From an uncultured cyanobacterium (GTDB taxonomy: Bacteria; Cyanobacteriota; Cyanobacteriia; Cyanobacteriales; Cyanobacteriaceae): a DNA stretch of 64,000 bases. Positions 1-64,000 of this stretch are shown here, one piece after another. How positions within the stretch are numbered: position 1 is the stretch's first letter; each line of letters begins with the position of its first letter. The notes under the pieces are model-generated. The model had not been told where the DNA came from, made no database searches, and saw only the letters and a program-made list of their open reading frames with translations. A program made the position numbers and the translations under genes. Where the stretch lies: positions 128,001-192,000 of the forward strand of contig CAVVOP010000008.1 in the NCBI GenBank assembly GCA_963749915.1, given 5' to 3'.

Positions 1-465
1 CTGGAACCACCACCCACACTGCTATTAGGGTTAGAACTATCCTCAGGGAGTCCAAATTGAACACTACCTCTAGAACCACCACCCACACTGCTATTAGGGT
101 TAGAAGCATCCCCAGGGAGTCCAAATTGTACATCCCCTCTGGAACCACCACCCACACTGCTATTAGGGTTAGAAGCATCCTCAGGGAGTCCAAATTGTAC
201 ATCCCCTCTGGAACCACCACCCACACTGCTATTAGGGTTAGAAGCATCCTCAGGGAGTCCAAATTGTACATCCCCTCTAGAACCACCACCAATGCTGCTA
301 TTAGGGTTAGAACTATCCCCAGGGAGTCCAAATTGTACATCCCCTCTGGAACCACCACCAATGCTGCTGTTAGGGTTAGAACTATCCTCAGGGAGTCCAA
401 ATTGAACACTACCTCTAGAACCACCACCAATGCTGCTGTTAGGGTTTTTATCGTCAGGCAGGCTA
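1..465. repeat. 69-bp coding tandem repeat (23 aa)
   Basis: GAACCACCACC recurs at 4, 73, 142, 211, 280, 349 and 418 (exact period 69). Confidence 0.97.
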
Positions 466-608
466 AATTCTACTAAGGTAATTAGCTGATTTTTGCTTAA
501 ATTATCAATTTTATATCTATTAGTAGTAGCTAATGTGATCTGAGAAGGCAGGAACATCATACTAACAATAATGCTAGATATTGAAATTGGAGTAATAACT
601 TGACACAT
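1..608 (-). CDS. Exported repeat protein, probably DUF928 family (3'-partial, runs off the window); N-terminal hydrophobic segment then 7 GGGSR-ending repeats
   Basis: Not in the ORF track. Manual translation from ATG at 608: MCQVITPISISSIIVSMMFLPSQITLA...EFSLPDDKNPNSSIGGGSR-(G[DS]VQFGLP[EG]D[AS]SNPNSS[IV]GGGSR)x6, open to position 1. F..P....P....GGGSR is the typical DUF928 N-terminal motif, and the CHAT/ShlB/COP23 context fits. Confidence 0.75.
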   Translation of the reverse strand, partial: MCQVITPISISSIIVSMMFLPSQITLATTNRYKIDNLSKNQLITLVEFSLPDDKNPNSSIGGGSRGSVQFGLPEDSSNPNSSIGGGSRGDVQFGLPGDSSNPNSSIGGGSRGDVQFGLPEDASNPNSSVGGGSRGDVQFGLPEDASNPNSSVGGGSRGDVQFGLPGDASNPNSSVGGGSRGSVQFGLPEDSSNPNSSVGGGS

Positions 609-677
609 ATTTTAATTGACCTATATAAATAACTTTATTTGTGAAAAAAAGGATAATTTTTAAATTCCGTACTTTAT

Positions 678-1367
678 TTAATCCTCATTCCTAACTCTAG
701 AACCGCCACCCAAACTGCTCTTAGGGTTAGAGCCATCCCCAGGAACTTGAAATTGAACATCATCGCCTCTAGAACCACCACCCAAACTTTCATTAGGGGC
801 TGCAGGGGGGAGTGCTAATTCGGTACTTTGTTTCATAATCGGAGCCTCTTTCAGATAGTTATTAATTGAGACAACATATTTTCCTTCTGGATCCCCTTTT
901 ATAGAAGTACCGCCAACCTGAACAGCATTGCTAAACAAATTTTGTAAAACCTGATCAGGATTATCCTCAGGTTGTAAGGTAATCAATAAGCTATCTTCTG
1001 TACACTCATAACCTTGACCAGCTTTCTTTCCTTGACTAACACAAATTACTTTTTGTTTATTGATTACACTTGTGGTAACATCTCCAAGAGTACCATTATC
1101 AGAAAACTTCTGAAATCGAGCCGTTACTTCTTCACATTGTGCTTGGGGAGTCCAGCCTGAACCTCTAAAATAATCACTTTTCCACACAATCAACTCAATT
1201 CTACCTCTTTGAGTATCTACTATTGTGGTGGGAACGCCGTTATTATTGATACAGCTATAAATATTTTTAGTGGCTTGAGCCTGAGTTGGTTTAGATACAA
1301 AAAAGTAACTAACACTGGTGATTACTAGGCTTGAAGCTAATATTTTGCCAATAAAATGATTCTTCAT
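678..1367 (-). CDS. COP23-domain exported protein with two C-terminal GGGSR repeats
   Basis: Signal peptide; motif LIVWKSDYFRGSGWTPQAQCEEVTARFQ...VICV...LLITLQPEDNPDQVLQNL is typical of cyanobacterial COP23; tail NESLGGGSRGDDVQFQVPGDGSNPKSSLGGGSR. Confidence 0.8.
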   Translation of the reverse strand: MKNHFIGKILASSLVITSVSYFFVSKPTQAQATKNIYSCINNNGVPTTIVDTQRGRIELIVWKSDYFRGSGWTPQAQCEEVTARFQKFSDNGTLGDVTTSVINKQKVICVSQGKKAGQGYECTEDSLLITLQPEDNPDQVLQNLFSNAVQVGGTSIKGDPEGKYVVSINNYLKEAPIMKQSTELALPPAAPNESLGGGSRGDDVQFQVPGDGSNPKSSLGGGSRVRNED

Positions 1368-1746
1368 AATCTTTACTCCTGGTCGTTTTGTAGCTTAAGA
1401 GCAATATAAGATGATTGATTATTCAATATATATTAAGGTTCATTTGGTTAAACTTAGGCAATTATGATGATTGCCTTCTATTTCTCTCTAGTCAGGATAA
1501 ATAAAACAGAGCAATTAGCTGATTTTTGGTAACTACCGAGGTCGTCAAATTTTGGGAAAAAACAATGACTTCTTGTTTAAGTATATCTTTCAGGCCCTCT
1601 AACCTGAATTATTCATGAACCAAAAACCAAAACTAAAAAAGCACAAAAGGACAATTTTTAAAGATAATTACCTCTACTCTAACACCTAATCCTTAGCCTC
1701 TGCCTTAATCTTAAGCTTATGATTATCTTGCCAATTTTTATTAAGA

Positions 1747-3309
1747 CTCATCGTTCGCTTAAATAAAATCAGATAACTGACAAAAAAAGGTTAAAATCTG
1801 GACTGGATAAAGCATTAAGCAACATGGAGTCAAAAGATTATTCCACAAATCCAGTCAGAACGAGTAGATGATTTACCATTAATTATCTATTGGCTAACAC
1901 AAATGAATATTGCCGCAATCATCGATGAAAATTTATTGACACCTCATGGTAATCGCAAAGGATTAAGTTATGGTCAACTAGCTGTATTATTACTCACGTA
2001 TATTATCAGTGAAGCAGACCATCGCCTTTGTTGTCTAGAAAAATGGGTTAATGACCATCATCACAGTCTTTCAGCCATAACAGGATGGAACATAGCCGAA
2101 AAAGATGCTACAGATGACCGTTGCGGAGACTTGTTAAAAACCATTGGAATTAGTGGTGAGCAAAGCATTCCTACGATGGAAACATCCCTATCGAAGCATT
2201 TAATCAAAGCTTATGAATTACCAACCCAAAAAGCCCGAAGCGATACTACAAGTTTTGCGGTATATCATCAAACATCAGAAACAGAGCAAGAATCATCTTT
2301 GATAAAATTCGGTTACAGTAAAGATAAACGACCAGATTTACAACAATATCGTCAAATGTTGGGTACATTAGATCCCTGTGGAATGCCATTAGTGGGTGCG
2401 ACTTTAGCTGGTAATGGCACAATCGGGCAAAAATCAATGAAGAGGGAGGAATCTATTGTTTCCCGTCGTTTACTCAAAGGGGAAAAAGCTTTAGCTACCT
2501 TAGCACAGCGACCTGGAAATGAGGAGCAAGTATTATGTAGGAAAGTAGAAGAGATACTAAAAAGCAATCGGATTCTCAAAATACATGGAATATTCAATCG
2601 AAAAAAAGATGAGTTATGACAAGGTGTATCAAGGATTTGGAAATCGTTCTGAATCGTCATCGCTTTGAGGGTGTTTACCCTGATGGAATTTGTAGTTCGC
2701 CGTGAATTACATCAATCTCAATCAAGTTTAGCAGGTCTTTATGATGGTAATCCTAAACGCAGTACTAATCGTCCCACCGCCGAAAAATTATTACGGGCTT
2801 TCTGTAACATAAATTTATATAGACATCGAGATGGTTCGCAAGAAATATCGGCATTGAATATGTTGCAAAAACAGATATTAAGTTTGATGAAAGTACCAGA
2901 GTATATTTATACTAACTTAGCCAGTGATTCGGGTTAAACTACAGTGAAATACGCAGATGGGCAATCAAAGAGGAAATGATTAGCGTATTTTAGACAATAA
3001 TAAAAAAGGGAAAAATAATTAAATTGGAGGAAAATCCCAATACATTTCTCCTGCCCACAAAAAAACTTCATGTTGAGTCAATCAATCTCCTTTTATTGTA
3101 GTATTGATTACACTAACTGATTTTTGTGGTGTAGCCCAAGTCTGATAATTTTTATTTTTGAGAGTAAGTTATAGTATCAAAATCGCTAACAAAAATCATC
3201 TCCCCTACCTTCTATACTTCGTTGCTACTTTTTTGGCTAAAATCCTTATCTATTAAACATTTGAAGTTATTTTTCAAATTTTTACTTTTTCAAATAAGCG
3301 AACAATGAG
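1747..3309 (+). mobile_element. IS1634-family element, internally deleted
   Basis: Terminal inverted repeats CTCATCGTTCGCTTA / TAAGCGAACAATGAG; 6-bp target duplication TTAAGA (1741-1746, 3310-3315); transposase remnants inside. Confidence 0.8.
1824..2937 (+). pseudogene. IS1634-family transposase, frameshifted and deleted
   Basis: QSERVDDLPLIIYWL, DTTSFAVY, FGYSKDKRPDLQQ and LAGLYDGNPKRSTNRPTAEKLL lie in broken frames; much shorter than a full transposase. Confidence 0.85.
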
Positions 3310-3370
3310 TTAAGATTGTCGATCAGAAATGGTAACATGGGAACCGAAACACAGCACAAATCATCCCACT

Positions 3371-3605
3371 ATGAATAAAAAATTAACCATTACTCTTGAT
3401 GAAAAAATCTATGATGGGCTTCATAGAATTGTTAGTCAGGATGCTGTTAGTTAGTTTATCGAAGATTTGTTGCGGCCCTATGTTATAAAAGAAGATCTAG
3501 AAGTTGCTTATCAGCAGATGGCGATGGATGAGGAGAGGGGAAGGACTGCCCTAGAATGGTCTGAGGCTATGATTGGAGACGTTGGCGATGAAACAAACGT
3601 GGTGA
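3371..3605 (+). pseudogene. Type II antitoxin (MazF-associated) with premature stop
   Basis: MNKKLTITLDEKIYDGLHRIVSQDAVS*FIEDLLRPYVIKEDLEVAYQQMAMDEE; in-frame TAG at 3452. Confidence 0.7.
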
Positions 3606-3837
3606 GGTTCGGTGGGTTAATTTTGAGCCTTCTATTGGTGGGGAAATAAGAAAAAGAAGACCTGCTATCATTGTCAGTAATGATATCGCTAATAGAAATC
3701 TTAATCGAGTTCAAGTATTACCTGTTACAAGTAATGTAGCCCGTGTTTATCCTCGTGATGCCCTTGTGGTTATAAATGACCGTCAAGGAAAGGCAATGGC
3801 TGATCAGTTAACCACGGTGTCGAAGTTTATGTATTAA
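3588..3837 (+). pseudogene. mazF: PemK/MazF toxin, frameshifted and 3'-truncated
   Basis: ATGAAAC-AAAC-GTGGTGAG: removing the 4-bp duplication gives MKRGEVRWVNFEPSIGGEIRKRRPAIIVSND...VLPVTS...AMADQLTTVSK. Confidence 0.85.
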
Positions 3838-4010
3838 CGTAAATATGTTGTTTCAGGCTTTTGGAGGTCGCTTTTGATAGCTGGCGATCGCCAAAATATG
3901 ATTGAAAAATCTAGCCACAAGCCTTGAAAAATATACCTGTTATTTCGGCTTTTCTGTCAATGCGTAAGTCCTAATCTTAATTTAACTTGAGTTAAATCTG
4001 AACATTTAAT

Positions 4011-6647
4011 TTATAGCCAATTACCAATAAGAACAAAAGATGACCAGAAATAGGGATGTTTATGAACCGGATTTCGCATAACTCGAATTTGTGCTTGTCT
4101 TAAGGCTTCTGCTTTACTAATTTTCCCAGTTGCTAATTGTTGATAAAAGGCGATCATTAGTTCTGATGTGGCCTCATCGCTAACAGGCCACAAACTACCC
4201 AAGGTACTTCTTGCACCAGATCGCAGAGCAAATCCAGCCAAACCCAGGGTCGCACGATCGTCCCCTTCTGCGGTTTGACAGGCACTCATTACCAATAGTT
4301 CAATCGGTTTAAGGATACCGACCCTCCTTTTTTGAAAGAGAAGATCAAAGTCTTGGAGCGAAATGCGATCGCTCCACGTCAAAAGGAAAGTCTCGTCGGG
4401 GTTAGAACTAAATTGTCCGTGAGTAGCAAGGTGAACAATGGAGAAATCTTGATTATTGAGGGCTATGGTAAAACTATCATGGGTAAAATTCTGATTAAGT
4501 AACACTTCAGGGGTGTTAACTTCTTGGGATATTTCCTCAATTTCAGCGGCTACTCCAGGTAACGCATTAAATCCCTGGCGTGCTTCGGTTAAACCCACAG
4601 CTAACATACTCAAGTCTTGTCTTTGTAATCCCTGGGGAAATAATTGTAAACCGGGGCTAAGGGCGATACTGAATTTTTCAATAAGATATTTATCGCCATC
4701 GAAAAGAGCAGACATCGGTATATTTCTGAGCAACCTATCGGGAATAAAAACTAAGGTTTTGATCTCATTGTTATTTAGGTCTATTTCCGCTGGTTTAATT
4801 AACCAATCATAAATTTGTTGGGAAAGCTGCCAATGTAAGTCACGCGGATAACCAGGAGAAAAAGAGGAATAAAATTCTTCAACTGTTGCTTCTACATCTT
4901 CATTAGCTAAAAAGGTAGTATAATGGCGTAATGGTTGTTTTGGTAGCGATAAAATCACCTCAAGCCTATCTTTCAAGATAATCGGATAAATAACGGCTGC
5001 TGAGGTATCAATTTCCTCAATTGCTACAGGACGAGTATCTAAACAAGCATCCCGGAAAAAGTTATCTAATTCCTCTATTTGCAATGCTTCCATTACTTCA
5101 CGGGCTTGTTTAAGATTGGTTTGAGTCACTTCTCCTTGATCTGTGGAGGGAGCTAATAATAAACTGACGTAATCTCGATAAATTGGCTCAATACTCTCTT
5201 TAAAAGAGAATTGTATATCTGAATTAATTGCGACTAAGTCACTACGGAGATTTTGAAGATTAGTAAAAGCGATGTAGTAAGCGGCGATCGCACTATCTGG
5301 CTCTCCTCTTTGTGTTAGGATCTTCCCCAACTGACTGGCTGCACGGGCTGTGATATCAACGGCATTAATCGTTTGAGCAATATCTAAACTCTGTTGTGTC
5401 AACTGTTGAGCGTCAGCCAATTCTCCAGCTTCCAGATAAACTTTCCCCAATTGATGTAAGCTATATGCTTCTGCTCTCGAATCCTGAATTTGTTTAGCTT
5501 CTTGAATTGCTTTTGCTAATATTTGGGCTGTTTTTTGATTATTGATAGCGGAAAAACTTCCACTGCTTTTGCCAACTTGGGAAATTTTAGTGAGGCTTTG
5601 TGCTAAATTAATTTCGGCGTAAATTCGAGGGCGACTAGGGGATAATTGGGCTAATTTGTCCTCAATATCAGGGATTAAATCCAGAGCAGGTTGCCATCTT
5701 TCCAATGCGACTAACATACTCAATTGATTAAGTTGTGCTTCCACTTGAGTCAGCTTATCAGGGGATAATTGAGCAGATTCTTGGTAATATGTCCAAGCTA
5801 CCCCATACTCCTCTAAATCTCTGGCAACATTACCAATGGCAAACAAAGCAGCACTAACATCCGTTGGCGATTGTAATTGTTTGCTTAGTTGCCAACTTTC
5901 TTCTAAAACTGCCTTAGATTGCTGAAGATCACCAGTAGCTTGTAGTGCTATCCCTAGACTTCTTAATCCCTGAGCTTTAATCAGATTGTCGGGTTGTTTT
6001 TGTAGTTCTGTAACTGATTGCTCTAAAATGGCTTTAGCCCTACGATACTGCCCCAAAGCTTGTAATGCTTGAGATTTATTGATATTACTAATTGATTTAC
6101 CTGTTTGATCATCATTACTTTGATAGATTTTTGCCGCTTGTTCCCAAGTATTCAAAGCTGTCTGAGTTTGTCCCTGGGATAATTGTAGTATTCCCTGAAT
6201 GTTTAATGCTTGAGCCAAAAGTAAATCACTCTTGGCATCTCGTTTTGTTTGGCTTTGGAGTAAATCAAGACTCATTGTAACCATACTTTGAGCCTTTGTT
6301 TGTTTACCCAAATCTTTATATCCTAATGCTAAATAATTAAGTGTCTGAATTTGACTAATTTTTGACCCTTGCTGCTGCTGATATTCCTCAAGTGCATTTT
6401 CCCAAACTTGAACAGCCTCAGCAAATTGTCCATTTCGGTAGTATTGTTTACCCTTTTGTAACAATTGTCTAGAATCAGATAATTCTTCTTGCCCTATTTC
6501 CTGTTGAGCTAATAAATTTAGTTCATAAGCCATAGCAGGATTAGCTTTAGCGATTAATGATACATGACATCCTAAATAACCAGATAATAGCCATGACAGT
6601 TTAGGCTTAAACTGAAAAATATTATTCAAAAATTTGGGATTATTCAT
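4011..6647 (-). CDS. TPR-repeat CHAT-domain (caspase-like) protease
   Basis: TPR array, then VHLATHGQF and VMSACQTA (intact His/Cys dyad) and HPYFWSSFVLIGNWL. Start placed at MNNPK because the longer ORF reads through an STRR repeat. Confidence 0.92.
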   Translation of the reverse strand: MNNPKFLNNIFQFKPKLSWLLSGYLGCHVSLIAKANPAMAYELNLLAQQEIGQEELSDSRQLLQKGKQYYRNGQFAEAVQVWENALEEYQQQQGSKISQIQTLNYLALGYKDLGKQTKAQSMVTMSLDLLQSQTKRDAKSDLLLAQALNIQGILQLSQGQTQTALNTWEQAAKIYQSNDDQTGKSISNINKSQALQALGQYRRAKAILEQSVTELQKQPDNLIKAQGLRSLGIALQATGDLQQSKAVLEESWQLSKQLQSPTDVSAALFAIGNVARDLEEYGVAWTYYQESAQLSPDKLTQVEAQLNQLSMLVALERWQPALDLIPDIEDKLAQLSPSRPRIYAEINLAQSLTKISQVGKSSGSFSAINNQKTAQILAKAIQEAKQIQDSRAEAYSLHQLGKVYLEAGELADAQQLTQQSLDIAQTINAVDITARAASQLGKILTQRGEPDSAIAAYYIAFTNLQNLRSDLVAINSDIQFSFKESIEPIYRDYVSLLLAPSTDQGEVTQTNLKQAREVMEALQIEELDNFFRDACLDTRPVAIEEIDTSAAVIYPIILKDRLEVILSLPKQPLRHYTTFLANEDVEATVEEFYSSFSPGYPRDLHWQLSQQIYDWLIKPAEIDLNNNEIKTLVFIPDRLLRNIPMSALFDGDKYLIEKFSIALSPGLQLFPQGLQRQDLSMLAVGLTEARQGFNALPGVAAEIEEISQEVNTPEVLLNQNFTHDSFTIALNNQDFSIVHLATHGQFSSNPDETFLLTWSDRISLQDFDLLFQKRRVGILKPIELLVMSACQTAEGDDRATLGLAGFALRSGARSTLGSLWPVSDEATSELMIAFYQQLATGKISKAEALRQAQIRVMRNPVHKHPYFWSSFVLIGNWL

Positions 6648-6709
6648 GGATTGGTTTTCTAGCTTAATTAATTCAGAAAATAATATTTTAATTGATTGTA
6701 TGTTGCAAA

Positions 6710-6752
6710 TTCTGCCTTCTGCCCTCTGCCCTCTGCTTCCTGCCTCCTGCCT
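6710..6752. repeat. STRR-type heptamer tandem repeat
   Basis: TTCTGCC/CTCTGCC/CCTGCCT units in the divergent intergenic region. Confidence 0.85.
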
Positions 6753-6900
6753 TACTCTCGACCACATTGATATTTTCCAAAACCCTCGCAGTCTTGAGTT
6801 GGAATTCATCAACAGAATTGAGAAAAGGATTATTATTACTTAACCATCTCATTAGGGATAATTGGCGCCTAGAATTAATTATATTGCGATCGATTTTATT

Positions 6901-8616
6901 ATGACACAACCTGATTTTTTATCGATATTTTATGCTTTATGTCTGGTTTCAATCACTACACCAATTGCCGCTCAAACTGTTCCTCAACCAGTGCGTCCCC
7001 TATTTCCTCGACCAGTGCGTCCGTCATTTCCTCAACCAGTGCGTCCGCCATTGGAACCTTTACCGGAACCATCAACTCTACCACCTCTGGAAGACTTGCT
7101 GCCACAGTTAAAAGCACCCAGTGGTGAATCACAAACACCACAGTTAGATATTCCCGGAACAATTGTGGTTAGACAATTTGAAGTAATTGGTAGTACTATT
7201 TTTAGTCAGTCAGAACTGACAGAATTACTCAAGCCTTATACTAATCGTCCCCTTTCTTTTGCTGAACTAATGCAAGCACAAGAGGCTGTCACTCAGCTAT
7301 ATATTAACAAAGGATACATTACCACTGGCTCTTTTATTCCTCCTCAAACCCTAAAAGACGGCATAGTGAAAATTGAAGTAGTAGAGGGCTCAGTAGAGAA
7401 AATTGAGGTGAAAGGACTCAAGCGACTCCCCACCAGCTACATCACTAGCCGACTGGAGAAGGCAACTAAAGCACCCCTCAACCAAGAGAAACTCCTGGAA
7501 GCCTTACAAATGCTTCAGCTCAACCCTTTAATTGAGAGGTTATCTGCAGAACTAAGTACGGGAACTAGCCCGGGAAGGGACATTTTAACAGTGGAGATCA
7601 AGCAAGCTTCCGCCTTTGCTGCTAGTCTGAGATTTGATAATGAAAGAGTCCCCTCTGTGGGCAGTGATCGACGTATAATTGAACTCACCCACGGTAATCT
7701 CTTGGGGATTGGCGATCGCCTCAACGTCAGATACTATAACACCAATGGCTCGAACGCCTTGGACGATCTCAGTTATACCATTCCTGTTAATCCTGCCAAC
7801 GGCACTCTCAGCTTCACTTACCGCTTAATTGATAGTAGAGTTATTGAAGAACCCTTTAATGAGCTCGATTTAGAATCAGATTTTCGGCAATACTCCTTTA
7901 CCTACCGCCAACCAATTCTTCAAACTCCTAATCAAGAATTGGCCTTGGGCTTAACCTTCGACAGGCAGACATCAAATATTAATCTTTTAGATAACCTTTT
8001 AAAGGGAGAAACCAGAATTTCTGCCCTGCGTTTTTTCCAAGAATACTCTTGGCGAAGCACTCAAGACGTTTTTGCACTGCGATCGCAATTTAGTGTCGGA
8101 CTGGAAGGTTTCCAAACCACTCTCAATGCTGACAAAACTGACGAGGGATTTTTTGTTTGGCGGGGGCAAGCCCAGTATATCCGTTTACTATCACCAGGTA
8201 CTATCCTCTTGTTGAGGTCCGACTTACAACTAGCAGATCGACCCTTAATTCCTATCGAACAGTTTAGCCTAGGAGGTGCTCTTACAGTCAGGGGTTATCG
8301 TCAAGATCTTTTGCTAGCGGATAACGGGTTCTTCGCTTCAGCAGAAATACGCACTCCTATTTTGCGAATTCCCGAATGGCAGACAACTTTTCAGTTAACT
8401 CCCTTTATTGATGTTGGTACTACCTGGAATAATGATGATATCCCAGTAATACCCCGTCGAAGTCTTTATTCTGTGGGCATAGGCTTACGGGTGGAAGTTG
8501 GCAATAATTTTAATGCCCGACTAGATTGGGGTATCCCTTTAGCAGATGTAAATATAGATAAGGATACACTACAAGAAAATGGCATTTACTTCGTAATTGA
8601 ATATAAACCTTTTTAA
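6901..8616 (+). CDS. ShlB/FhaC/HecB (TpsB) outer-membrane transporter
   Basis: Signal peptide, Pro-rich repeats (PQPVRP x3), POTRA (LYINKGYITT), EQFSLGGALTVRGY motif, C-terminal Phe. Confidence 0.92.
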   Translation: MTQPDFLSIFYALCLVSITTPIAAQTVPQPVRPLFPRPVRPSFPQPVRPPLEPLPEPSTLPPLEDLLPQLKAPSGESQTPQLDIPGTIVVRQFEVIGSTIFSQSELTELLKPYTNRPLSFAELMQAQEAVTQLYINKGYITTGSFIPPQTLKDGIVKIEVVEGSVEKIEVKGLKRLPTSYITSRLEKATKAPLNQEKLLEALQMLQLNPLIERLSAELSTGTSPGRDILTVEIKQASAFAASLRFDNERVPSVGSDRRIIELTHGNLLGIGDRLNVRYYNTNGSNALDDLSYTIPVNPANGTLSFTYRLIDSRVIEEPFNELDLESDFRQYSFTYRQPILQTPNQELALGLTFDRQTSNINLLDNLLKGETRISALRFFQEYSWRSTQDVFALRSQFSVGLEGFQTTLNADKTDEGFFVWRGQAQYIRLLSPGTILLLRSDLQLADRPLIPIEQFSLGGALTVRGYRQDLLLADNGFFASAEIRTPILRIPEWQTTFQLTPFIDVGTTWNNDDIPVIPRRSLYSVGIGLRVEVGNNFNARLDWGIPLADVNIDKDTLQENGIYFVIEYKPF

Positions 8617-8728
8617 CCTACTATTGCCCTGTCTTCTCCAGGCATGGGAGTGTCAATTTGCTAGGGCTCAGATTATTGCCAATTAATAACCAAATATTAA
8701 CTATTCATAACAATTAGACAAGGTACCC

Positions 8729-8776
8729 GTGTAAAAATACTTGTGTAAAAAATACTTGCGTAAAAATACTTGCGTA
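8729..8776. promoter_or_regulatory. Triple direct repeat G(T/C)GTAAAAATACTT upstream of the adhesin; candidate operator
   Basis: Units start at 8729, 8743 and 8758, with a partial copy at 8772. Confidence 0.45.
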
Positions 8777-8966
8777 TAAGCAATTTTAGACGGGAACTAT
8801 AGAAAAAAATTATCGACCTGTTTATCAAATCTTCATCAAAAACACTGGTAAATCTCACTCAATTTAAGATATCTTAATTCATAGTAGATATCTTAATCAA
8901 GTAAGAAATTACTTTTAAGTACATAAGTAAAATCAACCAGAGGAATTAACAGAGGGTTTATAAATT

Positions 8967-11645
8967 ATGTCTTTTAAATCTAAATCCGGCAAAATAAGTG
9001 GACAAAAATTTGAAGATCTCAATGGTAATGGCGTTAAAGATGGAGAAGAATCGGGATTAGCCGGTTGGATAATCTTTATTGACGCGGATAATGATGGGAT
9101 TTTAGATACAGACGAGATTAGTACTACCACTAATAACCATGGTAACTACAGTTTTACAAATTTAACTGCTGGAAATTACACCATCAGAGAGGTTCAACAA
9201 CCAGGTTGGATACAGACAACTCCTAATCCTCCTGTTATTACTATTCAAAGTAGAACAACAGAAACAGGTGTTGATTTCGGGAACTTTAAGCTAGGTAGTA
9301 TCAGTGGACAAAAATTTGAAGATCTCAATGGCAATAAACATAAAGATAACGGAGAACCGGGATTAGCCGGTTGGACAATTTTTATTGATGCTAATAATAA
9401 TGGGAAGTTGGACAAATATGAACCTAGGACCCATACCGATTCTCATGGGAACTATATTTTTAAAAGATTAAAAGCCGGAAATTATACTATTAGAGAAGTT
9501 CTACAAGAAGGTTGGATAAAGACAACTCCTAATCCTCCTGTTATTACTATTCAAAGTAGAACAACAGAAACAGGTGTTGATTTCGGGAACTTTAAGCTAG
9601 GTAGTATCAGTGGACAAAAATTTGAAGATCTCAATGGCAATAAACATAAAGATAACGGAGAACCGGGGTTAGCCGGTTGGACAATCTTTATTGATGCGGA
9701 TAATGATGGGATTTTAGATACAGGCGAAATTAGTACTATTACCAACGACTATGGCAACTACAGTTTTACAAATTTAACTGCTGGAAATTATACCATCAGA
9801 GAAGTTCAACAAACAGGTTGGCAACAAACTACATCTGATCCCAAAGCTATTGAGATTCTGAGTGGTATGGATGTATTCAATATTGATTTTGGTAATAACC
9901 GTCAAACAACAGATTTACAACTTACTAAAGAATTTATTCCCACATTTAAAGATCAATTAAAGATTGCTACTTATGGAGAAAATCTCTCTTTTACCCTGAC
10001 AGCTAAAAATAATGGTTCTATTACTGCTGAAAATGTTGTCATTACTGATCAAATCTCTCAATTAGAAAATATTCAAATTATTGATACAACTACTGGCTTA
10101 CCCTTAGCTGAAGAATACTGGTATCTAGATTCTAGCAATACTCTACAAATCTCAATTCCTGAACTTGCCGGTGATGAGGAGGTCACATTTACTGTTAGTG
10201 GAGATGTTATTGTACCTGAAGAATTAGTTATCTTCAATTTCTTTGGTCAACTAGCAAATGATAATCCAGCACTCCAAGAATACAGTGCTACTGTGGTTCG
10301 TGGAACTCAATATCTTGATACAAACTTGGTTAAGGAAGAAGGTTCATTAAGCGTTGAATTTAATTACAATAGTCTTACTAATACTGCCACTATTGATGCT
10401 GATAATATCTTTGATCTAGATCCCAGCAATAATGAAAGTAGCGATACCGCTGAAGTGGCTCGTGCTAAATATGAAGGCACATTACAAAATGGACAAACTT
10501 TTGAACTATTTGCCATTGAGTCTCTCTCCAGTGGATTGCCGTTCGTTATAGAGCTTGGTAGTTACGCTACAGGAAGTGGGGGTGGTTATGGAAATGAATC
10601 TGAGTTTCTTCCTCCTGGTGAATTAGGTCTATTTAAGCTTGATTTATTTTGGGATTTTGTTATGCCAGATGGATCCCTTGATACATTTGAGGGCTTATCA
10701 GATCCACAAGAAGTTCTTAATTTTCTTGAAGCAGTAATTGCAGGGGGAGAGGTTAATCCAGATAATTTTACGAGTAGTTCGTTACAATTAACCAATAATG
10801 ATGGGGAGATCGAAAATACTGAATTTGCACAAGGTCAATTTACTCCAGACTTAGAAGGAGCAACTGTTGTTACTATCGTAGTTAATGAAGGTGAATCTTT
10901 ACAGGACGCATTAGATAATCTCGCTCCTGCTGGAAGCTTGTCAGTTTTAAAGATTGTGGTACAAGGTTCAGTAACAGAAACAGAATTACAACAACTGAGT
11001 TTCAATTATAAAGGTTATTTTGTTACAGAATTGCAAATTCAGGGCGACTCAACTACTTTCGCCTCAGGAAATCAGGGTGCAAGTATTGATTTATCTTTGA
11101 TTGAAGTAATTTTAACAGGAGAAGATAATTCTTCCCTTACTCTAACAGGAGAAGATAATCCTTCCCTTACTATAATGGGAGGTAATGCTAAAGATAGCAT
11201 TACAGGAAGCAGTTTAGCAGAAAGGATTGATGGAGATAATGGTAAAGATGAAATAGTTGGTGGGCTTGGTAATGATACTCTAATTGGTGGAAAAGGAAAA
11301 GATCTCTTGCGTGGTGATGGTGGTGATGATCTCCTAGTTGGGGGTGCGGGGGCAGATGTCCTGCGGGGTAGTTTTGGAGAAGATACTCTCATTGGTGGAG
11401 ATTTACATCTTCGTCACGTTGGCGGTGACATCTATGTTTTAGAAGACAATGCTGGTTTAGATACGGTAAAAGGCTATGCTAAGACGGATGCAATTGGGCT
11501 ATTGGACATTAATCAAAATGACCTAACTTTAACAGTACAAGGTAGTGATACGATGATTAGTCTTAATGGTGAGGATTTAATGCTGATTAAGGGTGTTTCT
11601 AATACCAGTGATATTAGCTTTACCACCAACTTCTCATTTATTTAA
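8967..11645 (+). CDS. Surface protein: 3x SdrD B-like repeats, DUF11-like domain, RTX Ca-binding C-terminus
   Basis: GSISGQKFEDLNGN..GEPGLAGWTIFID x3 (306-bp period); DLQLTKE...LTAKNNG; GGxGxD nonamers; no Sec signal peptide. Confidence 0.85.
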   Translation: MSFKSKSGKISGQKFEDLNGNGVKDGEESGLAGWIIFIDADNDGILDTDEISTTTNNHGNYSFTNLTAGNYTIREVQQPGWIQTTPNPPVITIQSRTTETGVDFGNFKLGSISGQKFEDLNGNKHKDNGEPGLAGWTIFIDANNNGKLDKYEPRTHTDSHGNYIFKRLKAGNYTIREVLQEGWIKTTPNPPVITIQSRTTETGVDFGNFKLGSISGQKFEDLNGNKHKDNGEPGLAGWTIFIDADNDGILDTGEISTITNDYGNYSFTNLTAGNYTIREVQQTGWQQTTSDPKAIEILSGMDVFNIDFGNNRQTTDLQLTKEFIPTFKDQLKIATYGENLSFTLTAKNNGSITAENVVITDQISQLENIQIIDTTTGLPLAEEYWYLDSSNTLQISIPELAGDEEVTFTVSGDVIVPEELVIFNFFGQLANDNPALQEYSATVVRGTQYLDTNLVKEEGSLSVEFNYNSLTNTATIDADNIFDLDPSNNESSDTAEVARAKYEGTLQNGQTFELFAIESLSSGLPFVIELGSYATGSGGGYGNESEFLPPGELGLFKLDLFWDFVMPDGSLDTFEGLSDPQEVLNFLEAVIAGGEVNPDNFTSSSLQLTNNDGEIENTEFAQGQFTPDLEGATVVTIVVNEGESLQDALDNLAPAGSLSVLKIVVQGSVTETELQQLSFNYKGYFVTELQIQGDSTTFASGNQGASIDLSLIEVILTGEDNSSLTLTGEDNPSLTIMGGNAKDSITGSSLAERIDGDNGKDEIVGGLGNDTLIGGKGKDLLRGDGGDDLLVGGAGADVLRGSFGEDTLIGGDLHLRHVGGDIYVLEDNAGLDTVKGYAKTDAIGLLDINQNDLTLTVQGSDTMISLNGEDLMLIKGVSNTSDISFTTNFSFI

Positions 11646-11731
11646 GATGTTGATAAAAACTCACGGATGAGAGACAAGATGTTAATTTTGTCAAAATTAA
11701 GTGAAAGAAAATTATGATAACTTTTATAGGT

Positions 11732-13015
11732 TAGAAATAAGCATAGCTGATGTAGTGGAAAGAGAGTAATGAGACAAATACAACCCTATCCCGAAGAAAT
11801 AGAAGAAAAAATGATTAGATACTATAATAGTCTATCAGAAAAAGAGCGAAGGCGTTATGCAGCCATAGAAGCTGAAAAATTGGGGTATGGAGGCATAAGT
11901 TATATCGTCAGGCTGTTCGGATGTCGTCCGGATACAATCAAAAGAGGGTTGTCAGACTTAGAATCCACCGAATTAATCAATGAAGATCGTATCAGAGAAA
12001 AAGGAGGCGGAAGAAAAAAATCTATCGAGGTAATTGAAGGTATTAACGAGGCCTTTTTAAGAGTCATAGACAGACATATTGCGGGTTCACCTATGAATGA
12101 ATCAGAGAGATGGACACATTTAACCCGCCAACAAATAGCAGATTTACTCGAACAGGAAGAAGAAATAAAAATTAGTGTAACAGTTATAGATCAGTTACTA
12201 TTCAAGCAGAATTTTCGTCGTCGTCAGGCAGAGAAAACTAAAGCTACAGGCAGTAATCCTCATAGAAATGAGCAGTTTGAACAAATTAATAGTTGGATTG
12301 AATCCTATCAACAACAACAGAATCCAGTAATTAGTATGGATACAAAAAAAAAGAAAAATTAGGACAATTATATCGAGAGGGAAAAACGAGAAACCAAAAG
12401 CCGATTGAAGTCTATGACCATGACTGGGCCTCTTTAGCGACAGGAAAAGTTATTCCTCACGGTTTATATGATCTAAGCTACAATCTAGGATATATGAATA
12501 TAGGTACATCTGACGATACCAGTGAGTTTGCCTGTGATTCAATTCGTCATTGGTGGGTTAATTATGGTTCGATACTTTACCCATTCGCTACTTCTATTTT
12601 ACTCTTATGTGACGGGGAAGGAAGCAATAGCTCTCGTTCCTACTTATTTAAAGAAGCATTATGCCAACTATCTCAAGAATTAGGAATCGAAATCAGAATT
12701 GCCCATTATCCTCCTTATACTTCCAAATATAACCCCATTGAACATCGCTTATTTCCTCATATCACCCGTGCTTGTACTGGAGTTATTTTTGATAGTCATG
12801 AAACGGTGAAAAATTTGATGGCAAAAGCAGAAACTCGTTCAGGATTAAAAGTATTTGCCTCTATAATTGATAAAGTCTATGAAACAGGAAAAAAAGTGGC
12901 TCAAGACTTCAAAGAAAATATGAGTATCATTTTTGATCAAGATCTCCCCCAATGGAATTATGTAGCCACACCAAAATCTTCATAAGTTTACTAAATAATT
13001 AAATCCTCATTCCTA
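11732..13015 (+). mobile_element. ISAzo13-family IS
   Basis: Transposase plus imperfect terminal repeats TAGAAATAAGCAT / ATCCTCATTCCTA; ends approximate. Confidence 0.75.
11769..12985 (+). CDS. ISAzo13 transposase, two frames joined by a -1 shift at an A9G run
   Basis: LSEKERRRYAA...VISMDTKKK; the -1 frame continues EKLGQLYREG...DHDW...HYPPYTSKYNPIEHRLF. Confidence 0.85.
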
Positions 13016-13351
13016 AGAAGACTGATATCTGAACGATCGCTATTCCTAGCAAAAGAGCAAACGTATTTGATTTGGGATACGGCAGTTCTGACGCAAACTA
13101 CAATAACCAGTTACACTTTAATCATATAGAGGCTTAAGCCAGAAGACATCCCCCAAAAGGGGGGAGAAATGGGTGATTTTTAGTAGAACTCTTCTTCTAA
13201 AATTATCAAAGTTACTCAACTCACAAATATATCTCTCAGCTCCTCTTTATCTTGATAAGCTCGGACGCGTTTACCTGAAGTTTTTTAGTAATTTTTTTAA
13301 GCCTGTAGAACTCTTATAGCTTCAACGTATAGTTGCTATTTTTTATTCCTT

Positions 13352-13627
13352 CTACTTTTTGCTCACCATTCTGTCATATTCTGCATGTGGACCTATCCAA
13401 AACCATACTATCTTGTCTTCTTTTTCTTTCATGACTCCTAGTGCTCTCCATCCAATTCCTACCCTCACTGACCAAATATTCTGATTAGGTTTAATCTTCT
13501 TGAACTGTAAACTTGGATGAAATGGATTATTCCTCCAAAGCTCATAGTTCTTTCTCGCAGTTTCTCTTACTCCCTGAGGTAGTTTCAAAAATAACTTCCG
13601 AAAATTGTTGGTTCTGGATGAGTTCAT
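13352..13627 (-). CDS. RelE/ParE/HigB-superfamily toxin
   Basis: FRKLFLKLP..V...ARKNYELWRNNPFHPSLQFKK..WSVRVGIGWRALG..WFWIGPHAEYD; translationally coupled to the upstream ORF. Confidence 0.8.
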   Translation of the reverse strand: MNSSRTNNFRKLFLKLPQGVRETARKNYELWRNNPFHPSLQFKKIKPNQNIWSVRVGIGWRALGVMKEKEDKIVWFWIGPHAEYDRMVSKK

Positions 13628-13854
13628 TACTCTTCGCCAAAACCTTTCTCTTCAGTTTTCCCCTCTTCCTCTTCTGTTAGTGCTGCTTGAGCCATTTGTT
13701 GAAGAATATCTATGTTAACGTCCGGATTAGACAGAGTTTCTTGCCATTTCAGTTCATTTTGAATATCTTCTAGAAGTTGTTGAGCAATTTCATCCTGAAG
13801 CTCGCTCGGTAATTTTTGGGCTTCCTTTAATGCTTGTTCCAGTAAAGTGGTCAT
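13627..13854 (-). CDS. Putative antitoxin
   Basis: Acidic 75 aa, MTTLLEQALKEAQKLPSELQDEIA; TAATG overlap with the toxin. Confidence 0.7.
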   Translation of the reverse strand: MTTLLEQALKEAQKLPSELQDEIAQQLLEDIQNELKWQETLSNPDVNIDILQQMAQAALTEEEEGKTEEKGFGEE

Positions 13855-13945
13855 AATTTTCCTCTCTTTTTGCTCCAGATAAAAATTTCTCCCTAGGCTC
13901 TATTGTAATGGACATTCAGCAACCCTATGATCGGCAATTTTTAAC

Positions 13946-15223
13946 CTACTTGGGAAAGAGCAAGGTCATTTGAATGCGAAGAGTCCAGTCTGCTGCACCT
14001 TCTGGTTTGACGACATTCCAAAAACCTTGGAGTTGCATATTCACAGGTTGATTGCCAATCTTGAATACTCGGCCAAATCCACCGCCGATGGGTAAAGTCC
14101 ACTTCTCCCCTGTTCCTAACCAGTTGGCGGTAATAATGGGAGACGTTGTCACATACCAACCATCATCAAAATTGTAATTAAAGAAGGGCTGAATGGTAAG
14201 AAGACTGACATCTGAGCGATCGCTTTTTCCCACAAAAGACCAGACGTTGCTAACCAATGCCCCAGTCACAATCCTGTCGGTGGTTACCAAGCCAATTGCA
14301 GAGGGACCAATGGACCATTTATCAGACCCTAGCACGGTATCCGTAGTGGTGGGAAGCACGACAGTTGGACCGATACCCCAAGTAAAGTTTCCTGAGCCTT
14401 TAGGGGAGAAAAAGCCCTGATAGGTTATAGCTCCTAAACCAAAAACATTCCCAACATTAGGAGCAAGTTCGGGCTGATAAGCTACCGGGATAATAGTTCG
14501 ATTAATTAACAGCCAATCTTCGCTGATGGACGTGGGTAGCACTGGTTGAATGTTCATGATGTTGCTGGTGCGATCAAATTCCCCAACACCAAAGTTAGTG
14601 CTGTTTTGAAACGGCACAGAAATCAGATTGGCGATGGGGTTTTGGGATTGTTTGGCTAGATCTGCTTGGCTGGAAGAAGATTGAGCATTCTCATTATTAG
14701 CTTGGGTGAGCTGAGTTTTATTAATTGGCAATTCTATGCTTGTCTCAACCAATGATTCTTTTGTCTGAGAGCTTATGAGATTCGGGGATATGCGATCACC
14801 TGTATCCGAATGCTCGATCAGCAAGTCTTTAGCCTTAATACTGACTTCTTGTCTAGGAAAGTTCTCTTTTAAGTTTCGGCGTTGGGAGTCTTCAAGCCTT
14901 GCCCTGTTTGTCTTGCCATCAGCAGTTTGTAAAAAACTTACATCTGTGAGCGAAGGTAAGATCTTGAATGGCAAAGGGACTTTGTCGAAAGTTTTATCCT
15001 TGTAGATTCCTTTGGAGGTATCTGGGATCTTCAAACTATGGTCAAGCTCGAACTCGCTAAAGAATATTCCCACCGTACCGGTGATCGGTACCAACTGCTC
15101 TAACTCTTCCATGCTCTGTTGAATCTTTCCCGTGTTCTGTGCTCTGACTTTGTGTCCCCAGCTGGTGGTCATCAGTCCAGCTAGAGACAGGCTCGTTATT
15201 ATTTGTTTAATAAATTTTTTCAT
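13946..15223 (-). CDS. Outer-membrane beta-barrel protein of the family often mis-annotated 'neuromedin U' (sulfatase-cluster associated)
   Basis: Signal peptide; LAKQSQNPIANLISVPFQ, NIQPVLP, QPFFNYNF, WTLPIGGGFGRVF, C-terminal LLFPK. Confidence 0.75.
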   Translation of the reverse strand: MKKFIKQIITSLSLAGLMTTSWGHKVRAQNTGKIQQSMEELEQLVPITGTVGIFFSEFELDHSLKIPDTSKGIYKDKTFDKVPLPFKILPSLTDVSFLQTADGKTNRARLEDSQRRNLKENFPRQEVSIKAKDLLIEHSDTGDRISPNLISSQTKESLVETSIELPINKTQLTQANNENAQSSSSQADLAKQSQNPIANLISVPFQNSTNFGVGEFDRTSNIMNIQPVLPTSISEDWLLINRTIIPVAYQPELAPNVGNVFGLGAITYQGFFSPKGSGNFTWGIGPTVVLPTTTDTVLGSDKWSIGPSAIGLVTTDRIVTGALVSNVWSFVGKSDRSDVSLLTIQPFFNYNFDDGWYVTTSPIITANWLGTGEKWTLPIGGGFGRVFKIGNQPVNMQLQGFWNVVKPEGAADWTLRIQMTLLFPK

Positions 15224-15339
15224 TTAATTAAAAGACGAATATTTGTATTCGTATAGAACCAGAGACTGAAAAATTATTTCTCCCCCTGCCCCCTCATCTG
15301 CCCCTGCTCCCCCTGCTCTTAAAGAGTTTTCAGCTTATT

Positions 15340-16165
15340 TTAGTGCCATTCGATGCGAGGACAGCCGCCGTGGCAGGCGAATCGCACCTCACAGTCGCGG
15401 CAGTATTGGGGCAGGGTGTCTCGTTTGGCCAGTCCGAAGACCCGCTGCTGCTCCGAAGCGACCAGTTCGATCATCGGTGTTTCGGTGATGTTGCCCAAGT
15501 GGTAATCCGGCTCCACGAAGTGGTCACAGGAATAGAGGTCACCGTTATGCTCCAGGGCTAGCGCCTGGCCGCAGGTCTCCGAGAAGACACACACACAGGG
15601 AGGCTCTCCATACCAGTTGGCCAAGGCTACGTCGAACATCTGCACGAACACCTCGCCCACGTCCCGCTTTACCCACTCGTCGAAAATGGCGATCAGAAAC
15701 TGTCCGAAGGCGGTGGCATCGACGCTGCGATCGATCGGTGACCTGGTTGCCGTCTTGTACATAGAGCGGTCGCTTCTCATTGCGGTGGGTACTCCACCCT
15801 TGGTTGGCCAGCGGTAGCAAGGATTCAGTGGTGCGTTCCACGATGGGGATGAACTGCAGAAACGGCACCCCCATTGCATCCCGGAAGAACCGATAGACCT
15901 CCACAGGATGATCCTGGTTGGCTGCATTGACGACGGTACACAGCACGTTCACATCAACGTTGTGCGCTTGGAGATGTTGGTACCCGGCCATAACCTGAGC
16001 GAAAGAACCCTTGCCCTGTTTGTCGACCCGGTAGCGATCATGGAGCTGGCGGGGGCCATCTACCGATAAGCCGACTAGGAAGTTGTGCTGCTTGAGGAAC
16101 GCTGCCCAGCGATCGTCGATCTTTGTGCCGTTGGTCTGGATGGTGTACTGTACCCTCTGCCCTGG
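15340..16165 (-). pseudogene. Anaerobic sulfatase maturase (radical SAM/SPASM, AtsB/AslB-like) fragment
   Basis: QYTIQTNGTKIDDRWAAFLKQHNFLVGLSVDGP..., LEHNGDLYSCDHFV, CRDCEVRFACHGGCP. The N-terminal CxxxCxxC region is absent, there is a frameshift at ~15730, and the C-terminus is truncated. Confidence 0.9.
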
Positions 16166-17606
16166 AACTGGTTTGCCGCACCTTTGGGATAGTCGTCTGT
16201 GACCGGCAGAGCCAGGTCACAGCCAATATCCAAAGTCTCGTCGGCGGAGAAGACAAAAGGTACGGTCTTGTCGATATGCCCTTCACCAACTTTCTCGTTA
16301 TTGATATAGAGGGTGCCGGTGCCGCCGCTTCCAGGCTGACCGCCATCAAAGTTGAAGTGATAGCGGATGTTGACTGTGCCGACAGGCAGGGGTTTGGTCG
16401 CCTCCACGTAGTAGTAGTCAACGTCAAACCAATTGTGAACATACTTAACTACTCCAGCCTTGACATAGAGATACCATTGAGGGCCATTAACTCATTGAAG
16501 GTGCCGTCTAACCCACCCTCGGCACTGGCCCCGTTGTCCCCGGCGATGTAGATAAACAGGGTGTTGTCATATTTGTCCATGTCTTGGAGGGCCTCGATCA
16601 CCCGCATAACCTGGGCATCGGTGTGTTCGGCCATGCCCGCATAGGCTTCCATTAGGCGACTATAGACGGTTTTCTGAGTCTCATTCAACTCATCCCAAGC
16701 GACAACTCCTTCGGGGCGACCAGTTAGTTCTGTGTCGGGGGGCACCAATCCCTTAGACTTCATATTGGCCAGGGTCTCATCACGCACCGCGTCCCAACCC
16801 TTTTCAAATTTGCCCTTGTACTTGTCAATCCATTCTTGGGAAACATGATGCGAGGCATGGGTAGCACCAAACGAGAGATAGAGGAAGAAGGGCTTGTCTG
16901 GTGTCAATACATCCAGACCCCGCATCCAGCCGATGGCCTTGTCGGTGATATCCTCGGAGAAGTGGTAGCCCTCTTCCGCCGTAGCTGGAGGTTCAACTGG
17001 ACTGGTGCCATTGAATAGGGTGGGAGCCCACTGGTTGGTCCTGACAAGGGTAGGTTTTTAACATTTGGGTTGAGACAAGACAAGGAAGGAACGAAGGACA
17101 GCAGACAAGGAAGATAATACAAATGGAAAATGGTCTTTTCAGCAATTATCGTATTACTTGTAACTAAATATTTTTTAAAGAATTTCCCTCTTCCTTGTCC
17201 ACTTTCCACCCTTGTCCACCTTGTCTCACCTCCACCAGAATGCTATTGTAAAAAACCTACACTTGTGAGACTGGTTGGTCTCGCCGCCGACAAAGCCGTA
17301 GAATTTCTCGAAGCCCTCGCCGGTGGGCCGGCGATCAAAGGGGCCGGACATACTCACTTCCCAGGTGGGGGTCTGGTGTGCCTTGCCCACGCATCCGGTG
17401 CTATAGCCGTTGAGCCGCAGCATCTCGGCAATGGTGGCGACGGTGTTGGGGCGAATACTGTCGTTACCTGGTGCGCCTTGGGGTGGGCGTAGCGGTTCGA
17501 TAGGCGGGAATTCAGCATCCCGCGCGTCCAGCGCCATTTTGCCCTTGACAGGCAGGTCAGGAATGGGAAGAATCTCGCGTCCAGTCACGTCAGGTGTCTG
17601 TGCCAT
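16158..17606 (-). pseudogene. Arylsulfatase, multiply deleted and MITE-interrupted
   Basis: REILPIPD...PPQGAP, GFEKFYGFVGGETNQ|WAP, KPFFLYLSFGATH, GDNGASAEGG, ADETLDIGCD; no CxPxR motif left. Confidence 0.9.
17041..17269. mobile_element. 229-bp MITE with 11-bp target duplication (IS4-like architecture)
   Basis: Inverted repeats CTGACAAGGGTAGGTTTTT / AAAAACCTACACTTGTGAG (17/19); duplication ACTGGTTGGTC at 17030-17040 and 17270-17280; excision restores GGETNQWAPTLFNG in frame. Confidence 0.93.
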
Positions 17607-17797
17607 GTTCAGTCTCTTTATACAGGTTTTTGAATTCAATCAGTTTGCTTTCATTCTATGAAGACTTGAGGACATTGTCCTCCTCCAAAAAGGAGGAGAA
17701 ATGGGTGAGATTTATTGTCGGCGGCAAAAGGGAGCGGAAAGGGAACGAGAGCGATCGCATTATGAAATGAAATGATGTGTTAAAGTAAAAATTAAGA

Positions 17798-17816
17798 TGT
17801 ACGGAGTTACCGTACA
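17798..17816. promoter_or_regulatory. Palindromic autoregulatory operator of yefM-yoeB
   Basis: TGTACGG-AGTTA-CCGTACA about 45 bp upstream of yefM; TGTAC-core palindromes are known YefM operators. Confidence 0.7.
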
Positions 17817-17861
17817 ATAGCTTCTCTGTACTCAAAAAAAAATTACTTCTATGAATAGTAG

Positions 17862-18134
17862 ATGAACAGTATAAGTGTTAACCAGTTTAGAGAAAATTTA
17901 AAGAGTTGCGTGGAGGAAGTAATTAATTCCCATGCTCCTCTCAAAGTCACTCGTCGTAATGGTAAGGACTTCGTAGTAATCAGTGCTGATGATTGGGAAA
18001 GAGAACAAGAAACTCTTTATGTTTTACAAAATAATAGTTTAATACAGCAAATAGCTGAGTCCTTTACCACTCATACCAAAGCTCAAGGTTATCAGCCCAG
18101 CGAGGAACAACTTGATGAGATCATTGGTATTTGA
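17862..18134 (+). CDS. yefM: Phd/YefM antitoxin
   Basis: FRENLKSCVEEV...PLKVTRRNGKDFVVISADDWE..QETLYVL. Confidence 0.9.
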   Translation: MNSISVNQFRENLKSCVEEVINSHAPLKVTRRNGKDFVVISADDWEREQETLYVLQNNSLIQQIAESFTTHTKAQGYQPSEEQLDEIIGI

Positions 18135-18384
18135 AGGGAAAACATGGCTTGTCTATGAAGAACTGCGAGAAAAAGATAAAAAGCTACACAAGAGTTTGTG
18201 TAAGATTTTGAAGGAGATGCTTCGTTGTGATCCTAGTACTGGGTTAGGAAAGCCAGAACCTTTGAAGCACAATTTATCAGGTTTATGGTCGAGGTGTATC
18301 TCTCAAAAGGATAGACTGATCTACAAATTCGACGACGAATCTATTTATATTTTTGCGATTGGTGGACATTATGATAGTTTCTAG
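18115..18384 (+). CDS. yoeB: Txe/YoeB toxin
   Basis: GLGKPEPLKHNLSGLWSR.I..KDRLIY...GGHY; overlaps yefM. Confidence 0.9.
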   Translation: MRSLVFEGKTWLVYEELREKDKKLHKSLCKILKEMLRCDPSTGLGKPEPLKHNLSGLWSRCISQKDRLIYKFDDESIYIFAIGGHYDSF

Positions 18385-18576
18385 CCTTAACAATATCTTC
18401 GCCAACCAAAAGGAAAGAAGAGGGCTAAAAGGCAAAGTGCGATCGCAGTGCGAAGACCCAAATGGTGTCTTTTTGGGGGTTGAGTGCTGGGTTGATTAGC
18501 AATTGCACGACCGGTGTGATGCTGATTTCCCTTGTTAGTTGCAAGCGGAAGTAACTCTCAATCGCATACTGATTCC

Positions 18577-18889
18577 TCAAACCAGAGCCAAATAACTCAT
18601 CATTCGGTTGTCCCCAGTTGACTCCGAATCCGAGTTGGCTTCCGGGTACTGGGTGGGGCTGGCAATATAAATGAATCCCAAGCTTACCGCCTTCTGTAGG
18701 AGGCTGCCCCCGCCTTCTGAGAAACCTGCTCTGGCGAACACAATCCAGTTGTCATCAATGGAACCCAATCACAGCCTCAACATTGCCGTTGTTCCAACTC
18801 TGACTCCAATAAAGGTTCGTCAAATGCCAGCCGTCGTCGGCAAAAGGAATCTCGATCGCACCGATATAGCCAAGATTATTAAAAGCATA
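18577..18889 (-). pseudogene. Carbohydrate porin (OprB-like) fragment
   Basis: FADDGWHLTNLYWSQSWNNG, then a frame change to DDNWIVFARAGFSEGGGSLLQKAVSLGFIY; cut by IS630. Confidence 0.55.
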
Positions 18890-20078
18890 AGCTAAGACGC
18901 ATTTAACTTACATTTATTAATTCACCCTTATTCTTGATTTTTTTGCTCCAATTAATCACTAAACCTCCTTCATTTAATAATTGATTCACTGTTTTTGCTA
19001 ATTGTTCTTTATTTTCAAAATCTCGATGAGCTATAAATTCTTTAGCCGAATGCCATACTAATTCTATTAAGTTATAATCTGGACTATATACTGGTAAATA
19101 CTCTAATCTTATATTTGATAAATTTGTTTCTATTCTTTCTATTATTTCTTTCTTTTTATGGAAACTCGCATTATCTAAAATTATTATTATTTTTGGTCCT
19201 TTTTTTTCAAAATCTTTTTCATTATTTCCCTTACTTATCCATTCTTTTTTTACTTCTTCTTTTAACTTTTCTATTTTCTCATAAAATGTTTCTGAGTTCC
19301 CTTTCTCTATCATAAAGCACAGTCTTTTTTTATCTGAATATCTTAAGCCTCCCATGATATTTACTCTTCCTCTTCTTCTTTGTCCCTTGATTTTTTTTCT
19401 CTTTCCTTTTTTTGTCCATGTTTTTCTTCTTATTACCCTTAAACTAAAACCACACTCATCCCAAAACCATATCTGGAGTAATTCCTGATTTTCTTTACTT
19501 ATTTTTATATAATCTTCTAATTTTTCTTTAAATGCCTTTCTTTCTTCTTTATTTTGCTTATCTTCCAAACTATATTTTCCCCAAATATAACTATACTTTT
19601 TTCTTTTTAATATTCTCGCTATTTGTGATTTACTTAATTTAATTCCTGTTTCTTTTTCGAGATGTTCTGACAATCTTTTCCCTGTCCATCGCCCAAATTC
19701 ATATCCTAAATCTTCGGGGGTCTTGTCCACCACTTCTAACAATATTTCGATATATTTATCCGTTGCTTTTATCTGATTTCCTTTTCTTCTTTTATCTTGT
19801 AATGAATCTACATTATTAGGATTACCATGCACTGCCCAATACGCTACTGTTTTTGTGGAACAACCTAAAAAATCTGCTATTTGTTGATAATTTTTGCCAT
19901 CATTTTCTAATAAAAATATCAAAATCCTTTGCCTAACTTCTGATCTATTTTCCGTTTTTAAGGAATTTTGGAGATATTTTTTTTCTTCATCCGACAAAAA
20001 GTTTTTAATAGGCATGGATTTTCATCAATTTTAATATTTTCTGACTTAAATTATATCCTAGATTGATGCGTCTTAGCT
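18890..20078 (-). mobile_element. IS630-family IS, apparently intact
   Basis: Perfect inverted repeats AGCTAAGACGCAT / ATGCGTCTTAGCT flanked by TA; single transposase ORF. Confidence 0.93.
18903..20015 (-). CDS. IS630 transposase
   Basis: HTH; WFWDECGF, IILDNASFH, YSPDYNLIELVW (DDE). Confidence 0.95.
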   Translation of the reverse strand: MPIKNFLSDEEKKYLQNSLKTENRSEVRQRILIFLLENDGKNYQQIADFLGCSTKTVAYWAVHGNPNNVDSLQDKRRKGNQIKATDKYIEILLEVVDKTPEDLGYEFGRWTGKRLSEHLEKETGIKLSKSQIARILKRKKYSYIWGKYSLEDKQNKEERKAFKEKLEDYIKISKENQELLQIWFWDECGFSLRVIRRKTWTKKGKRKKIKGQRRRGRVNIMGGLRYSDKKRLCFMIEKGNSETFYEKIEKLKEEVKKEWISKGNNEKDFEKKGPKIIIILDNASFHKKKEIIERIETNLSNIRLEYLPVYSPDYNLIELVWHSAKEFIAHRDFENKEQLAKTVNQLLNEGGLVINWSKKIKNKGELINVS

Positions 20079-20080
20079 TA

Positions 20081-21344
20081 GCGCATCTTATAGTGGGGCT
20101 TTTGCTGAGTATGAGATTGAGTTTTTGCCAGGAAATACTGTCCGGATCGCAGACACGGTACCCAATCGCGATGGCAATGATACCCTTGAGGGAGTTGATA
20201 GGGGACAGTTTTCTGATAAGTCTATCAGCCTTGCTCCAGGTCAGGACATTTCCTTCGTAATTGACACAACCGGCAGTATGGGGGACGATATTGATGAAGT
20301 CAAGGCCAGTGCAACCGACATCATTGATGCGATCTTTGACGAAGATAACAGTATTCTAAATTCCCGGGTTTCAGTGGTTGGATACAATGACCCCGGAACG
20401 AACACGTTTCTTTCCTTTACCGATCAACCCAAAATAGAAGATCGAAAGGCTGCAGCACTCGCTGCAATTAACAGCATCTCAGTTGGTGGCGGTGGCGATT
20501 TCCCCGAGCTGGTCTACTCTGGACTCATCCGGTCATTGGATGGCAGTGCTGGGGAATGGCGTGAAGAAGCGATCGCTCGCCGGATTATTCTGTTCGGAGA
20601 CGCCCCTGCCAAAGATACTTCCCTTCTATCGCAGGTCTTTACACTTGCTGCTGATGTTGGGGTTTCCACGAGTGGCCTATTATCGATTCCGAGTAGCATT
20701 GAGACTCGCAGTCTGGCTACTGGCCTTGATATGGTGACTTTTGATTTAACAATAACCGATGAAGGCTTAGTTCGCACTCGAGTTCCAGTTGAAATCTTCG
20801 CGGTTCAGATTGGCTCCGATTCATCCACAGCTAAGGAGACGGAAGCTTCAAAGTTGAGTTAGATGCCAAAGGTGATGGCTTTAAACTCAAAGAGGAAATT
20901 GCAGGTCCAATTGATAAGATTTTCATCAACAGTCTGGGTGAGAAGGATCGAGTTGAAGTCAAGACCAAAGACACTCTGACTGGGGTAGGATCTGGAGCCG
21001 CCTTTGTTGGAGTTAGCGAGATGGACGAACTCAAAGGCAATGACGGTAGCGATATCTTTGCCCTGGGAGAAACTGGCCAGGTCTATTACGATGATGAAGA
21101 TCCCCTCACTCCCGGCTTGGATGATTATGCCCTGATTGCGGACTTTAAAGTTGAAGACGGGGATATGATTCGCCTCAGTGGCAGCAGTGAAGACTATGTT
21201 TTGGATACTTCCCCAACAAGCAATTTACCTGGGGGTATAGCCATTTTTCTCACTGCGGGTCAAAGTGACAACGAACTGATTGCGATCGTTGAGGGGAGTC
21301 AGAACTTGAATCTCAATGACTCGACCGTGTTTGAGTTTGTCTAG
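20081..21344 (+). pseudogene. 5'-truncated VWA-domain / Ca-binding surface protein
   Basis: DISFVIDTTGSMGDDI (MIDAS), GGGDFPELVYSGL, ILFGDAP; frame switch at ~20835; RTX-type tail DYALIADF...ELIAIV; no start before the IS630. Confidence 0.8.
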
Positions 21345-21368
21345 ATAGCTAACTTTTCACTGCATCTC

Positions 21369-21394
21369 TGAAACCCAGCAAAACAAGGGTTTCA
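21369..21394. terminator. Hairpin between convergent genes
   Basis: TGAAACCC-N10-GGGTTTCA. Confidence 0.4.
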
Positions 21395-21402
21395 CTTCAA
21401 GC

Positions 21403-23061
<1,659 letters not shown>

Positions 23062-23107
23062 TTATCACTGACAATTATCGAAAGTAAGGACTTGATGGTA
23101 TTTTATA

Positions 23108-23421
23108 CTGAGATCTTGCACCTTTGCTAAAAGCTCTAAAAATTTAGGTTTTAGGTTTTAGGTTTTAGGTTAAGAAAAAAGAAGTAAATTCGAGTTATTG
23201 TGGGAAAAGTCCCCTTAATTCTTGTCTCAACTTTTAAAAATAGCTAAAAAATGCCAAAACGAACGGTGCTTCCCACACTTCCCACACTTCCCACACTTCC
23301 CACACTTCCTGCACTCCCCACACTTCTCATTTGATCAAGTTTTTCAGCTTAACCGAGTAGTATTGACACCTAACCCCTAACACCTTTTATTAAGTATTTA
23401 TGTACTAGTGTAAGATCTGAG
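23108..23421. mobile_element. 314-bp MITE with internal short tandem repeats
   Basis: Inverted repeats CTGAGATCTTGCAC / GTGTAAGATCTGAG; 5-bp duplication TTATA (23103-23107, 23422-23426); internal (TTTAGGT)n and (CTTCCCACA)n. Confidence 0.85.
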
Positions 23422-23552
23422 TTATACGCAACTTGTTTTAACGGTTTTAAGTTATCACCGAAAAGTTTATTTCTCGTTTTTTTACCTCACGAATTTCTAG
23501 TATGATTTTTAATCACGGGTTGTCAATTTATAGTTAATCTTATAGAAAAATC

Positions 23553-26504
23553 ATGAAAGTATTAATCGCCGATTTCGACTTATTTTTTAAAATAGGCGGG
23601 GGGCAAACTTTTTACCGTCAAATCATCGAAAAAAACTCCGCTATCGACTTTTATTATCTCATTGAACAGGAAAACATCAACAATCCACGCCCGAAAAATT
23701 CCCATGGTATCCCTTACAAGCCCATTTATCAAATCCATGATCTCAATAATTATATTAATGTAAACCCTCCCCGTTGGGCATATCGTTCTTTTACCTTAGC
23801 TAGTAATATTGCTAATTCCGTTGCTGGTTACTGCTTTGACGTGATTGATGCCCCAGACTATGAACAATATACTCTCTTTTTGCGTCCTGCCCTCGAATAT
23901 CATGGAGTGAAATGTGATAAAGTTGCCCTATCAATGCATGGTAAAATATCCACAACTTTACAACTAGATTGGTTTGGTTCAACAGAAGTTAACATTCCTT
24001 TAGATTTAGAAGAAAAAATGCAATTTAGAACTGCTGATATTCGCTACGGAATCAGTAAAAGTTATATTAAAGAATGGCAAAATTTGGTAAATTTAGAAGT
24101 TCAATATTTTAACCCTTTACATTTTATTGATTTACCCCAAGTTAAACCATTAAAAAACAATCAAGATAAACCAAATTTATATTTTATTGGTAGAACAGAA
24201 AAAAGAAAAGGTGCCGATATTTTTATTGATTTAGTTTGGTGGTTATCTCCCAATAATTTTCATCAAGCAACTATCATTGGACCTCATAGTTATAGTGAAT
24301 TTGGTGATTGTTCACAATTTATACTACAGTCAATGATTGATAAGCGATTAATTAATATCACGATTCAACCGTCAAAATCACGTGCAGAATTATATAAAAT
24401 TTTTACTCAACCGGCTATTACTTTTCTTCCTTCTCGTTATGATACTCTTAATTTATTAGCTCTTGAATCTTTATTTTCTGGTTGTCCTACAGCCATTGGT
24501 AGTGGTGCAGGAGTCTGTCAATTTTTAGAGGAGAATTTTCCTCAATTACCTTGGATTAAAATTGATATAAATCATACCTATGATTGTATTCCTAAATTAA
24601 CAGAAGTTTTAGAAAATTATCATAATTACCGAGGACGACTTAATGATAGTTTATTAACAATTAATACTGCTACCAATGATCCCGATTTAAGCAGTATTTA
24701 TCAACAAGAAAAAAACTATGATCAAGATACATCTGCAGAATTAAAAGAATGGTATTCACAGTTAATTAACTATTGGCGATCGAGATCTGAAAATAACAAT
24801 TATCTTAAAAGTATTCCCAATAAAATTATTAATAAAGCGATAAAACCACTCATTAAGAAAGCTAAAGGTAAATTAGTTAGATATGCAGAAGATACTCGCT
24901 CATCTCAACTGATAAAATCCCCTTTTATCGCCTCTCAATATCACAAAGTATTTACCCTCAGTGAACAAACAGAATTAGAAATAGAAAAAAAATTGCAACA
25001 GGTGTGGAATTTAGCAGAAACATTTGAGCCAGAAGCGAAAGGTATCAAGGGTAAAATACAAAGTGCTTTTCGTCTTGATAGAGTGAGGGTTTGGCGAGAA
25101 ATTGCCCGTTTAGAAAGAATGCGAAATAATGATTCCGTCGCCGCAACTTACCAATTAAGAAGCATGAGGGCCTTAGGTTACGATCGCTTTAATGAGTTGC
25201 CTTTTGTTATTAAAACCTTAGAAGAAAAGGGTTTTAAACCGGAAGCAAAGGTTGCTGAGGCGATGTTTAAAGACATCAATCAACAAACACAAAAAACGTT
25301 AAATATTCTCCATGAGACTTATCAAAACAACCTTAAATATCAACCCCAAGAATATAAATTTATAGACGAAGGAAGAGGAAAGGAAAATTATCAAGTATCG
25401 GTAATAGTTTCCTTATATAATGCTGCCTCTAAATTACCTTTATTTTTGAGAGTTTTAGCTGAACAAACTTTGGTCAAAATAGGACAAGTAGAAATAATAT
25501 TAGTTGATAGCGGTTCACCTGATCAAGAATATCAAGTATTTAAACAATTACAATCAGAATTGAATTTACCCATTGTCTATTTACGCTCTCAAAATCGAGA
25601 AACGATCCAAAATGCGTGGAATCGGGGAATTTTACTTTCTCGATCGCCTTATATCACTTTTTTAGGAGTCGACGAGACGATTTTGCCTGAATGTTTAGAA
25701 GTCCTCGCCGATGAATTAGACCAAAATCCGGACATTGACTGGGTGATAAGTCATAGTTTAGTGACCGATGTAGATTTACAAGGCAATCATGTTAATGATA
25801 TTATGCTTTATAATCGCAGTAATTATCACCAGAATTTGGTATATCTCGATACCTGCTACCTTTCCTTAGTGGGCGGATTATATCGCCGTAACATTCATCA
25901 ACGCTTTGGTTATTATGACTCTAGCTATCGTGGTGCCGGGGATACAGAATTTAAAAATCGAGTTTTACCCCACATCAAAACCAAAATGCTCAATCGAGTT
26001 TTAGGGCTATTTTGGAATTACCCCGATGCACGGACAACTCAAAGTCCGATGGCGGAAGTTGAAGATATTCGGGCTTGGTATCTTCATCGCACTGTGGGGG
26101 GGATTAAATATGCTTTTGGCAACAAAAATGCTGAAGAAATTGAACAATTTTTATATCATACCCTTGCTTATCGCAAATCCTATTGTCAGCATATTAGCAG
26201 TGATTTAGAATATGCCTATAATTTAAGTCAATTGTTAGCGCAAATAAAACCCTCATCGCCATTATTGCAGTTGAAGCCTACCATTGATCAATTATTTATA
26301 GCTTATCGTCAATTAGATTGGGTTGATGATTTGACTACTTTTTCCCCCAGTAAAATGTTGTGGAATACTCGTAAATTAGCCGAAAAAATTGAGGCTTTAC
26401 ACCGTCAAATTGCCCTTAATTTAGGTAATGATAATTTTAATCCTGATTATGATATTTTCCATGATAACCGTCACGAACAACACGCAAATTTATGGAAAAC
26501 CTAA
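23553..26504 (+). CDS. Bifunctional glycosyltransferase (GT4-like + GT2)
   Basis: FIGRTEKRKGADIF and PSRYDTLNLLALESLFSG (GT-B); VSVIVSLYN, LVDSGS and FLGVDE (GT-A). Confidence 0.85.
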   Translation: MKVLIADFDLFFKIGGGQTFYRQIIEKNSAIDFYYLIEQENINNPRPKNSHGIPYKPIYQIHDLNNYINVNPPRWAYRSFTLASNIANSVAGYCFDVIDAPDYEQYTLFLRPALEYHGVKCDKVALSMHGKISTTLQLDWFGSTEVNIPLDLEEKMQFRTADIRYGISKSYIKEWQNLVNLEVQYFNPLHFIDLPQVKPLKNNQDKPNLYFIGRTEKRKGADIFIDLVWWLSPNNFHQATIIGPHSYSEFGDCSQFILQSMIDKRLINITIQPSKSRAELYKIFTQPAITFLPSRYDTLNLLALESLFSGCPTAIGSGAGVCQFLEENFPQLPWIKIDINHTYDCIPKLTEVLENYHNYRGRLNDSLLTINTATNDPDLSSIYQQEKNYDQDTSAELKEWYSQLINYWRSRSENNNYLKSIPNKIINKAIKPLIKKAKGKLVRYAEDTRSSQLIKSPFIASQYHKVFTLSEQTELEIEKKLQQVWNLAETFEPEAKGIKGKIQSAFRLDRVRVWREIARLERMRNNDSVAATYQLRSMRALGYDRFNELPFVIKTLEEKGFKPEAKVAEAMFKDINQQTQKTLNILHETYQNNLKYQPQEYKFIDEGRGKENYQVSVIVSLYNAASKLPLFLRVLAEQTLVKIGQVEIILVDSGSPDQEYQVFKQLQSELNLPIVYLRSQNRETIQNAWNRGILLSRSPYITFLGVDETILPECLEVLADELDQNPDIDWVISHSLVTDVDLQGNHVNDIMLYNRSNYHQNLVYLDTCYLSLVGGLYRRNIHQRFGYYDSSYRGAGDTEFKNRVLPHIKTKMLNRVLGLFWNYPDARTTQSPMAEVEDIRAWYLHRTVGGIKYAFGNKNAEEIEQFLYHTLAYRKSYCQHISSDLEYAYNLSQLLAQIKPSSPLLQLKPTIDQLFIAYRQLDWVDDLTTFSPSKMLWNTRKLAEKIEALHRQIALNLGNDNFNPDYDIFHDNRHEQHANLWKT

Positions 26505-26538
26505 GCAATTGACTCAAACCTCCTGCCTCCTGCCTTCT

Positions 26539-26943
26539 TTAAGATTCCTGGATTATCATGTTAATATGAGGTAAAGTAAGGTTATTTTCTAGTTGATTAT
26601 TAATTAATTTTTGGTAAAATTCTGCAACAGAATCGGGATTAATTTGTTGCAAAGTAGTTAATAATTTATAACTGTTTTCTATTAAATTACTAACATCAAT
26701 CTCAAAATAATCAGGCTCATATTCTCTTAATTTTCTCGTACCTTCTCCTAATAAAATAACTGCCCCTCGCCAATTATTATTACTTAGGTGATAACAACCT
26801 ACTGCTATTTGTAAAATTCCCTGATAAAATGTTTTGCTAGGTTCAACAGAATCCATCCAGATTTCTTCAAGGGTATCATGGCAAGCATAAAATTCTTGTT
26901 GGTTAAATTCCTCTATTCCTTTGTGGAAAAATTCATTAGTCAT
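26539..26943 (-). CDS. DUF309 protein
   Basis: GIEEFNQQEFYACHDTLEEIW...YQGILQIAV. Confidence 0.9.
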   Translation of the reverse strand: MTNEFFHKGIEEFNQQEFYACHDTLEEIWMDSVEPSKTFYQGILQIAVGCYHLSNNNWRGAVILLGEGTRKLREYEPDYFEIDVSNLIENSYKLLTTLQQINPDSVAEFYQKLINNQLENNLTLPHINMIIQES

Positions 26944-27047
26944 GGTAAGTAAAATGAGTTCGGGGAATAATAAACAATGTTAGCTAGCTATTATCTTACT
27001 TCCTCTATCTATTTGTCCATCTTGTCCTCTAACTTATTTCCCTGAAA

Positions 27048-29669
27048 ATGATTAATCAATGGCAAAATTGGTTTAAATCTCAACATTTTGGACGAGGATC
27101 AACTTCCATCCGTTATGCTTTAATGGAAGCGTGTTTAATCGGTATTTTTTCGGCCTTAGCGGCACTTTTACTCAAGGAAGGTATTAATTTATTAGGAGGT
27201 TATCGTTTACAATTAGCCGATCGTTGGGGTGCGATCGCTGTTCTACCGTTATTTGGCCTAGTTTTAGGCTCAATGGCCGGTTTTTTAGTGGAAAATCTTT
27301 CCCCCAGTGCCGCAGGAGGAGGTATCCCCCAAGTAAAGGCCGCTTTAGCAAGATATAAAATACCTCTGTCTTTTCGAGTTGCGGTAGTCAAAATTATCGG
27401 CACAATTCTCGTTTTAGGTGCTGGTTTAACTTTAGGTCGTCGTGCCCCCACTGTCCATATCGGTGCCGCATTAGCAGGAGAATTAACCCGTTTTGTACCT
27501 ACGTCTCCCGAACATCGTCGGCAAATGATAGCCGCAGGTGCTGCCGCGGGATTAGCGGCAGGGTTTAATACTCCCATGGCTGGAGTTATGTTTGTTGTGG
27601 AAGAATTGATGCGAGATATTTCCAATTTAACCCTCGAAATAGCGATCGTAGCATCATTTACCGGGGCAGTAGTGTCATTAATATTACAATCTCCTAATCT
27701 ACAGTTACCTGACAGTATCATTTCCCTAGAGAATCTTTATTTTTCTCCTCAAGATATTCCTTTTTATCTACTTTTAGGCATCCTCGCCGGAATTTTAGGG
27801 GCAATTTTTAACCGTAGTTTCTTGTTTAGTATGCAATGGAATGAAAAACTCAAAATACCACTATATATAAGAATTGGAGTGGCAGGGTTAATTTCAGGAT
27901 TAGTAATCGCATTTCTACCGCCTTTTTTTCGAGATAACAGCGGTTTAAGAAATTTTGTAATTCGGGGTGAACTAACTTGGCAACAAACTGCCTTAGCATT
28001 TTTGGCCCATTATCTTTTAACTATTTTAGCCGCAGGATCCGGTGCACCGGGAGGATTATTCGCCCCTGCTTTAATTATGGGTTCGGCCTTGGGTTATTTG
28101 GTGGGGGACTTAGAAGGCTACATTTCAGGTACACAAAGCGTTTCCACCTTTGCATTAGCAGGCATGGGTGCCTTATTTACGGGAGTTATGCGAGTTCCCA
28201 TTACTGCAATCATGATTGTATTTGAGTTGAGTGCGAATTTTAACCTAGTATTACCTTTGATGATTACTTGTTCGGTGGCTTATATCAGTGCTGAAACCTT
28301 TGAAAATGGTTCTATATATCAACATCTTTTACGCAGTATGGGTGTGGAATTAGAAGAGGATAAAAATAATGCCCAAGATCATTTCCTAACTTATTTAACC
28401 GCCGCCGATGTGATGCAATCCCAAGTGGAAACTATCCCCCCAGATTTATCTATATCGGAATTATTAGAATTTATGACTAATTCCCATCATCGAGGTTTTC
28501 CCGTGGTCAAAGATGGGAGTTTGGTAGGCATTATTACTCAATCAGATTTGGTGAAGGCTGATACCTTTAACCACGAGGTTTCAGTGGATGAGATTATGGC
28601 GAGAAACCCTATTACCGTTAAAGCCAATGCTTCTTTAAGTGATGTTTTATACCTCCTTAACCGTTATCAATTATCTCGTTTACCAGTCTTACAAGATAGT
28701 CGTTTAGTTGGTATTATTACCCGCACTGATATTATTCGAGTAGAAGTAAATGAGTTGAAAGCGGATGTTTCTAATAAATCGCAACCTGCTTATACCATTT
28801 ATGAAACATTATCCCCAGCTATCGGCAAAGGGTGCATTTTAGTACCTATTGCTGAAGATGACGATTTTAGAGGTTTATTTAAAATTGCCGCAGCGATCGC
28901 TCGTTATTATCAATATGAAATTGAATTTGTACAGGTGATCAAAATACCGAAACATCAAGATCCCAGTACAGTGAATGTAGATAAAAGAACTTCTCGTCAC
29001 CTCATGCAAAATTTAGAAAGAATGGGGCGTAAAAACAAAATATCAGTACATACTAAAATAGTAGTAGGACACTATCGTAGTCAAATTATCCTTGATATTA
29101 TTAAAGCTCGACATATTAACTTATTGTTGATGGGATGGAAACAAAATGCTTATGGAGAGGATTTTATTTTTTCTCAACTAATTGATAGTTTAATTAATAA
29201 AGCACCCTGTGAGTTAATTTTAATTAAACTGGGAAAAAATCAGCAATTCTACCCTTATAACATACATCCCTCTGGTAGTTGTTTAATACCTACCGCGGGA
29301 GGTCCCAATGCAGAGGAAGGATTGAAATTATTACCGGCTTTTCTTGGTGTTTATAATAAGGGTGAATTACCCTCAGTGTTCTTAACAAAAGTCTATTCCC
29401 CAGAAACAAAAAACTTGAACAGTGATCAACTTTATTCAACTACTAAAAAGTTACAGAATTTACTAGATACTGAAGTCAAATACCTGACGGTCTGTTCAAC
29501 TTCTGTAGTGTCTGCCGTCATTCAATTAGCAGAAATACAAAAGTCAGAATTAGTTATTTTAGGTGCATCCCGTGATAGTTTATTGAAACAAGCATGGTAT
29601 GGTAATATACCAGAAGCGATCAGATCAAAACTAGATACAACGGTAATTATTATTCGTCTTCCTTCTTAG
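27048..29669 (+). CDS. ClC-family chloride channel with CBS pair and USP domains
   Basis: GGGIPQVK, GLAAGFNTP, GGLFAP, CBS (HHRGFPVV, LSRLPV), USP-like C-terminus. Confidence 0.92.
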   Translation: MINQWQNWFKSQHFGRGSTSIRYALMEACLIGIFSALAALLLKEGINLLGGYRLQLADRWGAIAVLPLFGLVLGSMAGFLVENLSPSAAGGGIPQVKAALARYKIPLSFRVAVVKIIGTILVLGAGLTLGRRAPTVHIGAALAGELTRFVPTSPEHRRQMIAAGAAAGLAAGFNTPMAGVMFVVEELMRDISNLTLEIAIVASFTGAVVSLILQSPNLQLPDSIISLENLYFSPQDIPFYLLLGILAGILGAIFNRSFLFSMQWNEKLKIPLYIRIGVAGLISGLVIAFLPPFFRDNSGLRNFVIRGELTWQQTALAFLAHYLLTILAAGSGAPGGLFAPALIMGSALGYLVGDLEGYISGTQSVSTFALAGMGALFTGVMRVPITAIMIVFELSANFNLVLPLMITCSVAYISAETFENGSIYQHLLRSMGVELEEDKNNAQDHFLTYLTAADVMQSQVETIPPDLSISELLEFMTNSHHRGFPVVKDGSLVGIITQSDLVKADTFNHEVSVDEIMARNPITVKANASLSDVLYLLNRYQLSRLPVLQDSRLVGIITRTDIIRVEVNELKADVSNKSQPAYTIYETLSPAIGKGCILVPIAEDDDFRGLFKIAAAIARYYQYEIEFVQVIKIPKHQDPSTVNVDKRTSRHLMQNLERMGRKNKISVHTKIVVGHYRSQIILDIIKARHINLLLMGWKQNAYGEDFIFSQLIDSLINKAPCELILIKLGKNQQFYPYNIHPSGSCLIPTAGGPNAEEGLKLLPAFLGVYNKGELPSVFLTKVYSPETKNLNSDQLYSTTKKLQNLLDTEVKYLTVCSTSVVSAVIQLAEIQKSELVILGASRDSLLKQAWYGNIPEAIRSKLDTTVIIIRLPS

Positions 29670-29813
29670 TTGATCGTTAAGCGCAAGGTCAAAAATAGGA
29701 AATTTATTCGCGAACCCAATTTACAAATAAGAGTTGATTGTCACTAAATGAGCGATCGCAGATTGGACGCTGAATCCCACACCAAGACTTTTCAAACAGT
29801 GTCTAAGGCCTGT

Positions 29814-30782
29814 TTAAGACATTTCTAGCATTTTTTGAATAGGTTTTAAGGCTTGAACTCGAATTGACTCTGGAATATTAATTTCCGGGGTACGGTTTTT
29901 CAACGCCAAATAAACTTTTTCCAGGGTATTTAATCTCATGTATGGACATTCGTTACAAGCACAGTTACCCTCAGGAGGGGCAGGAATAAATAATTTTTCA
30001 GGTGCTTTTTTTTCCATCTGATGAATTATACCTGGCTCGGTGGCGATAATAAACTCAGGGGAGGCACTTTCTAAGACGTATTTTAATAAAGCAGTAGTTG
30101 AACCGATATAGTCTGCATGGCGTAGAATAGGAGTTTCACATTCAGGATGGGCTAAAATTTCTGCATCTGGATGTTGTACTTTTAACTGGACAATTTTTTT
30201 CTCAGAAAAGGTTTCATGAACAATACAACTACCATCCCACAATACCATCTCTTTCCCCGTTTTCTCTATTACATAACGCCCCAAATTCCGATCGGGTGCG
30301 AAGATAATCGGCTGATTTTCGGGGATTTGCCGGACGATTTTAACGGCATTCGAGCTAGTGCAAATAATATCACTCAGAGCTTTTATTTCCGCACTACAGT
30401 TAATATAAGAGATGACGATATGATCGGGGTATTGAGCCTTAAAATCGGCAAATTTATCCGCCGGACAACTATCGGCTAAAGAACATCCAGCATTCAAATC
30501 TGGCAATAAAACCAACTTATTGGGGTTAAGGATTTTCGCTGTTTCTGCCATAAAATGAACTCCTGCAAACAAGATTACATCCGCAGTAGTAGAGGCGGCT
30601 TCTTGAGAAAGTCCTAGAGAATCACCGATATAATCTGCTATATCTTGAATATCTGCTTCTTGGTAATAATGGGCTAAAATCACCGCATTATGTTCTTTTT
30701 TTAGCTCGGCGATCGCACTAAATAAATTATGAGGAATATCACTTAACGGGGATTGATTGGGGGGAATAGTGGCAGTAAACAC
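29814..30782 (-). CDS. nadA: Quinolinate synthase A
   Basis: [35 protein letters not shown]. Confidence 0.98.
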
Positions 30783-30832
30783 AATTAACAGTTATCCTTA
30801 AATAGTAATTTACAATTCCTATGTTAACCTAG

Positions 30833-30853
30833 TTATAGTATTTTTTACCATAA
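30833..30853. promoter_or_regulatory. NrtR-type operator upstream of nadA
   Basis: Palindrome TTATAGT-ATTTTTT-ACCATAA (GT-N7-AC core) about 50 bp upstream of nadA. Confidence 0.7.
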
Positions 30854-30916
30854 ATAATTATGCTGCCCAATCTGGCCAATTGATTAGGCGAAGGCCATTC
30901 ACCCCCGGGTTATGAA

Positions 30917-31294
30917 TTAATCTTCATCGGGGAAACGAATAATATCATCATCCCCTAAATATTCCCCATTTTGAATTTCGATCATGACTAACGGTACAAC
31001 TCCGGGATTTTCCACCCGGTGACGGGTATTCATAGGCACATAAGTTGATTGCTTCGGTAATAATAATTTTCCTTCGCCATTAAAAACTACTTTTGCTGTA
31101 CCTGCTACCACAACCCAATGTTCACTGCGGTGATAGTGCATTTGAGCACTAATATGATGACCTGGTTTAACAGTGATCCTATTAATGCGGTAGTTATTAC
31201 CATTTTCCAATAGTGTAACAGTACCCCAAGGAGGAGTTCTTCTATATTCACTGTCTATTGATTCTTGATGTTCTAAATTAAGATTATCAGTCAT
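30917..31294 (-). CDS. Cupin, type II mannose-6-phosphate isomerase C-terminal domain
   Basis: PWG, QMHYHRSEHWVVVAGTA, IEIQNGEYLGDDDIIRF. Confidence 0.9.
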   Translation of the reverse strand: MTDNLNLEHQESIDSEYRRTPPWGTVTLLENGNNYRINRITVKPGHHISAQMHYHRSEHWVVVAGTAKVVFNGEGKLLLPKQSTYVPMNTRHRVENPGVVPLVMIEIQNGEYLGDDDIIRFPDED

Positions 31295-31417
31295 AAATTG
31301 CCTTAACCAAATTAAGCTATTTTATTTATAACTCAAATCTTACATCAAGTCTAAAATATTGGCTGGTTGAGTTAGGGAACAGTGAACACAGAACAATGAA
31401 AGTTCGACAAAGCCCAA

Positions 31418-32509
31418 TCAAACATTAAAGCGGAATAACATCACATCACCTTCTCTGACAATATATTCTTTCCCCTCAGACCTAACTAAACCTTGCTCCT
31501 TAGCAGCACTCATACTACCGGTTTTCACTAAATCATCATAAGAAATAGTTTCTGCACGAATAAAACCCTTTTCAAAATCAGTGTGAATAACTCCTGCCGC
31601 TTGAGGTGCCTTCATTCCAGCGACAATTGTCCAGGCTCTGGTTTCCGTTTCCCCTGTGGTAAGATAAGTACGTAAACCTAACAATTCATAGGTAGCCTTA
31701 ATTAAAGACTGTAAACCCCCTTCTTTCACTCCCAAAGACTCTAAAAACTCGGCTTTTTCCTCCGGGGATAATTCTACTAACTCAGATTCTACCTGGGCTG
31801 AAACTATGACAACTTTAGCATTTTCTGAGGCGACTTGTTGCTTAACTTGCTCAACCCATTGGTTACCCGCCGCTAAATCTTCATCAGTAACATTAGCGGC
31901 ATAAATCACAGGTTTAGAAGTTAATAATCCTAAAGGTTTAAGTAAAACCTCTTCTTCTGGGGTTAACTCCAATAATCGTGCGGGTTTACCATCATTGAGA
32001 ATCGGTAAAATTCGCTCTAAAATTACCATTTCTTCAGCTGCCTCTTGATTATTTTTTGCCTGTTTTCTCAATCTCTCTACACGGCGTTCAACCTGAGTTA
32101 AATCTGCTAACGCCAACTCTAAATTAATAACCTCAATATCTCTAACAGGATCAACTGAACCAGAAACGTGGATAATATCATCGTCATCAAAACATCTTAC
32201 CACATGAACGATGGCATCCACTTCTCGAATATTGGCTAAGAATTGATTACCTAAACCTTCTCCTTTACTAGCACCTTTCACTAAACCTGCAATATCAACA
32301 AATTCCATGCGAGTGGGAACGATTTTAGTACATTTAGAGATTTTAGCCAACACATCCAAACGCTCATCAGGCACTGCTACAACTCCCACATTAGGCTCGA
32401 TGGTACAAAAAGGGAAATTTGCGGCATCGGCTTTAGCATTGGCTACTACGGCATTAAATAAGGTTGATTTACCCACATTTGGTAATCCGACAATTCCTGC
32501 TCTTAACAT
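31418..32509 (-). CDS. ychF: Redox-regulated ATPase YchF
   Basis: GIVGLPNVGKSTLFN, DIAGLVKGASKGEGLGNQFL. Confidence 0.99.
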   Translation of the reverse strand: MLRAGIVGLPNVGKSTLFNAVVANAKADAANFPFCTIEPNVGVVAVPDERLDVLAKISKCTKIVPTRMEFVDIAGLVKGASKGEGLGNQFLANIREVDAIVHVVRCFDDDDIIHVSGSVDPVRDIEVINLELALADLTQVERRVERLRKQAKNNQEAAEEMVILERILPILNDGKPARLLELTPEEEVLLKPLGLLTSKPVIYAANVTDEDLAAGNQWVEQVKQQVASENAKVVIVSAQVESELVELSPEEKAEFLESLGVKEGGLQSLIKATYELLGLRTYLTTGETETRAWTIVAGMKAPQAAGVIHTDFEKGFIRAETISYDDLVKTGSMSAAKEQGLVRSEGKEYIVREGDVMLFRFNV

Positions 32510-32690
32510 ATACTTATATATAACAATTACTCAACACTCTATTATCTGTCATTAATGTAAGATTAATCAACAATGGATAATAGAATTTGCCCTCTACTGC
32601 TAATTCTGGGGGAAAATAGGAAAAAATCCCCAATGTGGGAAATTTAAGGGTTAAAAAGCAGAAAAATCAACTAAAAAGAGGTTATTAATC

Positions 32691-34439
32691 ATGAATCAGG
32701 TTAAAGACGTTCAAATAGGCAGTATTGGTTTAGATACAAAGGTTTTTCGTTCTCGCACATGGGACAGATTAAAATTTGAAGTAGAATATGGTTTGAGTCG
32801 GGGTACAACTGCTAATTCTTTTATTATTGAGGGGGATAAAATAGCGTTAATTGATCCTCCGGGTGAGTCTTTTACTGATATATTCCTCTCAGCTTTGGAT
32901 CAAAGAATTCCATTAAATACCATTGATTATGTTATTTTAGGTCATATTAATCCTAATCGTGCCGTTACCATTAATAAATTATTACAAAAAGCTTCCAATA
33001 TCATTTTGATTACCTCTAATACAGGGGCAAAATCTTTACAAACTATCTTTAATAACAGTTATGCTGAAACCGTTAGTGAAAATCCTTTAAATATTATTTC
33101 AGTTAAAAATGACTATGAATTGGATTTAGGAAAAGGGCATATTTTAGAATTTATTACTACTCCTAATCCTCGTTATCCCGATCAACTTTTAACCTTTGAT
33201 AGCCAAAGTAAAATTTTCTATACTGATAAGTTATTTTCCGCCCATGTTTGTGGCGATCAAATATTAGATGAAGGTTGGAAAATTTACCAAGAAGACAGGC
33301 GTTATTATTTTGATTGTGTCATTGCACCTTATGCTACTCAAGTAATTAAGGCAATGGAAAAAATAGCGCAAAAAAATGCCCATATTTATGCCGTATCCCA
33401 TGGTCCTCTAGTAAGATATGGTTTAACAGAATTAACTAGTTTATATAGTCAATGGTTAGAAGTACAACAAACTCAAACTTTAAACGTCGCCCTTATTTAT
33501 GCCTCTGCCTACGGTAACACCGCCACTTTAGCTAATGCTATTGCTCGTGGTATCACTAAAGCAGGAGTGAGAGTGGAATCCATTAACGCCGAATTTGCCA
33601 CCAGTGACGAAATCAAAACCGCAATTCAACAATGCGATGGCTTTATATTCGGATCTCCTACATTGGGAGGTCATGCACCCACTCAAATTCAAAGTGCTTT
33701 AGGGATAGCTTTAGGCAATGCAGACACTAACAAATTGGCGGGGGTTTTCGGTTCGTTTGGTTGGAGTGGTGAGGCGATCGATCTGCTAGAATCGAAATTC
33801 AAGGATGGGGGTTATCGCTTCGGATTTGACACCATCCGAGTTAAATTTAAACCAACAGAGGCAGTGCTGAAAACCTGTGAAGAAGCAGGTACAGATTTTG
33901 CCCAAGCCTTGAAAAAACGTAAAAAAGCCCTTAAACCCAAAGAATCTGCCGCCGCAAACTCTTTAACTGCACGCACAGAACAAGCTCTAGGTCGTCTAGT
34001 CGGTTCTCTGTGTATTGTCACTACCCAACGACAAGAATTAAAGGGGGCAATGGTGGCTTCATGGGTATCTCAAGCGACTTTTAATCCCCCTGGTTTAACT
34101 GTCGCCGTTGCCAAGGAAAGAGCGATCGAATCTTTGTTACCCATAGGTAGTAATTTCGCCTTAAATATCCTTGAGGAAGGCAAACACATCGAATTAATGA
34201 AACATTTTCTCAAGCCTTTTGCACCGGGGGAGGATCGTTTTGCTAATCTTGATTCTCAAGAAGGGGAAAACGGAAGTCCTATTTTATCTTCTGCGTTAGC
34301 TTATGTCGAGTGTCAAGTCAATAATCGCATCGAATGCGGCGATCATTGGGTATTATATGCCATCGCCGAAAATGGTAAACTTCTATCGGATACAGGTATA
34401 ACTGCCGTACACCACCGTCGATCAGGCACACACTATTAA
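32691..34439 (+). CDS. flv1: Flavodiiron protein, Flv1/Flv2-type
   Basis: Beta-lactamase-like + flavodoxin (YASAYGNT) + flavin reductase; non-canonical HINPNR in place of HTEPDH. Flv1 vs Flv2 not resolved. Confidence 0.8.
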   Translation: MNQVKDVQIGSIGLDTKVFRSRTWDRLKFEVEYGLSRGTTANSFIIEGDKIALIDPPGESFTDIFLSALDQRIPLNTIDYVILGHINPNRAVTINKLLQKASNIILITSNTGAKSLQTIFNNSYAETVSENPLNIISVKNDYELDLGKGHILEFITTPNPRYPDQLLTFDSQSKIFYTDKLFSAHVCGDQILDEGWKIYQEDRRYYFDCVIAPYATQVIKAMEKIAQKNAHIYAVSHGPLVRYGLTELTSLYSQWLEVQQTQTLNVALIYASAYGNTATLANAIARGITKAGVRVESINAEFATSDEIKTAIQQCDGFIFGSPTLGGHAPTQIQSALGIALGNADTNKLAGVFGSFGWSGEAIDLLESKFKDGGYRFGFDTIRVKFKPTEAVLKTCEEAGTDFAQALKKRKKALKPKESAAANSLTARTEQALGRLVGSLCIVTTQRQELKGAMVASWVSQATFNPPGLTVAVAKERAIESLLPIGSNFALNILEEGKHIELMKHFLKPFAPGEDRFANLDSQEGENGSPILSSALAYVECQVNNRIECGDHWVLYAIAENGKLLSDTGITAVHHRRSGTHY

Positions 34440-34484
34440 TTGACCGTTTAAACTGTCGAAATTTTAACCTAAACTCTAGTTATT

Positions 34485-35564
34485 ATGAAATCAGCAATTG
34501 TTGTTGGTTATAGGAATGATGGGATCGCTCAAGCTCAGAGAGAACCTTTTCTTTATTATAAGAAACAATTAAGAAATCATCTTAATTTATCAGTGAAGCA
34601 ATTTAGTGCAGAAACATTTAATGAAATTGATAAAATCTGTCGAACCCATGATTCTGATACAATTTTTTTACTTCCTTCTTGGCGTGAAGGTCTTAGCGAA
34701 CATTTACTAAACATAGCAGAAAATGTCGTTAAACAATTAAAAATAGATTATCCGAGAAGAAAGTTAATTTTTATTGATCCATTTGCCCAAATGAGCACCA
34801 AATATTTTAGATTATTACCTTATGTTGATCATTTTTTAAAACGTCAATGTTATAAAGATTTAGAACTATATAGAAAAACTTTTATTGGTGGATCTTTGTT
34901 TACCGATTTTTTAGCAAAGCATTGGAATTTAGATTTTAGTCAATGGTATGTAGGTTCAGAACTACCAGAAGATTCCATCAATAAAATCATTCCTGGCTGG
35001 AATTTAGGAACAGCAAAAAAATTTAAACAATCTCTTTTAAGGAGGCCCCCATTTGGATTGAATAAACAAAAGAAAAAAATTGATATTTTTTGCCGTCTCT
35101 CTTTAGGTGACACAAGCAAAAAAGAATGGTACACTCAATACCGGATAATGGCTGTAGAAGCTCTAAATCCCCTAGTTTCTGATTATCAAGTTGCCAAAAG
35201 TGGTAGGGATAACAACAATCTAGTTTCTCGTCGTCAATATGATTCTGAAATTAAGAGTAGTCGAATTGTTTTTTCTCCCTTTGGTTGGGGAGAAAATTGC
35301 TGGCGCGATTTTGAGGCAATTTGTTGCGATTCTCTCTTGATTAAGCCATCAATGTCTCACGTTGCTACTAACCCAAATATTTTTATTGATAATGAAACTT
35401 ATGTGCCTGTCAAGTGGGATTTTTCAGATTTAGAAGAGAAATGTCGCTATTATTTAGAGCATTCTGAACAAGCAGATCAGATAATTAGGAATGGGAGGAA
35501 AGTTTATGAAAAGTATTTCCAAGAAGAACAATTTGTGAAAACGATTGAAAACCTTATCGAATAA
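34485..35564 (+). CDS. Glycosyltransferase-like protein
   Basis: SSRIVFSPFGWGENCWRDFEAI...LLIKP...ETYVPVKWDFSDLEEK. Confidence 0.65.
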   Translation: MKSAIVVGYRNDGIAQAQREPFLYYKKQLRNHLNLSVKQFSAETFNEIDKICRTHDSDTIFLLPSWREGLSEHLLNIAENVVKQLKIDYPRRKLIFIDPFAQMSTKYFRLLPYVDHFLKRQCYKDLELYRKTFIGGSLFTDFLAKHWNLDFSQWYVGSELPEDSINKIIPGWNLGTAKKFKQSLLRRPPFGLNKQKKKIDIFCRLSLGDTSKKEWYTQYRIMAVEALNPLVSDYQVAKSGRDNNNLVSRRQYDSEIKSSRIVFSPFGWGENCWRDFEAICCDSLLIKPSMSHVATNPNIFIDNETYVPVKWDFSDLEEKCRYYLEHSEQADQIIRNGRKVYEKYFQEEQFVKTIENLIE

Positions 35565-35673
35565 TGGTTTACCTATGTTAAATAATCCTGCCAATCCGTT
35601 AATACCTGTAAAACTCTTACCAGAGTCCCAGAAAAGCGTTAGTCATTGCTCATTACGCATTATCAGTAAAATT

Positions 35674-35769
35674 ACAGCACTTTATCTTAAATTTACCAAA
35701 ATTTTTAGGCATTCCAACAAGGTCACAGCACTTTATCTTAAATTTATCAAAATTTTTAGGTATTCCAAC
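35674..35769. repeat. Two 45-bp direct repeats, period 51
   Basis: ACAGCACTTTATCTTAAATTTA(C/T)CAAAATTTTTAGG(C/T)ATTCCAAC at 35674 and 35725. Confidence 0.9.
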
Positions 35770-35851
35770 GGTAATAATATTTTTTAATTATTGATAACAT
35801 CAATTAATATAAGCTCTGTGATACCTGAAAATATCAAGATAATCGGCGGAG

Positions 35852-36043
35852 TTGATCGTTATGGGGTTAATCGTCATGGGCAAGATCATTATTTGGATAT
35901 CAGTAGAAATAATTTTTAACTTTGTTGGTATAGATGACTTGATAGATTGTGCCGAATTTGTATTTGGAGAACATCTAAAACATCTGGAAGCTTGTAATCC
36001 AAGAGTAGTTCTAGTTAATACTTATGATTATAAATTAGCTTAA
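35852..36043 (+). CDS. Small hypothetical membrane protein (start may be ATG 35876)
   Basis: KIIIWISVEIIFNFVGIDDLIDCAEFVF resembles a small cyanobacterial protein family. Confidence 0.55.
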   Translation: MIVMGLIVMGKIIIWISVEIIFNFVGIDDLIDCAEFVFGEHLKHLEACNPRVVLVNTYDYKLA

Positions 36044-36271
36044 TCCACTAAAAATCTCCCACTTGTGCCAGAATTCGATCAAGAAAACTTTCTGTTTCAA
36101 CTCCCCCCCCTCAAGTTTTTATCTATGGTCAAAGATCCTTAATTCAACGGAAAATTTACACCCGGCAATTTTTTCGAGGATAAAAGTAGTTGAAGTAACA
36201 TTATCCCTGTTATACTCTATCAAATTAGAAAAAACTTATTTGATCTTCTTTAAAACTAAATACAAAGTACT

Positions 36272-37066
36272 ATGGTTCAATCTAATGAAGAAGGTTTCAA
36301 CTCTAACACTGAAACCATCGAGATTCAACAAACTAAACTTAATCAGAAAGTCGATAAAATAGGCATTTTTGGCCTTAATATGTTGCGATCGCTCGGTTTA
36401 TGGCGATTAGTCGGTTATGCTTTCTTAATCTTATTTATTCTAGATTTAGCGGAAATATTGATCCCCCCTCAATTTCTTAATCCAGAATGGGAATTTCAGG
36501 TATTTGGCAACATTGTCGAAAGAATAGCAATTCCCTTTATTGCCTTAATATTAATCTTTTACGGGGGCAACTATCTACGCAAAGGATGGGAATTTATTGT
36601 GTTAACAAGCCTATCATGGCTTAGTTTATCAGTGGGGATATTATTTCTCTTATCCGTGCCTTTGGGGATAGTAAATACTATCCGCATTGATAATTTAAGG
36701 GACACTAGAATTACAGAAGGGACTACACAAAGACTAGAAGTTTTACAAAAAGTGGAAACCAGACTAAAAGATGTACAAAATAAACAGGATATGCAAGTCC
36801 TAATTAATCAACTTAATAGTGGAAATGCACCTGTTATCGAAAATGATCAACAATTAGCACAAGTCAAGACTAACTTAACAGAATTTATCAAAAATTCCCG
36901 TGATCGACTAAATAATCAAGCCGAGAATGCTCGTAAACAGGGCAGAAAATCTTTGTTAAAAAGTTCTGTAAAATGGAATTTAGGTGCCTTAATATCTGGC
37001 ATTTTATTTATTATGATATGGCAAATGACTAAATGGGCGAGAGTAAAGGAAAAAACTAGCAATTAA
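36272..37066 (+). CDS. HpsJ-like membrane protein
   Basis: ILIPPQFLNPEWEFQVFGNIVER, PLGIVNTIRI, LLKSSVKWNLGALISG. Confidence 0.8.
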   Translation: MVQSNEEGFNSNTETIEIQQTKLNQKVDKIGIFGLNMLRSLGLWRLVGYAFLILFILDLAEILIPPQFLNPEWEFQVFGNIVERIAIPFIALILIFYGGNYLRKGWEFIVLTSLSWLSLSVGILFLLSVPLGIVNTIRIDNLRDTRITEGTTQRLEVLQKVETRLKDVQNKQDMQVLINQLNSGNAPVIENDQQLAQVKTNLTEFIKNSRDRLNNQAENARKQGRKSLLKSSVKWNLGALISGILFIMIWQMTKWARVKEKTSN

Positions 37067-37084
37067 TTTGAGGAATCTTGAGAA

Positions 37085-39571
37085 TTATTTATTATCCATG
37101 GTTTTGAAGCCGAATTTGACCTTTAGGTTTTGATCGACTTCGGCTATTTTGCTAATATCAATTCCTTTATTCTTTGCTTCTTTTAAGGCTTTTTTGTCTG
37201 CTGTATAATTCACTTTTTCCGTGCGATATTCTGGGGGTAATTCTTCAGGTTTTACCTTAATATTTATCCGAGGATACTCCCTAAATATTAAACTTCTTTC
37301 TTTTCCTTCCTCTTTTTTGCTTAAGATTTTTTGTTGATATAAATTTAATAATCTTTTTTGTAATAACTCCTGTCCTTTTTTTAATTCTTCTACTTGATTT
37401 TGCAACATTTCGTTAACTTTTTTCTGCCTGGCATTAGCACTAGTGATGGCTAATTCATATTGATCATTTATCCACGCAAAACCATCTATATCGGTATCTA
37501 ATTTTGCCAATAAAGAGATAATTTTTTCCTCATCATCATTGTCCATTAATTGTTGCCAAATTTGAGCCGCTTTTTCATGATAATTTTGATGTAAGGAAAT
37601 GACAATATTATCGATTTTTTCCTCTTGATTGTGACCAATTTGTTCACCAATTTTTTCTAAGGATTCATGATAGTTTAGATTAGATAAATTCTGATTTTGT
37701 TCTAAATTATTATTAACCCAATTTTCCTTAAATTTGCGTAAATATTCTTGATAAAGGTTTAAGATATTGACCGATGATTCCATTTTTCTTTGTCGATAAA
37801 TTTGTCTTAATTCTCCCAATAATGCCCAGCGATGATCGAGATCCAAACTTAACTCTAAAAACTGCTTAAATTGTCGATAAAATCGGCTTAAACGCTCATC
37901 TAAAATATTTTTCGAGACATTTGATGTATTTTCTAAAATGATTTTTACTTGCTCTAAATTAGTTTCTCCTTGTAAATAATTAATGATTTCTTGGGCAAAA
38001 GCTATGGCAACTTTTTCCACAGATAAAAAATGATTATGAGGTAAAAAAACTGGAAAAGCGAGAGAATTAAAACCGCTACTATCCGCTAAAGTTAGACAGC
38101 GATTAATGATGGTTTTAACTAAGTTTAAGTCCGTTAATTCTGGATTTTGATATTCATAAATAATACTATGAAAAATCGCTTCTATTTTTAATTTTCCTCC
38201 CCTGGTAGTTAAAATTTGTCCTAATTGTTTTATTTTCCTTTTTTCTAACTCTTTACTGATACTTTTACCACCCTTAGTGAGCAAAATTCTGGCAATATCT
38301 TCACTCATGGACAAATCTATGTCAGTATAGTTAACTAAAACCTCAACATTACAATTAATCAAGGAATTATATTCAAGGATAAGTTGAGTATTAGCGATGG
38401 TAGTTTCCCAGACGAGATTAGTAAAATTTTCGGGAGTTTTAGGGGAAATAACAGGAGGGGGAGGATTAAAATCTAAACCTTGTAAATTTTGCCAAGTTAA
38501 GGGTAAACTGGCAGGATTTTGACAGATAATAGGCAACCAAGTAGCACAAGGAAATTGAGTTTCAAGGGGTTGCAACTTTTCTCTGGCTTGTCTGACAGCT
38601 AAATATAAAGGTTGATTATCAGCAAAACTTTGTAAAAATTCCTTGATAAAAACGTGGGCAACGGTATCAGGTATCATTTCTCCCATGACTATAATTTGGG
38701 ATAGGTGTAAAGCGACTAAATCTTGTGCTAATCCTAGGCCATCACAGGAGTTAAAAATAGCCAATTTTAAACCTTTTTGAATCGCCTGTTTTAAGGCATT
38801 CTTAAATTCTTCAATGGTGATAATATCTTCTTCATTTAGATATAATTTACCTTGCCATGTTTCTTCGTTTTTACCACTATGCCCCGCAAAAAAAAGTACG
38901 TCCCATTGTTGTTCATAAAGATGGTAAAATAATTCTTTGGGACTAGGATTAGTTAAAGTAATTATTTCCGCTTTTTGTAAATTACTTAAAGCTTCCTGAT
39001 CGGGTTTTAAATTGATGCCTTGACTATTGCCAAAAACTGCTAAAATTTTAATGTGAGAGCTTTGTTTTATGGTTAAATTTAAAGTGGTATACTCCACAGG
39101 AGCGATAGCTAATTCCGCCTTATTATATAGATTAAGAAAGGAATCAAAAAATAAATGCCAAGGTAAAAAATGCAACTCTTTAATATTAGTCTGAATCAAA
39201 AGTCTAATAGATTCTTGAGTGTTTAATTCTCTTAATAATGTTTCCCTAATTTTACCGAAAGATTCGGTTTCACAGTGATACCAATTTCTTAAAGTTTCCT
39301 TGAGTTGAGAGGCGGAGATTTGACAATGATTAGTAACGTGAGTAATCTGTTGTTTGGGGGATCCTAATCTTACTTTTTGATGTAAACTGCGATAACTTTC
39401 CCGCCATTGTTGATAATGTTGGGTGATAGGTTTACAGGGGGGAAGTTTTCCGGTGATGGTCGTAAAAGGATGAGTAATACCATCGGGATTATCTTCACAA
39501 ATTTGTAAACTGACATCAAAACCATTAAGGAAACTGCCCGATTCTAGTTTGAAAAGAATTAATTTACCCAT
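37085..39571 (-). CDS. CHAT protease - Macro-like - siphovirus Gp157-like fusion protein
   Basis: CHAT: FFAGHS, IFNSCDG, CATWLPIICQNP. Macro: VLVNYTDIDLSM..IA..LLTKGG, TRGGKL..IFH, SLAFP. Gp157: IDGFAWI...EGKERSL...PPEYR...ADKKALKEAKNKGIDISKIAEV...VKF. Start set at MGKLIL. Confidence 0.78.
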   Translation of the reverse strand: MGKLILFKLESGSFLNGFDVSLQICEDNPDGITHPFTTITGKLPPCKPITQHYQQWRESYRSLHQKVRLGSPKQQITHVTNHCQISASQLKETLRNWYHCETESFGKIRETLLRELNTQESIRLLIQTNIKELHFLPWHLFFDSFLNLYNKAELAIAPVEYTTLNLTIKQSSHIKILAVFGNSQGINLKPDQEALSNLQKAEIITLTNPSPKELFYHLYEQQWDVLFFAGHSGKNEETWQGKLYLNEEDIITIEEFKNALKQAIQKGLKLAIFNSCDGLGLAQDLVALHLSQIIVMGEMIPDTVAHVFIKEFLQSFADNQPLYLAVRQAREKLQPLETQFPCATWLPIICQNPASLPLTWQNLQGLDFNPPPPVISPKTPENFTNLVWETTIANTQLILEYNSLINCNVEVLVNYTDIDLSMSEDIARILLTKGGKSISKELEKRKIKQLGQILTTRGGKLKIEAIFHSIIYEYQNPELTDLNLVKTIINRCLTLADSSGFNSLAFPVFLPHNHFLSVEKVAIAFAQEIINYLQGETNLEQVKIILENTSNVSKNILDERLSRFYRQFKQFLELSLDLDHRWALLGELRQIYRQRKMESSVNILNLYQEYLRKFKENWVNNNLEQNQNLSNLNYHESLEKIGEQIGHNQEEKIDNIVISLHQNYHEKAAQIWQQLMDNDDEEKIISLLAKLDTDIDGFAWINDQYELAITSANARQKKVNEMLQNQVEELKKGQELLQKRLLNLYQQKILSKKEEGKERSLIFREYPRINIKVKPEELPPEYRTEKVNYTADKKALKEAKNKGIDISKIAEVDQNLKVKFGFKTMDNK

Positions 39572-39663
39572 ATTTGACAATGAACAGTGAACAATTAATA
39601 AAGACAAAAAGCAATGGATCATAAATAATCAATAGTTGTCAATTATCAATTGTTATTAGTCAT

Positions 39664-40287
39664 TTATGGTAGCAACAAATCTGCACCTCCGGGGGTTGGT
39701 AACACAAAAACAGGAGAAGAATTATTAGGAGTGGGAGTTTCTTTGGGTTTTTCTTGAGGGTTATTTTCGGCATTAGGGTTATAAATACTTACCAACACAT
39801 TGACTAATTCATTTCGTTGTTGCATAGTCAAATTTTCGATGATTTTACGATCGCCACTCAAGGGATTTTGTGTTAAAGTGCTAAAACCCGGATAACGTTC
39901 ATCATTGATAATTTCATTTTTACCGAGATAATCGGCCAAACTTAACTTCCAATCTAAACGAAAAGTCGTAGGTCTTGCTTTAATATATTGATGGTATCGA
40001 ACAATGCGACTAACTAAAGTATTCTCGATAGCTCTTTGATTAGTTTCTTGACTGGTATAATTATTTTCCACAGGAAAGTCAGGTATTTGTTGATAGACTT
40101 CCGCCGCCACTTTTTCAGGGATGATAGTTTGGGCAAAAACAACGGGAGAGTAGGAATAATTTTCCCCGAATAATTGCCCTTGTGGAAAGTTTAGATATTG
40201 ACCAAGATAACTAATAGTAAGGGTGGTAAGTAAAAAAACGGAGTATTTTAAACCTTTAACTCGCCATAATCTGCTTATGTTAGTCAT
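39664..40287 (-). CDS. Conserved cyanobacterial exported hypothetical protein
   Basis: [44 protein letters not shown]; start overlaps the rpoZ stop. Confidence 0.75.
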
Positions 40288-40507
40288 CGCTGATAATTTC
40301 TGGTTGCGTAAGTTCATCGGACATTTCTATAATAGCTCTGAGTACTGGTTTCATCACCTCTTCTATATTCTCAAAGTCTTCTTTTCTTCTTTGTTTCGCC
40401 CTTTTGGCAACGGCCACAGTTATTTTATAACGATTTGATGCCGCATCCATTAATTCATCACTGCGAAACATTATTTGACTGGAATCAAAGCTATTTTTTT
40501 TGAGCAT
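40280..40507 (-). CDS. rpoZ: RNA polymerase omega subunit
   Basis: [17 protein letters not shown]...[14 protein letters not shown]. Confidence 0.95.
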
Positions 40508-40634
40508 TCTTATTTTCTCATCAGGTTTTGGTGTTTAATTATACCCTACTCTCAATCCTCACGCAAAATCTCTAAAAGTAAGATAATGGGAATAGTGTAT
40601 ATTAATTATCAATTATCAATTATCAATTGTTAAG

Positions 40635-41969
40635 ATGGCATCTAAATCTCCGGCTTCTTCCTTATATTCTTTAGCTCGTAATAGTCTGCAACAGTCAATC
40701 ACGTGGTATTCTAGTAATCGTCGTTATTGGAATTACCCCCCAAACGGGGAGTTACAAGTAGCGGTAAGGGATGATTTAAGAATATTAAAAGCGGCGGCGG
40801 AAAAATTAGAGAAACAAATGATTAAAATAGCGGCTTTTGGCTTAGTAAGTCGGGGAAAATCCTCAGTTATTAATGCTTTATTAGGGCAAAAAGTTTTAAC
40901 TACTGGCCCTATCAATGGGGTTACAAAATGGCCTCAGTCGATACGTTGGAATCCCCCGACAGGTAAAATACAAATTGAGTTAATCGATACTCCCGGATTA
41001 GACGAAATTGACGGCGAAACAAGGGCAAATATGGCTAGAGAAATTAGTCAACAATCGGATTTAATTTTATTTATCATCGCTGGGGATATTACCCGCACAG
41101 AATATTTAGCATTATTAGAATTGCGTCAATGGCAAAAACCCCTTATTTTGGTCTTTAACAAAATTGATTTATATCCCGAAACTGACTTAAATTCCATTTA
41201 TCAACAGCTACAACAATTGAGTAATGAGACCAAAAAACCTCTTTTCGCTCCTGATGAAATTGTTATGATTTCTGCTGAACCTCAACCAGTTTTTTTAAGA
41301 ATAGAATTAGCCGATGGTAGAATTAAAGAAGAATGGGAATATCCGCCCCCAAATATGGAGTCTTTACAAGAGAAAATATTAACGATTCTTAACCGAGAAG
41401 GGAAAGCGTTATTAGCCTTAAATTCCCTGACTCAGGCAAAAATTGCTCAAAAAAATATTGCCCGTAAAACTATTGAAATTAGAAGTAAAGAAGCAGAAGA
41501 TCTTATCTGGCGATATGCTAAATATAAAGCCTTAATTGTAGCAGTAAATCCCATCGCAATTCTTGACATAATAGGGGGACTAATCACAGATTTAACCATG
41601 ATTCGTGCCTTAGCCAGATTATACGGCTTACCCATTACCAGTTATGAAGCCGGAAATTTGTGGCAAACTATTGTTAAAAGTTTGGGAGGATTATTATTAG
41701 CAGAAATTGGGACAATGATGATGTTAGGATGGACAAAAACTAGTGCTGCCATTACCAGTTTATGGGAAAATCCCAGTAGTTTTACTACTTTAGCAACGAC
41801 AGCCTTAGCACAAGGCTCAATGGCAGGTTATGGTTCATATTTGGTAGGAAAAACCGCTCAAATTTACTTAGAAAATGGTTGCACATGGGGCAATTGTGGA
41901 GTTGACACAATCATCGCCGAAATTATCGCCCAAATGCCTCCAGATTCTATTGTTTCTCGTCTTAGTTAA
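40635..41969 (+). CDS. Era-like GTPase with DUF697 C-terminus
   Basis: GLVSRGKS, DTPG, NKID; AVNPIAILD. Confidence 0.88.
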   Translation: MASKSPASSLYSLARNSLQQSITWYSSNRRYWNYPPNGELQVAVRDDLRILKAAAEKLEKQMIKIAAFGLVSRGKSSVINALLGQKVLTTGPINGVTKWPQSIRWNPPTGKIQIELIDTPGLDEIDGETRANMAREISQQSDLILFIIAGDITRTEYLALLELRQWQKPLILVFNKIDLYPETDLNSIYQQLQQLSNETKKPLFAPDEIVMISAEPQPVFLRIELADGRIKEEWEYPPPNMESLQEKILTILNREGKALLALNSLTQAKIAQKNIARKTIEIRSKEAEDLIWRYAKYKALIVAVNPIAILDIIGGLITDLTMIRALARLYGLPITSYEAGNLWQTIVKSLGGLLLAEIGTMMMLGWTKTSAAITSLWENPSSFTTLATTALAQGSMAGYGSYLVGKTAQIYLENGCTWGNCGVDTIIAEIIAQMPPDSIVSRLS

Positions 41970-42010
41970 TAGTATTTGATCCTCCTAAATCTCCCTTAAT
42001 AAGGTGAACA

Positions 42011-42883
42011 TTGTTAATGATTGCTAACAAGATATATTTCAAAAGAAATAATAATTTTAAATCCCTCTCTAATATATTAATGTTGGTGGGATTTTCTCTG
42101 ACTATTATCTTTATTTTTCTCGCTTTTTCCGCTCCATTATTACAGAATATAGGCTTAATTCAGAACCCTTTAGAATCTTTAAAAAACCCCATTAATCAAG
42201 CTCCAAATTTTCAATATTTTTTCGGAACCAGTGGTCAAGGTTATGACGTTTTTTCTCGCACAATTTTTGGTTCTCAAGCGGCCTTAAAAGTGGTTTTATT
42301 AGCAACCTCTTTTAGCTTAATTATCGGTGTGCCACTGGGGTTAATTAGCGGTTATTTTGGGAGAAAAACTGACAAAATTTTACTATTTTTAATGGATACG
42401 ATTTACACCTTACCAGGGTTATTATTGTCCGTTACATTAGCATTTGTGGTCGGTAGAGGAGTTATTAACGCCGCCTTAGCCTTATCAATTTCCTATATAC
42501 CTCAATATTATCGAGTCGTTAGAAACCATACCACTAGCGTCAAAACTGAATTATATATTGAAGCCGCTAAAGCAATGGGCGCTTCACCGACGAGAATTTT
42601 ATCCAAATATTTGTTTTTCAATGTCATTCAAAGTGTGCCTGTTTTATTTACTCTTAATGCCGCCGATGCCATTTTAATTTTAGGGGGTTTAGGATTTTTA
42701 GGATTAGGATTACCTGAAGATGTGCCAGAATGGGGACATGACTTAAAACTGGCCTTAGATGCTTTGCCAACGGGTATTTGGTGGACGGCATTATTTCCAG
42801 GTTTGGCCATGACTACAATGGTGACTGGTTTATCTTTATTAGGTGAGGGGTTGAGTGAGTGGTTTAATCCACGGAATAAGTAG
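42011..42883 (+). CDS. Peptide/nickel ABC transporter permease (DppC-like)
   Basis: FGTSGQGYDVFSR, YIEAAKAMGAS, LGFLGLG..PEWG. Confidence 0.92.
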   Translation: MLMIANKIYFKRNNNFKSLSNILMLVGFSLTIIFIFLAFSAPLLQNIGLIQNPLESLKNPINQAPNFQYFFGTSGQGYDVFSRTIFGSQAALKVVLLATSFSLIIGVPLGLISGYFGRKTDKILLFLMDTIYTLPGLLLSVTLAFVVGRGVINAALALSISYIPQYYRVVRNHTTSVKTELYIEAAKAMGASPTRILSKYLFFNVIQSVPVLFTLNAADAILILGGLGFLGLGLPEDVPEWGHDLKLALDALPTGIWWTALFPGLAMTTMVTGLSLLGEGLSEWFNPRNK

Positions 42884-42921
42884 TAAATTCAATAAATTAG
42901 TTATCTAAGTCTGAAATAATT

Positions 42922-43365
42922 ATGGAAAATTTTGAGGAAATTAAAGCTAGATTAAGAAAAAAATGGTTGCAATATTATAAGCATAATCGTCAGTGGATTA
43001 ATAAATATTGTCGCGAGAATTGTTTTGTATCTGTGCAAGGATCTTTAGAGGGTGAAACATGGGGTACAGGAGAACGAAGTTTGGATGATAAACGCTTTTC
43101 GGAAGTGCATCCCCCTAGTGAATTAATTATCGGTGTGATTACTGCTTTAGAGCCTCTTTTAGCTCAATATTGGCTTACCGCCTTTGTAGATTTATATGCT
43201 AATAAAGAGAAGATTATTGTAGCTTTGGGCTTAAATTTTGATCCTGAATTAGAGTTTAAAAAAATTGAACAAAAAAACTGGGAAAATCAACAGTTAGTTA
43301 TTGAACCTGAAATTGTTTTAGATGATAATAATTCAATGGAAAAACGTTATCTATCCACACAATAA
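42922..43365 (+). CDS. DUF5331-like protein
   Basis: LRKKWLQYY..NRQWI, PPSELIIGVITALEP, ALGLNFDPE. Confidence 0.7.
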   Translation: MENFEEIKARLRKKWLQYYKHNRQWINKYCRENCFVSVQGSLEGETWGTGERSLDDKRFSEVHPPSELIIGVITALEPLLAQYWLTAFVDLYANKEKIIVALGLNFDPELEFKKIEQKNWENQQLVIEPEIVLDDNNSMEKRYLSTQ

Positions 43366-43399
43366 AATATATTTTTTATGACAAACACTTGAATTAACT

Positions 43400-44347
43400 G
43401 TGAAGAAAAATCAACCAGAATTATCCCTGTTAATACCTTGTTATAATGAAGGGGAAAATTTAGAGCAACTTTTTTTAAGTTTACAATCAGTATTAAAACC
43501 CCTTGAGTTAGATTACGAGATAGTTTGCATTAACGATGGTAGTAAAGATAATACCCTAGAACATCTCATTGACTATCATCGCCAAGATAACCGCATTAAA
43601 GTTATTAACTTGTCTCGTAACTTTGGGAAAGAAATTGCTATGAGTGCTGGATTGGATTATACCACAGGAAAAGCCGTTATCCCCATCGATGCCGATTTAC
43701 AGGATCCACCAGAATTAATAATCGACTTAATCGCAAAATGGCGAGAAGGTTATGATATGGTTTACGCTGTCAGACAATCTCGTCAGGGAGAATCATGGTT
43801 GAAGAAAAAAACTGCTGACTATTTTTATAGCTTTATCGGTAAAATTAGTACTATTCCTATTCCAGCCAATACGGGAGATTATCGTTTGCTAGATGAAAAA
43901 GTCGTCAAGGCTTTAAGACAATTGCCAGAAAAAAATCGCTTTATGAAAGGTTTATTTTCATGGGTGGGTTATCGGCAGGCGGCGATCTATTTTGAAAGAT
44001 TGCCACGATATGGGGGAGAAAGTAGTTTTAATTATTGGAAATTGTGGAATTTTGCCTTAGATGGTATAACCTCTTTTAGTTCAATTCCCCTTAAAGTTTG
44101 GAGTTATTGTGGTTTACTTATCTCTTTAATTTCCTTACTTTACGGCTTATTTTTACTCCTTAAAACTCTCATTTTTGGTGTTGACTTACCGGGTTATGCT
44201 TCTACCATTGTTGCTATTTTATTCTTAGGTGGCATTCAATTAATTACTTTAGGAGTTATTGGTGAATATATTGCCCGAATTTATGAAGAAGTTAAAGATA
44301 GACCACTATATCTTATCCGAGAAACTTACGGTTTTGAGGAGGGATAA
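43400..44347 (+). CDS. GT2 polyprenol-phosphate glycosyltransferase (GtrB-like)
   Basis: PCYNE, NDGSKD, LSRNFGKE, DADLQDPP, two C-terminal TM helices. Confidence 0.93.
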   Translation: MKKNQPELSLLIPCYNEGENLEQLFLSLQSVLKPLELDYEIVCINDGSKDNTLEHLIDYHRQDNRIKVINLSRNFGKEIAMSAGLDYTTGKAVIPIDADLQDPPELIIDLIAKWREGYDMVYAVRQSRQGESWLKKKTADYFYSFIGKISTIPIPANTGDYRLLDEKVVKALRQLPEKNRFMKGLFSWVGYRQAAIYFERLPRYGGESSFNYWKLWNFALDGITSFSSIPLKVWSYCGLLISLISLLYGLFLLLKTLIFGVDLPGYASTIVAILFLGGIQLITLGVIGEYIARIYEEVKDRPLYLIRETYGFEEG

Positions 44348-44426
44348 GAAACTAACGTTACTCAATCATTGATTATTCCTCGGTAAAATAGAAATATAAC
44401 CAACTCATTGAAAATTAATCCGTCCC

Positions 44427-45173
44427 TTGATATTTTTACCATCTAAAACCATAAATACTACGCACCCTCTCTTTATCTACTTACCTGGCATGGACGGCAG
44501 TGGCAAACTTCTTAAAAGTCAAAGTCAGATTTGGCAGAATTTTGATGTGCGTTGCGTGGCGATTCCCCCTCATCATGGCATTGAATGGCTAGAATTAACC
44601 CAACAACTAGTTACTTTAATCCAGCAACAACTAAAAGTTAACGGTGGTCGGGAGATTTATTTATGTGGAGAGTCTTTTGGCGCTTGTTTAGCCATAAAAC
44701 TAATGGAAAAAATGCCCGATATATTTACAAAGGTAATTTTAATTAATTCTGCCTCGGCGTTTCGTGAACGTCCATGGTTACATTGGGGAACTTATGTGAC
44801 ACGAATGATGCCAGATTTTATTTATCGAGGTTCAACCCTATTATTATTGCCGTTTTTAGCGAAATTAGAAGCCTTGAATTTAAGAGAACGTCAACGACTA
44901 CTCAGGGTTATGGCATCATTACCTCCCACTACCGTATCATGGCGCATCAACTTATTAGAAAAATTTTTTCTCGATCAAAACAAGTTAAATAAATATAAAA
45001 AAGATGTTTTAATTGTCGCTTCTGCCGAAGATCAATTATTACCATCCGTGGAAGAAGCTAAGAGATTAAAGAGTCTTTTTACTCAGTCTCAAATAAGTAT
45101 TCTTCCTTATAGTGGTCATTGTTGTTTACTAGAAAAAGAGGTAGATTTACTCAAAATAATCAAAAAATATTAA
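44427..45173 (+). CDS. Alpha/beta hydrolase
   Basis: LPGMDG, GESFG, SGHCCLLE. Confidence 0.88.
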   Translation: MIFLPSKTINTTHPLFIYLPGMDGSGKLLKSQSQIWQNFDVRCVAIPPHHGIEWLELTQQLVTLIQQQLKVNGGREIYLCGESFGACLAIKLMEKMPDIFTKVILINSASAFRERPWLHWGTYVTRMMPDFIYRGSTLLLLPFLAKLEALNLRERQRLLRVMASLPPTTVSWRINLLEKFFLDQNKLNKYKKDVLIVASAEDQLLPSVEEAKRLKSLFTQSQISILPYSGHCCLLEKEVDLLKIIKKY

Positions 45174-45287
45174 AAAGTATTTTTTTGATTAAAGTCGTTC
45201 AAAGCCTTTAAAATATAGACGTTTGGCCAAATTTATTTTTAGTTGATTTATGATTTTTATCATTTATTTTGGAGAAAGAAGGGGCTT

Positions 45288-45340
45288 AATGTAAAGTTTT
45301 GTAAAAATATCTTTCTTTTTCAAAAAAACATTGTTATCTT
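45288..45340 (+). promoter_or_regulatory. HLR1 (RpaB) site plus extended -10 promoter
   Basis: Reverse complement of 45288-45305 is TTTACAAA-AC-TTTACATT (HLR1 consensus); TGnTATCTT at 45332-45340. Confidence 0.65.
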
Positions 45341-45346
45341 ATATAT

Positions 45347-45813
45347 ATGGAAGCAAGTTAAAGGCTTCTTTCGATAGACCAAACAGCTGGTATAAACCGT
45401 AATGTAAAAAGTGAGGTGAAAAGGCTGAAAAAGATACGCAATATCTGTCTTTCGATGACCGAAACAGCAGTTAGTTTTCTGTTTCATATTTCCTAAACTT
45501 GTAAAAAGGGAGCAATGGGACTGGGCTTAATCAGAAAGATTATTTGACGTTCAGTACAACTCTATAAAGTCTCGGTTTAGGTAAGGAAAAAAAAGTGAAT
45601 TAATGGAGGTTAAATAAGCTGTTTACGGTGACTTTAGGTTACGTTTTCGTGAATATCAATGACAGTAGCCAGTGCCGAGTCTTGAATTTCCTAAGATATA
45701 GCGAAGCAGGGAGTAAGGGAACTGAGTTCAAAGGGTTTAGTGCAACTCCGAGCATTCTCAACTAGGGTAGGAAATAATAAAGCGGGTCAACGTCGGGCTA
45801 CTGTTATTGTTAT
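45347..45813 (+). ncRNA. Candidate large structured ncRNA with two copies of one motif (possibly PmgR1/Ncr0700-related; unverified)
   Basis: ORF-free 680-bp gap; promoter; helices 45381-45388/45617-45624 and 45653-45670/45796-45813; repeated GGGAG..ACUG..(C/U)AGU.CAACUC motif. Confidence 0.7.
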
Positions 45814-45856
45814 GATCAGATATAATTTGTACGTTCTCTTCAATATTTACAAATAA

Positions 45857-46069
45857 ATGATCAAAGTAACAGGTATAGTAAAACATCAAAATATCGGTGT
45901 TGGTACATGGACACTAATCGATGATGCTGGAGAAACTTATGAGTTATATAATCCTCCTGAAAGTATCCGTCAAGATGGTTTAAAAGTCTCAGTAGAGGGT
46001 AGGATCAGAGAAGATATAATGACGATCGCCATGGTGGGGAAAATACTGGAAATTATGTCTTTGTGTTAA
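45857..46069 (+). CDS. Small conserved hypothetical protein
   Basis: GVGTWTL...GETYEL...DGLKVSVEG.IREDIMTIAMVG.ILE. Confidence 0.75.
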   Translation: MIKVTGIVKHQNIGVGTWTLIDDAGETYELYNPPESIRQDGLKVSVEGRIREDIMTIAMVGKILEIMSLC

Positions 46070-46101
46070 TTGTTAATTGTTAGTTGTTAATTGGTAATAG
46101 T

Positions 46102-47067
46102 TTAACTGCTTTTCCAGATTTGCTCCAAAATTTTATCAGCGGGTATATCGGCAATTTGATCACTTAAGGATTGAATACCAATAAAGCGATCGCTATGGGG
46201 AGGTAACAATTTTTTCGGTTGAGTAGGTCCAAAAAGGGCGATAGTATAAGTACCTACGGCCACGGCTAACTGCATGGGCGCACTATCGGTACATAACATT
46301 AAATTTGCCCCGGCAATAACTGCGGCTAATTTACCCATATCTGGAGGACTAATTACTTTCACCGTTGGGCATAAGTCCAATACTTGCGTTGTCCATTCTA
46401 AGTCATCAGGACCGCATAGTAAGACAATAGGTAATTCAGGTTGTTTCTTTTGAACATCTTCAATAATTCTCTGCCATTTAGGGACGGGATATATTTTGTT
46501 AATGCCCTGAGTCACCGTCAAAGGACTTGCACCGCCATGAATTAGGATATAACCAGTGGTTTTGATGTTGATCCGTTTTTGTTCCGATTCTGCCCAGTCA
46601 ATGTCTTCTTTAGGTACATTTATGGTTAAATCTGGACAGGGTGAATGAATATTTAAACCTTTGAGTAGGTCATGATACATCCAAGGGATGTATTGTTCTG
46701 TTTTTTGGGGAACTGGATGATTAATAAACCATGAACTATTGGTTTTGTAGCCGATGCGAGTAGGAATACCATTAAGCCACAACAAGAAAGCTACCGCCCA
46801 ATTTTTTTCAAGGGTGATGGCTAATTCGTACTCTCTGTCTCTAATAATACCGAGTAAGTTAAGATAATCTGCTAAACCGTTATTATCTTGAAAGTCAAAC
46901 ACCAGTACTTCGTGAACATATTTACAGACTCTATAGGTATTTTTCGAGCGTGGTTCGACGACAACATCAATAATCGCTTCTGGATATTGATCTTTAAGGG
47001 TTTTAAGAGTGGGAAAGAATAAAATTTGATCGCTGATGCCACCGGGGATAAGAGCTAACATTCGCAT
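46102..47067 (-). CDS. GT9-family glycosyltransferase
   Basis: LIPGGISDQILFFP, TDSAPMQLAVAVG, ALFGPT. Confidence 0.9.
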   Translation of the reverse strand: MRMLALIPGGISDQILFFPTLKTLKDQYPEAIIDVVVEPRSKNTYRVCKYVHEVLVFDFQDNNGLADYLNLLGIIRDREYELAITLEKNWAVAFLLWLNGIPTRIGYKTNSSWFINHPVPQKTEQYIPWMYHDLLKGLNIHSPCPDLTINVPKEDIDWAESEQKRINIKTTGYILIHGGASPLTVTQGINKIYPVPKWQRIIEDVQKKQPELPIVLLCGPDDLEWTTQVLDLCPTVKVISPPDMGKLAAVIAGANLMLCTDSAPMQLAVAVGTYTIALFGPTQPKKLLPPHSDRFIGIQSLSDQIADIPADKILEQIWKSS

Positions 47068-47220
47068 GGTAATAACTGTATTTAATTACTTCTATAAGCT
47101 TAATTTTAAGGGATTAATTGGCTATCACACCGTTTTTGTAAAGAAAGATTGTTTAGGGTTGTTAATTTTCCCCCAGCCCAAAAAATGAGGAATCGGAAAA
47201 AAGTCTTCATAGTTGGGAAT

Positions 47221-48003
47221 TTAGGGGCATATAAGTTTAATATCTAAATCTTGATAAAATTCTTCTTGATATAATTCAACCTTAGATTGAGATGATAGTA
47301 ATAATAATGCCCAAAATATTCCCACTCTATCCTCAGACTTTTCTTGTTGATAATCTCGCCAATGATTAACTAATTCATCTAATTGAATATTGTCATGATG
47401 ATCCTCTCTAAGTAAATTTGCCGTTAAAAATTCATTGATTTGTTGGGCCAATTCCGTTAAATTTTCATTATGGGCTAATTCGGTGATACTTTTTAAGGCT
47501 TGTTTACGGGTATAACCTTTTTTCGTCTTATTCAACGGTAAGCTATGGGCGATTTTTTTATCTTCTAATTCACTCTCCATCCCCTGTAATTGGGTGATTA
47601 ATTCCGCTAATGTCACTTTTCTCGTTTTTAGCGGTGGCGCACAAGTACGTCTTTTAATATGTTTATCTAAATCACTATTTCTAAAATTGCGCCTAATGGC
47701 TTCTAATTGCGATTCTTCCGCAAAATTCTCCAAGTTTTCCCTGTCCTCCCCTTTTTGACTCAAGTTTTCGAGAGTTTCCGCCTTAAATAACACCAACATG
47801 GAGGCCCATAACATCACCTGCCCTGATTGAGATAAATCTGTAGTTGGTAAATCAAGGTTATGACGGTCATTTATACCTAATTCCACTAAAAAACGATCGA
47901 TAATTTCGATTACCTGCACATCCCAGGGATTTATCTCGCCTTTTTGTGCTAATTCTATTAATAACTCAATGGCTTGACTTGCCGGACTGTTATTTGCAAT
48001 CAT
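47221..48003 (-). CDS. scpA: Segregation/condensation protein A
   Basis: LAQKGEINPWDVQVI, FWALLLLSSQSKVELYQEEFY. Confidence 0.9.
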   Translation of the reverse strand: MIANNSPASQAIELLIELAQKGEINPWDVQVIEIIDRFLVELGINDRHNLDLPTTDLSQSGQVMLWASMLVLFKAETLENLSQKGEDRENLENFAEESQLEAIRRNFRNSDLDKHIKRRTCAPPLKTRKVTLAELITQLQGMESELEDKKIAHSLPLNKTKKGYTRKQALKSITELAHNENLTELAQQINEFLTANLLREDHHDNIQLDELVNHWRDYQQEKSEDRVGIFWALLLLSSQSKVELYQEEFYQDLDIKLICP

Positions 48004-48065
48004 TTTTATCTTATTTGTATTGCCTTCATTCCCCTAGTGAGAAAGTGCGTAAATGAAACAGGGGT

Positions 48066-49130
48066 TTAAAATAAAGACTTGTCCAACCGCTTCCTATTGT
48101 GACATAAAGCGATGGCCAATTCAATAGAAGCAATCATACTGTTAGGGTTAGCAATGCCTTGTCCCGCAATGTCAAAGGCAGTACCATGATCAGGGGAAGT
48201 GCGAATAAAAGGTAAGCCGAGGGTGGTATTTATTGCTTGTTCAAAAGCCATAGATTTCACAGGTATTAAACCTTGATCATGGTATAGGGCAAAAAAAGCA
48301 TCAGCAGTCACAATGTTGGAGTCATGGTACCATGCTTGAGCCGGTTTTACCCATAAAGTGTCAGGAGGAGTTAACCCCGTTAATTTGCATTGAGGGTAGC
48401 GTTTCCTTGCATTTTCTAGCCAGTCATTTAACCATTCTTTTTCCTCTGTACCTAGTTTGCCATCTTCACCACTATGGGGATTTAATCCGGCGATGGCAAT
48501 GTGAGGATGAGTTAAGTTAAAATCTCGTTTAAGGGTATGAATTAATAAATCTAGTTTTAAATCCATTAAAGAAGGGTTAAGGGTATCAGCAACAGCCTTT
48601 AAGGGGATATGGGTAGTGGCTAAAAGGGTGCGTAATGTCCAACCCGTATAAGGAGACTTTCCGACAAACATCATGGCAAATTTGGTGACTCCGCATTTTT
48701 GTGCCAACACTTCTGTTTGTCCTGGGTAATTATAACCTGCTTTTTGCCATAAAGATTTCGCAATGGGTGCGGTGACGATACCATCAAATTTACCCTCTAA
48801 AGTCAACTCGATCGCCTTTTCTAAATATAAAAAACTAGCTTTTCCTGTGTCAGTGTTACCCTGACCCCGAGTAAAATCGAAGGGGCTATTTATACCAATA
48901 ACACTTAATTTGTCAGGATGTGCTAGATTAATATTAGTTTTGTTCTTGAAATGATTATAGGTCTTTTCTAAACAAGATGGAGAGCCAATGATAGTTATGT
49001 TTGCTTGAGTGGAAATAAGAGGATTTGATAAAGCCTTAAGTATAATTTCCGAGCCGATACTAGCCGGATCACCTAAAGTAATAGCTAGGTTAATTTTATG
49101 AGGATTATAGGGAGTCATTAATCTAGTCAA
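48066..49130 (-). CDS. pdxA: 4-hydroxythreonine-4-phosphate dehydrogenase
   Basis: [41 protein letters not shown]. Confidence 0.98.
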
Positions 49131-49225
49131 TATTTATTGGATTGTTGATAGTGGTTTAACACGATTAAGCCTTGATAAAAATTAATGATTACTAATTATT
49201 TATTGTAGTTCAGTTTAGATATTTT

Positions 49226-49813
49226 GTGATTATAGAAAATCTGTCAATAATTCAAATTTTAGCGATACTCTCGGCATCCGCCGCTGGGGGTATGAGAATA
49301 GGCTTACCCTTATTGATTATTGGCATAGTGCGTCTGGATCAATTATGGAGTAATATTCCCTTTTTGTCCTCTTTAAATCCCCAACTTATTGTCGGTGTCC
49401 TCACCAGTTGGTCACTTTTTGAATTATTCGGCACAAAAAAACTCATCGGTTTACGCATTGTACAAATTATACAGTTAATATTTAGTCCCTTAGTAGGGGG
49501 ATTAATGGCCATAGCAGTAGCAAGTTTAATTGATGTGCAAATTACTCCTTTCTGGTTACTAGGTTTAATCGGCGGATTGTTCGCATTAGTTTTGAAATTA
49601 GTGCAAGTGGGATGGTTTTTTCGTTTAGGTAAAATTCCCATTGCTTTCATTTTTTTTGAAGATTTTTTATCCGCAGCCCTAGTTATTTTTGCCCTTGAAG
49701 CTCCAGAAAATGGCGGTTTAATTGCTATGATTTTATTATGGATTGCTTTGCGTAGTTCCGCAGAATGGAAGCGTAGGTTTAAAACAGCAGATCAAAAGAA
49801 AGTTGACGGATGA
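49226..49813 (+). CDS. DUF4126-like membrane protein
   Basis: LSASAAGGMRIGLPLL; multiple TM helices; FFED. Confidence 0.7.
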   Translation: MIIENLSIIQILAILSASAAGGMRIGLPLLIIGIVRLDQLWSNIPFLSSLNPQLIVGVLTSWSLFELFGTKKLIGLRIVQIIQLIFSPLVGGLMAIAVASLIDVQITPFWLLGLIGGLFALVLKLVQVGWFFRLGKIPIAFIFFEDFLSAALVIFALEAPENGGLIAMILLWIALRSSAEWKRRFKTADQKKVDG

Positions 49814-50110
49814 AAGTCGAATTTACATTGTACATCTATCAGTGTGTCCATTAATCGTGTCTTTAAGGATCAAGATGAAGATAAATCATTGGGCGATCGC
49901 TTTGTTATTATTTTCTCCAAATTATTATCTCACAAAATACAAATGTAATTAAAGTCCAATTTTAATTCGGTTAGAGTATAATACAACATAAGCCACTCTA
50001 GCTCTTTTTGTTCATTTAAGCTTGATGTGCTAGTGTTTCTACCCTCCATTCTAGGTGATCGCAGGCCTATGTGTAGCCCCAAATTTGAATGAATTTATAT
50101 ATTTGAACAA

Positions 50111-52531
50111 ATGTCCATCAAAAATAGAATTATCTTTGGTTATATTTTAGTATTATGTATCGGTCTAGCGGGAGTTATAATAGGACTAGTTTTTAGTGAT
50201 TACTATCAACAAAAAGCATCGGAAACAAGAAAGTATGCTTCTCATGAACTGCAATTGTTAAGTGAACTACAAATTGCTGTGTTGTATAATCGACCAGCCC
50301 AACAGTTATCTCCATACTTACAACAACCTGGAAATTTCCAGCGAGAAGGGAATCAATTGATTGAGAGATTAGAACAAATACAGGCTCTAATATCTGAACA
50401 ATTAACTATTCACGACATTAATCAACATAAAAATGGGATGTCAGACGAATTAGAAATTTTGTTGCAGAAATATAATATTGTTGTGGCTGATTTTACTCAA
50501 TTTACTCAAAAATTCTTAAATGAGGTTGAACCTCTTACGGCATCACCCAATCAAGCTGGAGAAGCATATGGATTATTGATGCAGTTCGTCCATAGTGAGA
50601 AATTTATCAAATTTATTGAATTTCCGGATCAAATCAGGAAACACTATCAGAAGTTACTTGAGCACCAAGAGGAAGCCGAAATTGCAGAAAAAAATGCCGA
50701 AACTATAGCTAATCGAACCATTCTCTTAAGTGTGATTTTATCCATTGCAACGGGGATGATTTTGGCTGAATATACTAGCCGAGGGATCGCCAATCCCATT
50801 CGAGATTTAACAAGTATAGCCCGCAAAGTTACCAGAGAATCCAATTTTGACTTACGTGCTACTGTTACCAGTGACGACGAAGTAGGAAGTTTAGCAACTT
50901 CTTTTAACCAACTAATTCACAGCATAAACCAACTGCTACAGGAAAAGAATAAATATACTGAGGAACTTGAGCAATCCAAGGAATTAGCTGAAGAAGCCAA
51001 TCAATCTAAAAGTAATTTCCTTGCCAATATGAGCCATGAATTGCGAACTCCCCTTAATACTATTATTGGCTATAGTGAACTATTACTCGAAGAAGCCGAA
51101 GACATGGGTGAAAAAAAACTTGTGGAGGATCTTAGTAAAATTCGCGGTGCAGGAAAACATTTATTGGGACTAATTAACGATATTTTGGACATTTCTAAAA
51201 TCGAAGCAGGGCGCATGGAATTATATTTAGAAGATTTTCAGATTACACCCTTGATTGACGATATAGTTGATGCAATCAAACCGTTAATTGAGCAACAAAA
51301 TAATCATTTAGTCATTGACAGTGCAGATAATCTTGACTCGATGCACGCAGACATCACTAAAGTCCGTCAAATCTTATTTAATCTTCTCACTAATGCCAAT
51401 AAATTCACCAAACAAGGAACGATTGAACTTAATTGGCAATCCTATCAACAGCAAAACCAACAAGATTGGCTGAAAATTGAAGTAAAAGATACAGGCATTG
51501 GCATGACTCCAGCACAACTGACTAAACTTTTTCAGGCTTTTACCCAGGCAGATGTATCCACAACTCGCAAATATGGTGGAACTGGTTTAGGATTAGCCAT
51601 CACCAAAACATTCTGTGGGATGATGGGCGGAAATATTTCCGTAGAAAGTGAATTAGGTGTGGGTTCTACCTTCACAGTCAGATTGCCAGTTCATGTAGTG
51701 GAATCTCAACAACAAGATTCGGTCACGAAAAAACTGGTTAAGCAAACAGATGAACTCCCCTCTTTAGAATCTTCGGTGACATCAGAAAATACTGTACTGT
51801 TAATTGACGATGATCCCCTTACCCATGAATTGATTGAGGGATTTCTAGTCAAAGAAGGATTCAAAGTGATTGCCACAACCGACCCAGAAAAGGGGGTGAA
51901 AATAGCCAAAAAGACACGGCCCAATGTGATTATTTTAGATATAATTATGCCCAAAATGGACGGATGGACTGTATTGAAATATCTTCAGACTGATTTAGAT
52001 TTAGCATCAATTCCGGTAATTATGACAACTTTTCTCCCGGAGCAAAATTTAGGTTATGCTTTAGGTGCGACTGATTATTTAACCAAACCGATTCAGATAA
52101 AACAATTAAAAGCAATTTTGCAAAAGTATCGATTTGAGCGAACTAATCCTCTAGCCATGATAGTTGATGATGATTTCCTTAACCGAGAACTATTACGTGA
52201 TATTTTGGCAAAAGAAGAAGTAGAAATAATCGAAGCGGAAAATGGAGCTAAAGCTCTAGAAATAATTAAATTAAGAAAACCTGACTTACTACTGTTAGAT
52301 TTGATGATGCCAGAAATGGATGGTTTTGAGGTTATTAAAAGACTCGAACAGAATCCGCAATGGCAAAATATTCCCATTATTATTATTACGGCTAAAGATC
52401 TAACCTTGGAAGAGAGAAAGCTTTTAAATGCTCGTGTAGAGATAATTTTGCACAAGGGGGCTTATAAAAAGCAGGCTTTATTGCAACAAATTCATTCCCT
52501 TTTAGAAGTGGCAATTTCTCGTCAAAGTTAA
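50111..52531 (+). CDS. Hybrid histidine kinase (TM-HAMP-HisKA-HATPase-REC-REC)
   Basis: [32 protein letters not shown]; two receivers (LDIIMP, LDLMMP). Confidence 0.95.
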
Positions 52532-52558
52532 TCTAATCAATCCAAGTATCAGTAAAAT

Positions 52559-55093
52559 ATGAAGATCAAAAGCTATTGGCATAGTCTCAATCTTAGTCAT
52601 AAATTATCGGTATTTTTAATTACAGCGATTGCCTTATCTGTAATTGTTATTACCCAAGGAATTGTATCTATTGCCCAAAAACAAGAAAAAAACTTGATAC
52701 AATCGAAGATTAACATTGAATTAAAGATACTGCAAGAAGAAATAAAGGTCCAGCAAGAAATTATTGCCCAGGAATCAGTCCAGTTAGCAATGTTAATCCA
52801 AGCCCAAGGCATTAATCCTAATGATCTAGGTCAACATCCCTCAGTTAAGCGTTTATTCAACCAGTTTACCGAAGTAAGTTCAGAACAAAATTTTTGCCTG
52901 ATTACCAATAGTCAAGGACAAACCATCGCCCAAAAAATACCCATAATTGACGAAGATTTTACTCGGTACCCTGTTTTGCCAGAAAAAGATACTATTAAAC
53001 AGCAGCGTTTCCGTCCAGTTGTCTTACCACTAGGCATTAATCTTCAAGATCTTCCTATTGTCAATGGAGTTCTTCTTTCTGGACAATCTTTGGTGGGTGT
53101 CGAATTGCTTGAGAGCAAATATATGAAACGTTTAGGTTTAGCACCACAAGCCAACATTGGTATTCGTCCCCAGAAAATTAACAACTTGCCCACGTCGAAA
53201 CAACCTTTTCCCAAAGAAACCTACTATATAGATAATGGTAAAGCTGGATTAGTAATGATGAGTGTATCACCAATCAAATTTAAAGGTGAAGTCGTCGGCA
53301 CAACGATTATTGGGAGTCTAATTAATCGTAATTACCAAATTGTGGATCAAGTTAGGCAATTTACGGGAATTAGCACTGCCTCAATTTTTGCTAAAGATTG
53401 GCAAGTTTCTACTAATGTGCCCTACGAGGAACAAGATAACACTACGCGAGCTGTTGGCACTAAAGTTTCTCGTGAAGTAGCAGATTTTGTCTTAAATCGT
53501 CAGCTAGTATTTTTAGGGCAAGCTAATATTATTGGCAAGGAATATTTAACCGGATATAGTCCCATTTATGATCATCTCCAACAATTAAATTCTGATCAAG
53601 CTAAACCCGTAGGAATTGTTTATGTGGGAGAACCTTTATCTGTAGTAAACAAGAAATTAAGAGGTTTTGCTTTAGTCGGTTATAGCATTGGTGTTGGTAC
53701 TCTTTTGCTAGCAATTTTAATTATTGTACCTCTAACTCATCACTGGTTTATAGAACCAATTACCCATCTGGAAAATACCAATAAAAATCTTGAATTGGAA
53801 CTAAAGAAAAAAATTGACGAGTTATCTGATGCCTTAAAAACATCTGCTCAGGCCCAAAAAATGGCCGAAGAAGCCAATCAAGCCAAAAGTAATTTTCTCG
53901 CGAGAATGAGTCATGAATTGCGAACTCCTCTTAATCCCATTATTGGCTATAGTGAGCTATTACTCGAAGAAGCCGAAGACCTCGGTGACGAAGGATTTGC
54001 CCAAGATCTCAGTAAAATTAAGGGTGCGGGAAAACATTTATTAGGACTAATTAACGATATTTTAGATATTTCTAAAATGGAAGAAGGACGCATGGAATTA
54101 TCTTTAGAAGATTTCCAGATTACACCTTTGATTGACGATATAGTTAATAACATCAAACCGTTAATTGAGCAAAGAAATAATCATTTAGTCATTGACAGGG
54201 CAGACAATCTTCAATCGATGCACGCAGACATCAGTAAAGTCCGTCAAATCTTAGTTAATCTCCTCACTAATGCCAATAAATTCACCGAACAAGGAACGAT
54301 TGAACTTAATTTGCAATCCTATCAACAGCAAAATCAACAAGATTGGCTGAAAATTGAAGTAAAAGATACAGGCATTGGCATGACTCCAGGACAACTGACT
54401 AAACTTTTTCAGCCTTTTACCCAGGCAGATATATCCACCACTCGCAAATATGATGGAACTGGTTTAGGATTAGCCATCACCAAAACATTCTGTGAGATGA
54501 TGGGCGGAAATATTTCCGTAGAAAGTCAATTGGGTGTGGGTTCCACCTTCACAGTCAGATTACCAGTTCAAGTGGTGGAACCTCAACAACAAGATTCGGC
54601 CATGGAAAAACTGGTTAAGCAAACAGAGGAAACTCTCTCTTTAGAATCTTCGGTGGCATCAGAAAATACTGTACTGTTAATTGATGATGATCCCCCTACT
54701 CATGAGTTGATTGAGGGATTTCTAGTCAAAGAAGGATTTAAAGTGATTGCGACAACGGACCCAGAAGCAGGGGTGAAAATGGCAAAAAAGATACGCCCCA
54801 ACGTGATTATTTTAGATATAATTATGTCCAAAATGGACGGACAGACTGTATTGAAAGATCTTCAAGCTGATTCAGATTTAGCATCAATTCCGGTAATTAT
54901 GGCAACTTTTCCCCCAGAGCAAAATTTAGGTTATGCTTTAGGTGTGACCGATTATTTAACCAAACCAATTCAGACAGAACAATTAAAAGCCATTTTACAA
55001 AAGTATCGATTTGAGCGAACTAATCCTCTAGCCATGATAGTTGATGATATAGCCATGATAGTTGATGATGATTCTCTTAACCGAGAACTATAA
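52559..55093 (+). CDS. Hybrid histidine kinase (Cache-type sensor-HisKA-HATPase-REC), truncated at the start of a second REC
   Basis: [19 protein letters not shown] sensor; transmitter near-identical to the upstream kinase. Confidence 0.9.
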
Positions 55094-55197
55094 GGTAAAA
55101 TCGAATCACAACAGTCGAGGTTATTAATTAAATTATATTAATTAAATTAAATTAAATTAAATTAAATTATAAATTACATTGATCAGGAAAAACTACT

Positions 55198-55560
55198 ATG
55201 GCTACAATATTGCTTGTGGAAGATAATGAAATGAATAGGGATATGCTCTCCAGAAGGTTAAAACGGAAGGGTTACAATGTGATAATAGCTGTGGACGGAG
55301 AAAAAGGTGTCTCAATGGGGATTGCAGAAAAGCCTGATCTTATTTTAATGGACATGAGCCTTCCAATTATAGATGGTTGGGAAGCAACTAAACAATTGAA
55401 AACAAATAAGGAAACTCAATCTATTCCGATTATTGCTCTAACTGCCCATGCTATGACGGGCGATCGAGAAAAAGCCTTGGCGGCTGGATGTGATGACTAT
55501 GATACAAAACCAATTGAATTGAACAGATTATTAGGCAAAATAGAAACTCTCATTAGTTAG
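55198..55560 (+). CDS. Single-domain response regulator (DivK/CheY-like)
   Basis: LLVEDN, LMDMSLP, ALTAHAM, TKP. Confidence 0.95.
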   Translation: MATILLVEDNEMNRDMLSRRLKRKGYNVIIAVDGEKGVSMGIAEKPDLILMDMSLPIIDGWEATKQLKTNKETQSIPIIALTAHAMTGDREKALAAGCDDYDTKPIELNRLLGKIETLIS

Positions 55561-55606
55561 AATTATTGTCTAATCATTATTAACTATAAGCCAAATTAGC
55601 TATAAA

Positions 55607-57400
55607 ATGAACAGTCAAGAGCAACCTAGTAACCACTATATTGCAACTATAAGACACGAACTTCGTACTCCCATTAATGCCATCATTGGCTATAGTGAAA
55701 TGTTAATTGAGGATTTAGAGCAAGAAGATTCAGATTTAATCTGCGAACTGGAAAAAATTTTGGTTGGGGGATATGAACTTCTCTCTATTATCAAAAAGAT
55801 TCTTGAGCCGCCGAGTATAAACCCCAGTGAATCTTCCCTAAATTTAGCCAACATCTGGGAAAATACTGAAATTGAACTGTCTCCTTCCCTCAGCAGGATT
55901 CTCGATCACTGTCAAATGGCTTTGGAAAAAACTAAAAACAGTGAGGTGAATGCAGATATTGGCAGAATTAAACAAGCAGGAATAAATTTGCAAACTCTGA
56001 TCCAAAATAAGACTCTTTCTCCTGAAACCTCTTTGACGGATAACCCCGAAAAACAATCTGATCTTAATCAAAATGATCCCGACGATCTAATTACCATAGG
56101 ACAACAAAAAAACAAGCAACAAAACATTGGGCCGTCGAAATATCATCAAGGCAATATTTTAATAGTAGATGACAATGAGAATAACAGAGAACTACTATCT
56201 CGACAATTGGAAAAAGAAGGTTATACTTTTGCCCAAGCTAGCGGTGGAAGAAAAGCTTTGGCAATGATCGGTACAGGAGATTATGATCTGGTTCTTCTCG
56301 ATTTGCTAATGCCTGAATTAAACGGATACCAAGTATTAGCAGCACTAAAAGCTAATTCTCAATGGCAACATATTCCAGTAATTATGATCTCTGCCTTAGA
56401 TGAACTGGATAGTATTATTAAATGTATTGAGATTGGTGCTGAGGATTATTTACCAAAACCTTTTAATCCTATTTTACTCAAAGCGAGAATTGGTGCGAGC
56501 TTAGAGAAAAAACGACTAAGGGATCTAGAACAGCAATATCTTCAACAAGTAGAAGAATATTCCCAAAAACTCAACCAAGAGTTAGAAATAGGACGCACCA
56601 TGCAACAAAATTTCCTCCCTGCCAATTTACTAAATAGACCTGGTTGGAAATTTGCTTCTTTCTTTAAACCAGCCCGTCAAGTTGCCGGAGACTTCTACGA
56701 TATGTTTGAGCTACAGGAAAATAACATAGCATTGGTAATAGCTGATGTATGTGATAAAGGCGTTGGTGCGGCTTTATTTATGGCCCTATTTCGCAGTTTA
56801 ATTAGGATCTTTTCCCTGGAAAATAAATTAGAAGATAATCTTGACAATCTTTTCTTAGCTAGTAAGCCTCCTACAAATGGTTGGCTGGGTGAGCATAAGA
56901 CTAATCTAGACCATTTCAAAGCTCTACAATCAGTGGCTTTGACGAATAACTATGTTGCAGAGAATCATGGCGATTTGGGGATGTTTGCTACCTTATTCTT
57001 GGGAGTCCTAGAACCGACAACAGGATTACTTACTTATATAAATGGGGGTCATGAACCTTTATTTATCCTTAACCCTCAGGGAAGAATTAAACAACAACTT
57101 AATTCTACTGGACCTGCTGTGGGAATGTTACCTGATATTAATTTTAATATTCAGCAACTTTATCTTGAATCAGGAGATATTCTGTTTGGCTACACTGATG
57201 GTGTAACTGAAGCTCGCTCTATTGACCGAGAATTTTTTACTGACAAAAGACTTAAACTTTTACTGCATCAATCAGGATCATCTGCCACAGATATAATCGA
57301 CCATGTTTCCCAAAATCTATTAGATTACATTGGCGAAGCTGATCAATTTGATGATATTACTATGTTAGCTGTCCAAAAATTAGACCATAATGTCGTTTAG
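55607..57400 (+). CDS. HisKA-REC-PP2C (SpoIIE/RsbU-type) phosphatase
   Basis: RHELRTPINAIIGY, LLDLLMP, VAGDFYD, IADVCDKG, YTDGVTEA, DDIT. Confidence 0.92.
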   Translation: MNSQEQPSNHYIATIRHELRTPINAIIGYSEMLIEDLEQEDSDLICELEKILVGGYELLSIIKKILEPPSINPSESSLNLANIWENTEIELSPSLSRILDHCQMALEKTKNSEVNADIGRIKQAGINLQTLIQNKTLSPETSLTDNPEKQSDLNQNDPDDLITIGQQKNKQQNIGPSKYHQGNILIVDDNENNRELLSRQLEKEGYTFAQASGGRKALAMIGTGDYDLVLLDLLMPELNGYQVLAALKANSQWQHIPVIMISALDELDSIIKCIEIGAEDYLPKPFNPILLKARIGASLEKKRLRDLEQQYLQQVEEYSQKLNQELEIGRTMQQNFLPANLLNRPGWKFASFFKPARQVAGDFYDMFELQENNIALVIADVCDKGVGAALFMALFRSLIRIFSLENKLEDNLDNLFLASKPPTNGWLGEHKTNLDHFKALQSVALTNNYVAENHGDLGMFATLFLGVLEPTTGLLTYINGGHEPLFILNPQGRIKQQLNSTGPAVGMLPDINFNIQQLYLESGDILFGYTDGVTEARSIDREFFTDKRLKLLLHQSGSSATDIIDHVSQNLLDYIGEADQFDDITMLAVQKLDHNVV

Positions 57401-57582
57401 TTAAGGTGAGTTCCACGGAGGCTGAAACCCCAATTCGATGGATGGTAGGCCAAAACCCCATTGTATTTATTGAACGCAATTTTGAACTATCATAGAATAA
57501 TTATTAATCTCAAAGTCTTTTGCCCAGCAATTTAGATTTTGTCGTTGTCGAAGAAGGTAAAACATTTAAAGTGTCATTTGTC

Positions 57583-59454
57583 ATGAATAATCCTATTCCT
57601 ACCAATATAGAAGCGAGAAATGCGGCTAACGATTTTCATCCCGACGAGAAAGAGTCCGAATGGGAATTTCTTTTCACCAGAGCCATCGAATTTCGACAAG
57701 AAACTATTTATTTTATCATTGTTGATCGTTTTTTTGATGGTGATAGTAATAATAATCCCGGACCTAATCCAGAATTATATGATCCCGATCGCAATTATTG
57801 GGGAAAATATTGGGGTGGTGATTTACAAGGAATTGTAACTAAATTAGAATATCTAAAAAATTTAGGGGTAACGGCAATCTGGATTTCTCCTCTATTCGAA
57901 CAGGTAGAGTCTTTACAATTCGAGTTTGCACCAATGCACGGCTATTGGACTAAAGATTTTAAAAGGATTAATCCTCGTTTTTTAGCTTTAGGAGAAGATA
58001 ACACTTTATCTGAATGTAAAGCATTCCGTAGTTTGGTTGACAAAGCCCATCAGTTGAAAATTAAAGTCATCTTAGATATTGTTTGTAATCACAGTAGTCC
58101 GGATGTTAACGGGGAAAAAGGTAAACTTTATGATGATGGTGTTTTGATTGCCGATTACTATCATGACAGTAATAATTGGTATTATCACAATCCCGAAATT
58201 ACCGACTGGGAAAACGAAGATCAATTGTTACACTATGAAATGATGGGTTTAGCAACTTTTAATGAAAGTAATATCGATTATCGAAATTATATGAAAGATG
58301 CTATTAAACAATGGTTAGATCAAGGTATTGATGCTCTAAGGATTGACACAGTTAAACATATGCCTCTCTGGTTTTGGCAAGAATTTTTGGGAGATTTGAA
58401 AACCCATCGCCCTGATTTATTTGCCTTTGGAGAATGGGGCTTTGGTAAACCTCTCGATGGCAAATCAGCGCAATTCGCCAATGAATCAGGAATGTCAATT
58501 TTGGATTTCGGTTTATCCGGGGCAATTCGTGAATGTTTGGGAAAAAATGCGGAGGGTGGATTCCATTTGCTCCAAGATATTTTTGATCTTGATTATCTTT
58601 ACAACACTGCCACTGAATTAATTACCTTTTTCGATAACCATGATATGTCTCGTTTTGGGAGCTTAAATCCCGATGGGAAGGCTTTGCGGTTGGCTGTGGC
58701 CTTAATCATGACTTGTCGAGGAATTCCCTGCATTTATTATGGTACGGAACAATATTTACATAATGATACTAATGGCGGAGAAGATCCTTACAATCGACCG
58801 ATGATGGATAAATGGGACACTAATACGCCAATTTATCGGGATTTAGGCAGGTTATCTAAATTGAGAAGAATTAATCCGGCTGTTTCTTTGGGTAGTCAAA
58901 TACAAAAGTATCTCACCGATGATATTTTTTGCTTTTTAAGGTGCTATCGTGATTATCGTTGTTTAGTTTGTTTCAATAAATCTTATCAAGGTTATCACAT
59001 TGATCTACTCAATACCGAGTTAGTTGATGGGGAATATTATTGCACTTTAACTAATAAAAAAGTAGAGGTGATTAACGGAAATCTTCATAATTTATATTTA
59101 CCACCTCAAGAAGTCCTAATTTTTAACTATTTAGGGGAAAAAGTACAAGGTACAACTATTGTTAGAGCTCAACTTAACGGTATTAGAACTAATCTCGGCG
59201 AGTTTTTAGTAGTTATCGGAAATTGCCCTGAATTGGGCAATTGGGATATTGAGAAAGGCTACCGATTAGAATACATCAATTCTAATACTTGGTTTGGAGA
59301 AATTTCTTTTCCTCAAAGTTGCGGGAAAGCAATTACCTATAAATATGCTTTAGTTAAGAGTAATGGAGAGATAGTAAGAGAAAATCGGGCATTAAGACCC
59401 TGGATTCTGGCTAATGATAATATAGCTAAGTGGACTGACACTTGGGAAAAGTAA
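57583..59454 (+). CDS. GH13 alpha-amylase/CGTase-like enzyme with CBM20
   Basis: DRFFDG, HGYW, DIVCNH, RIDTVKH, GEW, DNHD; VIGNCPELGNWD. The ORF-track TTG at 57520 is an alternative start. Confidence 0.9.
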   Translation: MNNPIPTNIEARNAANDFHPDEKESEWEFLFTRAIEFRQETIYFIIVDRFFDGDSNNNPGPNPELYDPDRNYWGKYWGGDLQGIVTKLEYLKNLGVTAIWISPLFEQVESLQFEFAPMHGYWTKDFKRINPRFLALGEDNTLSECKAFRSLVDKAHQLKIKVILDIVCNHSSPDVNGEKGKLYDDGVLIADYYHDSNNWYYHNPEITDWENEDQLLHYEMMGLATFNESNIDYRNYMKDAIKQWLDQGIDALRIDTVKHMPLWFWQEFLGDLKTHRPDLFAFGEWGFGKPLDGKSAQFANESGMSILDFGLSGAIRECLGKNAEGGFHLLQDIFDLDYLYNTATELITFFDNHDMSRFGSLNPDGKALRLAVALIMTCRGIPCIYYGTEQYLHNDTNGGEDPYNRPMMDKWDTNTPIYRDLGRLSKLRRINPAVSLGSQIQKYLTDDIFCFLRCYRDYRCLVCFNKSYQGYHIDLLNTELVDGEYYCTLTNKKVEVINGNLHNLYLPPQEVLIFNYLGEKVQGTTIVRAQLNGIRTNLGEFLVVIGNCPELGNWDIEKGYRLEYINSNTWFGEISFPQSCGKAITYKYALVKSNGEIVRENRALRPWILANDNIAKWTDTWEK

Positions 59455-59491
59455 TCGACCTCAGTTATCACGGCATGAGACTAAAGCTAAA

Positions 59492-59953
59492 TCAGCTTTT
59501 AGTCAAATTGACAATGAAAGTATTGTAATTAATGTTCTCCTTGCGTTCATATAAAAATTGATCAACTCCATCAATCGCCAAATAAATACCTAAATTGCCG
59601 ATCGGTCTTTCCTCTATTGGTTTATCGATATTTTGGCTTTCGGGAATAATTTGCTCTTGAGGATCGAAATAATCTGCCGTATCTTCTAAAGTGATAATTA
59701 ATTTTTGATTCTCTATTTTTTCTGTAATACTTATATTTCCCTCTTTTCCCGCTTCTTGATAACCGTGAATAATTATATTAGTAGCAATTTCATCCACTGC
59801 TAATCTCAATTTATAAGCTGTTTTTTTATCTAAATTAGCTATCTCTGAACTTTGCTTAACATATTGGGCAATTTTAGTCAGAGAATCAAGATCGGCCTGT
59901 ACAGTTAAAGTTTCCATGATCAATAATTTATGTTCAATTGGCTTGGCAATCAT
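59492..59953 (-). CDS. RsbW/SpoIIAB-like anti-sigma Ser kinase (Slr1861-like)
   Basis: LRLAVDEIATNIIIHGY, ERPIGNLGIYL. Confidence 0.9.
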   Translation of the reverse strand: MIAKPIEHKLLIMETLTVQADLDSLTKIAQYVKQSSEIANLDKKTAYKLRLAVDEIATNIIIHGYQEAGKEGNISITEKIENQKLIITLEDTADYFDPQEQIIPESQNIDKPIEERPIGNLGIYLAIDGVDQFLYERKENINYNTFIVNLTKS

Positions 59954-59984
59954 ACCAAACCAATCAATAATCTTTTATTTTTAC

Positions 59985-60293
59985 CTATTCAATAATTTTG
60001 AAACTGTGTTGCAAACCGGCTTTTTTGATAGTGTCTAGTACCATTTCTTGGGGACTAACGACATCTACCTCTACATCGGTTCCCATTTTCTGTTTGGCAA
60101 ATACTAATACTCTTAAGCCAGCACTTGACATATATTCTAAATCAGCCATGTTTAGGACTAAAACCTTAACCTGTGTAGATGCCACCTCTTCAACTTTTTC
60201 TTTAAACTCATTGGCAACACTGCCATCCAATTCCCCACTTAAATCAATGGTAGCAACATCATCATTGATGGTTAAATTTGCACTAAAACTCAT
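59985..60293 (-). CDS. STAS anti-anti-sigma protein (Slr1859-like)
   Basis: LSGELD, LEYMSSAGLRVL. Confidence 0.92.
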   Translation of the reverse strand: MSFSANLTINDDVATIDLSGELDGSVANEFKEKVEEVASTQVKVLVLNMADLEYMSSAGLRVLVFAKQKMGTDVEVDVVSPQEMVLDTIKKAGLQHSFKIIE

Positions 60294-60338
60294 TTTGTTT
60301 CCTCTCAGGATTTTTATTGAATTAATTATGATTATGGT

Positions 60339-62456
60339 TTATTTTCCGACTAAAATAACCACAGAGCGATCGCCTACTAAAAAATCAGTTTGATTATTCA
60401 ATAACGGTTCACTATTGGGTTGATAAATGTCATCAGGAGAGTCAACCCCCGTATTGGCAAAAAGATGCCATTGCAACCCCAAAGGCAACTGAGGCAGTTC
60501 AAAGGGCAACCCTTGATAGTGCATATTGATAGCTACATAAATGTAGTTATCTTCAAAAGTTGCACCCTGGGCGTGTTTACCACAGAGCATGAAAGCAATG
60601 ACGGTACTACTACCAGACCAATCTGCATTCCAGGCCTTAGTTCCATGCCAAGTAATATCACCATAACCACTACCGACATAATCTCGATTTTGCAGATGAT
60701 AAGGACTCCTCAACACTGGGTGAGCGTGACGAAAAGCAATCATATTCTTGACAAAGCGGAATAAAGAGGCATTCTGACTGACTAAGTTCCAATCAAACCA
60801 ATTTAAGTCATTATCGTGGCAATAGGTGTTATTATTGCCTTTCTTAGTTCGCCCTACTTCATCACCCATTAACATCATTGGCACACCTTGACTTACTAAT
60901 AAAATTGCCATGGCATTTTTGATTTGCCTATTTCTCAGACGATTAATATCAGGATTATCAGTAGGGCCTTCTACTCCGCAATTCCAACTTTCATTATCAT
61001 TAGCTCCATCATTGTTGTTTTCGCCGTTAGCTAAATTATGTTTTTCATTGTAAGAGACTAAATCAGCTAAGGTAAACCCATCATGGGCAATGATAAAGTT
61101 AATTGATGAAGTTGGAGGACGATTTGCCCCTTGATAAATATCAGGAGAACCTGTTAGCCGTTGTGCCATTTCCCCTACTAGCCCCAAATCACCTTTGAGA
61201 AATTTGCGGACACAATCTCGATATTTGCCATTCCACTCTGCCCAACGTCCATAATTGGGGAATGAGCCAACTTGATAAAGTCCCCCTGCATCCCACGCCT
61301 CCGCAATTAATTCACATTTAGCCAAAATGGGATCAAAGGCTAAAGTCTCCAGTAGAGGGGGATTTGCTAAAGGTGCCCCCCAAGGATCTCGTCCTAAAAT
61401 GGAAGCTAAGTCAAAGCGAAAACCATCGATGTGGTATTCTTCTGCCCAATAGCGGAGGCAGTCTAACACCATCTGACGAACGATGGGATTGTTACAGTTG
61501 AGGGTATTTCCTGTGCCACTAAAATTAAAATAGTAACCTTCTGGGGTGAGCATATAATAGGTTTGGTTATCTATGCCTCGGAAGGATATATAAGGACCTT
61601 TTTCATTACCTTCAGCTGTGTGATTAAAGACCACATCAAGAAGAACCGAAATACCATTTTTATGGAGTTGTTTAATTAAGTTTTTCAGTTCATCTACCTG
61701 CATTCCATACTTACCCGTTGCCGCAAAGGCAGCTTTCGGGGCGAAAAAACCGACGGTACTATAACCCCAATAATTATAGAGTGTTTCCCCTGTTTCCTGG
61801 TTAATACGGCTATTTTCGAACTCATCAAACTCGTAAATGGGCATTAATTCAATACAATTAATACCCAATTCTTTCAGGTAAGGTATTTTCTCGATAATTC
61901 CAGCAAAAGTACCGGGGTGTTTAACTCCTGATGAGGGATGCCGGGTAAAGCTACGTACGTGCATTTCGTAGATCATCAGATCTTGGGAGGGGATTTGCAA
62001 AGGCAGATCATCTTCCCAATCAAAGTCATCAAAAGCCAATCTAGCTCGATGCTGATAGATATTATCCCAATTGGGTTCTACCCCCCACACATCCCTACCA
62101 CCGATTATTTTGGCATAAGGATCAAGCAGAATCTTCTCCTGATTAAACCAGTGTCCTTGTTGAACATCAAAAGGACCATCCATGCGATAACCGTACTCGA
62201 TGTTTTCATAGTCGAGGCCAAAAACCACCATACAGAAAACATTACCAATTCTAAATTCTGTCGGAAAAGGTATTTCTACCAAGGGAGTGGGAGAATGTTT
62301 TTCAAACAAAACTAATGTACATGATGTGGCATGGCTAGAATAAACTGAGAAATTAACTCCTCCTGGTACGAAAGTTGCTCCAAAAGGAAAGCATTTCCCG
62401 CAACGCAATTTAAAATCACCATGTTGATGAGTAGGATGAATGTCAATCCGTTCCAT
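60339..62456 (-). CDS. glgX: Glycogen debranching enzyme / isoamylase
   Basis: YNYWGY, DVVFNHTAEG, DGFRFDLA, AEAWD, HDGFTL. Confidence 0.97.
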   Translation of the reverse strand: MERIDIHPTHQHGDFKLRCGKCFPFGATFVPGGVNFSVYSSHATSCTLVLFEKHSPTPLVEIPFPTEFRIGNVFCMVVFGLDYENIEYGYRMDGPFDVQQGHWFNQEKILLDPYAKIIGGRDVWGVEPNWDNIYQHRARLAFDDFDWEDDLPLQIPSQDLMIYEMHVRSFTRHPSSGVKHPGTFAGIIEKIPYLKELGINCIELMPIYEFDEFENSRINQETGETLYNYWGYSTVGFFAPKAAFAATGKYGMQVDELKNLIKQLHKNGISVLLDVVFNHTAEGNEKGPYISFRGIDNQTYYMLTPEGYYFNFSGTGNTLNCNNPIVRQMVLDCLRYWAEEYHIDGFRFDLASILGRDPWGAPLANPPLLETLAFDPILAKCELIAEAWDAGGLYQVGSFPNYGRWAEWNGKYRDCVRKFLKGDLGLVGEMAQRLTGSPDIYQGANRPPTSSINFIIAHDGFTLADLVSYNEKHNLANGENNNDGANDNESWNCGVEGPTDNPDINRLRNRQIKNAMAILLVSQGVPMMLMGDEVGRTKKGNNNTYCHDNDLNWFDWNLVSQNASLFRFVKNMIAFRHAHPVLRSPYHLQNRDYVGSGYGDITWHGTKAWNADWSGSSTVIAFMLCGKHAQGATFEDNYIYVAINMHYQGLPFELPQLPLGLQWHLFANTGVDSPDDIYQPNSEPLLNNQTDFLVGDRSVVILVGK

Positions 62457-62472
62457 GTTGTGCTTCCTAAAT

Positions 62473-62805
62473 TTAAGTTAGTGCGCTTAACCCTGCTTCG
62501 ACAGTGGGGCAAGTAGTGAAAAATTGGAGGAAGCCTGTAACTTCCATGGTATCTCTAATTTCTTCTGATAATCCCACCAGTACTAATTTTCCGGCTTGAC
62601 TGGTAACAGTGCGATATAGTTTCAAGAGCATTCTCAAGCCTGCACTGGACATATAAGGAACATCACTTAAGTCAAGCAGAATTTTACTGGTGGATTTACT
62701 CAGATTTAGTACTTCTGAACTAATACCAGGAGATGTATTAGCATCAATCTCTCCACTGAGTTCAGCTATACAGACATCTCCTTCTTCTCTAGTCTTAATA
62801 TTCAT
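62473..62805 (-). CDS. STAS anti-anti-sigma protein (Slr1856-like)
   Basis: LSGEID, VPYMSSAGLRML. Confidence 0.92.
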   Translation of the reverse strand: MNIKTREEGDVCIAELSGEIDANTSPGISSEVLNLSKSTSKILLDLSDVPYMSSAGLRMLLKLYRTVTSQAGKLVLVGLSEEIRDTMEVTGFLQFFTTCPTVEAGLSALT

Positions 62806-62852
62806 AGGATAATTGACAATTGATAGTTGACAGTTGAGATCTTGATTGTTCC

Positions 62853-64000
62853 TTAAATAGGAACTATTGTGACTTTGACTTTAACCCGTTCTTTAGTTTC
62901 TGGGAGAGTTACCGTTAATTTTTGGGGATCAAAGCTCTGGTAATCTTCTCCGTCAATGGTTACCGACTTAATTTTGATACTGTTAGGGGGCAAAATGTCA
63001 GGGGAAATTCTTAAAATATTATCAGGGAAGCCACCGGGGATTGGTTTAAAGTAAAAGTCCATCGGTTGTTTAGTCACCAACAAGTTAGTATAAACTGCCG
63101 CCAAATAACATAGTTCAAAGGAATGATAACCACTCATCGAGTGACTTCCTTTCCCTCTTTCGTTTCCACCTGCTAAGTAGGGTAGTCCATTGGCAAGGAC
63201 GTTAAAGTAAATACCGCCATCTTCCAAATCTAAGAACCAAGCGTTGTAAAAGGCGGCTGACTCTCTGGCTAAACTGTGATATTTCTTGTCATCCAACACT
63301 CCTGCCAGAATAAAATATGCTAGGATCATTTGTTCTTGTTGCCACCAAGGTTTGCGATCGTGCCAAACAAAACGATGGAATTTTTCCCCTTCAGCGACTA
63401 AACGCTCAACTACATCATAACAACCTCCTCTTTGGCGATCGCTACCATGTTCTGTCATTAAATCAGCAATTTTACAGGCTAATTCTTGATATTCAGTTTT
63501 AGCCTTGAGGCTATTCATCCGCATCAAGTTCCAAGCAATTTTATAGTTATGCCCAACCACCCCACGATTTTGTTGCCAGCCCCAAGTGGTATCATGGGAC
63601 CAATCTTCATAGAATTTTTCTTGGACAAAAGGACTGTTTTCATAATCAGGAAAATACTTAACAATAGTATCAAAAGTATATTCCAACATATCGGCGTATT
63701 CTTGTTTACCAGTAGCCAGCCAGAGATTAATTAGGTAAGCAGGAGCATGATCACCTACAGAGTTCCAGTTTTTTCTGCCTTTATTTTGTCCTAATGTTTC
63801 ACTACGAGGATCTAACATTACAGGATCTAAATGGGAGAAGTAACCACCATATTCACTTTTATCAAGGAAGAAATCATCAAACAACTTAATTGTTTTTTCC
63901 GTGTCCTCCATAATGCGAGGATCCCCATTACAACGATAAGTTTGAATTGGTCCGGCTAAAGCATAAATTTGTTCGTAGGCAGGAATCGCATCATAATCAT
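62853..64000 (-). CDS. AGE-family epimerase/isomerase (Slr1855-like), 5'-partial
   Basis: Frame is open to the window edge (DYDAIPAYEQIYALAGP...); NWNSVGDHAPAY, GHNYKIAWNL, WWQQEQ, KGSHSMSGYHSFEL. Confidence 0.88.
   Translation of the reverse strand, partial: DYDAIPAYEQIYALAGPIQTYRCNGDPRIMEDTEKTIKLFDDFFLDKSEYGGYFSHLDPVMLDPRSETLGQNKGRKNWNSVGDHAPAYLINLWLATGKQEYADMLEYTFDTIVKYFPDYENSPFVQEKFYEDWSHDTTWGWQQNRGVVGHNYKIAWNLMRMNSLKAKTEYQELACKIADLMTEHGSDRQRGGCYDVVERLVAEGEKFHRFVWHDRKPWWQQEQMILAYFILAGVLDDKKYHSLARESAAFYNAWFLDLEDGGIYFNVLANGLPYLAGGNERGKGSHSMSGYHSFELCYLAAVYTNLLVTKQPMDFYFKPIPGGFPDNILRISPDILPPNSIKIKSVTIDGEDYQSFDPQKLTVTLPETKERVKVKVTIVPI

Follow-up and report, generated by a model that had tools for sequence, protein, structure and literature searches.

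A cyanobacterial EACC2-CHAT protease fused to an altered Macro domain and a Gp157-family domain: a conserved architecture with a possible role in sensing invading elements

Cyanobacteria are rich in CHAT caspase-like proteases whose sensor domains can be swapped, and Gp157 is common in the replication modules of phages and plasmids, so what would a protease of the first kind be doing with a domain of the second, and could the combination serve to sense invading elements? The locus that raises this question lies on the minus strand of the window (i.e., the whole stretch of 64,000 nucleotides analysed here), where an open frame spans 37085..39622 and the full gene, according to the ORF list and its translation, occupies 37085..39571 (828 codons, with the stop at 37085-37087). 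The start was placed at the ATG at 39571 (MGKLILFKL), as in the first-pass annotation, because all 36 of the 36 full-length homologues aligned share an invariant M1-G2-K3-L4 and lack the 17 residues upstream of this ATG. From the N- to the C-terminus, the 828-aa protein consists of an alpha+beta domain, a CHAT/caspase-like protease domain, a Macro domain, a helical hairpin, and a Sipho_Gp157-family domain, and every domain was modelled as folded in the full-length model. The three-part architecture originally read from the letters alone (CHAT, Macro, and a Gp157-like domain) is therefore real, with CHAT and Macro each recognised by Pfam and Gp157 established by transitive homology. Against PHROGs, both the whole protein and its C-terminus matched only families of unknown function (all E ≥ 0.027), and NCBIfam gave nothing beyond sub-threshold matches to an ADP-ribose-binding protein. 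Scans for promoters and terminators were at chance level, with 21 promoter-like and 2 terminator-like sites where 15.9 ± 4.0 and 1.8, respectively, would be expected.

The N-terminal alpha+beta domain (residues 1-115; 39227..39571, minus strand) matched no Pfam family and was read as EACC2 from the full-length model, in which strands at residues 2-13, 17-28, and 37-43 are followed by helices, and from its homology with CHAT-CHASE2 proteins. One such paralogue is encoded in the same genome, where it sits in a DUF1822 operon, and it is 41% identical to our protein over residues 1-363, starting at residue 1. Among the homologues listed, the N-terminal module was ~42-49% identical, over ~44-55% of the query, to CHAT-CHASE2, CHAT-nSTAND1/AAA_16, and CHAT-pentapeptide proteins, and the same module was found joined to CHASE2, nSTAND1/AAA_16, pentapeptide repeats, or Macro. 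The protease domain that follows (residues ~120-365; 38477..39214, minus strand) was assigned to Pfam CHAT (PF12770, clan CD cysteine peptidases; E = 2.7e-13, 50.5 bits vs. a cut-off of 24), and the fold matches of the protease half include separase, Csx29, and SAVED-CHAT (8tl0). The catalytic residues had been called intact from the motifs FAGHS and NSCDG, and this was borne out across the family, as both His231 (FFAGHS; codon at 38879..38881, minus strand) and Cys276 (FNSCDG; codon at 38744..38746, minus strand) are invariant in 36 of 36 homologues. Such a module has been described: in the parts of Kaur et al. 2021 (PMC8195603) that deal with it, EACC2 is a novel alpha+beta domain directly ahead of a caspase-like domain, the N-terminal 'EACC2 + caspase' module is constant while the C-termini are variable and include macro domains, and EACC2+CASPASE+CHASE2 is among the architectures named. 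The same order of modules and a variable C-terminus with the macro option are found here, and the 828-aa protein is, by homology and architecture rather than by those authors' own EACC2 profile, a member of the EACC2 + caspase family.

The Macro domain (residues 386-547; 37931..38416, minus strand) lies close to the span of ~37930-38410 first proposed for it, and was recovered by Pfam (PF01661; E = 6.3e-9, 36.3 bits vs. a cut-off of 22), by sequence similarity to a PARP14 macro domain (E = 2.1e-13), and by fold, with macroH2A, PARP14, and an Oceanobacillus macrodomain matching at a TMt of ~0.77. In canonical macro domains, the GDIT, GGG, and GxG signatures contact ADP-ribose. All three are altered here (GDI to NSL, GGG to SED, and GTG to LPH), as had been noticed from the sequence and is visible in the alignments, where YNSLI stands opposite YKDIT/YCDIT and SMSEDIA opposite SMGGGVS of the relatives P0038, P0043, and P0045, and slafpvFLPHn stands opposite siafpaIGTGn of PARP14; the domain, reading NSLI, SED, and LPH at these positions, thus departs from the canonical ADP-ribose motif. 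All three motifs were replaced in 31 of the 36 fused proteins, and within the clade the altered motifs are conserved in turn (DLSMSEDI, AFPVFLPxN), with fold residues of Macro such as F467-H468 and R491-C492-L493 being invariant. Canonical or near-canonical DIT...GGGV...(A/V)TG was kept in P0043 and P0045, which are EACC2-CHAT-Macro proteins without Gp157, and also in the deep-branching fused protein P0038. Judged from these alignments, the usual ADP-ribose-binding residues of Macro have been lost in this fused clade. The domain is preceded by a low-confidence linker (residues 366-385; 38417..38476, minus strand; pLDDT < 50 at residues 366-382), and residues 366-392 showed the lowest mean pairwise identity (42%) of the six regions compared. 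It is followed by the helical hairpin (residues 559-623; 37703..37897, minus strand), which was modelled as helices 559-594 and 598-623, belongs to no Pfam family, and is alignable in P0043 and P0044, two Macro-bearing relatives without Gp157. A second low-confidence linker (residues 626-662; 37586..37696, minus strand; pLDDT < 50) leads to the C-terminal domain.

This last domain (residues 663-828; 37088..37585, minus strand) was modelled as short helices, one long helix, and a beta-rich end. Taken alone, the C-terminal 171 aa cover positions 7-149 of the 162 in the Sipho_Gp157 profile (PF05565) and miss its gathering score (17.4 vs. 28.6 bits; E = 0.0046), but the assignment to the Gp157 family, already suspected in the first-pass annotation, was secured by transitive, profile, and fold evidence. 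Specifically, the homology is established because 14 of 15 stand-alone cyanobacterial ORFs with the domain score above the PF05565 cut-off, 2 of the 36 full-coverage clusters among those listed bear a precomputed PF05565 match, a profile of fused and stand-alone domains retrieved 1265 proteins at E ≤ 1e-3, of which the sampled ones carry PF05565, and phage proteins head the fold matches in BFVD, with several carrying the name Siphovirus Gp157 or 'Resistance protein' (the top match, which is unnamed, had E = 9e-7, prob 1.00, TMq 0.56, and TMt 0.58). The 'resistance' label of Gp157 proteins traces, according to the relevant part of PMC6356513, to a non-coding origin fragment. Seven residues (W32, D56, A59, G116, P127, P139, and G163 in alignment A2) are invariant across the fused and stand-alone domains, and therefore the core of the Gp157 family has been retained. 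Among the best 150 of the 1265 profile matches, the sole recognised enzymatic partner domain was in the representative of this fusion family, which was also the only one of the six proteins longer than 300 aa in that set to have a second Pfam domain; an ESM Atlas look-up with the N-terminus of protein P0167 gave no usable match.

Modelling predicts an intertwined homodimer of the Gp157 domain, with an ipSAE of 0.68 vs. 0.00 for the best control (of proteins with solved structures, 20 of 30 one-chain pairs and 1 of 23 single chains reach this mark). At least 96% of the contacts are common to the dimer runs, the partner pLDDT is at least 83, and the predicted interface comprises the antiparallel long helix and the beta-rich end, the latter being poorly formed in the monomer model. 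Searches for a solved relative of the domain found none: the Gp157 alignment, used as a profile against PDB sequences, yielded coiled-coil noise only (E = 0.6), Foldseek against the PDB with the C-terminal domain returned nothing at E ≤ 0.001, and VIA-align against 48,161 chains reached a best Z of 5.5 for helical segments only. The DNA-end binders Mu Gam and Ku were considered as possible relatives, and the Mu Gam profile (PF07352) had 0 matches in the genome, but also 0 in all 14 control genomes. We know of no function for Gp157 proteins.

Having assigned the domain, we consider the home of its stand-alone relatives. With the domain as query, tblastn found 21 cyanobacterial plasmid records, 13 of them typed as conjugative, and 0 matches in 50,697 phage records. 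The nearest relatives of the captured domain are 170-236-aa ORFs in cyanobacterial genomes, and the matches with names are on cyanobacterial plasmids. The earlier view of the domain as derived from phage is imprecise, since the tblastn matches point to plasmids. The accompanying view of Gp157 genes as parts of recombination modules agreed well with what we found, namely that they lie in replication/recombination modules of mobile elements and adjoin genes for SSB, helicase, primase-polymerase, integrase, or relaxase; neighbours of the stand-alone genes include a DEAD helicase with primase-polymerase/DUF3987, relaxase with NikA, integrases, ParB, and DnaN. Five canonical stand-alone Gp157 copies, including SSB-Gp157 adjacent pairs, reside on plasmid-like contigs of the same genome and have diverged far from the fused domain (BLAST E = 0.24). 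Since these five resident genes are tolerated, the mere presence of Gp157 does not trigger lethality. All 11 fused domains fell into one clade (SH-aLRT 99) in an unrooted tree of 79 rows, which is consistent with a single capture.

Tentatively, we favour the possibility that the protein is an EACC2-CHAT protease whose variable sensor part consists of Macro, hairpin, and a once-captured Gp157 domain acting as input, and which limits invading elements; a sensor role against phages or plasmids is, in functional terms, a plausible hypothesis. The source of this single capture would be a replication/recombination module on a cyanobacterial plasmid or on a phage-like element. Probably, an EACC2-CHAT-Macro ancestor with a canonical ADP-ribose-binding Macro sensor existed first and then gained the Gp157 domain, and the Macro pocket may subsequently have decayed in the Geminocystis/Cyanobacterium clade, which would leave Gp157 as the working input domain; this order of events presupposes a rooting, and the tree of 79 rows gives none. 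Mechanistically, the intertwined Gp157 dimer would hold two protease modules together, and engagement of its natural ligand would remodel the dimer and switch on the His231/Cys276 protease. This ligand would be whatever partner the stand-alone Gp157 proteins have, the candidates being the Gp157, SSB, or replisome proteins of the invader and replication intermediates. The activated protease might then cleave itself or cellular targets, and the resulting growth arrest or stress signal would limit the invader.

The distribution and neighbourhood of the gene bear on this reading and on its first alternative. The fusion is neither unique to one assembly, a concern raised when it was first noticed, nor an assembly artefact, as full-length copies were found in 13 of the 401 genomes searched in the order and 36 full-coverage protein clusters were listed at 39-100% identity. 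The full-length gene is present in 6/6 other genomes of the same genus, in 3/3 and 1/2 genomes of sister genera, and in 2 genomes of other families; it is near-core and vertically inherited within the genus, which is atypical of mobile defence genes. Together with its location on chromosomal contigs and the synteny of rpoZ, P0002, and the fusion gene in 4 of 6 same-genus loci, this presence in all same-genus and in 3/3 sister-genus genomes favours a housekeeping stress-signalling protease, in which Gp157 would monitor the cell's own replication or recombination (e.g., SSB-coated DNA) and CHAT would process a regulator, an account that we consider somewhat unlikely. The immediate neighbours are of a housekeeping kind (rpoZ, a DUF697 GTPase, an ABC permease, a glycosyltransferase, and an HpsJ-like gene), and a search of PADLOC-DB v2.0.0 with the fusion protein and the upstream ORF returned 0 families at E ≤ 1. 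Of the 7 more distant loci scanned, only L036 and L041 have a known defence gene within 5 kb (a Type ISP restriction enzyme and BrxL, respectively). Neighbourhood analysis, which the first-pass annotation had named as a check, thus gave no positive support for an anti-phage role, and the lack of defence family matches in PADLOC is as expected of a housekeeping protease, as are the RecJ and RNase T-like exonuclease genes that adjoin the homologue in one locus (L037).

No neighbour is conserved beyond the genus, which agrees with the proposal that the gene acts as a single-gene unit. Two candidate partners were rejected, namely the upstream ORF P0002, which has no family match and adjoins the gene in just 4 of 12 loci, each from the same genus, and the convergent HpsJ-like ORF, which is on the opposite strand and probably belongs to a polysaccharide locus. 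In the relevant parts of Kaur et al. 2021 (PMC8195603), a majority of EACC2 + caspase genes, not all, adjoin a TRADD-N gene or an ECF sigma and DUF1822 gene, and transcriptional output via the ECF sigma factor was proposed for part of the family, which would suit a housekeeping protease. Against it, no TRADD-N, ECF sigma, or DUF1822 gene was found among 13 neighbours in the window or 40 ORFs at 7 homologous loci. Moreover, searches in three further genera of the family found the gene in 0/5, 0/2, and 0/1 genomes, and it is therefore dispensable. Evolution is also quicker in the sensor half (mean pairwise identity of 56% for Macro and 62% for Gp157) than in the protease half (71-72% for EACC2 and CHAT).

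It is also conceivable, if rather doubtful, that Gp157 is a mere dimerisation scaffold and that the altered Macro domain reads a shifted ligand (e.g., a modified ADP-ribose or nucleotide signal) in the manner of SAVED-CHAT. The tight homodimer predicted above and the match of the protease half to SAVED-CHAT both fit such a role, and the conservation of the altered Macro motifs along with invariant fold residues suggests purifying selection on a changed pocket. However, the replacements fall on the residues that align with the ADP-ribose-contacting signatures, the invariant core residues of the Gp157 family are not obviously needed for pure scaffolding, and none of the conserved neighbours in the window or at the 7 homologous loci encodes a signal-producing enzyme (TIR, cyclase, ART, or sirtuin). 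Finally, a decaying or inactive fusion without present function, to which the degenerate Macro motifs might point, is very improbable given that the 828-codon frame is intact, that besides the catalytic dyad about 150 positions are invariant over 36 homologues with identity down to ~40%, and that the domains are modelled as folded.

The favoured reading, that of a protease with a captured Gp157 domain as its input, can be set beside several known systems. The EACC2 + caspase proteins, which occur in cyanobacteria and other multicellular bacteria, share the constant alpha+beta and caspase/CHAT module, the His/Cys dyad, a variable C-terminus, and the proposed logic of a C-terminal sensor controlling the protease; unlike the published members, the protein described here has an extra Gp157 domain, degenerate Macro motifs, and no TRADD-N, ECF sigma, or DUF1822 neighbour. 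To our knowledge, no experimental test of a protease of this type has been reported. SAVED-CHAT (PDB 8tl0) and the Csx29/TPR-CHAT protease of type III-E CRISPR likewise combine a CHAT fold with a sensor part, and both are activated by sensor-driven assembly. Unlike these, our protein has no SAVED or TPR sensor, its sensor part being Macro plus Gp157, and cas genes were not found among the neighbours scanned in the window and at 7 homologous loci. In type II Thoeris, ThsA is an effector with a Macro sensor, and the TIR protein of a partner gene (ThsB) makes the ADP-ribose-derived signal; a search for a partner of this type found no TIR families among the same neighbours. The macro domains of PARP14, macroH2A, and Oceanobacillus iheyensis have the same fold and differ in the contact motifs (NSLI, SED, and LPH here). 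Similarly, the small stand-alone Sipho_Gp157 proteins (PF05565) of phages and plasmids have the fold and invariant core in common with the C-terminal 166 aa, which differ from them in forming the tail of an 828-aa chromosomal protease.

As for novelty, the statement in the first-pass annotation that no protein of this architecture had been described is correct for the Gp157 addition but not for the remainder, as EACC2 + caspase + macro has been published; the term 'Gp157' is absent from the main text and from 12 of the 13 supplement files of Kaur et al. 2021 (PMC8195603). Literature searches found no paper joining a CHAT domain, a macro domain, and anti-phage function, no paper joining Gp157 and caspase, and nothing relevant on PF05565. 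Relative to the published EACC2 + caspase + macro C-termini, only the Gp157 addition is new.

We regard it as unlikely that Gp157 is an 'integrated decoy', a bait on the chromosomal protease that copies a replication-module protein of mobile elements which would normally pair into an intertwined homodimer; the Gp157 expressed by a plasmid or phage, or the partner of that Gp157, would form mixed complexes with the bait and thereby unleash the protease. If true, this would be a bacterial counterpart of the integrated decoys of plant NLRs and would provide a first functional handle on the widespread Gp157 family. Overall, a conserved fusion with a replaced ADP-ribose-type sensor offers a compact system in which to ask what the ligand of Gp157 is and how a bacterial caspase-like protease is switched on. 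If the immune reading is true, a mobile-element-derived bait would join the sensing strategies of bacteria, and if it is wrong, the fusion would still be a clean case of a mobile-element domain captured into a host signalling protein.

The gene lies on the minus strand at window 37085..39571 and encodes 828 residues. Its frame is open without a break across 37085..39622, and the first-pass annotation was right to begin the protein at 39571: an MGKL N-terminus is invariant in all 36 aligned full-length homologues, and the 17 residues upstream of this start are absent from every one of them. Both CHAT (E 2.7e-13; 50.5 bits, cut-off 24) and Macro (E 6.3e-9; 36.3 bits, cut-off 22) exceed their Pfam cut-offs, and the protease motifs that had been read as intact, FFAGHS (His231) and FNSCDG (Cys276), are invariant among the 36 homologues. 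An AlphaFold model of the full-length protein (input 36 sequences; mean pLDDT 77.7) places an alpha+beta domain at residues 1-115, CHAT at ~120-365, a low-confidence linker at 366-385, Macro at 386-547, two long helices at 559-623, a second low-confidence linker at 626-662, and a C-terminal domain of short helices, one ~50-residue helix and a beta-rich end at 663-828. Fold searches matched the protease half to separase, Csx29 and SAVED-CHAT, and the full-length model to macroH2A, PARP14 and Oceanobacillus macro domains (TMt ~0.77).

Among the matches listed, the first ~365 residues resemble many cyanobacterial proteins with CHASE2, nSTAND1/AAA_16 or pentapeptide-repeat C-termini, at about 42-49% identity over roughly 44-55% of the query. 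The window's own genome (G000) encodes one such paralogue, an EACC2-CHAT-CHASE2 protein of 784 aa (G000:C22:120357-121457; locus L055, 5717-12526) that is 41% identical to the fused protein from residue 1. Its operon, comprising ShlB/POTRA, a 229-aa ORF, DUF1822, CHAT-CHASE2 and DUF928, corresponds to the published context for EACC2-caspase proteases. The N-terminal half of the fused protein is the EACC2-caspase module of Kaur et al., whose main text describes highly variable C-termini, 'ADP-ribose-processing macro domains' included, and proposes that the variable part senses stimuli and the caspase activates (Kaur, Iyer, Burroughs, Aravind, eLife 2021, PMC8195603). The term 'Gp157' is absent from that main text and from the supplement files searched, 12 of 13, and macro C-termini are present, so only the Gp157 addition goes beyond that paper; the earlier view that no protein of this architecture had been described therefore holds for that addition and fails for the EACC2-caspase-macro combination. 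The gene is thus a Macro- and Gp157-tailed variant of a kind already described, the proposed EACC2-caspase sensor-proteases. In two other proteins of ~740 aa, P0041 and P0042, the EACC2-CHAT module is present twice in tandem and there is no sensor domain; one of the two is named from an Aerosakkonemataceae cyanobacterium.

The last 171 residues alone match Sipho_Gp157 (PF05565) at profile positions 7-149 of 162, nearly the whole profile, with a score of 17.4 bits, below the 28.6 cut-off. Agreement among stand-alone ORFs, PF05565-bearing clusters and a profile of our own makes good this shortfall. Searching 401 genomes of the order in all six frames with the stretch from Macro to the C-terminus brought up numerous stand-alone ORFs, some 170-320 aa long, that match only the last ~160 residues of the query (E 5e-16 to 3e-6), and 14 of the 15 taken into loci pass the Pfam Gp157 cut-off (34-59 bits). 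A precomputed PF05565 hit is present in two of 36 full-coverage clusters (P0025 and P0040), and a profile from alignment A2 (10 fused and 15 stand-alone Gp157 domains) retrieved 1265 proteins at E<=1e-3 from 1.84 billion representatives, nearly all of 150-230 aa and with PF05565 in those sampled. The best BFVD fold matches of the domain model (pLDDT 82.3) are phage proteins. The highest-ranked carries no name (E 9e-7, prob 1.00, TMq 0.56, TMt 0.58); several of the rest are labelled 'Siphovirus Gp157' or 'Resistance protein'. Together these bear out the proposed Gp157 resemblance. Sequence-profile and fold searches found no solved structure resembling the domain, and the Gp157 fold thus remains structurally uncharacterised; these searches speak neither for nor against DNA-end binding of the Ku/Gam type. 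Three long Gp157 proteins of 363-532 aa (P0167, P0169 and P0245) have repeated helical motifs and low-complexity linkers N-terminal to the domain, in extensions covered by no Pfam family.

Of the 401 genomes, 13 carry the full-length gene: that of the window, 6/6 others of the same genus, 3/3 and 1/2 in two sister genera, and two from other families; none was found in three more genera of the family (0/5, 0/2 and 0/1 genomes searched). In the protein database, the 36 full-coverage clusters span 39-100% identity, and the named ones among the matches listed are Geminocystis species and Cyanobacterium aponinum. A tree of 79 Gp157 domains (25 A2 rows; 51 representatives drawn from 113 A2-profile matches of 150-260 aa; two from the window's genome; the P0040 C-terminus), unrooted and built by a quick method, groups the 11 fused domains in one clade (SH-aLRT 99) inside a larger group of mostly cyanobacterial stand-alone proteins. 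As judged from these sequence comparisons, the fusion is real and conserved, and the tree agrees with a single origin.

By sequence, the Macro domain finds its best solved relatives in the macro domains of PARP14 (E 2.1e-13) and in macroH2A. The three motif changes named in the first-pass annotation are all visible in the alignments: AFPVFLPHN in the fused protein versus AFPAIGTGN, SMSEDIA versus SMGGGVS, and YNSLI versus YKDIT/YCDIT. All three motifs are replaced in 31 of 36 fused proteins and intermediate in P0034, P0035, P0039 and P0040; they are canonical in P0038, which is fused and shares 47-49% identity with the window's protein, and in P0043 and P0045, EACC2-CHAT-Macro proteins of 613-694 aa that lack Gp157. 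Within the clade the replaced motifs are conserved and the fold-marking residues stay invariant; the Macro domain has therefore been retained with its pocket changed or lost. It may be the ancestral sensor, whose ADP-ribose-type pocket would have decayed after Gp157 was gained, an order that hangs on the assumed rooting. Two same-genus genomes, G144 (C1:348786-349496) and G267 (C54:17533-18246), each encode a further ORF (639-640 aa) whose match to the query is confined to the Macro-plus-hairpin part (25-26% identity) and whose length is similar to that of the Gp157-less EACC2-CHAT-Macro proteins P0043-P0045.

Stand-alone Gp157 genes adjoin mobile-element replication, recombination and transfer genes, including a DEAD-box helicase with primase-polymerase/DUF3987, SSB, recombinase, relaxase with NikA, tyrosine integrases, ParB and DnaN. 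A tblastn search with the Gp157 domain gave no match among 50,697 phage records; it did match 21 plasmid records, every one cyanobacterial (13 conjugative, 5 non-mobilizable and 3 mobilizable by MOB-suite typing), a 32.5-kb Geminocystis plasmid among them. The window's genome has five canonical stand-alone copies (67-88 bits; 88-100% mutual identity over aligned parts; loci L059-L069) at C8:874190-874711, C12:7602-8012, C10:25449-25847, C15:20123-20569 (3 stops) and C13:20203-20550, one chromosomal and four on plasmid-like contigs (22-55 kb) with SSB, ParA, integrases and Tn3 transposases. SSB directly adjoins Gp157 in at least two copies; in two, a group II intron reverse transcriptase/maturase (555-568 aa) lies between them. 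All five copies have diverged widely from the fused domain (BLAST E 0.24). Gp157 is called a 'resistance protein' in passages repeating a Pfam note (PMC6157547, PMC6356513), and the original phenotype is traced there to a non-coding origin fragment (PMC6356513), for which reason we do not take resistance as its function.

The window neighbours are housekeeping genes (NadA, YchF, flavodiiron protein, glycosyltransferase, rpoZ, DUF697 GTPase, ABC permease). A convergent 264-aa ORF (36272-37066, plus strand; no Pfam hit), which the ESM Atlas groups with HpsJ-like, cyanoexosortase-A-associated proteins (score 0.98, no more than a lead), is next to the CHAT gene at 4 of the 12 loci, one from another genus. 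The same-strand upstream ORF P0002, with no family match, likewise adjoins the CHAT gene at just 4 of the 12 loci, none of them outside the genus. Its long call (39664-40317) overlaps the 3' end of rpoZ (Rpb6/omega, 75 aa; 40283-40507, minus strand; E 7.7e-12), which is 93-98% identical across same-genus genomes, so the true start of P0002 is probably a later ATG. Among 40 ORFs at seven more distant loci, with neighbours such as psaA/psaB with crcB, phosphoglycerate kinase, DnaB, Na/H exchanger and Hsp90, none recurs, and a known defence gene (Type ISP restriction enzyme; BrxL) lies within 5 kb in two of the seven. The neighbours scanned in the window and at these seven loci include no TIR, ART, sirtuin, cyclase, cas, ECF sigma or DUF1822 gene. 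The gene therefore works on its own, unless its partners are encoded at other sites. Genomic context is neutral on an immune role. A domesticated housekeeping stress sensor seems rather unlikely.

Two-copy prediction of the Gp157 domain gave an ipSAE of 0.68 (best control 0.00), a mark that 20 of 30 proteins with a solved one-chain pair attain, and 1 of 23 with a solved single chain. Three runs agreed in at least 96% of contacts, with partner pLDDT of at least 83, and the predicted dimer has antiparallel long helices (residues 58-69 versus 87-101) and interlocking beta-rich ends, which supports a homodimer at the level of modelling. A reading in which Gp157 serves only for dimerisation and the altered Macro domain does the sensing could draw on the same dimer and would have to accommodate the changed or lost pocket; we regard it as unlikely.

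Our leading, still tentative reading, to which we give somewhat less than an even chance, is a mobile-element-sensing, immune-type protein, drawn with the control of clan CD proteases in mind, which is commonly by proximity or assembly. The Gp157 domain would hold two protease modules together; a natural ligand (candidates being the Gp157 of an invading element, its SSB or replisome, or replication intermediates) would engage Gp157, remodel the dimer and render the protease active, which might then cleave itself or cellular targets. What was first observed is confirmed and its interpretation borne out in part, and the statements on architecture and evolution are much firmer than any functional reading. 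The protein is of moderate interest, and of high interest should the domain captured from a mobile element turn out to act as a bait.

Follow-up and report, generated by a model that had tools for sequence, protein, structure and literature searches.

The window, by which we mean the whole 64,000-nucleotide stretch that was analysed, comes from an uncultured cyanobacterium of the family Cyanobacteriaceae. Between positions 45288 and 45813 it carries a region that the initial annotation had taken for an ORF-free gap occupied by a large structured RNA. The open reading frame list has only short frames of 38-55 amino acids there, with no long frame spanning the gap, and sequence conservation, judged from a 15-genome alignment and BLASTN, sets in exactly at 45288 and ends near 45815. 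RNAalifold on the family alignment predicts 77 pairs, 17 of them showing compensatory change, and this strong covariation, together with helix counts, bears out the structured RNA. The minimum free energy of the window RNA is no better than that of shuffles (z -1.1). What lies here is a noncoding RNA of about 470 nt, conserved and structured, whose 3' module is duplicated inside the transcript. Its features and those of its surroundings are the following:

45288..45305, minus strand: HLR1, two octamer repeats, predicted RpaB binding site; spans -59 to -42 relative to the inferred start
45332..45340, plus strand: extended -10 element (TGT-TATCTT), read from the sequence
45347..45815, plus strand: whole predicted RNA, about 470 nt, starting at the A of AUGGAAGC and ending in the U-rich tail past closing helix 2
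45349..45369, plus strand: P1, the 5' hairpin (GGAAGC/GCUUCU), from RNAalifold pairs with compensatory changes
45372..45454, plus strand: P2 (CGAUAGAC, 45372-79, with GUCUUUCG, 45447-54), from consensus and MFE folding
45458..45468, plus strand: closing helix 1, 5' strand (ACCGAAACAGC), pairing with 45618-29
45489..45589, plus strand: module 1, from covariance model and helix counts
45605..45629, plus strand: second GGAGGU motif (45605-10) and, behind it, closing helix 1, 3' strand (GCUGUUUACGGU, 45618-29)
45653..45670, plus strand: closing helix 2, 5' strand (putative terminator stem), from covariation
45686..45775, plus strand: module 2, from covariance model and helix counts
45796..45815, plus strand: closing helix 2, 3' strand, and U-rich tail (terminator-like)
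45857..46069, plus strand: conserved 70-aa ORF (hypothetical protein), candidate read-through gene

Read in order, the RNA begins behind an RpaB-type promoter with the 5' hairpin, continues with P2 and its unpaired GAGGU, and goes on to two units, each made of GAGGU and a three-helix module. The second module is held within a 17-pair helix, followed by the U-rich tail.

The collection of homologues and the covariation analysis that the initial annotation had called for gave, besides the 17 compensatory pairs among 77, full-length homologues, about 530 nt long, that BLASTN found in 14 of the 19 genomes of the family. Three further genomes of the family (G009, G014 and G011) have the two-module form according to covariance models and inspection, and genus g2, represented by genomes that are 84% (G007) and 67% (G012) complete, gave scattered weak matches only (E 0.15-0.5). 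Metatranscriptome contigs of 404-463 nt from four studies cover 45357-45796, 45359-45762, 45360-45766 and 45363-45766 with 0-2 mismatches to the window, and none of them extends into either flanking gene; they stem from RNA libraries that possibly contain DNA, and carry no information on ends, strand or level. The promoter and the 70-aa ORF lie outside the stretches that these contigs cover. That there is no RNA gene here at all, and that the region instead acts as a DNA-level regulatory element of the downstream ORF or encodes small proteins, is hardly credible. Frames of 38-55 amino acids can be drawn in it, but the compensatory base-pair changes in many helices contradict such a reading, hairpin lengths differ by numbers that are not multiples of three (module 2 measures 92 to 110 nt across genomes), near-identical contigs occur in the RNA libraries of four studies, and the sequence is homologous to an experimentally studied sRNA.

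The HLR1 has no mismatch to the consensus and is the sole match in the window, where 0.46 matches with at most one mismatch are expected by chance; it is kept in the 15-genome alignment. Its centre lies at -50.5 from a start that was not mapped, but inferred by eye from the 5' end that the supplement of PMC6596454 gives for Ncr0700 (AUGGAG...). With this start, the site falls into the low-light-activated class of RpaB sites, which are centred about 50 nt upstream of the start; activating HLR1 sites lie around -51 (main text of PMC6525291). In Table S3 of the same paper, the HLR1 of TU1715 (ncr0700) is entered at -59 to -42, minus strand, under class "act". Position and strand are the same here, and the activating position assigned to the site before is upheld. 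The string TTGTTAT.TTAT is almost invariant across the 15-genome alignment; a simple sigma-70 promoter scan did not list the inferred promoter. RpaB would activate transcription in low light or darkness, with a collapse in high light, as published for PmgR1 of Synechocystis, which reaches its maximum in darkness (PMC6596454, PMC5386190) and drops by log2 -4.1 under high light (PMC12850537).

The two modules are built from corresponding parts around an asymmetric internal loop with conserved nucleotides. Module 1 consists of GGGAG (45508-12), ACUGGGC (45520-26) with GUUCAGU (45549-55), CUCU (45560-63), and UUUCCU (45489-94) with AGGAAA (45584-89). Module 2 has GGGAG (45709-13), a stem of 45720-29 with 45733-41, CUCC (45746-49), and AUUUCCUA (45686-93) with UAGGAAAU (45768-75). 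Within the window, the sequence similarity between them is modest: 62 of 108 aligned columns are identical, and the local score of 31 compares with 21.3 +/- 3.3 in 300 shuffles, of which the largest reached 35. A covariance model built from module 2 alone in 15 genomes recovers module 1 in every one of them (E 8.7e-7 to 0.028 in 68 kb) and finds only two places in the window's own 4.7-Mb genome (E 3.6e-20 and 0.019). The model's recovery of module 1 and the coordinates agree with the initial annotation, which had described two copies of one module at these positions. In the alignment fitted to the model, 94.1% of the cells in the three helices are paired, compared with 85.1% in shuffles and 42-57% when the strands are slid. 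Compensatory change affects 11 of the 16 module pairs in that same fitted alignment, as expected from the earlier claim that pairing is kept despite sequence change. A plain MAFFT alignment still has 91.3% of the module helices paired. On a mixed MAFFT alignment of 30 modules, RNAalifold recovered the GGAG/CUCY helix alone, because the outer strand was one column out of register there; a model-based alignment replaced it. RNAalifold also paired UGUUU (45481-85) with GAGCA of module 1, which we dropped in favour of GGAG/CUCU, a helix that covaries in both modules.

Upstream of the modules, P1 is also present in 40 distant homologues. P2 encloses AAACAGC (45381-87), the unpaired GAGGUGA (45413-19) and a small hairpin (45433-36/45442-45), and is homologous to the GGCAGAU/AUCUGUC and ACAGC/GCUGU pairings and the AGAGGU loop of a single-module family described below. 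Two long-range helices had been proposed to close the modules. The one between 45653-45670 and 45796-45813 stands, with 96.5% paired and four pairs showing compensatory change, and the helix homologous to it covaries in the 40 distant homologues. The other had been given the wrong partner: AAACAGCU (45381-88) and AGCUGUUU (45617-24) are 84.2% paired, with no compensatory change and with six of eight pairs broken in some genomes. As closing helix 1, ACCGAAACAGC/GCUGUUUACGGU fits better. It is 96.6% paired in the 15 genomes but nearly invariant among them, so its support comes from three more distant genomes, G011 and G009/G014, in which pairing is kept by different letters (by eye and MFE); in G009, MFE folding picked another pairing. 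Its 5' strand has an alternative local hairpin, GAAACAG (45461-67) with CUGUUUC (45479-85). The U-tail behind closing helix 2 is interrupted in the window (UGUUAUUGUUAU), and relatives have cleaner U-runs. A simple terminator scan, limited to loops of 3-8 nt, listed no terminator, since the 17-pair stem encloses 125 nt.

Homologues beyond the family turned up with model R1, of the 5' domain, in five genomes from three other families. They share the promoter, P1, CAGAU, AACAGC, AGAGGU, GCUGUU, UCUGUC, one module, and a closing helix with U-run. As R1 reached only these 5 of the 145 non-family genomes of the order, single models are insensitive. A pattern derived from the R1 loci picked out at least 120 stretches of GTDB species genomes, of which 80 were examined; 76 of these we take to be cyanobacterial from their genus names, including one Synechocystis MAG (L070). 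Elsewhere the RNA has a single module and measures about 250 nt, with the 5' domain followed by one module inside the putative terminator helix. Model R2, trained on nothing but module 2 of the window's family, places a module immediately behind the 5' domain in 46 of the 80 loci. An nhmmer profile of 87 single-module units, L070 among them, in which three 5' motifs are fixed by construction since the units were chosen by the pattern, matches the window at 45606-45822 (E 1.2e-16), beginning at GAGGU-GCUGUUUA, and at 45437-45589 (E 5.3e-13). The isolated 5' piece 45300-45445, which is shorter than the model's window, gave no match with nhmmer. The family consensus has 46 pairs, 25 of them with compensatory change.

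Neither R1 nor R2 reached L070 at E <= 0.1; it is tied to the family by the pattern match, its layout as judged by eye, and its fit in alignment A7. With the published 251-nt Ncr0700 it shares long identical strings and the same layout, again by eye. Homology of the window RNA to PmgR1/Ncr0700 is therefore transitive, through R1, R2 and the 87-unit profile, with the last step from L070 to Ncr0700 made by eye. The Rfam search that had been suggested places the RNA in no Rfam family: there was no match at gathering score in the whole window, only chance-level matches (E 0.5-8) in 45150-45900, and six homologous loci, one of them from the Synechocystis MAG, gave no match at E <= 0.01. The PmgR1/Ncr0700 family is not represented by a model in Rfam 15.

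Judged from layout, motifs, promoter and profile searches, this is not a new family; they all lead to PmgR1/Ncr0700 of Synechocystis. We put the probability at about 0.8 that the element in the window is the local orthologue of the gene for this cyanobacterial regulatory RNA, in an enlarged, lineage-specific form. The initial annotation had rightly suspected a relationship of the 5' part to PmgR1, but had not recognised the repeated fold as a described family. RNAs with this layout but a single module are spread across cyanobacteria, so the repeated fold forms part of an sRNA that has been published, and it is the entire RNA, with the module, that is to be counted as PmgR1.

With PmgR1/Ncr0700 of Synechocystis sp. 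PCC 6803, the window RNA shares the HLR1 at -59 to -42 on the same strand, the 5' end AUGGA- with P1, CAGAU/AUCUG, AACAGC/GCUGUU, the unpaired AGAGGU, the GGGAG...CUCC module inside a long-range helix with U-run, and the absence of protein-coding potential. It differs in length (about 470 versus about 250 nt) and in having the GAGGU-plus-module unit twice instead of once. Moreover, decay has turned GCUGUU of the first unit into GGCUGAA, a new, chimeric helix closes module 1, and the conserved 70-aa ORF comes after the RNA. In the family profile, the second GGAGGU falls on the GAGGU...GCUGUUUA core, which marks the start of the duplicated unit. About 195 nt, from the unpaired GAGGU motif through the module, are present in tandem in one transcript. 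We infer that the two-unit form arose by internal tandem duplication of these approximately 195 nt, and that the present closing 3' strand of module 1 (GCUGUUUACGG) derives from the GCUGUUU motif of the second unit. Copy number has been raised in two ways: within the transcript, as in the window, and by arrays of tandem genes, which 7 of the 80 loci have (Nostocales and other lineages).

The 70-aa ORF, which the initial annotation does not mention, lies 3' of the RNA in all 15 aligned genomes, with 53-75% amino-acid identity, as well as in G009 and G014. It has a weak DUF5818 match below the cut-off, and relatives in Geminocystis and Acaryochloris records are annotated just as "hypothetical protein". 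Because this conserved ORF follows closely behind the putative terminator, read-through is plausible. Closing helix and U-tail would end most transcripts and yield abundant free RNA, and read-through would feed the ORF, which starts about 10-45 nt further on, as an sRNA-mRNA chimeric unit. The constant neighbourhood also raises the question of whether the structured region serves the ORF mainly in cis, as a leader in which two tandem ligand or protein sensors decide between termination and read-through. In several genomes a Shine-Dalgarno sequence and AUG lie about 10-25 nt past the U-tail, leaving little space for a separate promoter, GAAACAG can pair with the local CUGUUUC or the distant GCUGUUU, and chimeric sRNA-mRNA units have been described for Ncr0700 of Synechocystis 6803 (PMC5386190). 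Yet no relative of the ORF was found in 85 loci outside the family (L027-L111), most of which reach only about 400 nt past the RNA, and the downstream gene in three of them (L027, L029, L031) is primase (dnaG) by translation. In Synechocystis, PmgR1 builds up as an sRNA of its own (PMC6596454), TATAAT at 45822-45827 could be the ORF's own promoter in the window's genus, and the metatranscriptome contigs end before the ORF, which is a weak hint. We consider a role mainly as leader rather improbable; it would be compatible with an additional function in trans.

Two known arrangements resemble this one in part. Actuatons (Kopf et al., 2015, PMC5386190) likewise combine an sRNA that has a strong regulated promoter with an adjoining gene that seems short of promoter space, but what is shown for the window is the proximity of RNA and ORF. 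The contigs do not bridge the two, which is no evidence against read-through. The partner of Ncr0700 in Synechocystis 6803 is a transposase gene, gained by rearrangement (PMC5386190). Tandem riboswitches, such as those for glycine and the cyanobacterial tandem glutamine aptamers, have two like domains in series before a gene and a last helix followed by a U-run. In contrast to them, the window has no Rfam riboswitch match nor any other Rfam match at gathering score to tie it to a known aptamer class, its single-domain homologues are stand-alone sRNA genes with other downstream genes, and the link to one gene family is not steady, since the ORF is adjacent only within the window's family and at none of the 85 other loci.

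How an orthologue of PmgR1 would act has to be judged against what is published for Synechocystis. PmgR1 is reportedly needed for photomixotrophic growth and glycogen control (de Porcellinis et al., Plant Cell Physiol 57:2091, 2016). It is linked to glycogen (PMC6166021), is very abundant, ranking among the most abundant dark-phase transcripts (PMC5386190), and sediments in mid-gradient fractions, much like RNase P RNA (PMC12475003). Its direct targets and mechanism were stated to be unknown in 2021 (PMC8682795). Drawing on such hints from the literature, we tentatively suggest, at somewhat less than even odds, that the module with its asymmetric internal loop and the exposed GAGGU form a putative binding unit whose partner would be either a protein or a ribonucleoprotein. 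The RNA would then act by stoichiometric binding, and the duplication would double its valency. An RNA-protein complex is the reading that we favour; the conservation of sequence and structure over the full length of the RNA points to it, as does the increase in copy number, both within the transcript and as tandem gene arrays.

The main alternative is simple seed pairing: a trans-acting sRNA whose unpaired stretches serve as seeds on carbon or glycogen mRNAs, with the modules there for stability and termination only. Most characterised cyanobacterial sRNAs work by base-pairing (PsrR1, IsaR1 and NsiR4 are named in PMC6596454), RNase E processes PmgR1 and might free an active seed (PMC8682795), and GAGGU as well as A-rich stretches are unpaired in the family consensus. 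Judging from the sequence, however, these motifs are purine-rich and resemble Shine-Dalgarno sequences, so that they would be unable to pair with mRNA ribosome-binding sites, and as late as 2021 PmgR1 was without a known direct target (PMC8682795). Conserved and covarying positions are spread over the entire 250-nt unit, the internal-loop nucleotides of the module are among the conserved ones, and the duplication copied the whole unit, not a seed. We therefore regard seed pairing as possible but doubtful.

Among RNAs that act by binding proteins, CsrB/RsmZ and 6S RNA share with the window RNA that they are abundant, condition-specific and highly structured, with repeated putative binding units, but there is no 6S or CsrB model match. 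A CsrA sponge was rejected because GGA motifs are not enriched in a rough count and the genome has no CsrA gene: PF02599 gave no match in the window's 100%-complete genome but did so in the control genomes of E. coli, B. subtilis and T. maritima. Returning to the RNA-protein reading, a more specific version, which we offer as speculation, is that GAGGU and the three-helix module bind a putative partner, either a protein or the 30S subunit via its anti-Shine-Dalgarno end, and that PmgR1, by titrating this partner, reprograms carbon storage in the dark, with the capacity of the RNA tuned by copy number. If true, cyanobacteria would have in PmgR1 a functional equivalent of CsrB or 6S RNA that works through a new partner.

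Family-wide annotation stands to gain from these results. A recent structure screen of 202 genomes apparently missed the PmgR1 family (PMC12873609), and given the missing Rfam model as well, a curated PmgR1 model would improve annotation. For the biology of PmgR1, the comparative picture gives the question of its mechanism a defined object, namely a module of three covarying helices with an asymmetric internal loop that is conserved; the module sits within the putative terminator helix and goes with an exposed GAGGU motif. Well over a hundred cyanobacterial species have kept this unit, its amplification within a transcript and that by gene arrays are independent of each other, and the natural two-module variant amounts to a ready-made valency experiment.

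The gap between an alpha/beta-hydrolase gene (44427-45173) and a downstream ORF of 70 aa contains only short ORFs of 38-55 aa. The positions that the initial annotation had given here for two modules, their helices and an HLR1 site were confirmed on the sequence, and the locus can be laid out as follows.

45288-45305, minus strand: HLR1, binding site of RpaB
45347-45815: inferred PmgR1/Ncr0700-type RNA, about 470 nt
45349-45369: 5' hairpin P1
45372-45379 with 45447-45454: helix P2
45489-45589: module 1
45686-45775: module 2
45653-45670 with 45796-45813: closing helix around module 2
45857-46069, plus strand: 70-aa ORF

A BLASTN search with 45280-45860 against 41 related genomes recovered the full length (about 530 nt at 67-88% identity) from 14 of the 19 further Cyanobacteriaceae genomes, a match of just 25 nt from G009, and promoter-sized matches only in genomes outside Cyanobacteriaceae. 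Similarity begins at 45288 in every case, extends to about 45815 and picks up again in the downstream ORF. The two-module form is also present in G009 and G014, which belong to a GC-richer genus, and in G011, bringing the count to 17 of 19; genus g2 (two genomes, 84% and 67% complete) gave weak scattered matches only.

The start at 45347 was taken by analogy with the published 5' end of Ncr0700. Relative to it, TATCTT lies at -12 to -7, preceded by TGT, and a perfect HLR1 consensus, the sole one in the window, at -59 to -42. For TU1715 (ncr0700, ncr0710, ssr2227), Table S3 of PMC6525291 likewise gives an HLR1 at -59 to -42 on the minus strand, class 'act'. The promoter is thus of the RpaB type, with the site in the low-light activation position, as had been proposed from the sequence, and this reading is already in print for the Synechocystis orthologue. 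PMC6525291 shows that promoters with the site centred near -51 are those that low light activates and high light represses; PMC12850537 reports a log2 change of -4.1 for PmgR1 upon a high-light shift, inverse to PsrR1, and PmgR1 peaks in darkness (PMC6596454, PMC5386190). The window RNA would be expressed in darkness and low light.

No Rfam family matches the window or six homologous loci. Compared by eye with the 251-nt Synechocystis Ncr0700 (PmgR1) sequence printed in the supplement of PMC6596454, the window shares a 5' AUGGA- hairpin, CAGAU, AAACAGC, GAGGU and AUCUGUCU, and both carry the GGGAG...CUCC module, of which Ncr0700 has one. R1, a covariance model of the 5' domain of the window RNA and its relatives, found homologues in 5 of 145 genomes of the order outside Cyanobacteriaceae; all five loci share P1 and the other motifs with the window, behind an HLR1-like site and a -10 box, and have exactly one module and a closing helix followed by a U-run. 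In the species-genome collection, a search pattern derived from three of them matches at least 120 stretches, among which we fetched 80 loci. The titles of 76, going by genus name, we take to be cyanobacterial (Nostoc, Anabaena, Acaryochloris, Crocosphaera, Leptolyngbya and a Synechocystis MAG are in the range); the others read 'uncultured bacterium' (three) and 'Chloroflexi' (one, L111, a MAG contig that may be misbinned). L070, the locus of the Synechocystis MAG, plainly appears, by eye, to be the orthologue of the published Ncr0700 sequence; neither R1 nor R2, a covariance model of module 2, reached it at E 0.1. Over the 80 loci R1 gave 28 matches and R2 gave 50; in 46 loci R2 places a module immediately 3' to the 5' domain. 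Modules from the R2 loci have 93.7% of cells paired and compensatory change at 12 of 16 pairs. A 40-sequence whole-unit alignment that includes L070 yields 46 pairs, 25 with compensatory change, which cover P1, GGCAGAU/AUCUGUC, ACAGC/GCUGU around an unpaired AGAGGU, the module, and a 12-pair closing helix with U-run. The window RNA belongs to the PmgR1 family, a kinship that had been suggested earlier for its 5' part and that, for the whole RNA, shared motifs, layout and profile matches to the window bear out.

The structural evidence is covariation, not energy: by minimum free energy, the window RNA folds no better than shuffles (z -1.1). The RNAalifold consensus of A1, a 15-sequence alignment, has 77 pairs, 17 with compensatory change. 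Within the window alone the two modules resemble each other modestly (identity at 62 of 108 aligned columns; local score 31, against 21.3 +/- 3.3 for 300 shuffles, the largest reaching 35), so that the case for duplication rests on the relatives. R2, trained on module 2 only from 15 genomes, recovers every one of the 15 copies of module 1 where it should lie (E 8.7e-7 to 0.028 in 68 kb), with one extra, doubtful match (E 0.4); throughout the window's own 4.7-Mb genome it matches the two modules only (E 3.6e-20 and 0.019). The three module helices have 94.1% of cells paired, compared with 85.1% for shuffles and 42-57% for slid partners, and 11 of 16 pairs are changed on both sides in a 33-row model-fitted alignment that includes the doubtful match. 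With plain MAFFT and a structure written by hand the figure is 91.3%, though one strand is then out of register. This recovery and these compensatory pairs uphold the initial annotation's view of a duplicated module whose pairing is kept despite sequence change. The module consists of:

Outer helix: UUUCCU/AGGAAA
Inner helix: GGAG/CUCY
Internal loop: conserved and asymmetric, about 7 nt on the 5' side, RCAW on the 3' side
Terminal stem: variable, beginning ACUG/CAGU

Built from 87 single-module units of 79 loci, a profile HMM in which the selection pattern fixed three motif columns, though neither the module nor the closing helix, matches the window twice. The match at 45606-45822 (E 1.2e-16) aligns GGAGGUUAAAUAAGCUGUUUA with the GAGGU-GCUGUUUA core of the PmgR1 family and goes on across the closing helix, module 2 and the terminator; the other, at 45437-45589 (E 5.3e-13), extends from UCUGUCU across module 1. 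In the window RNA, therefore, a single 5' domain precedes two copies of the GAGGU-to-module segment. They repeat with a period of about 195 nt, GAGGU standing at 45413 and again at 45606 and the module cores being 201 nt from each other. GCUGUU of the first copy has decayed to GGCUGAA, and module 1 is now closed by the second copy's GCUGUUUACGG. In the 80 loci fetched, of at least 120 elsewhere, a 5' domain was never seen with two modules behind it; seven of the 80 carry two or three whole units in tandem, 352-500 nt apart. These arrays (L056, L042, L062, L067, L082, L091, L097) are head-to-tail complete PmgR1-like units, hosted by Trichormus, Aliinostoc, Nostoc, Lusitaniella and some MAGs. 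In some genomes, such as that of Laspinema sp. D2d (L072 and L110), two PmgR1-like loci lie separately. The window also holds a 26-nt direct repeat of 77% identity (UCUUUCGAU.GAC..AAACAGC), one copy (45367-45392) being the P2 5' strand plus AAACAGC, the other (45448-45473) the P2 3' strand plus closing helix 1's 5' strand. It may be left over from the duplication, or may simply follow from P2 being nearly palindromic.

The two long-range helices proposed earlier fared differently. The one closing module 2 is 96.5% paired, with four pairs (18 cells) changed on both sides. The pairing of AAACAGCU (45381-88) with AGCUGUUU (45617-24) is to be dropped: it is 84.2% paired with zero compensatory change, six of its eight pairs depart by broken cells only, and it would cross P2. 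RNAalifold instead pairs ACCGAAACAGC (45458-68) with GCUGUUUACGGU (45618-29) in 96.6% of cells, a neutral count because this helix is almost invariant in the 15 genomes. Among more distant Cyanobacteriaceae, G011 keeps this pairing, closing helix 1, in other letters (AACC..AAACGG / CUGUUU..GGUU), as do G009 and G014 (CCGCGGA / UCUGCGG); in G009 the minimum-free-energy fold picked a different pairing. An alternative local hairpin, GAAACAG (45461-67) / CUGUUUC (45479-85), makes a conformational switch at GAAACAG possible.

At the 3' end, a covarying 17-pair helix surrounds module 2 and leads into a U-rich tail, cleaner in relatives; single-module RNAs are closed by the same design in the 40-sequence alignment. 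A simple terminator scan is blind to a stem with a 125-nt 'loop'. Transcription would terminate at the closing helix, and read-through would carry it into the 70-aa ORF. All 15 aligned genomes have this ORF downstream, at 53-75% identity, and so do G009 and G014; its Shine-Dalgarno and AUG are often 10-25 nt past the U-tail. None of 85 loci from outside Cyanobacteriaceae has a relative of it, and its product is annotated as hypothetical protein only, a DUF5818 match being below threshold. Read-through expression is plausible by analogy with the 'actuaton' idea of Kopf et al., which was illustrated with Ncr0700 itself (PMC5386190). That the RNA has a cis role for this ORF we consider improbable; such a role would be compatible with either protein binding or seed pairing. 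A perfect TATAAT at 45822-45827, between the RNA end and the ORF, is limited to the window's genus, so the ORF may own a promoter there, other genera seemingly lacking room for one. L004 (G001) has an insertion of about 75 nt between terminator tail and ORF. Just past the stop codon, a TTAATTG-type tandem heptamer-like repeat (46064-46098) is matched by very short high-depth contigs (up to about 219) in RNA libraries; similar simple repeats flank the PmgR1-like RNA of L071. In L027, L029 and L031, all of one genus, a second, classical hairpin terminator follows the single-module RNA, and the next gene reads by translation as primase (dnaG), so the neighbourhood of the RNA differs between lineages.

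Parts of the stretch are present in 16 RNA-labelled runs, which come from 12 studies. In four runs, each of a different study, there is one contig of 404-463 nt with 0-2 mismatches (45357-45796, 45359-45762, 45360-45766 and 45363-45766), and none of the four reaches either flanking gene; in run X1 the contig passes directly into adapter sequence at 45796. This is a hint, not proof, of a discrete, assembled transcript, as contigs are uninformative on ends, strand and level, and RNA libraries may contain DNA. Three of the four runs show A-to-G differences at 45529 and 45533, both within module 1's variable hairpin; these are likely strain variation. Other contigs, with a depth between 65 and 493, agree with the window over 45442-45497 only, beyond which their sequence is related but not the same; they are probably PmgR1 RNAs of other species. 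That stretch is the most conserved one, and the window's own type has a depth of 11, far below those contigs.

The PmgR1 family, its dark and low-light regulation and HLR1 are already known. The two-module form, the enclosure of the module by the terminator helix, the wide spread of the family and its tandem arrays were not found in the passages surveyed (including PMC12873609, PMC8682795, PMC6693541, PMC12475003, PMC11622646, PMC6166021, PMC12850537 and PMC11288746); the original PmgR1 paper and the PMC12873609 supplement may already show part of them.

Direct targets of PmgR1 were unknown in 2021, and RNase E processes the RNA, according to PMC8682795; it sediments mid-gradient, near RNase P RNA (PMC12475003). 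Action by seed pairing is a lesser possibility, as the exposed motifs are purine-rich and ill-suited to pair with ribosome-binding sites. A CsrA-type partner is excluded, as the window's own complete genome has no CsrA gene. The reading we favour, at a probability of roughly 0.4, is that the GAGGU-plus-module unit binds a protein or ribonucleoprotein partner, since conservation extends over the whole fold including the internal-loop nucleotides, the RNA is very abundant, and the whole unit has been multiplied in evolution by two different ways.
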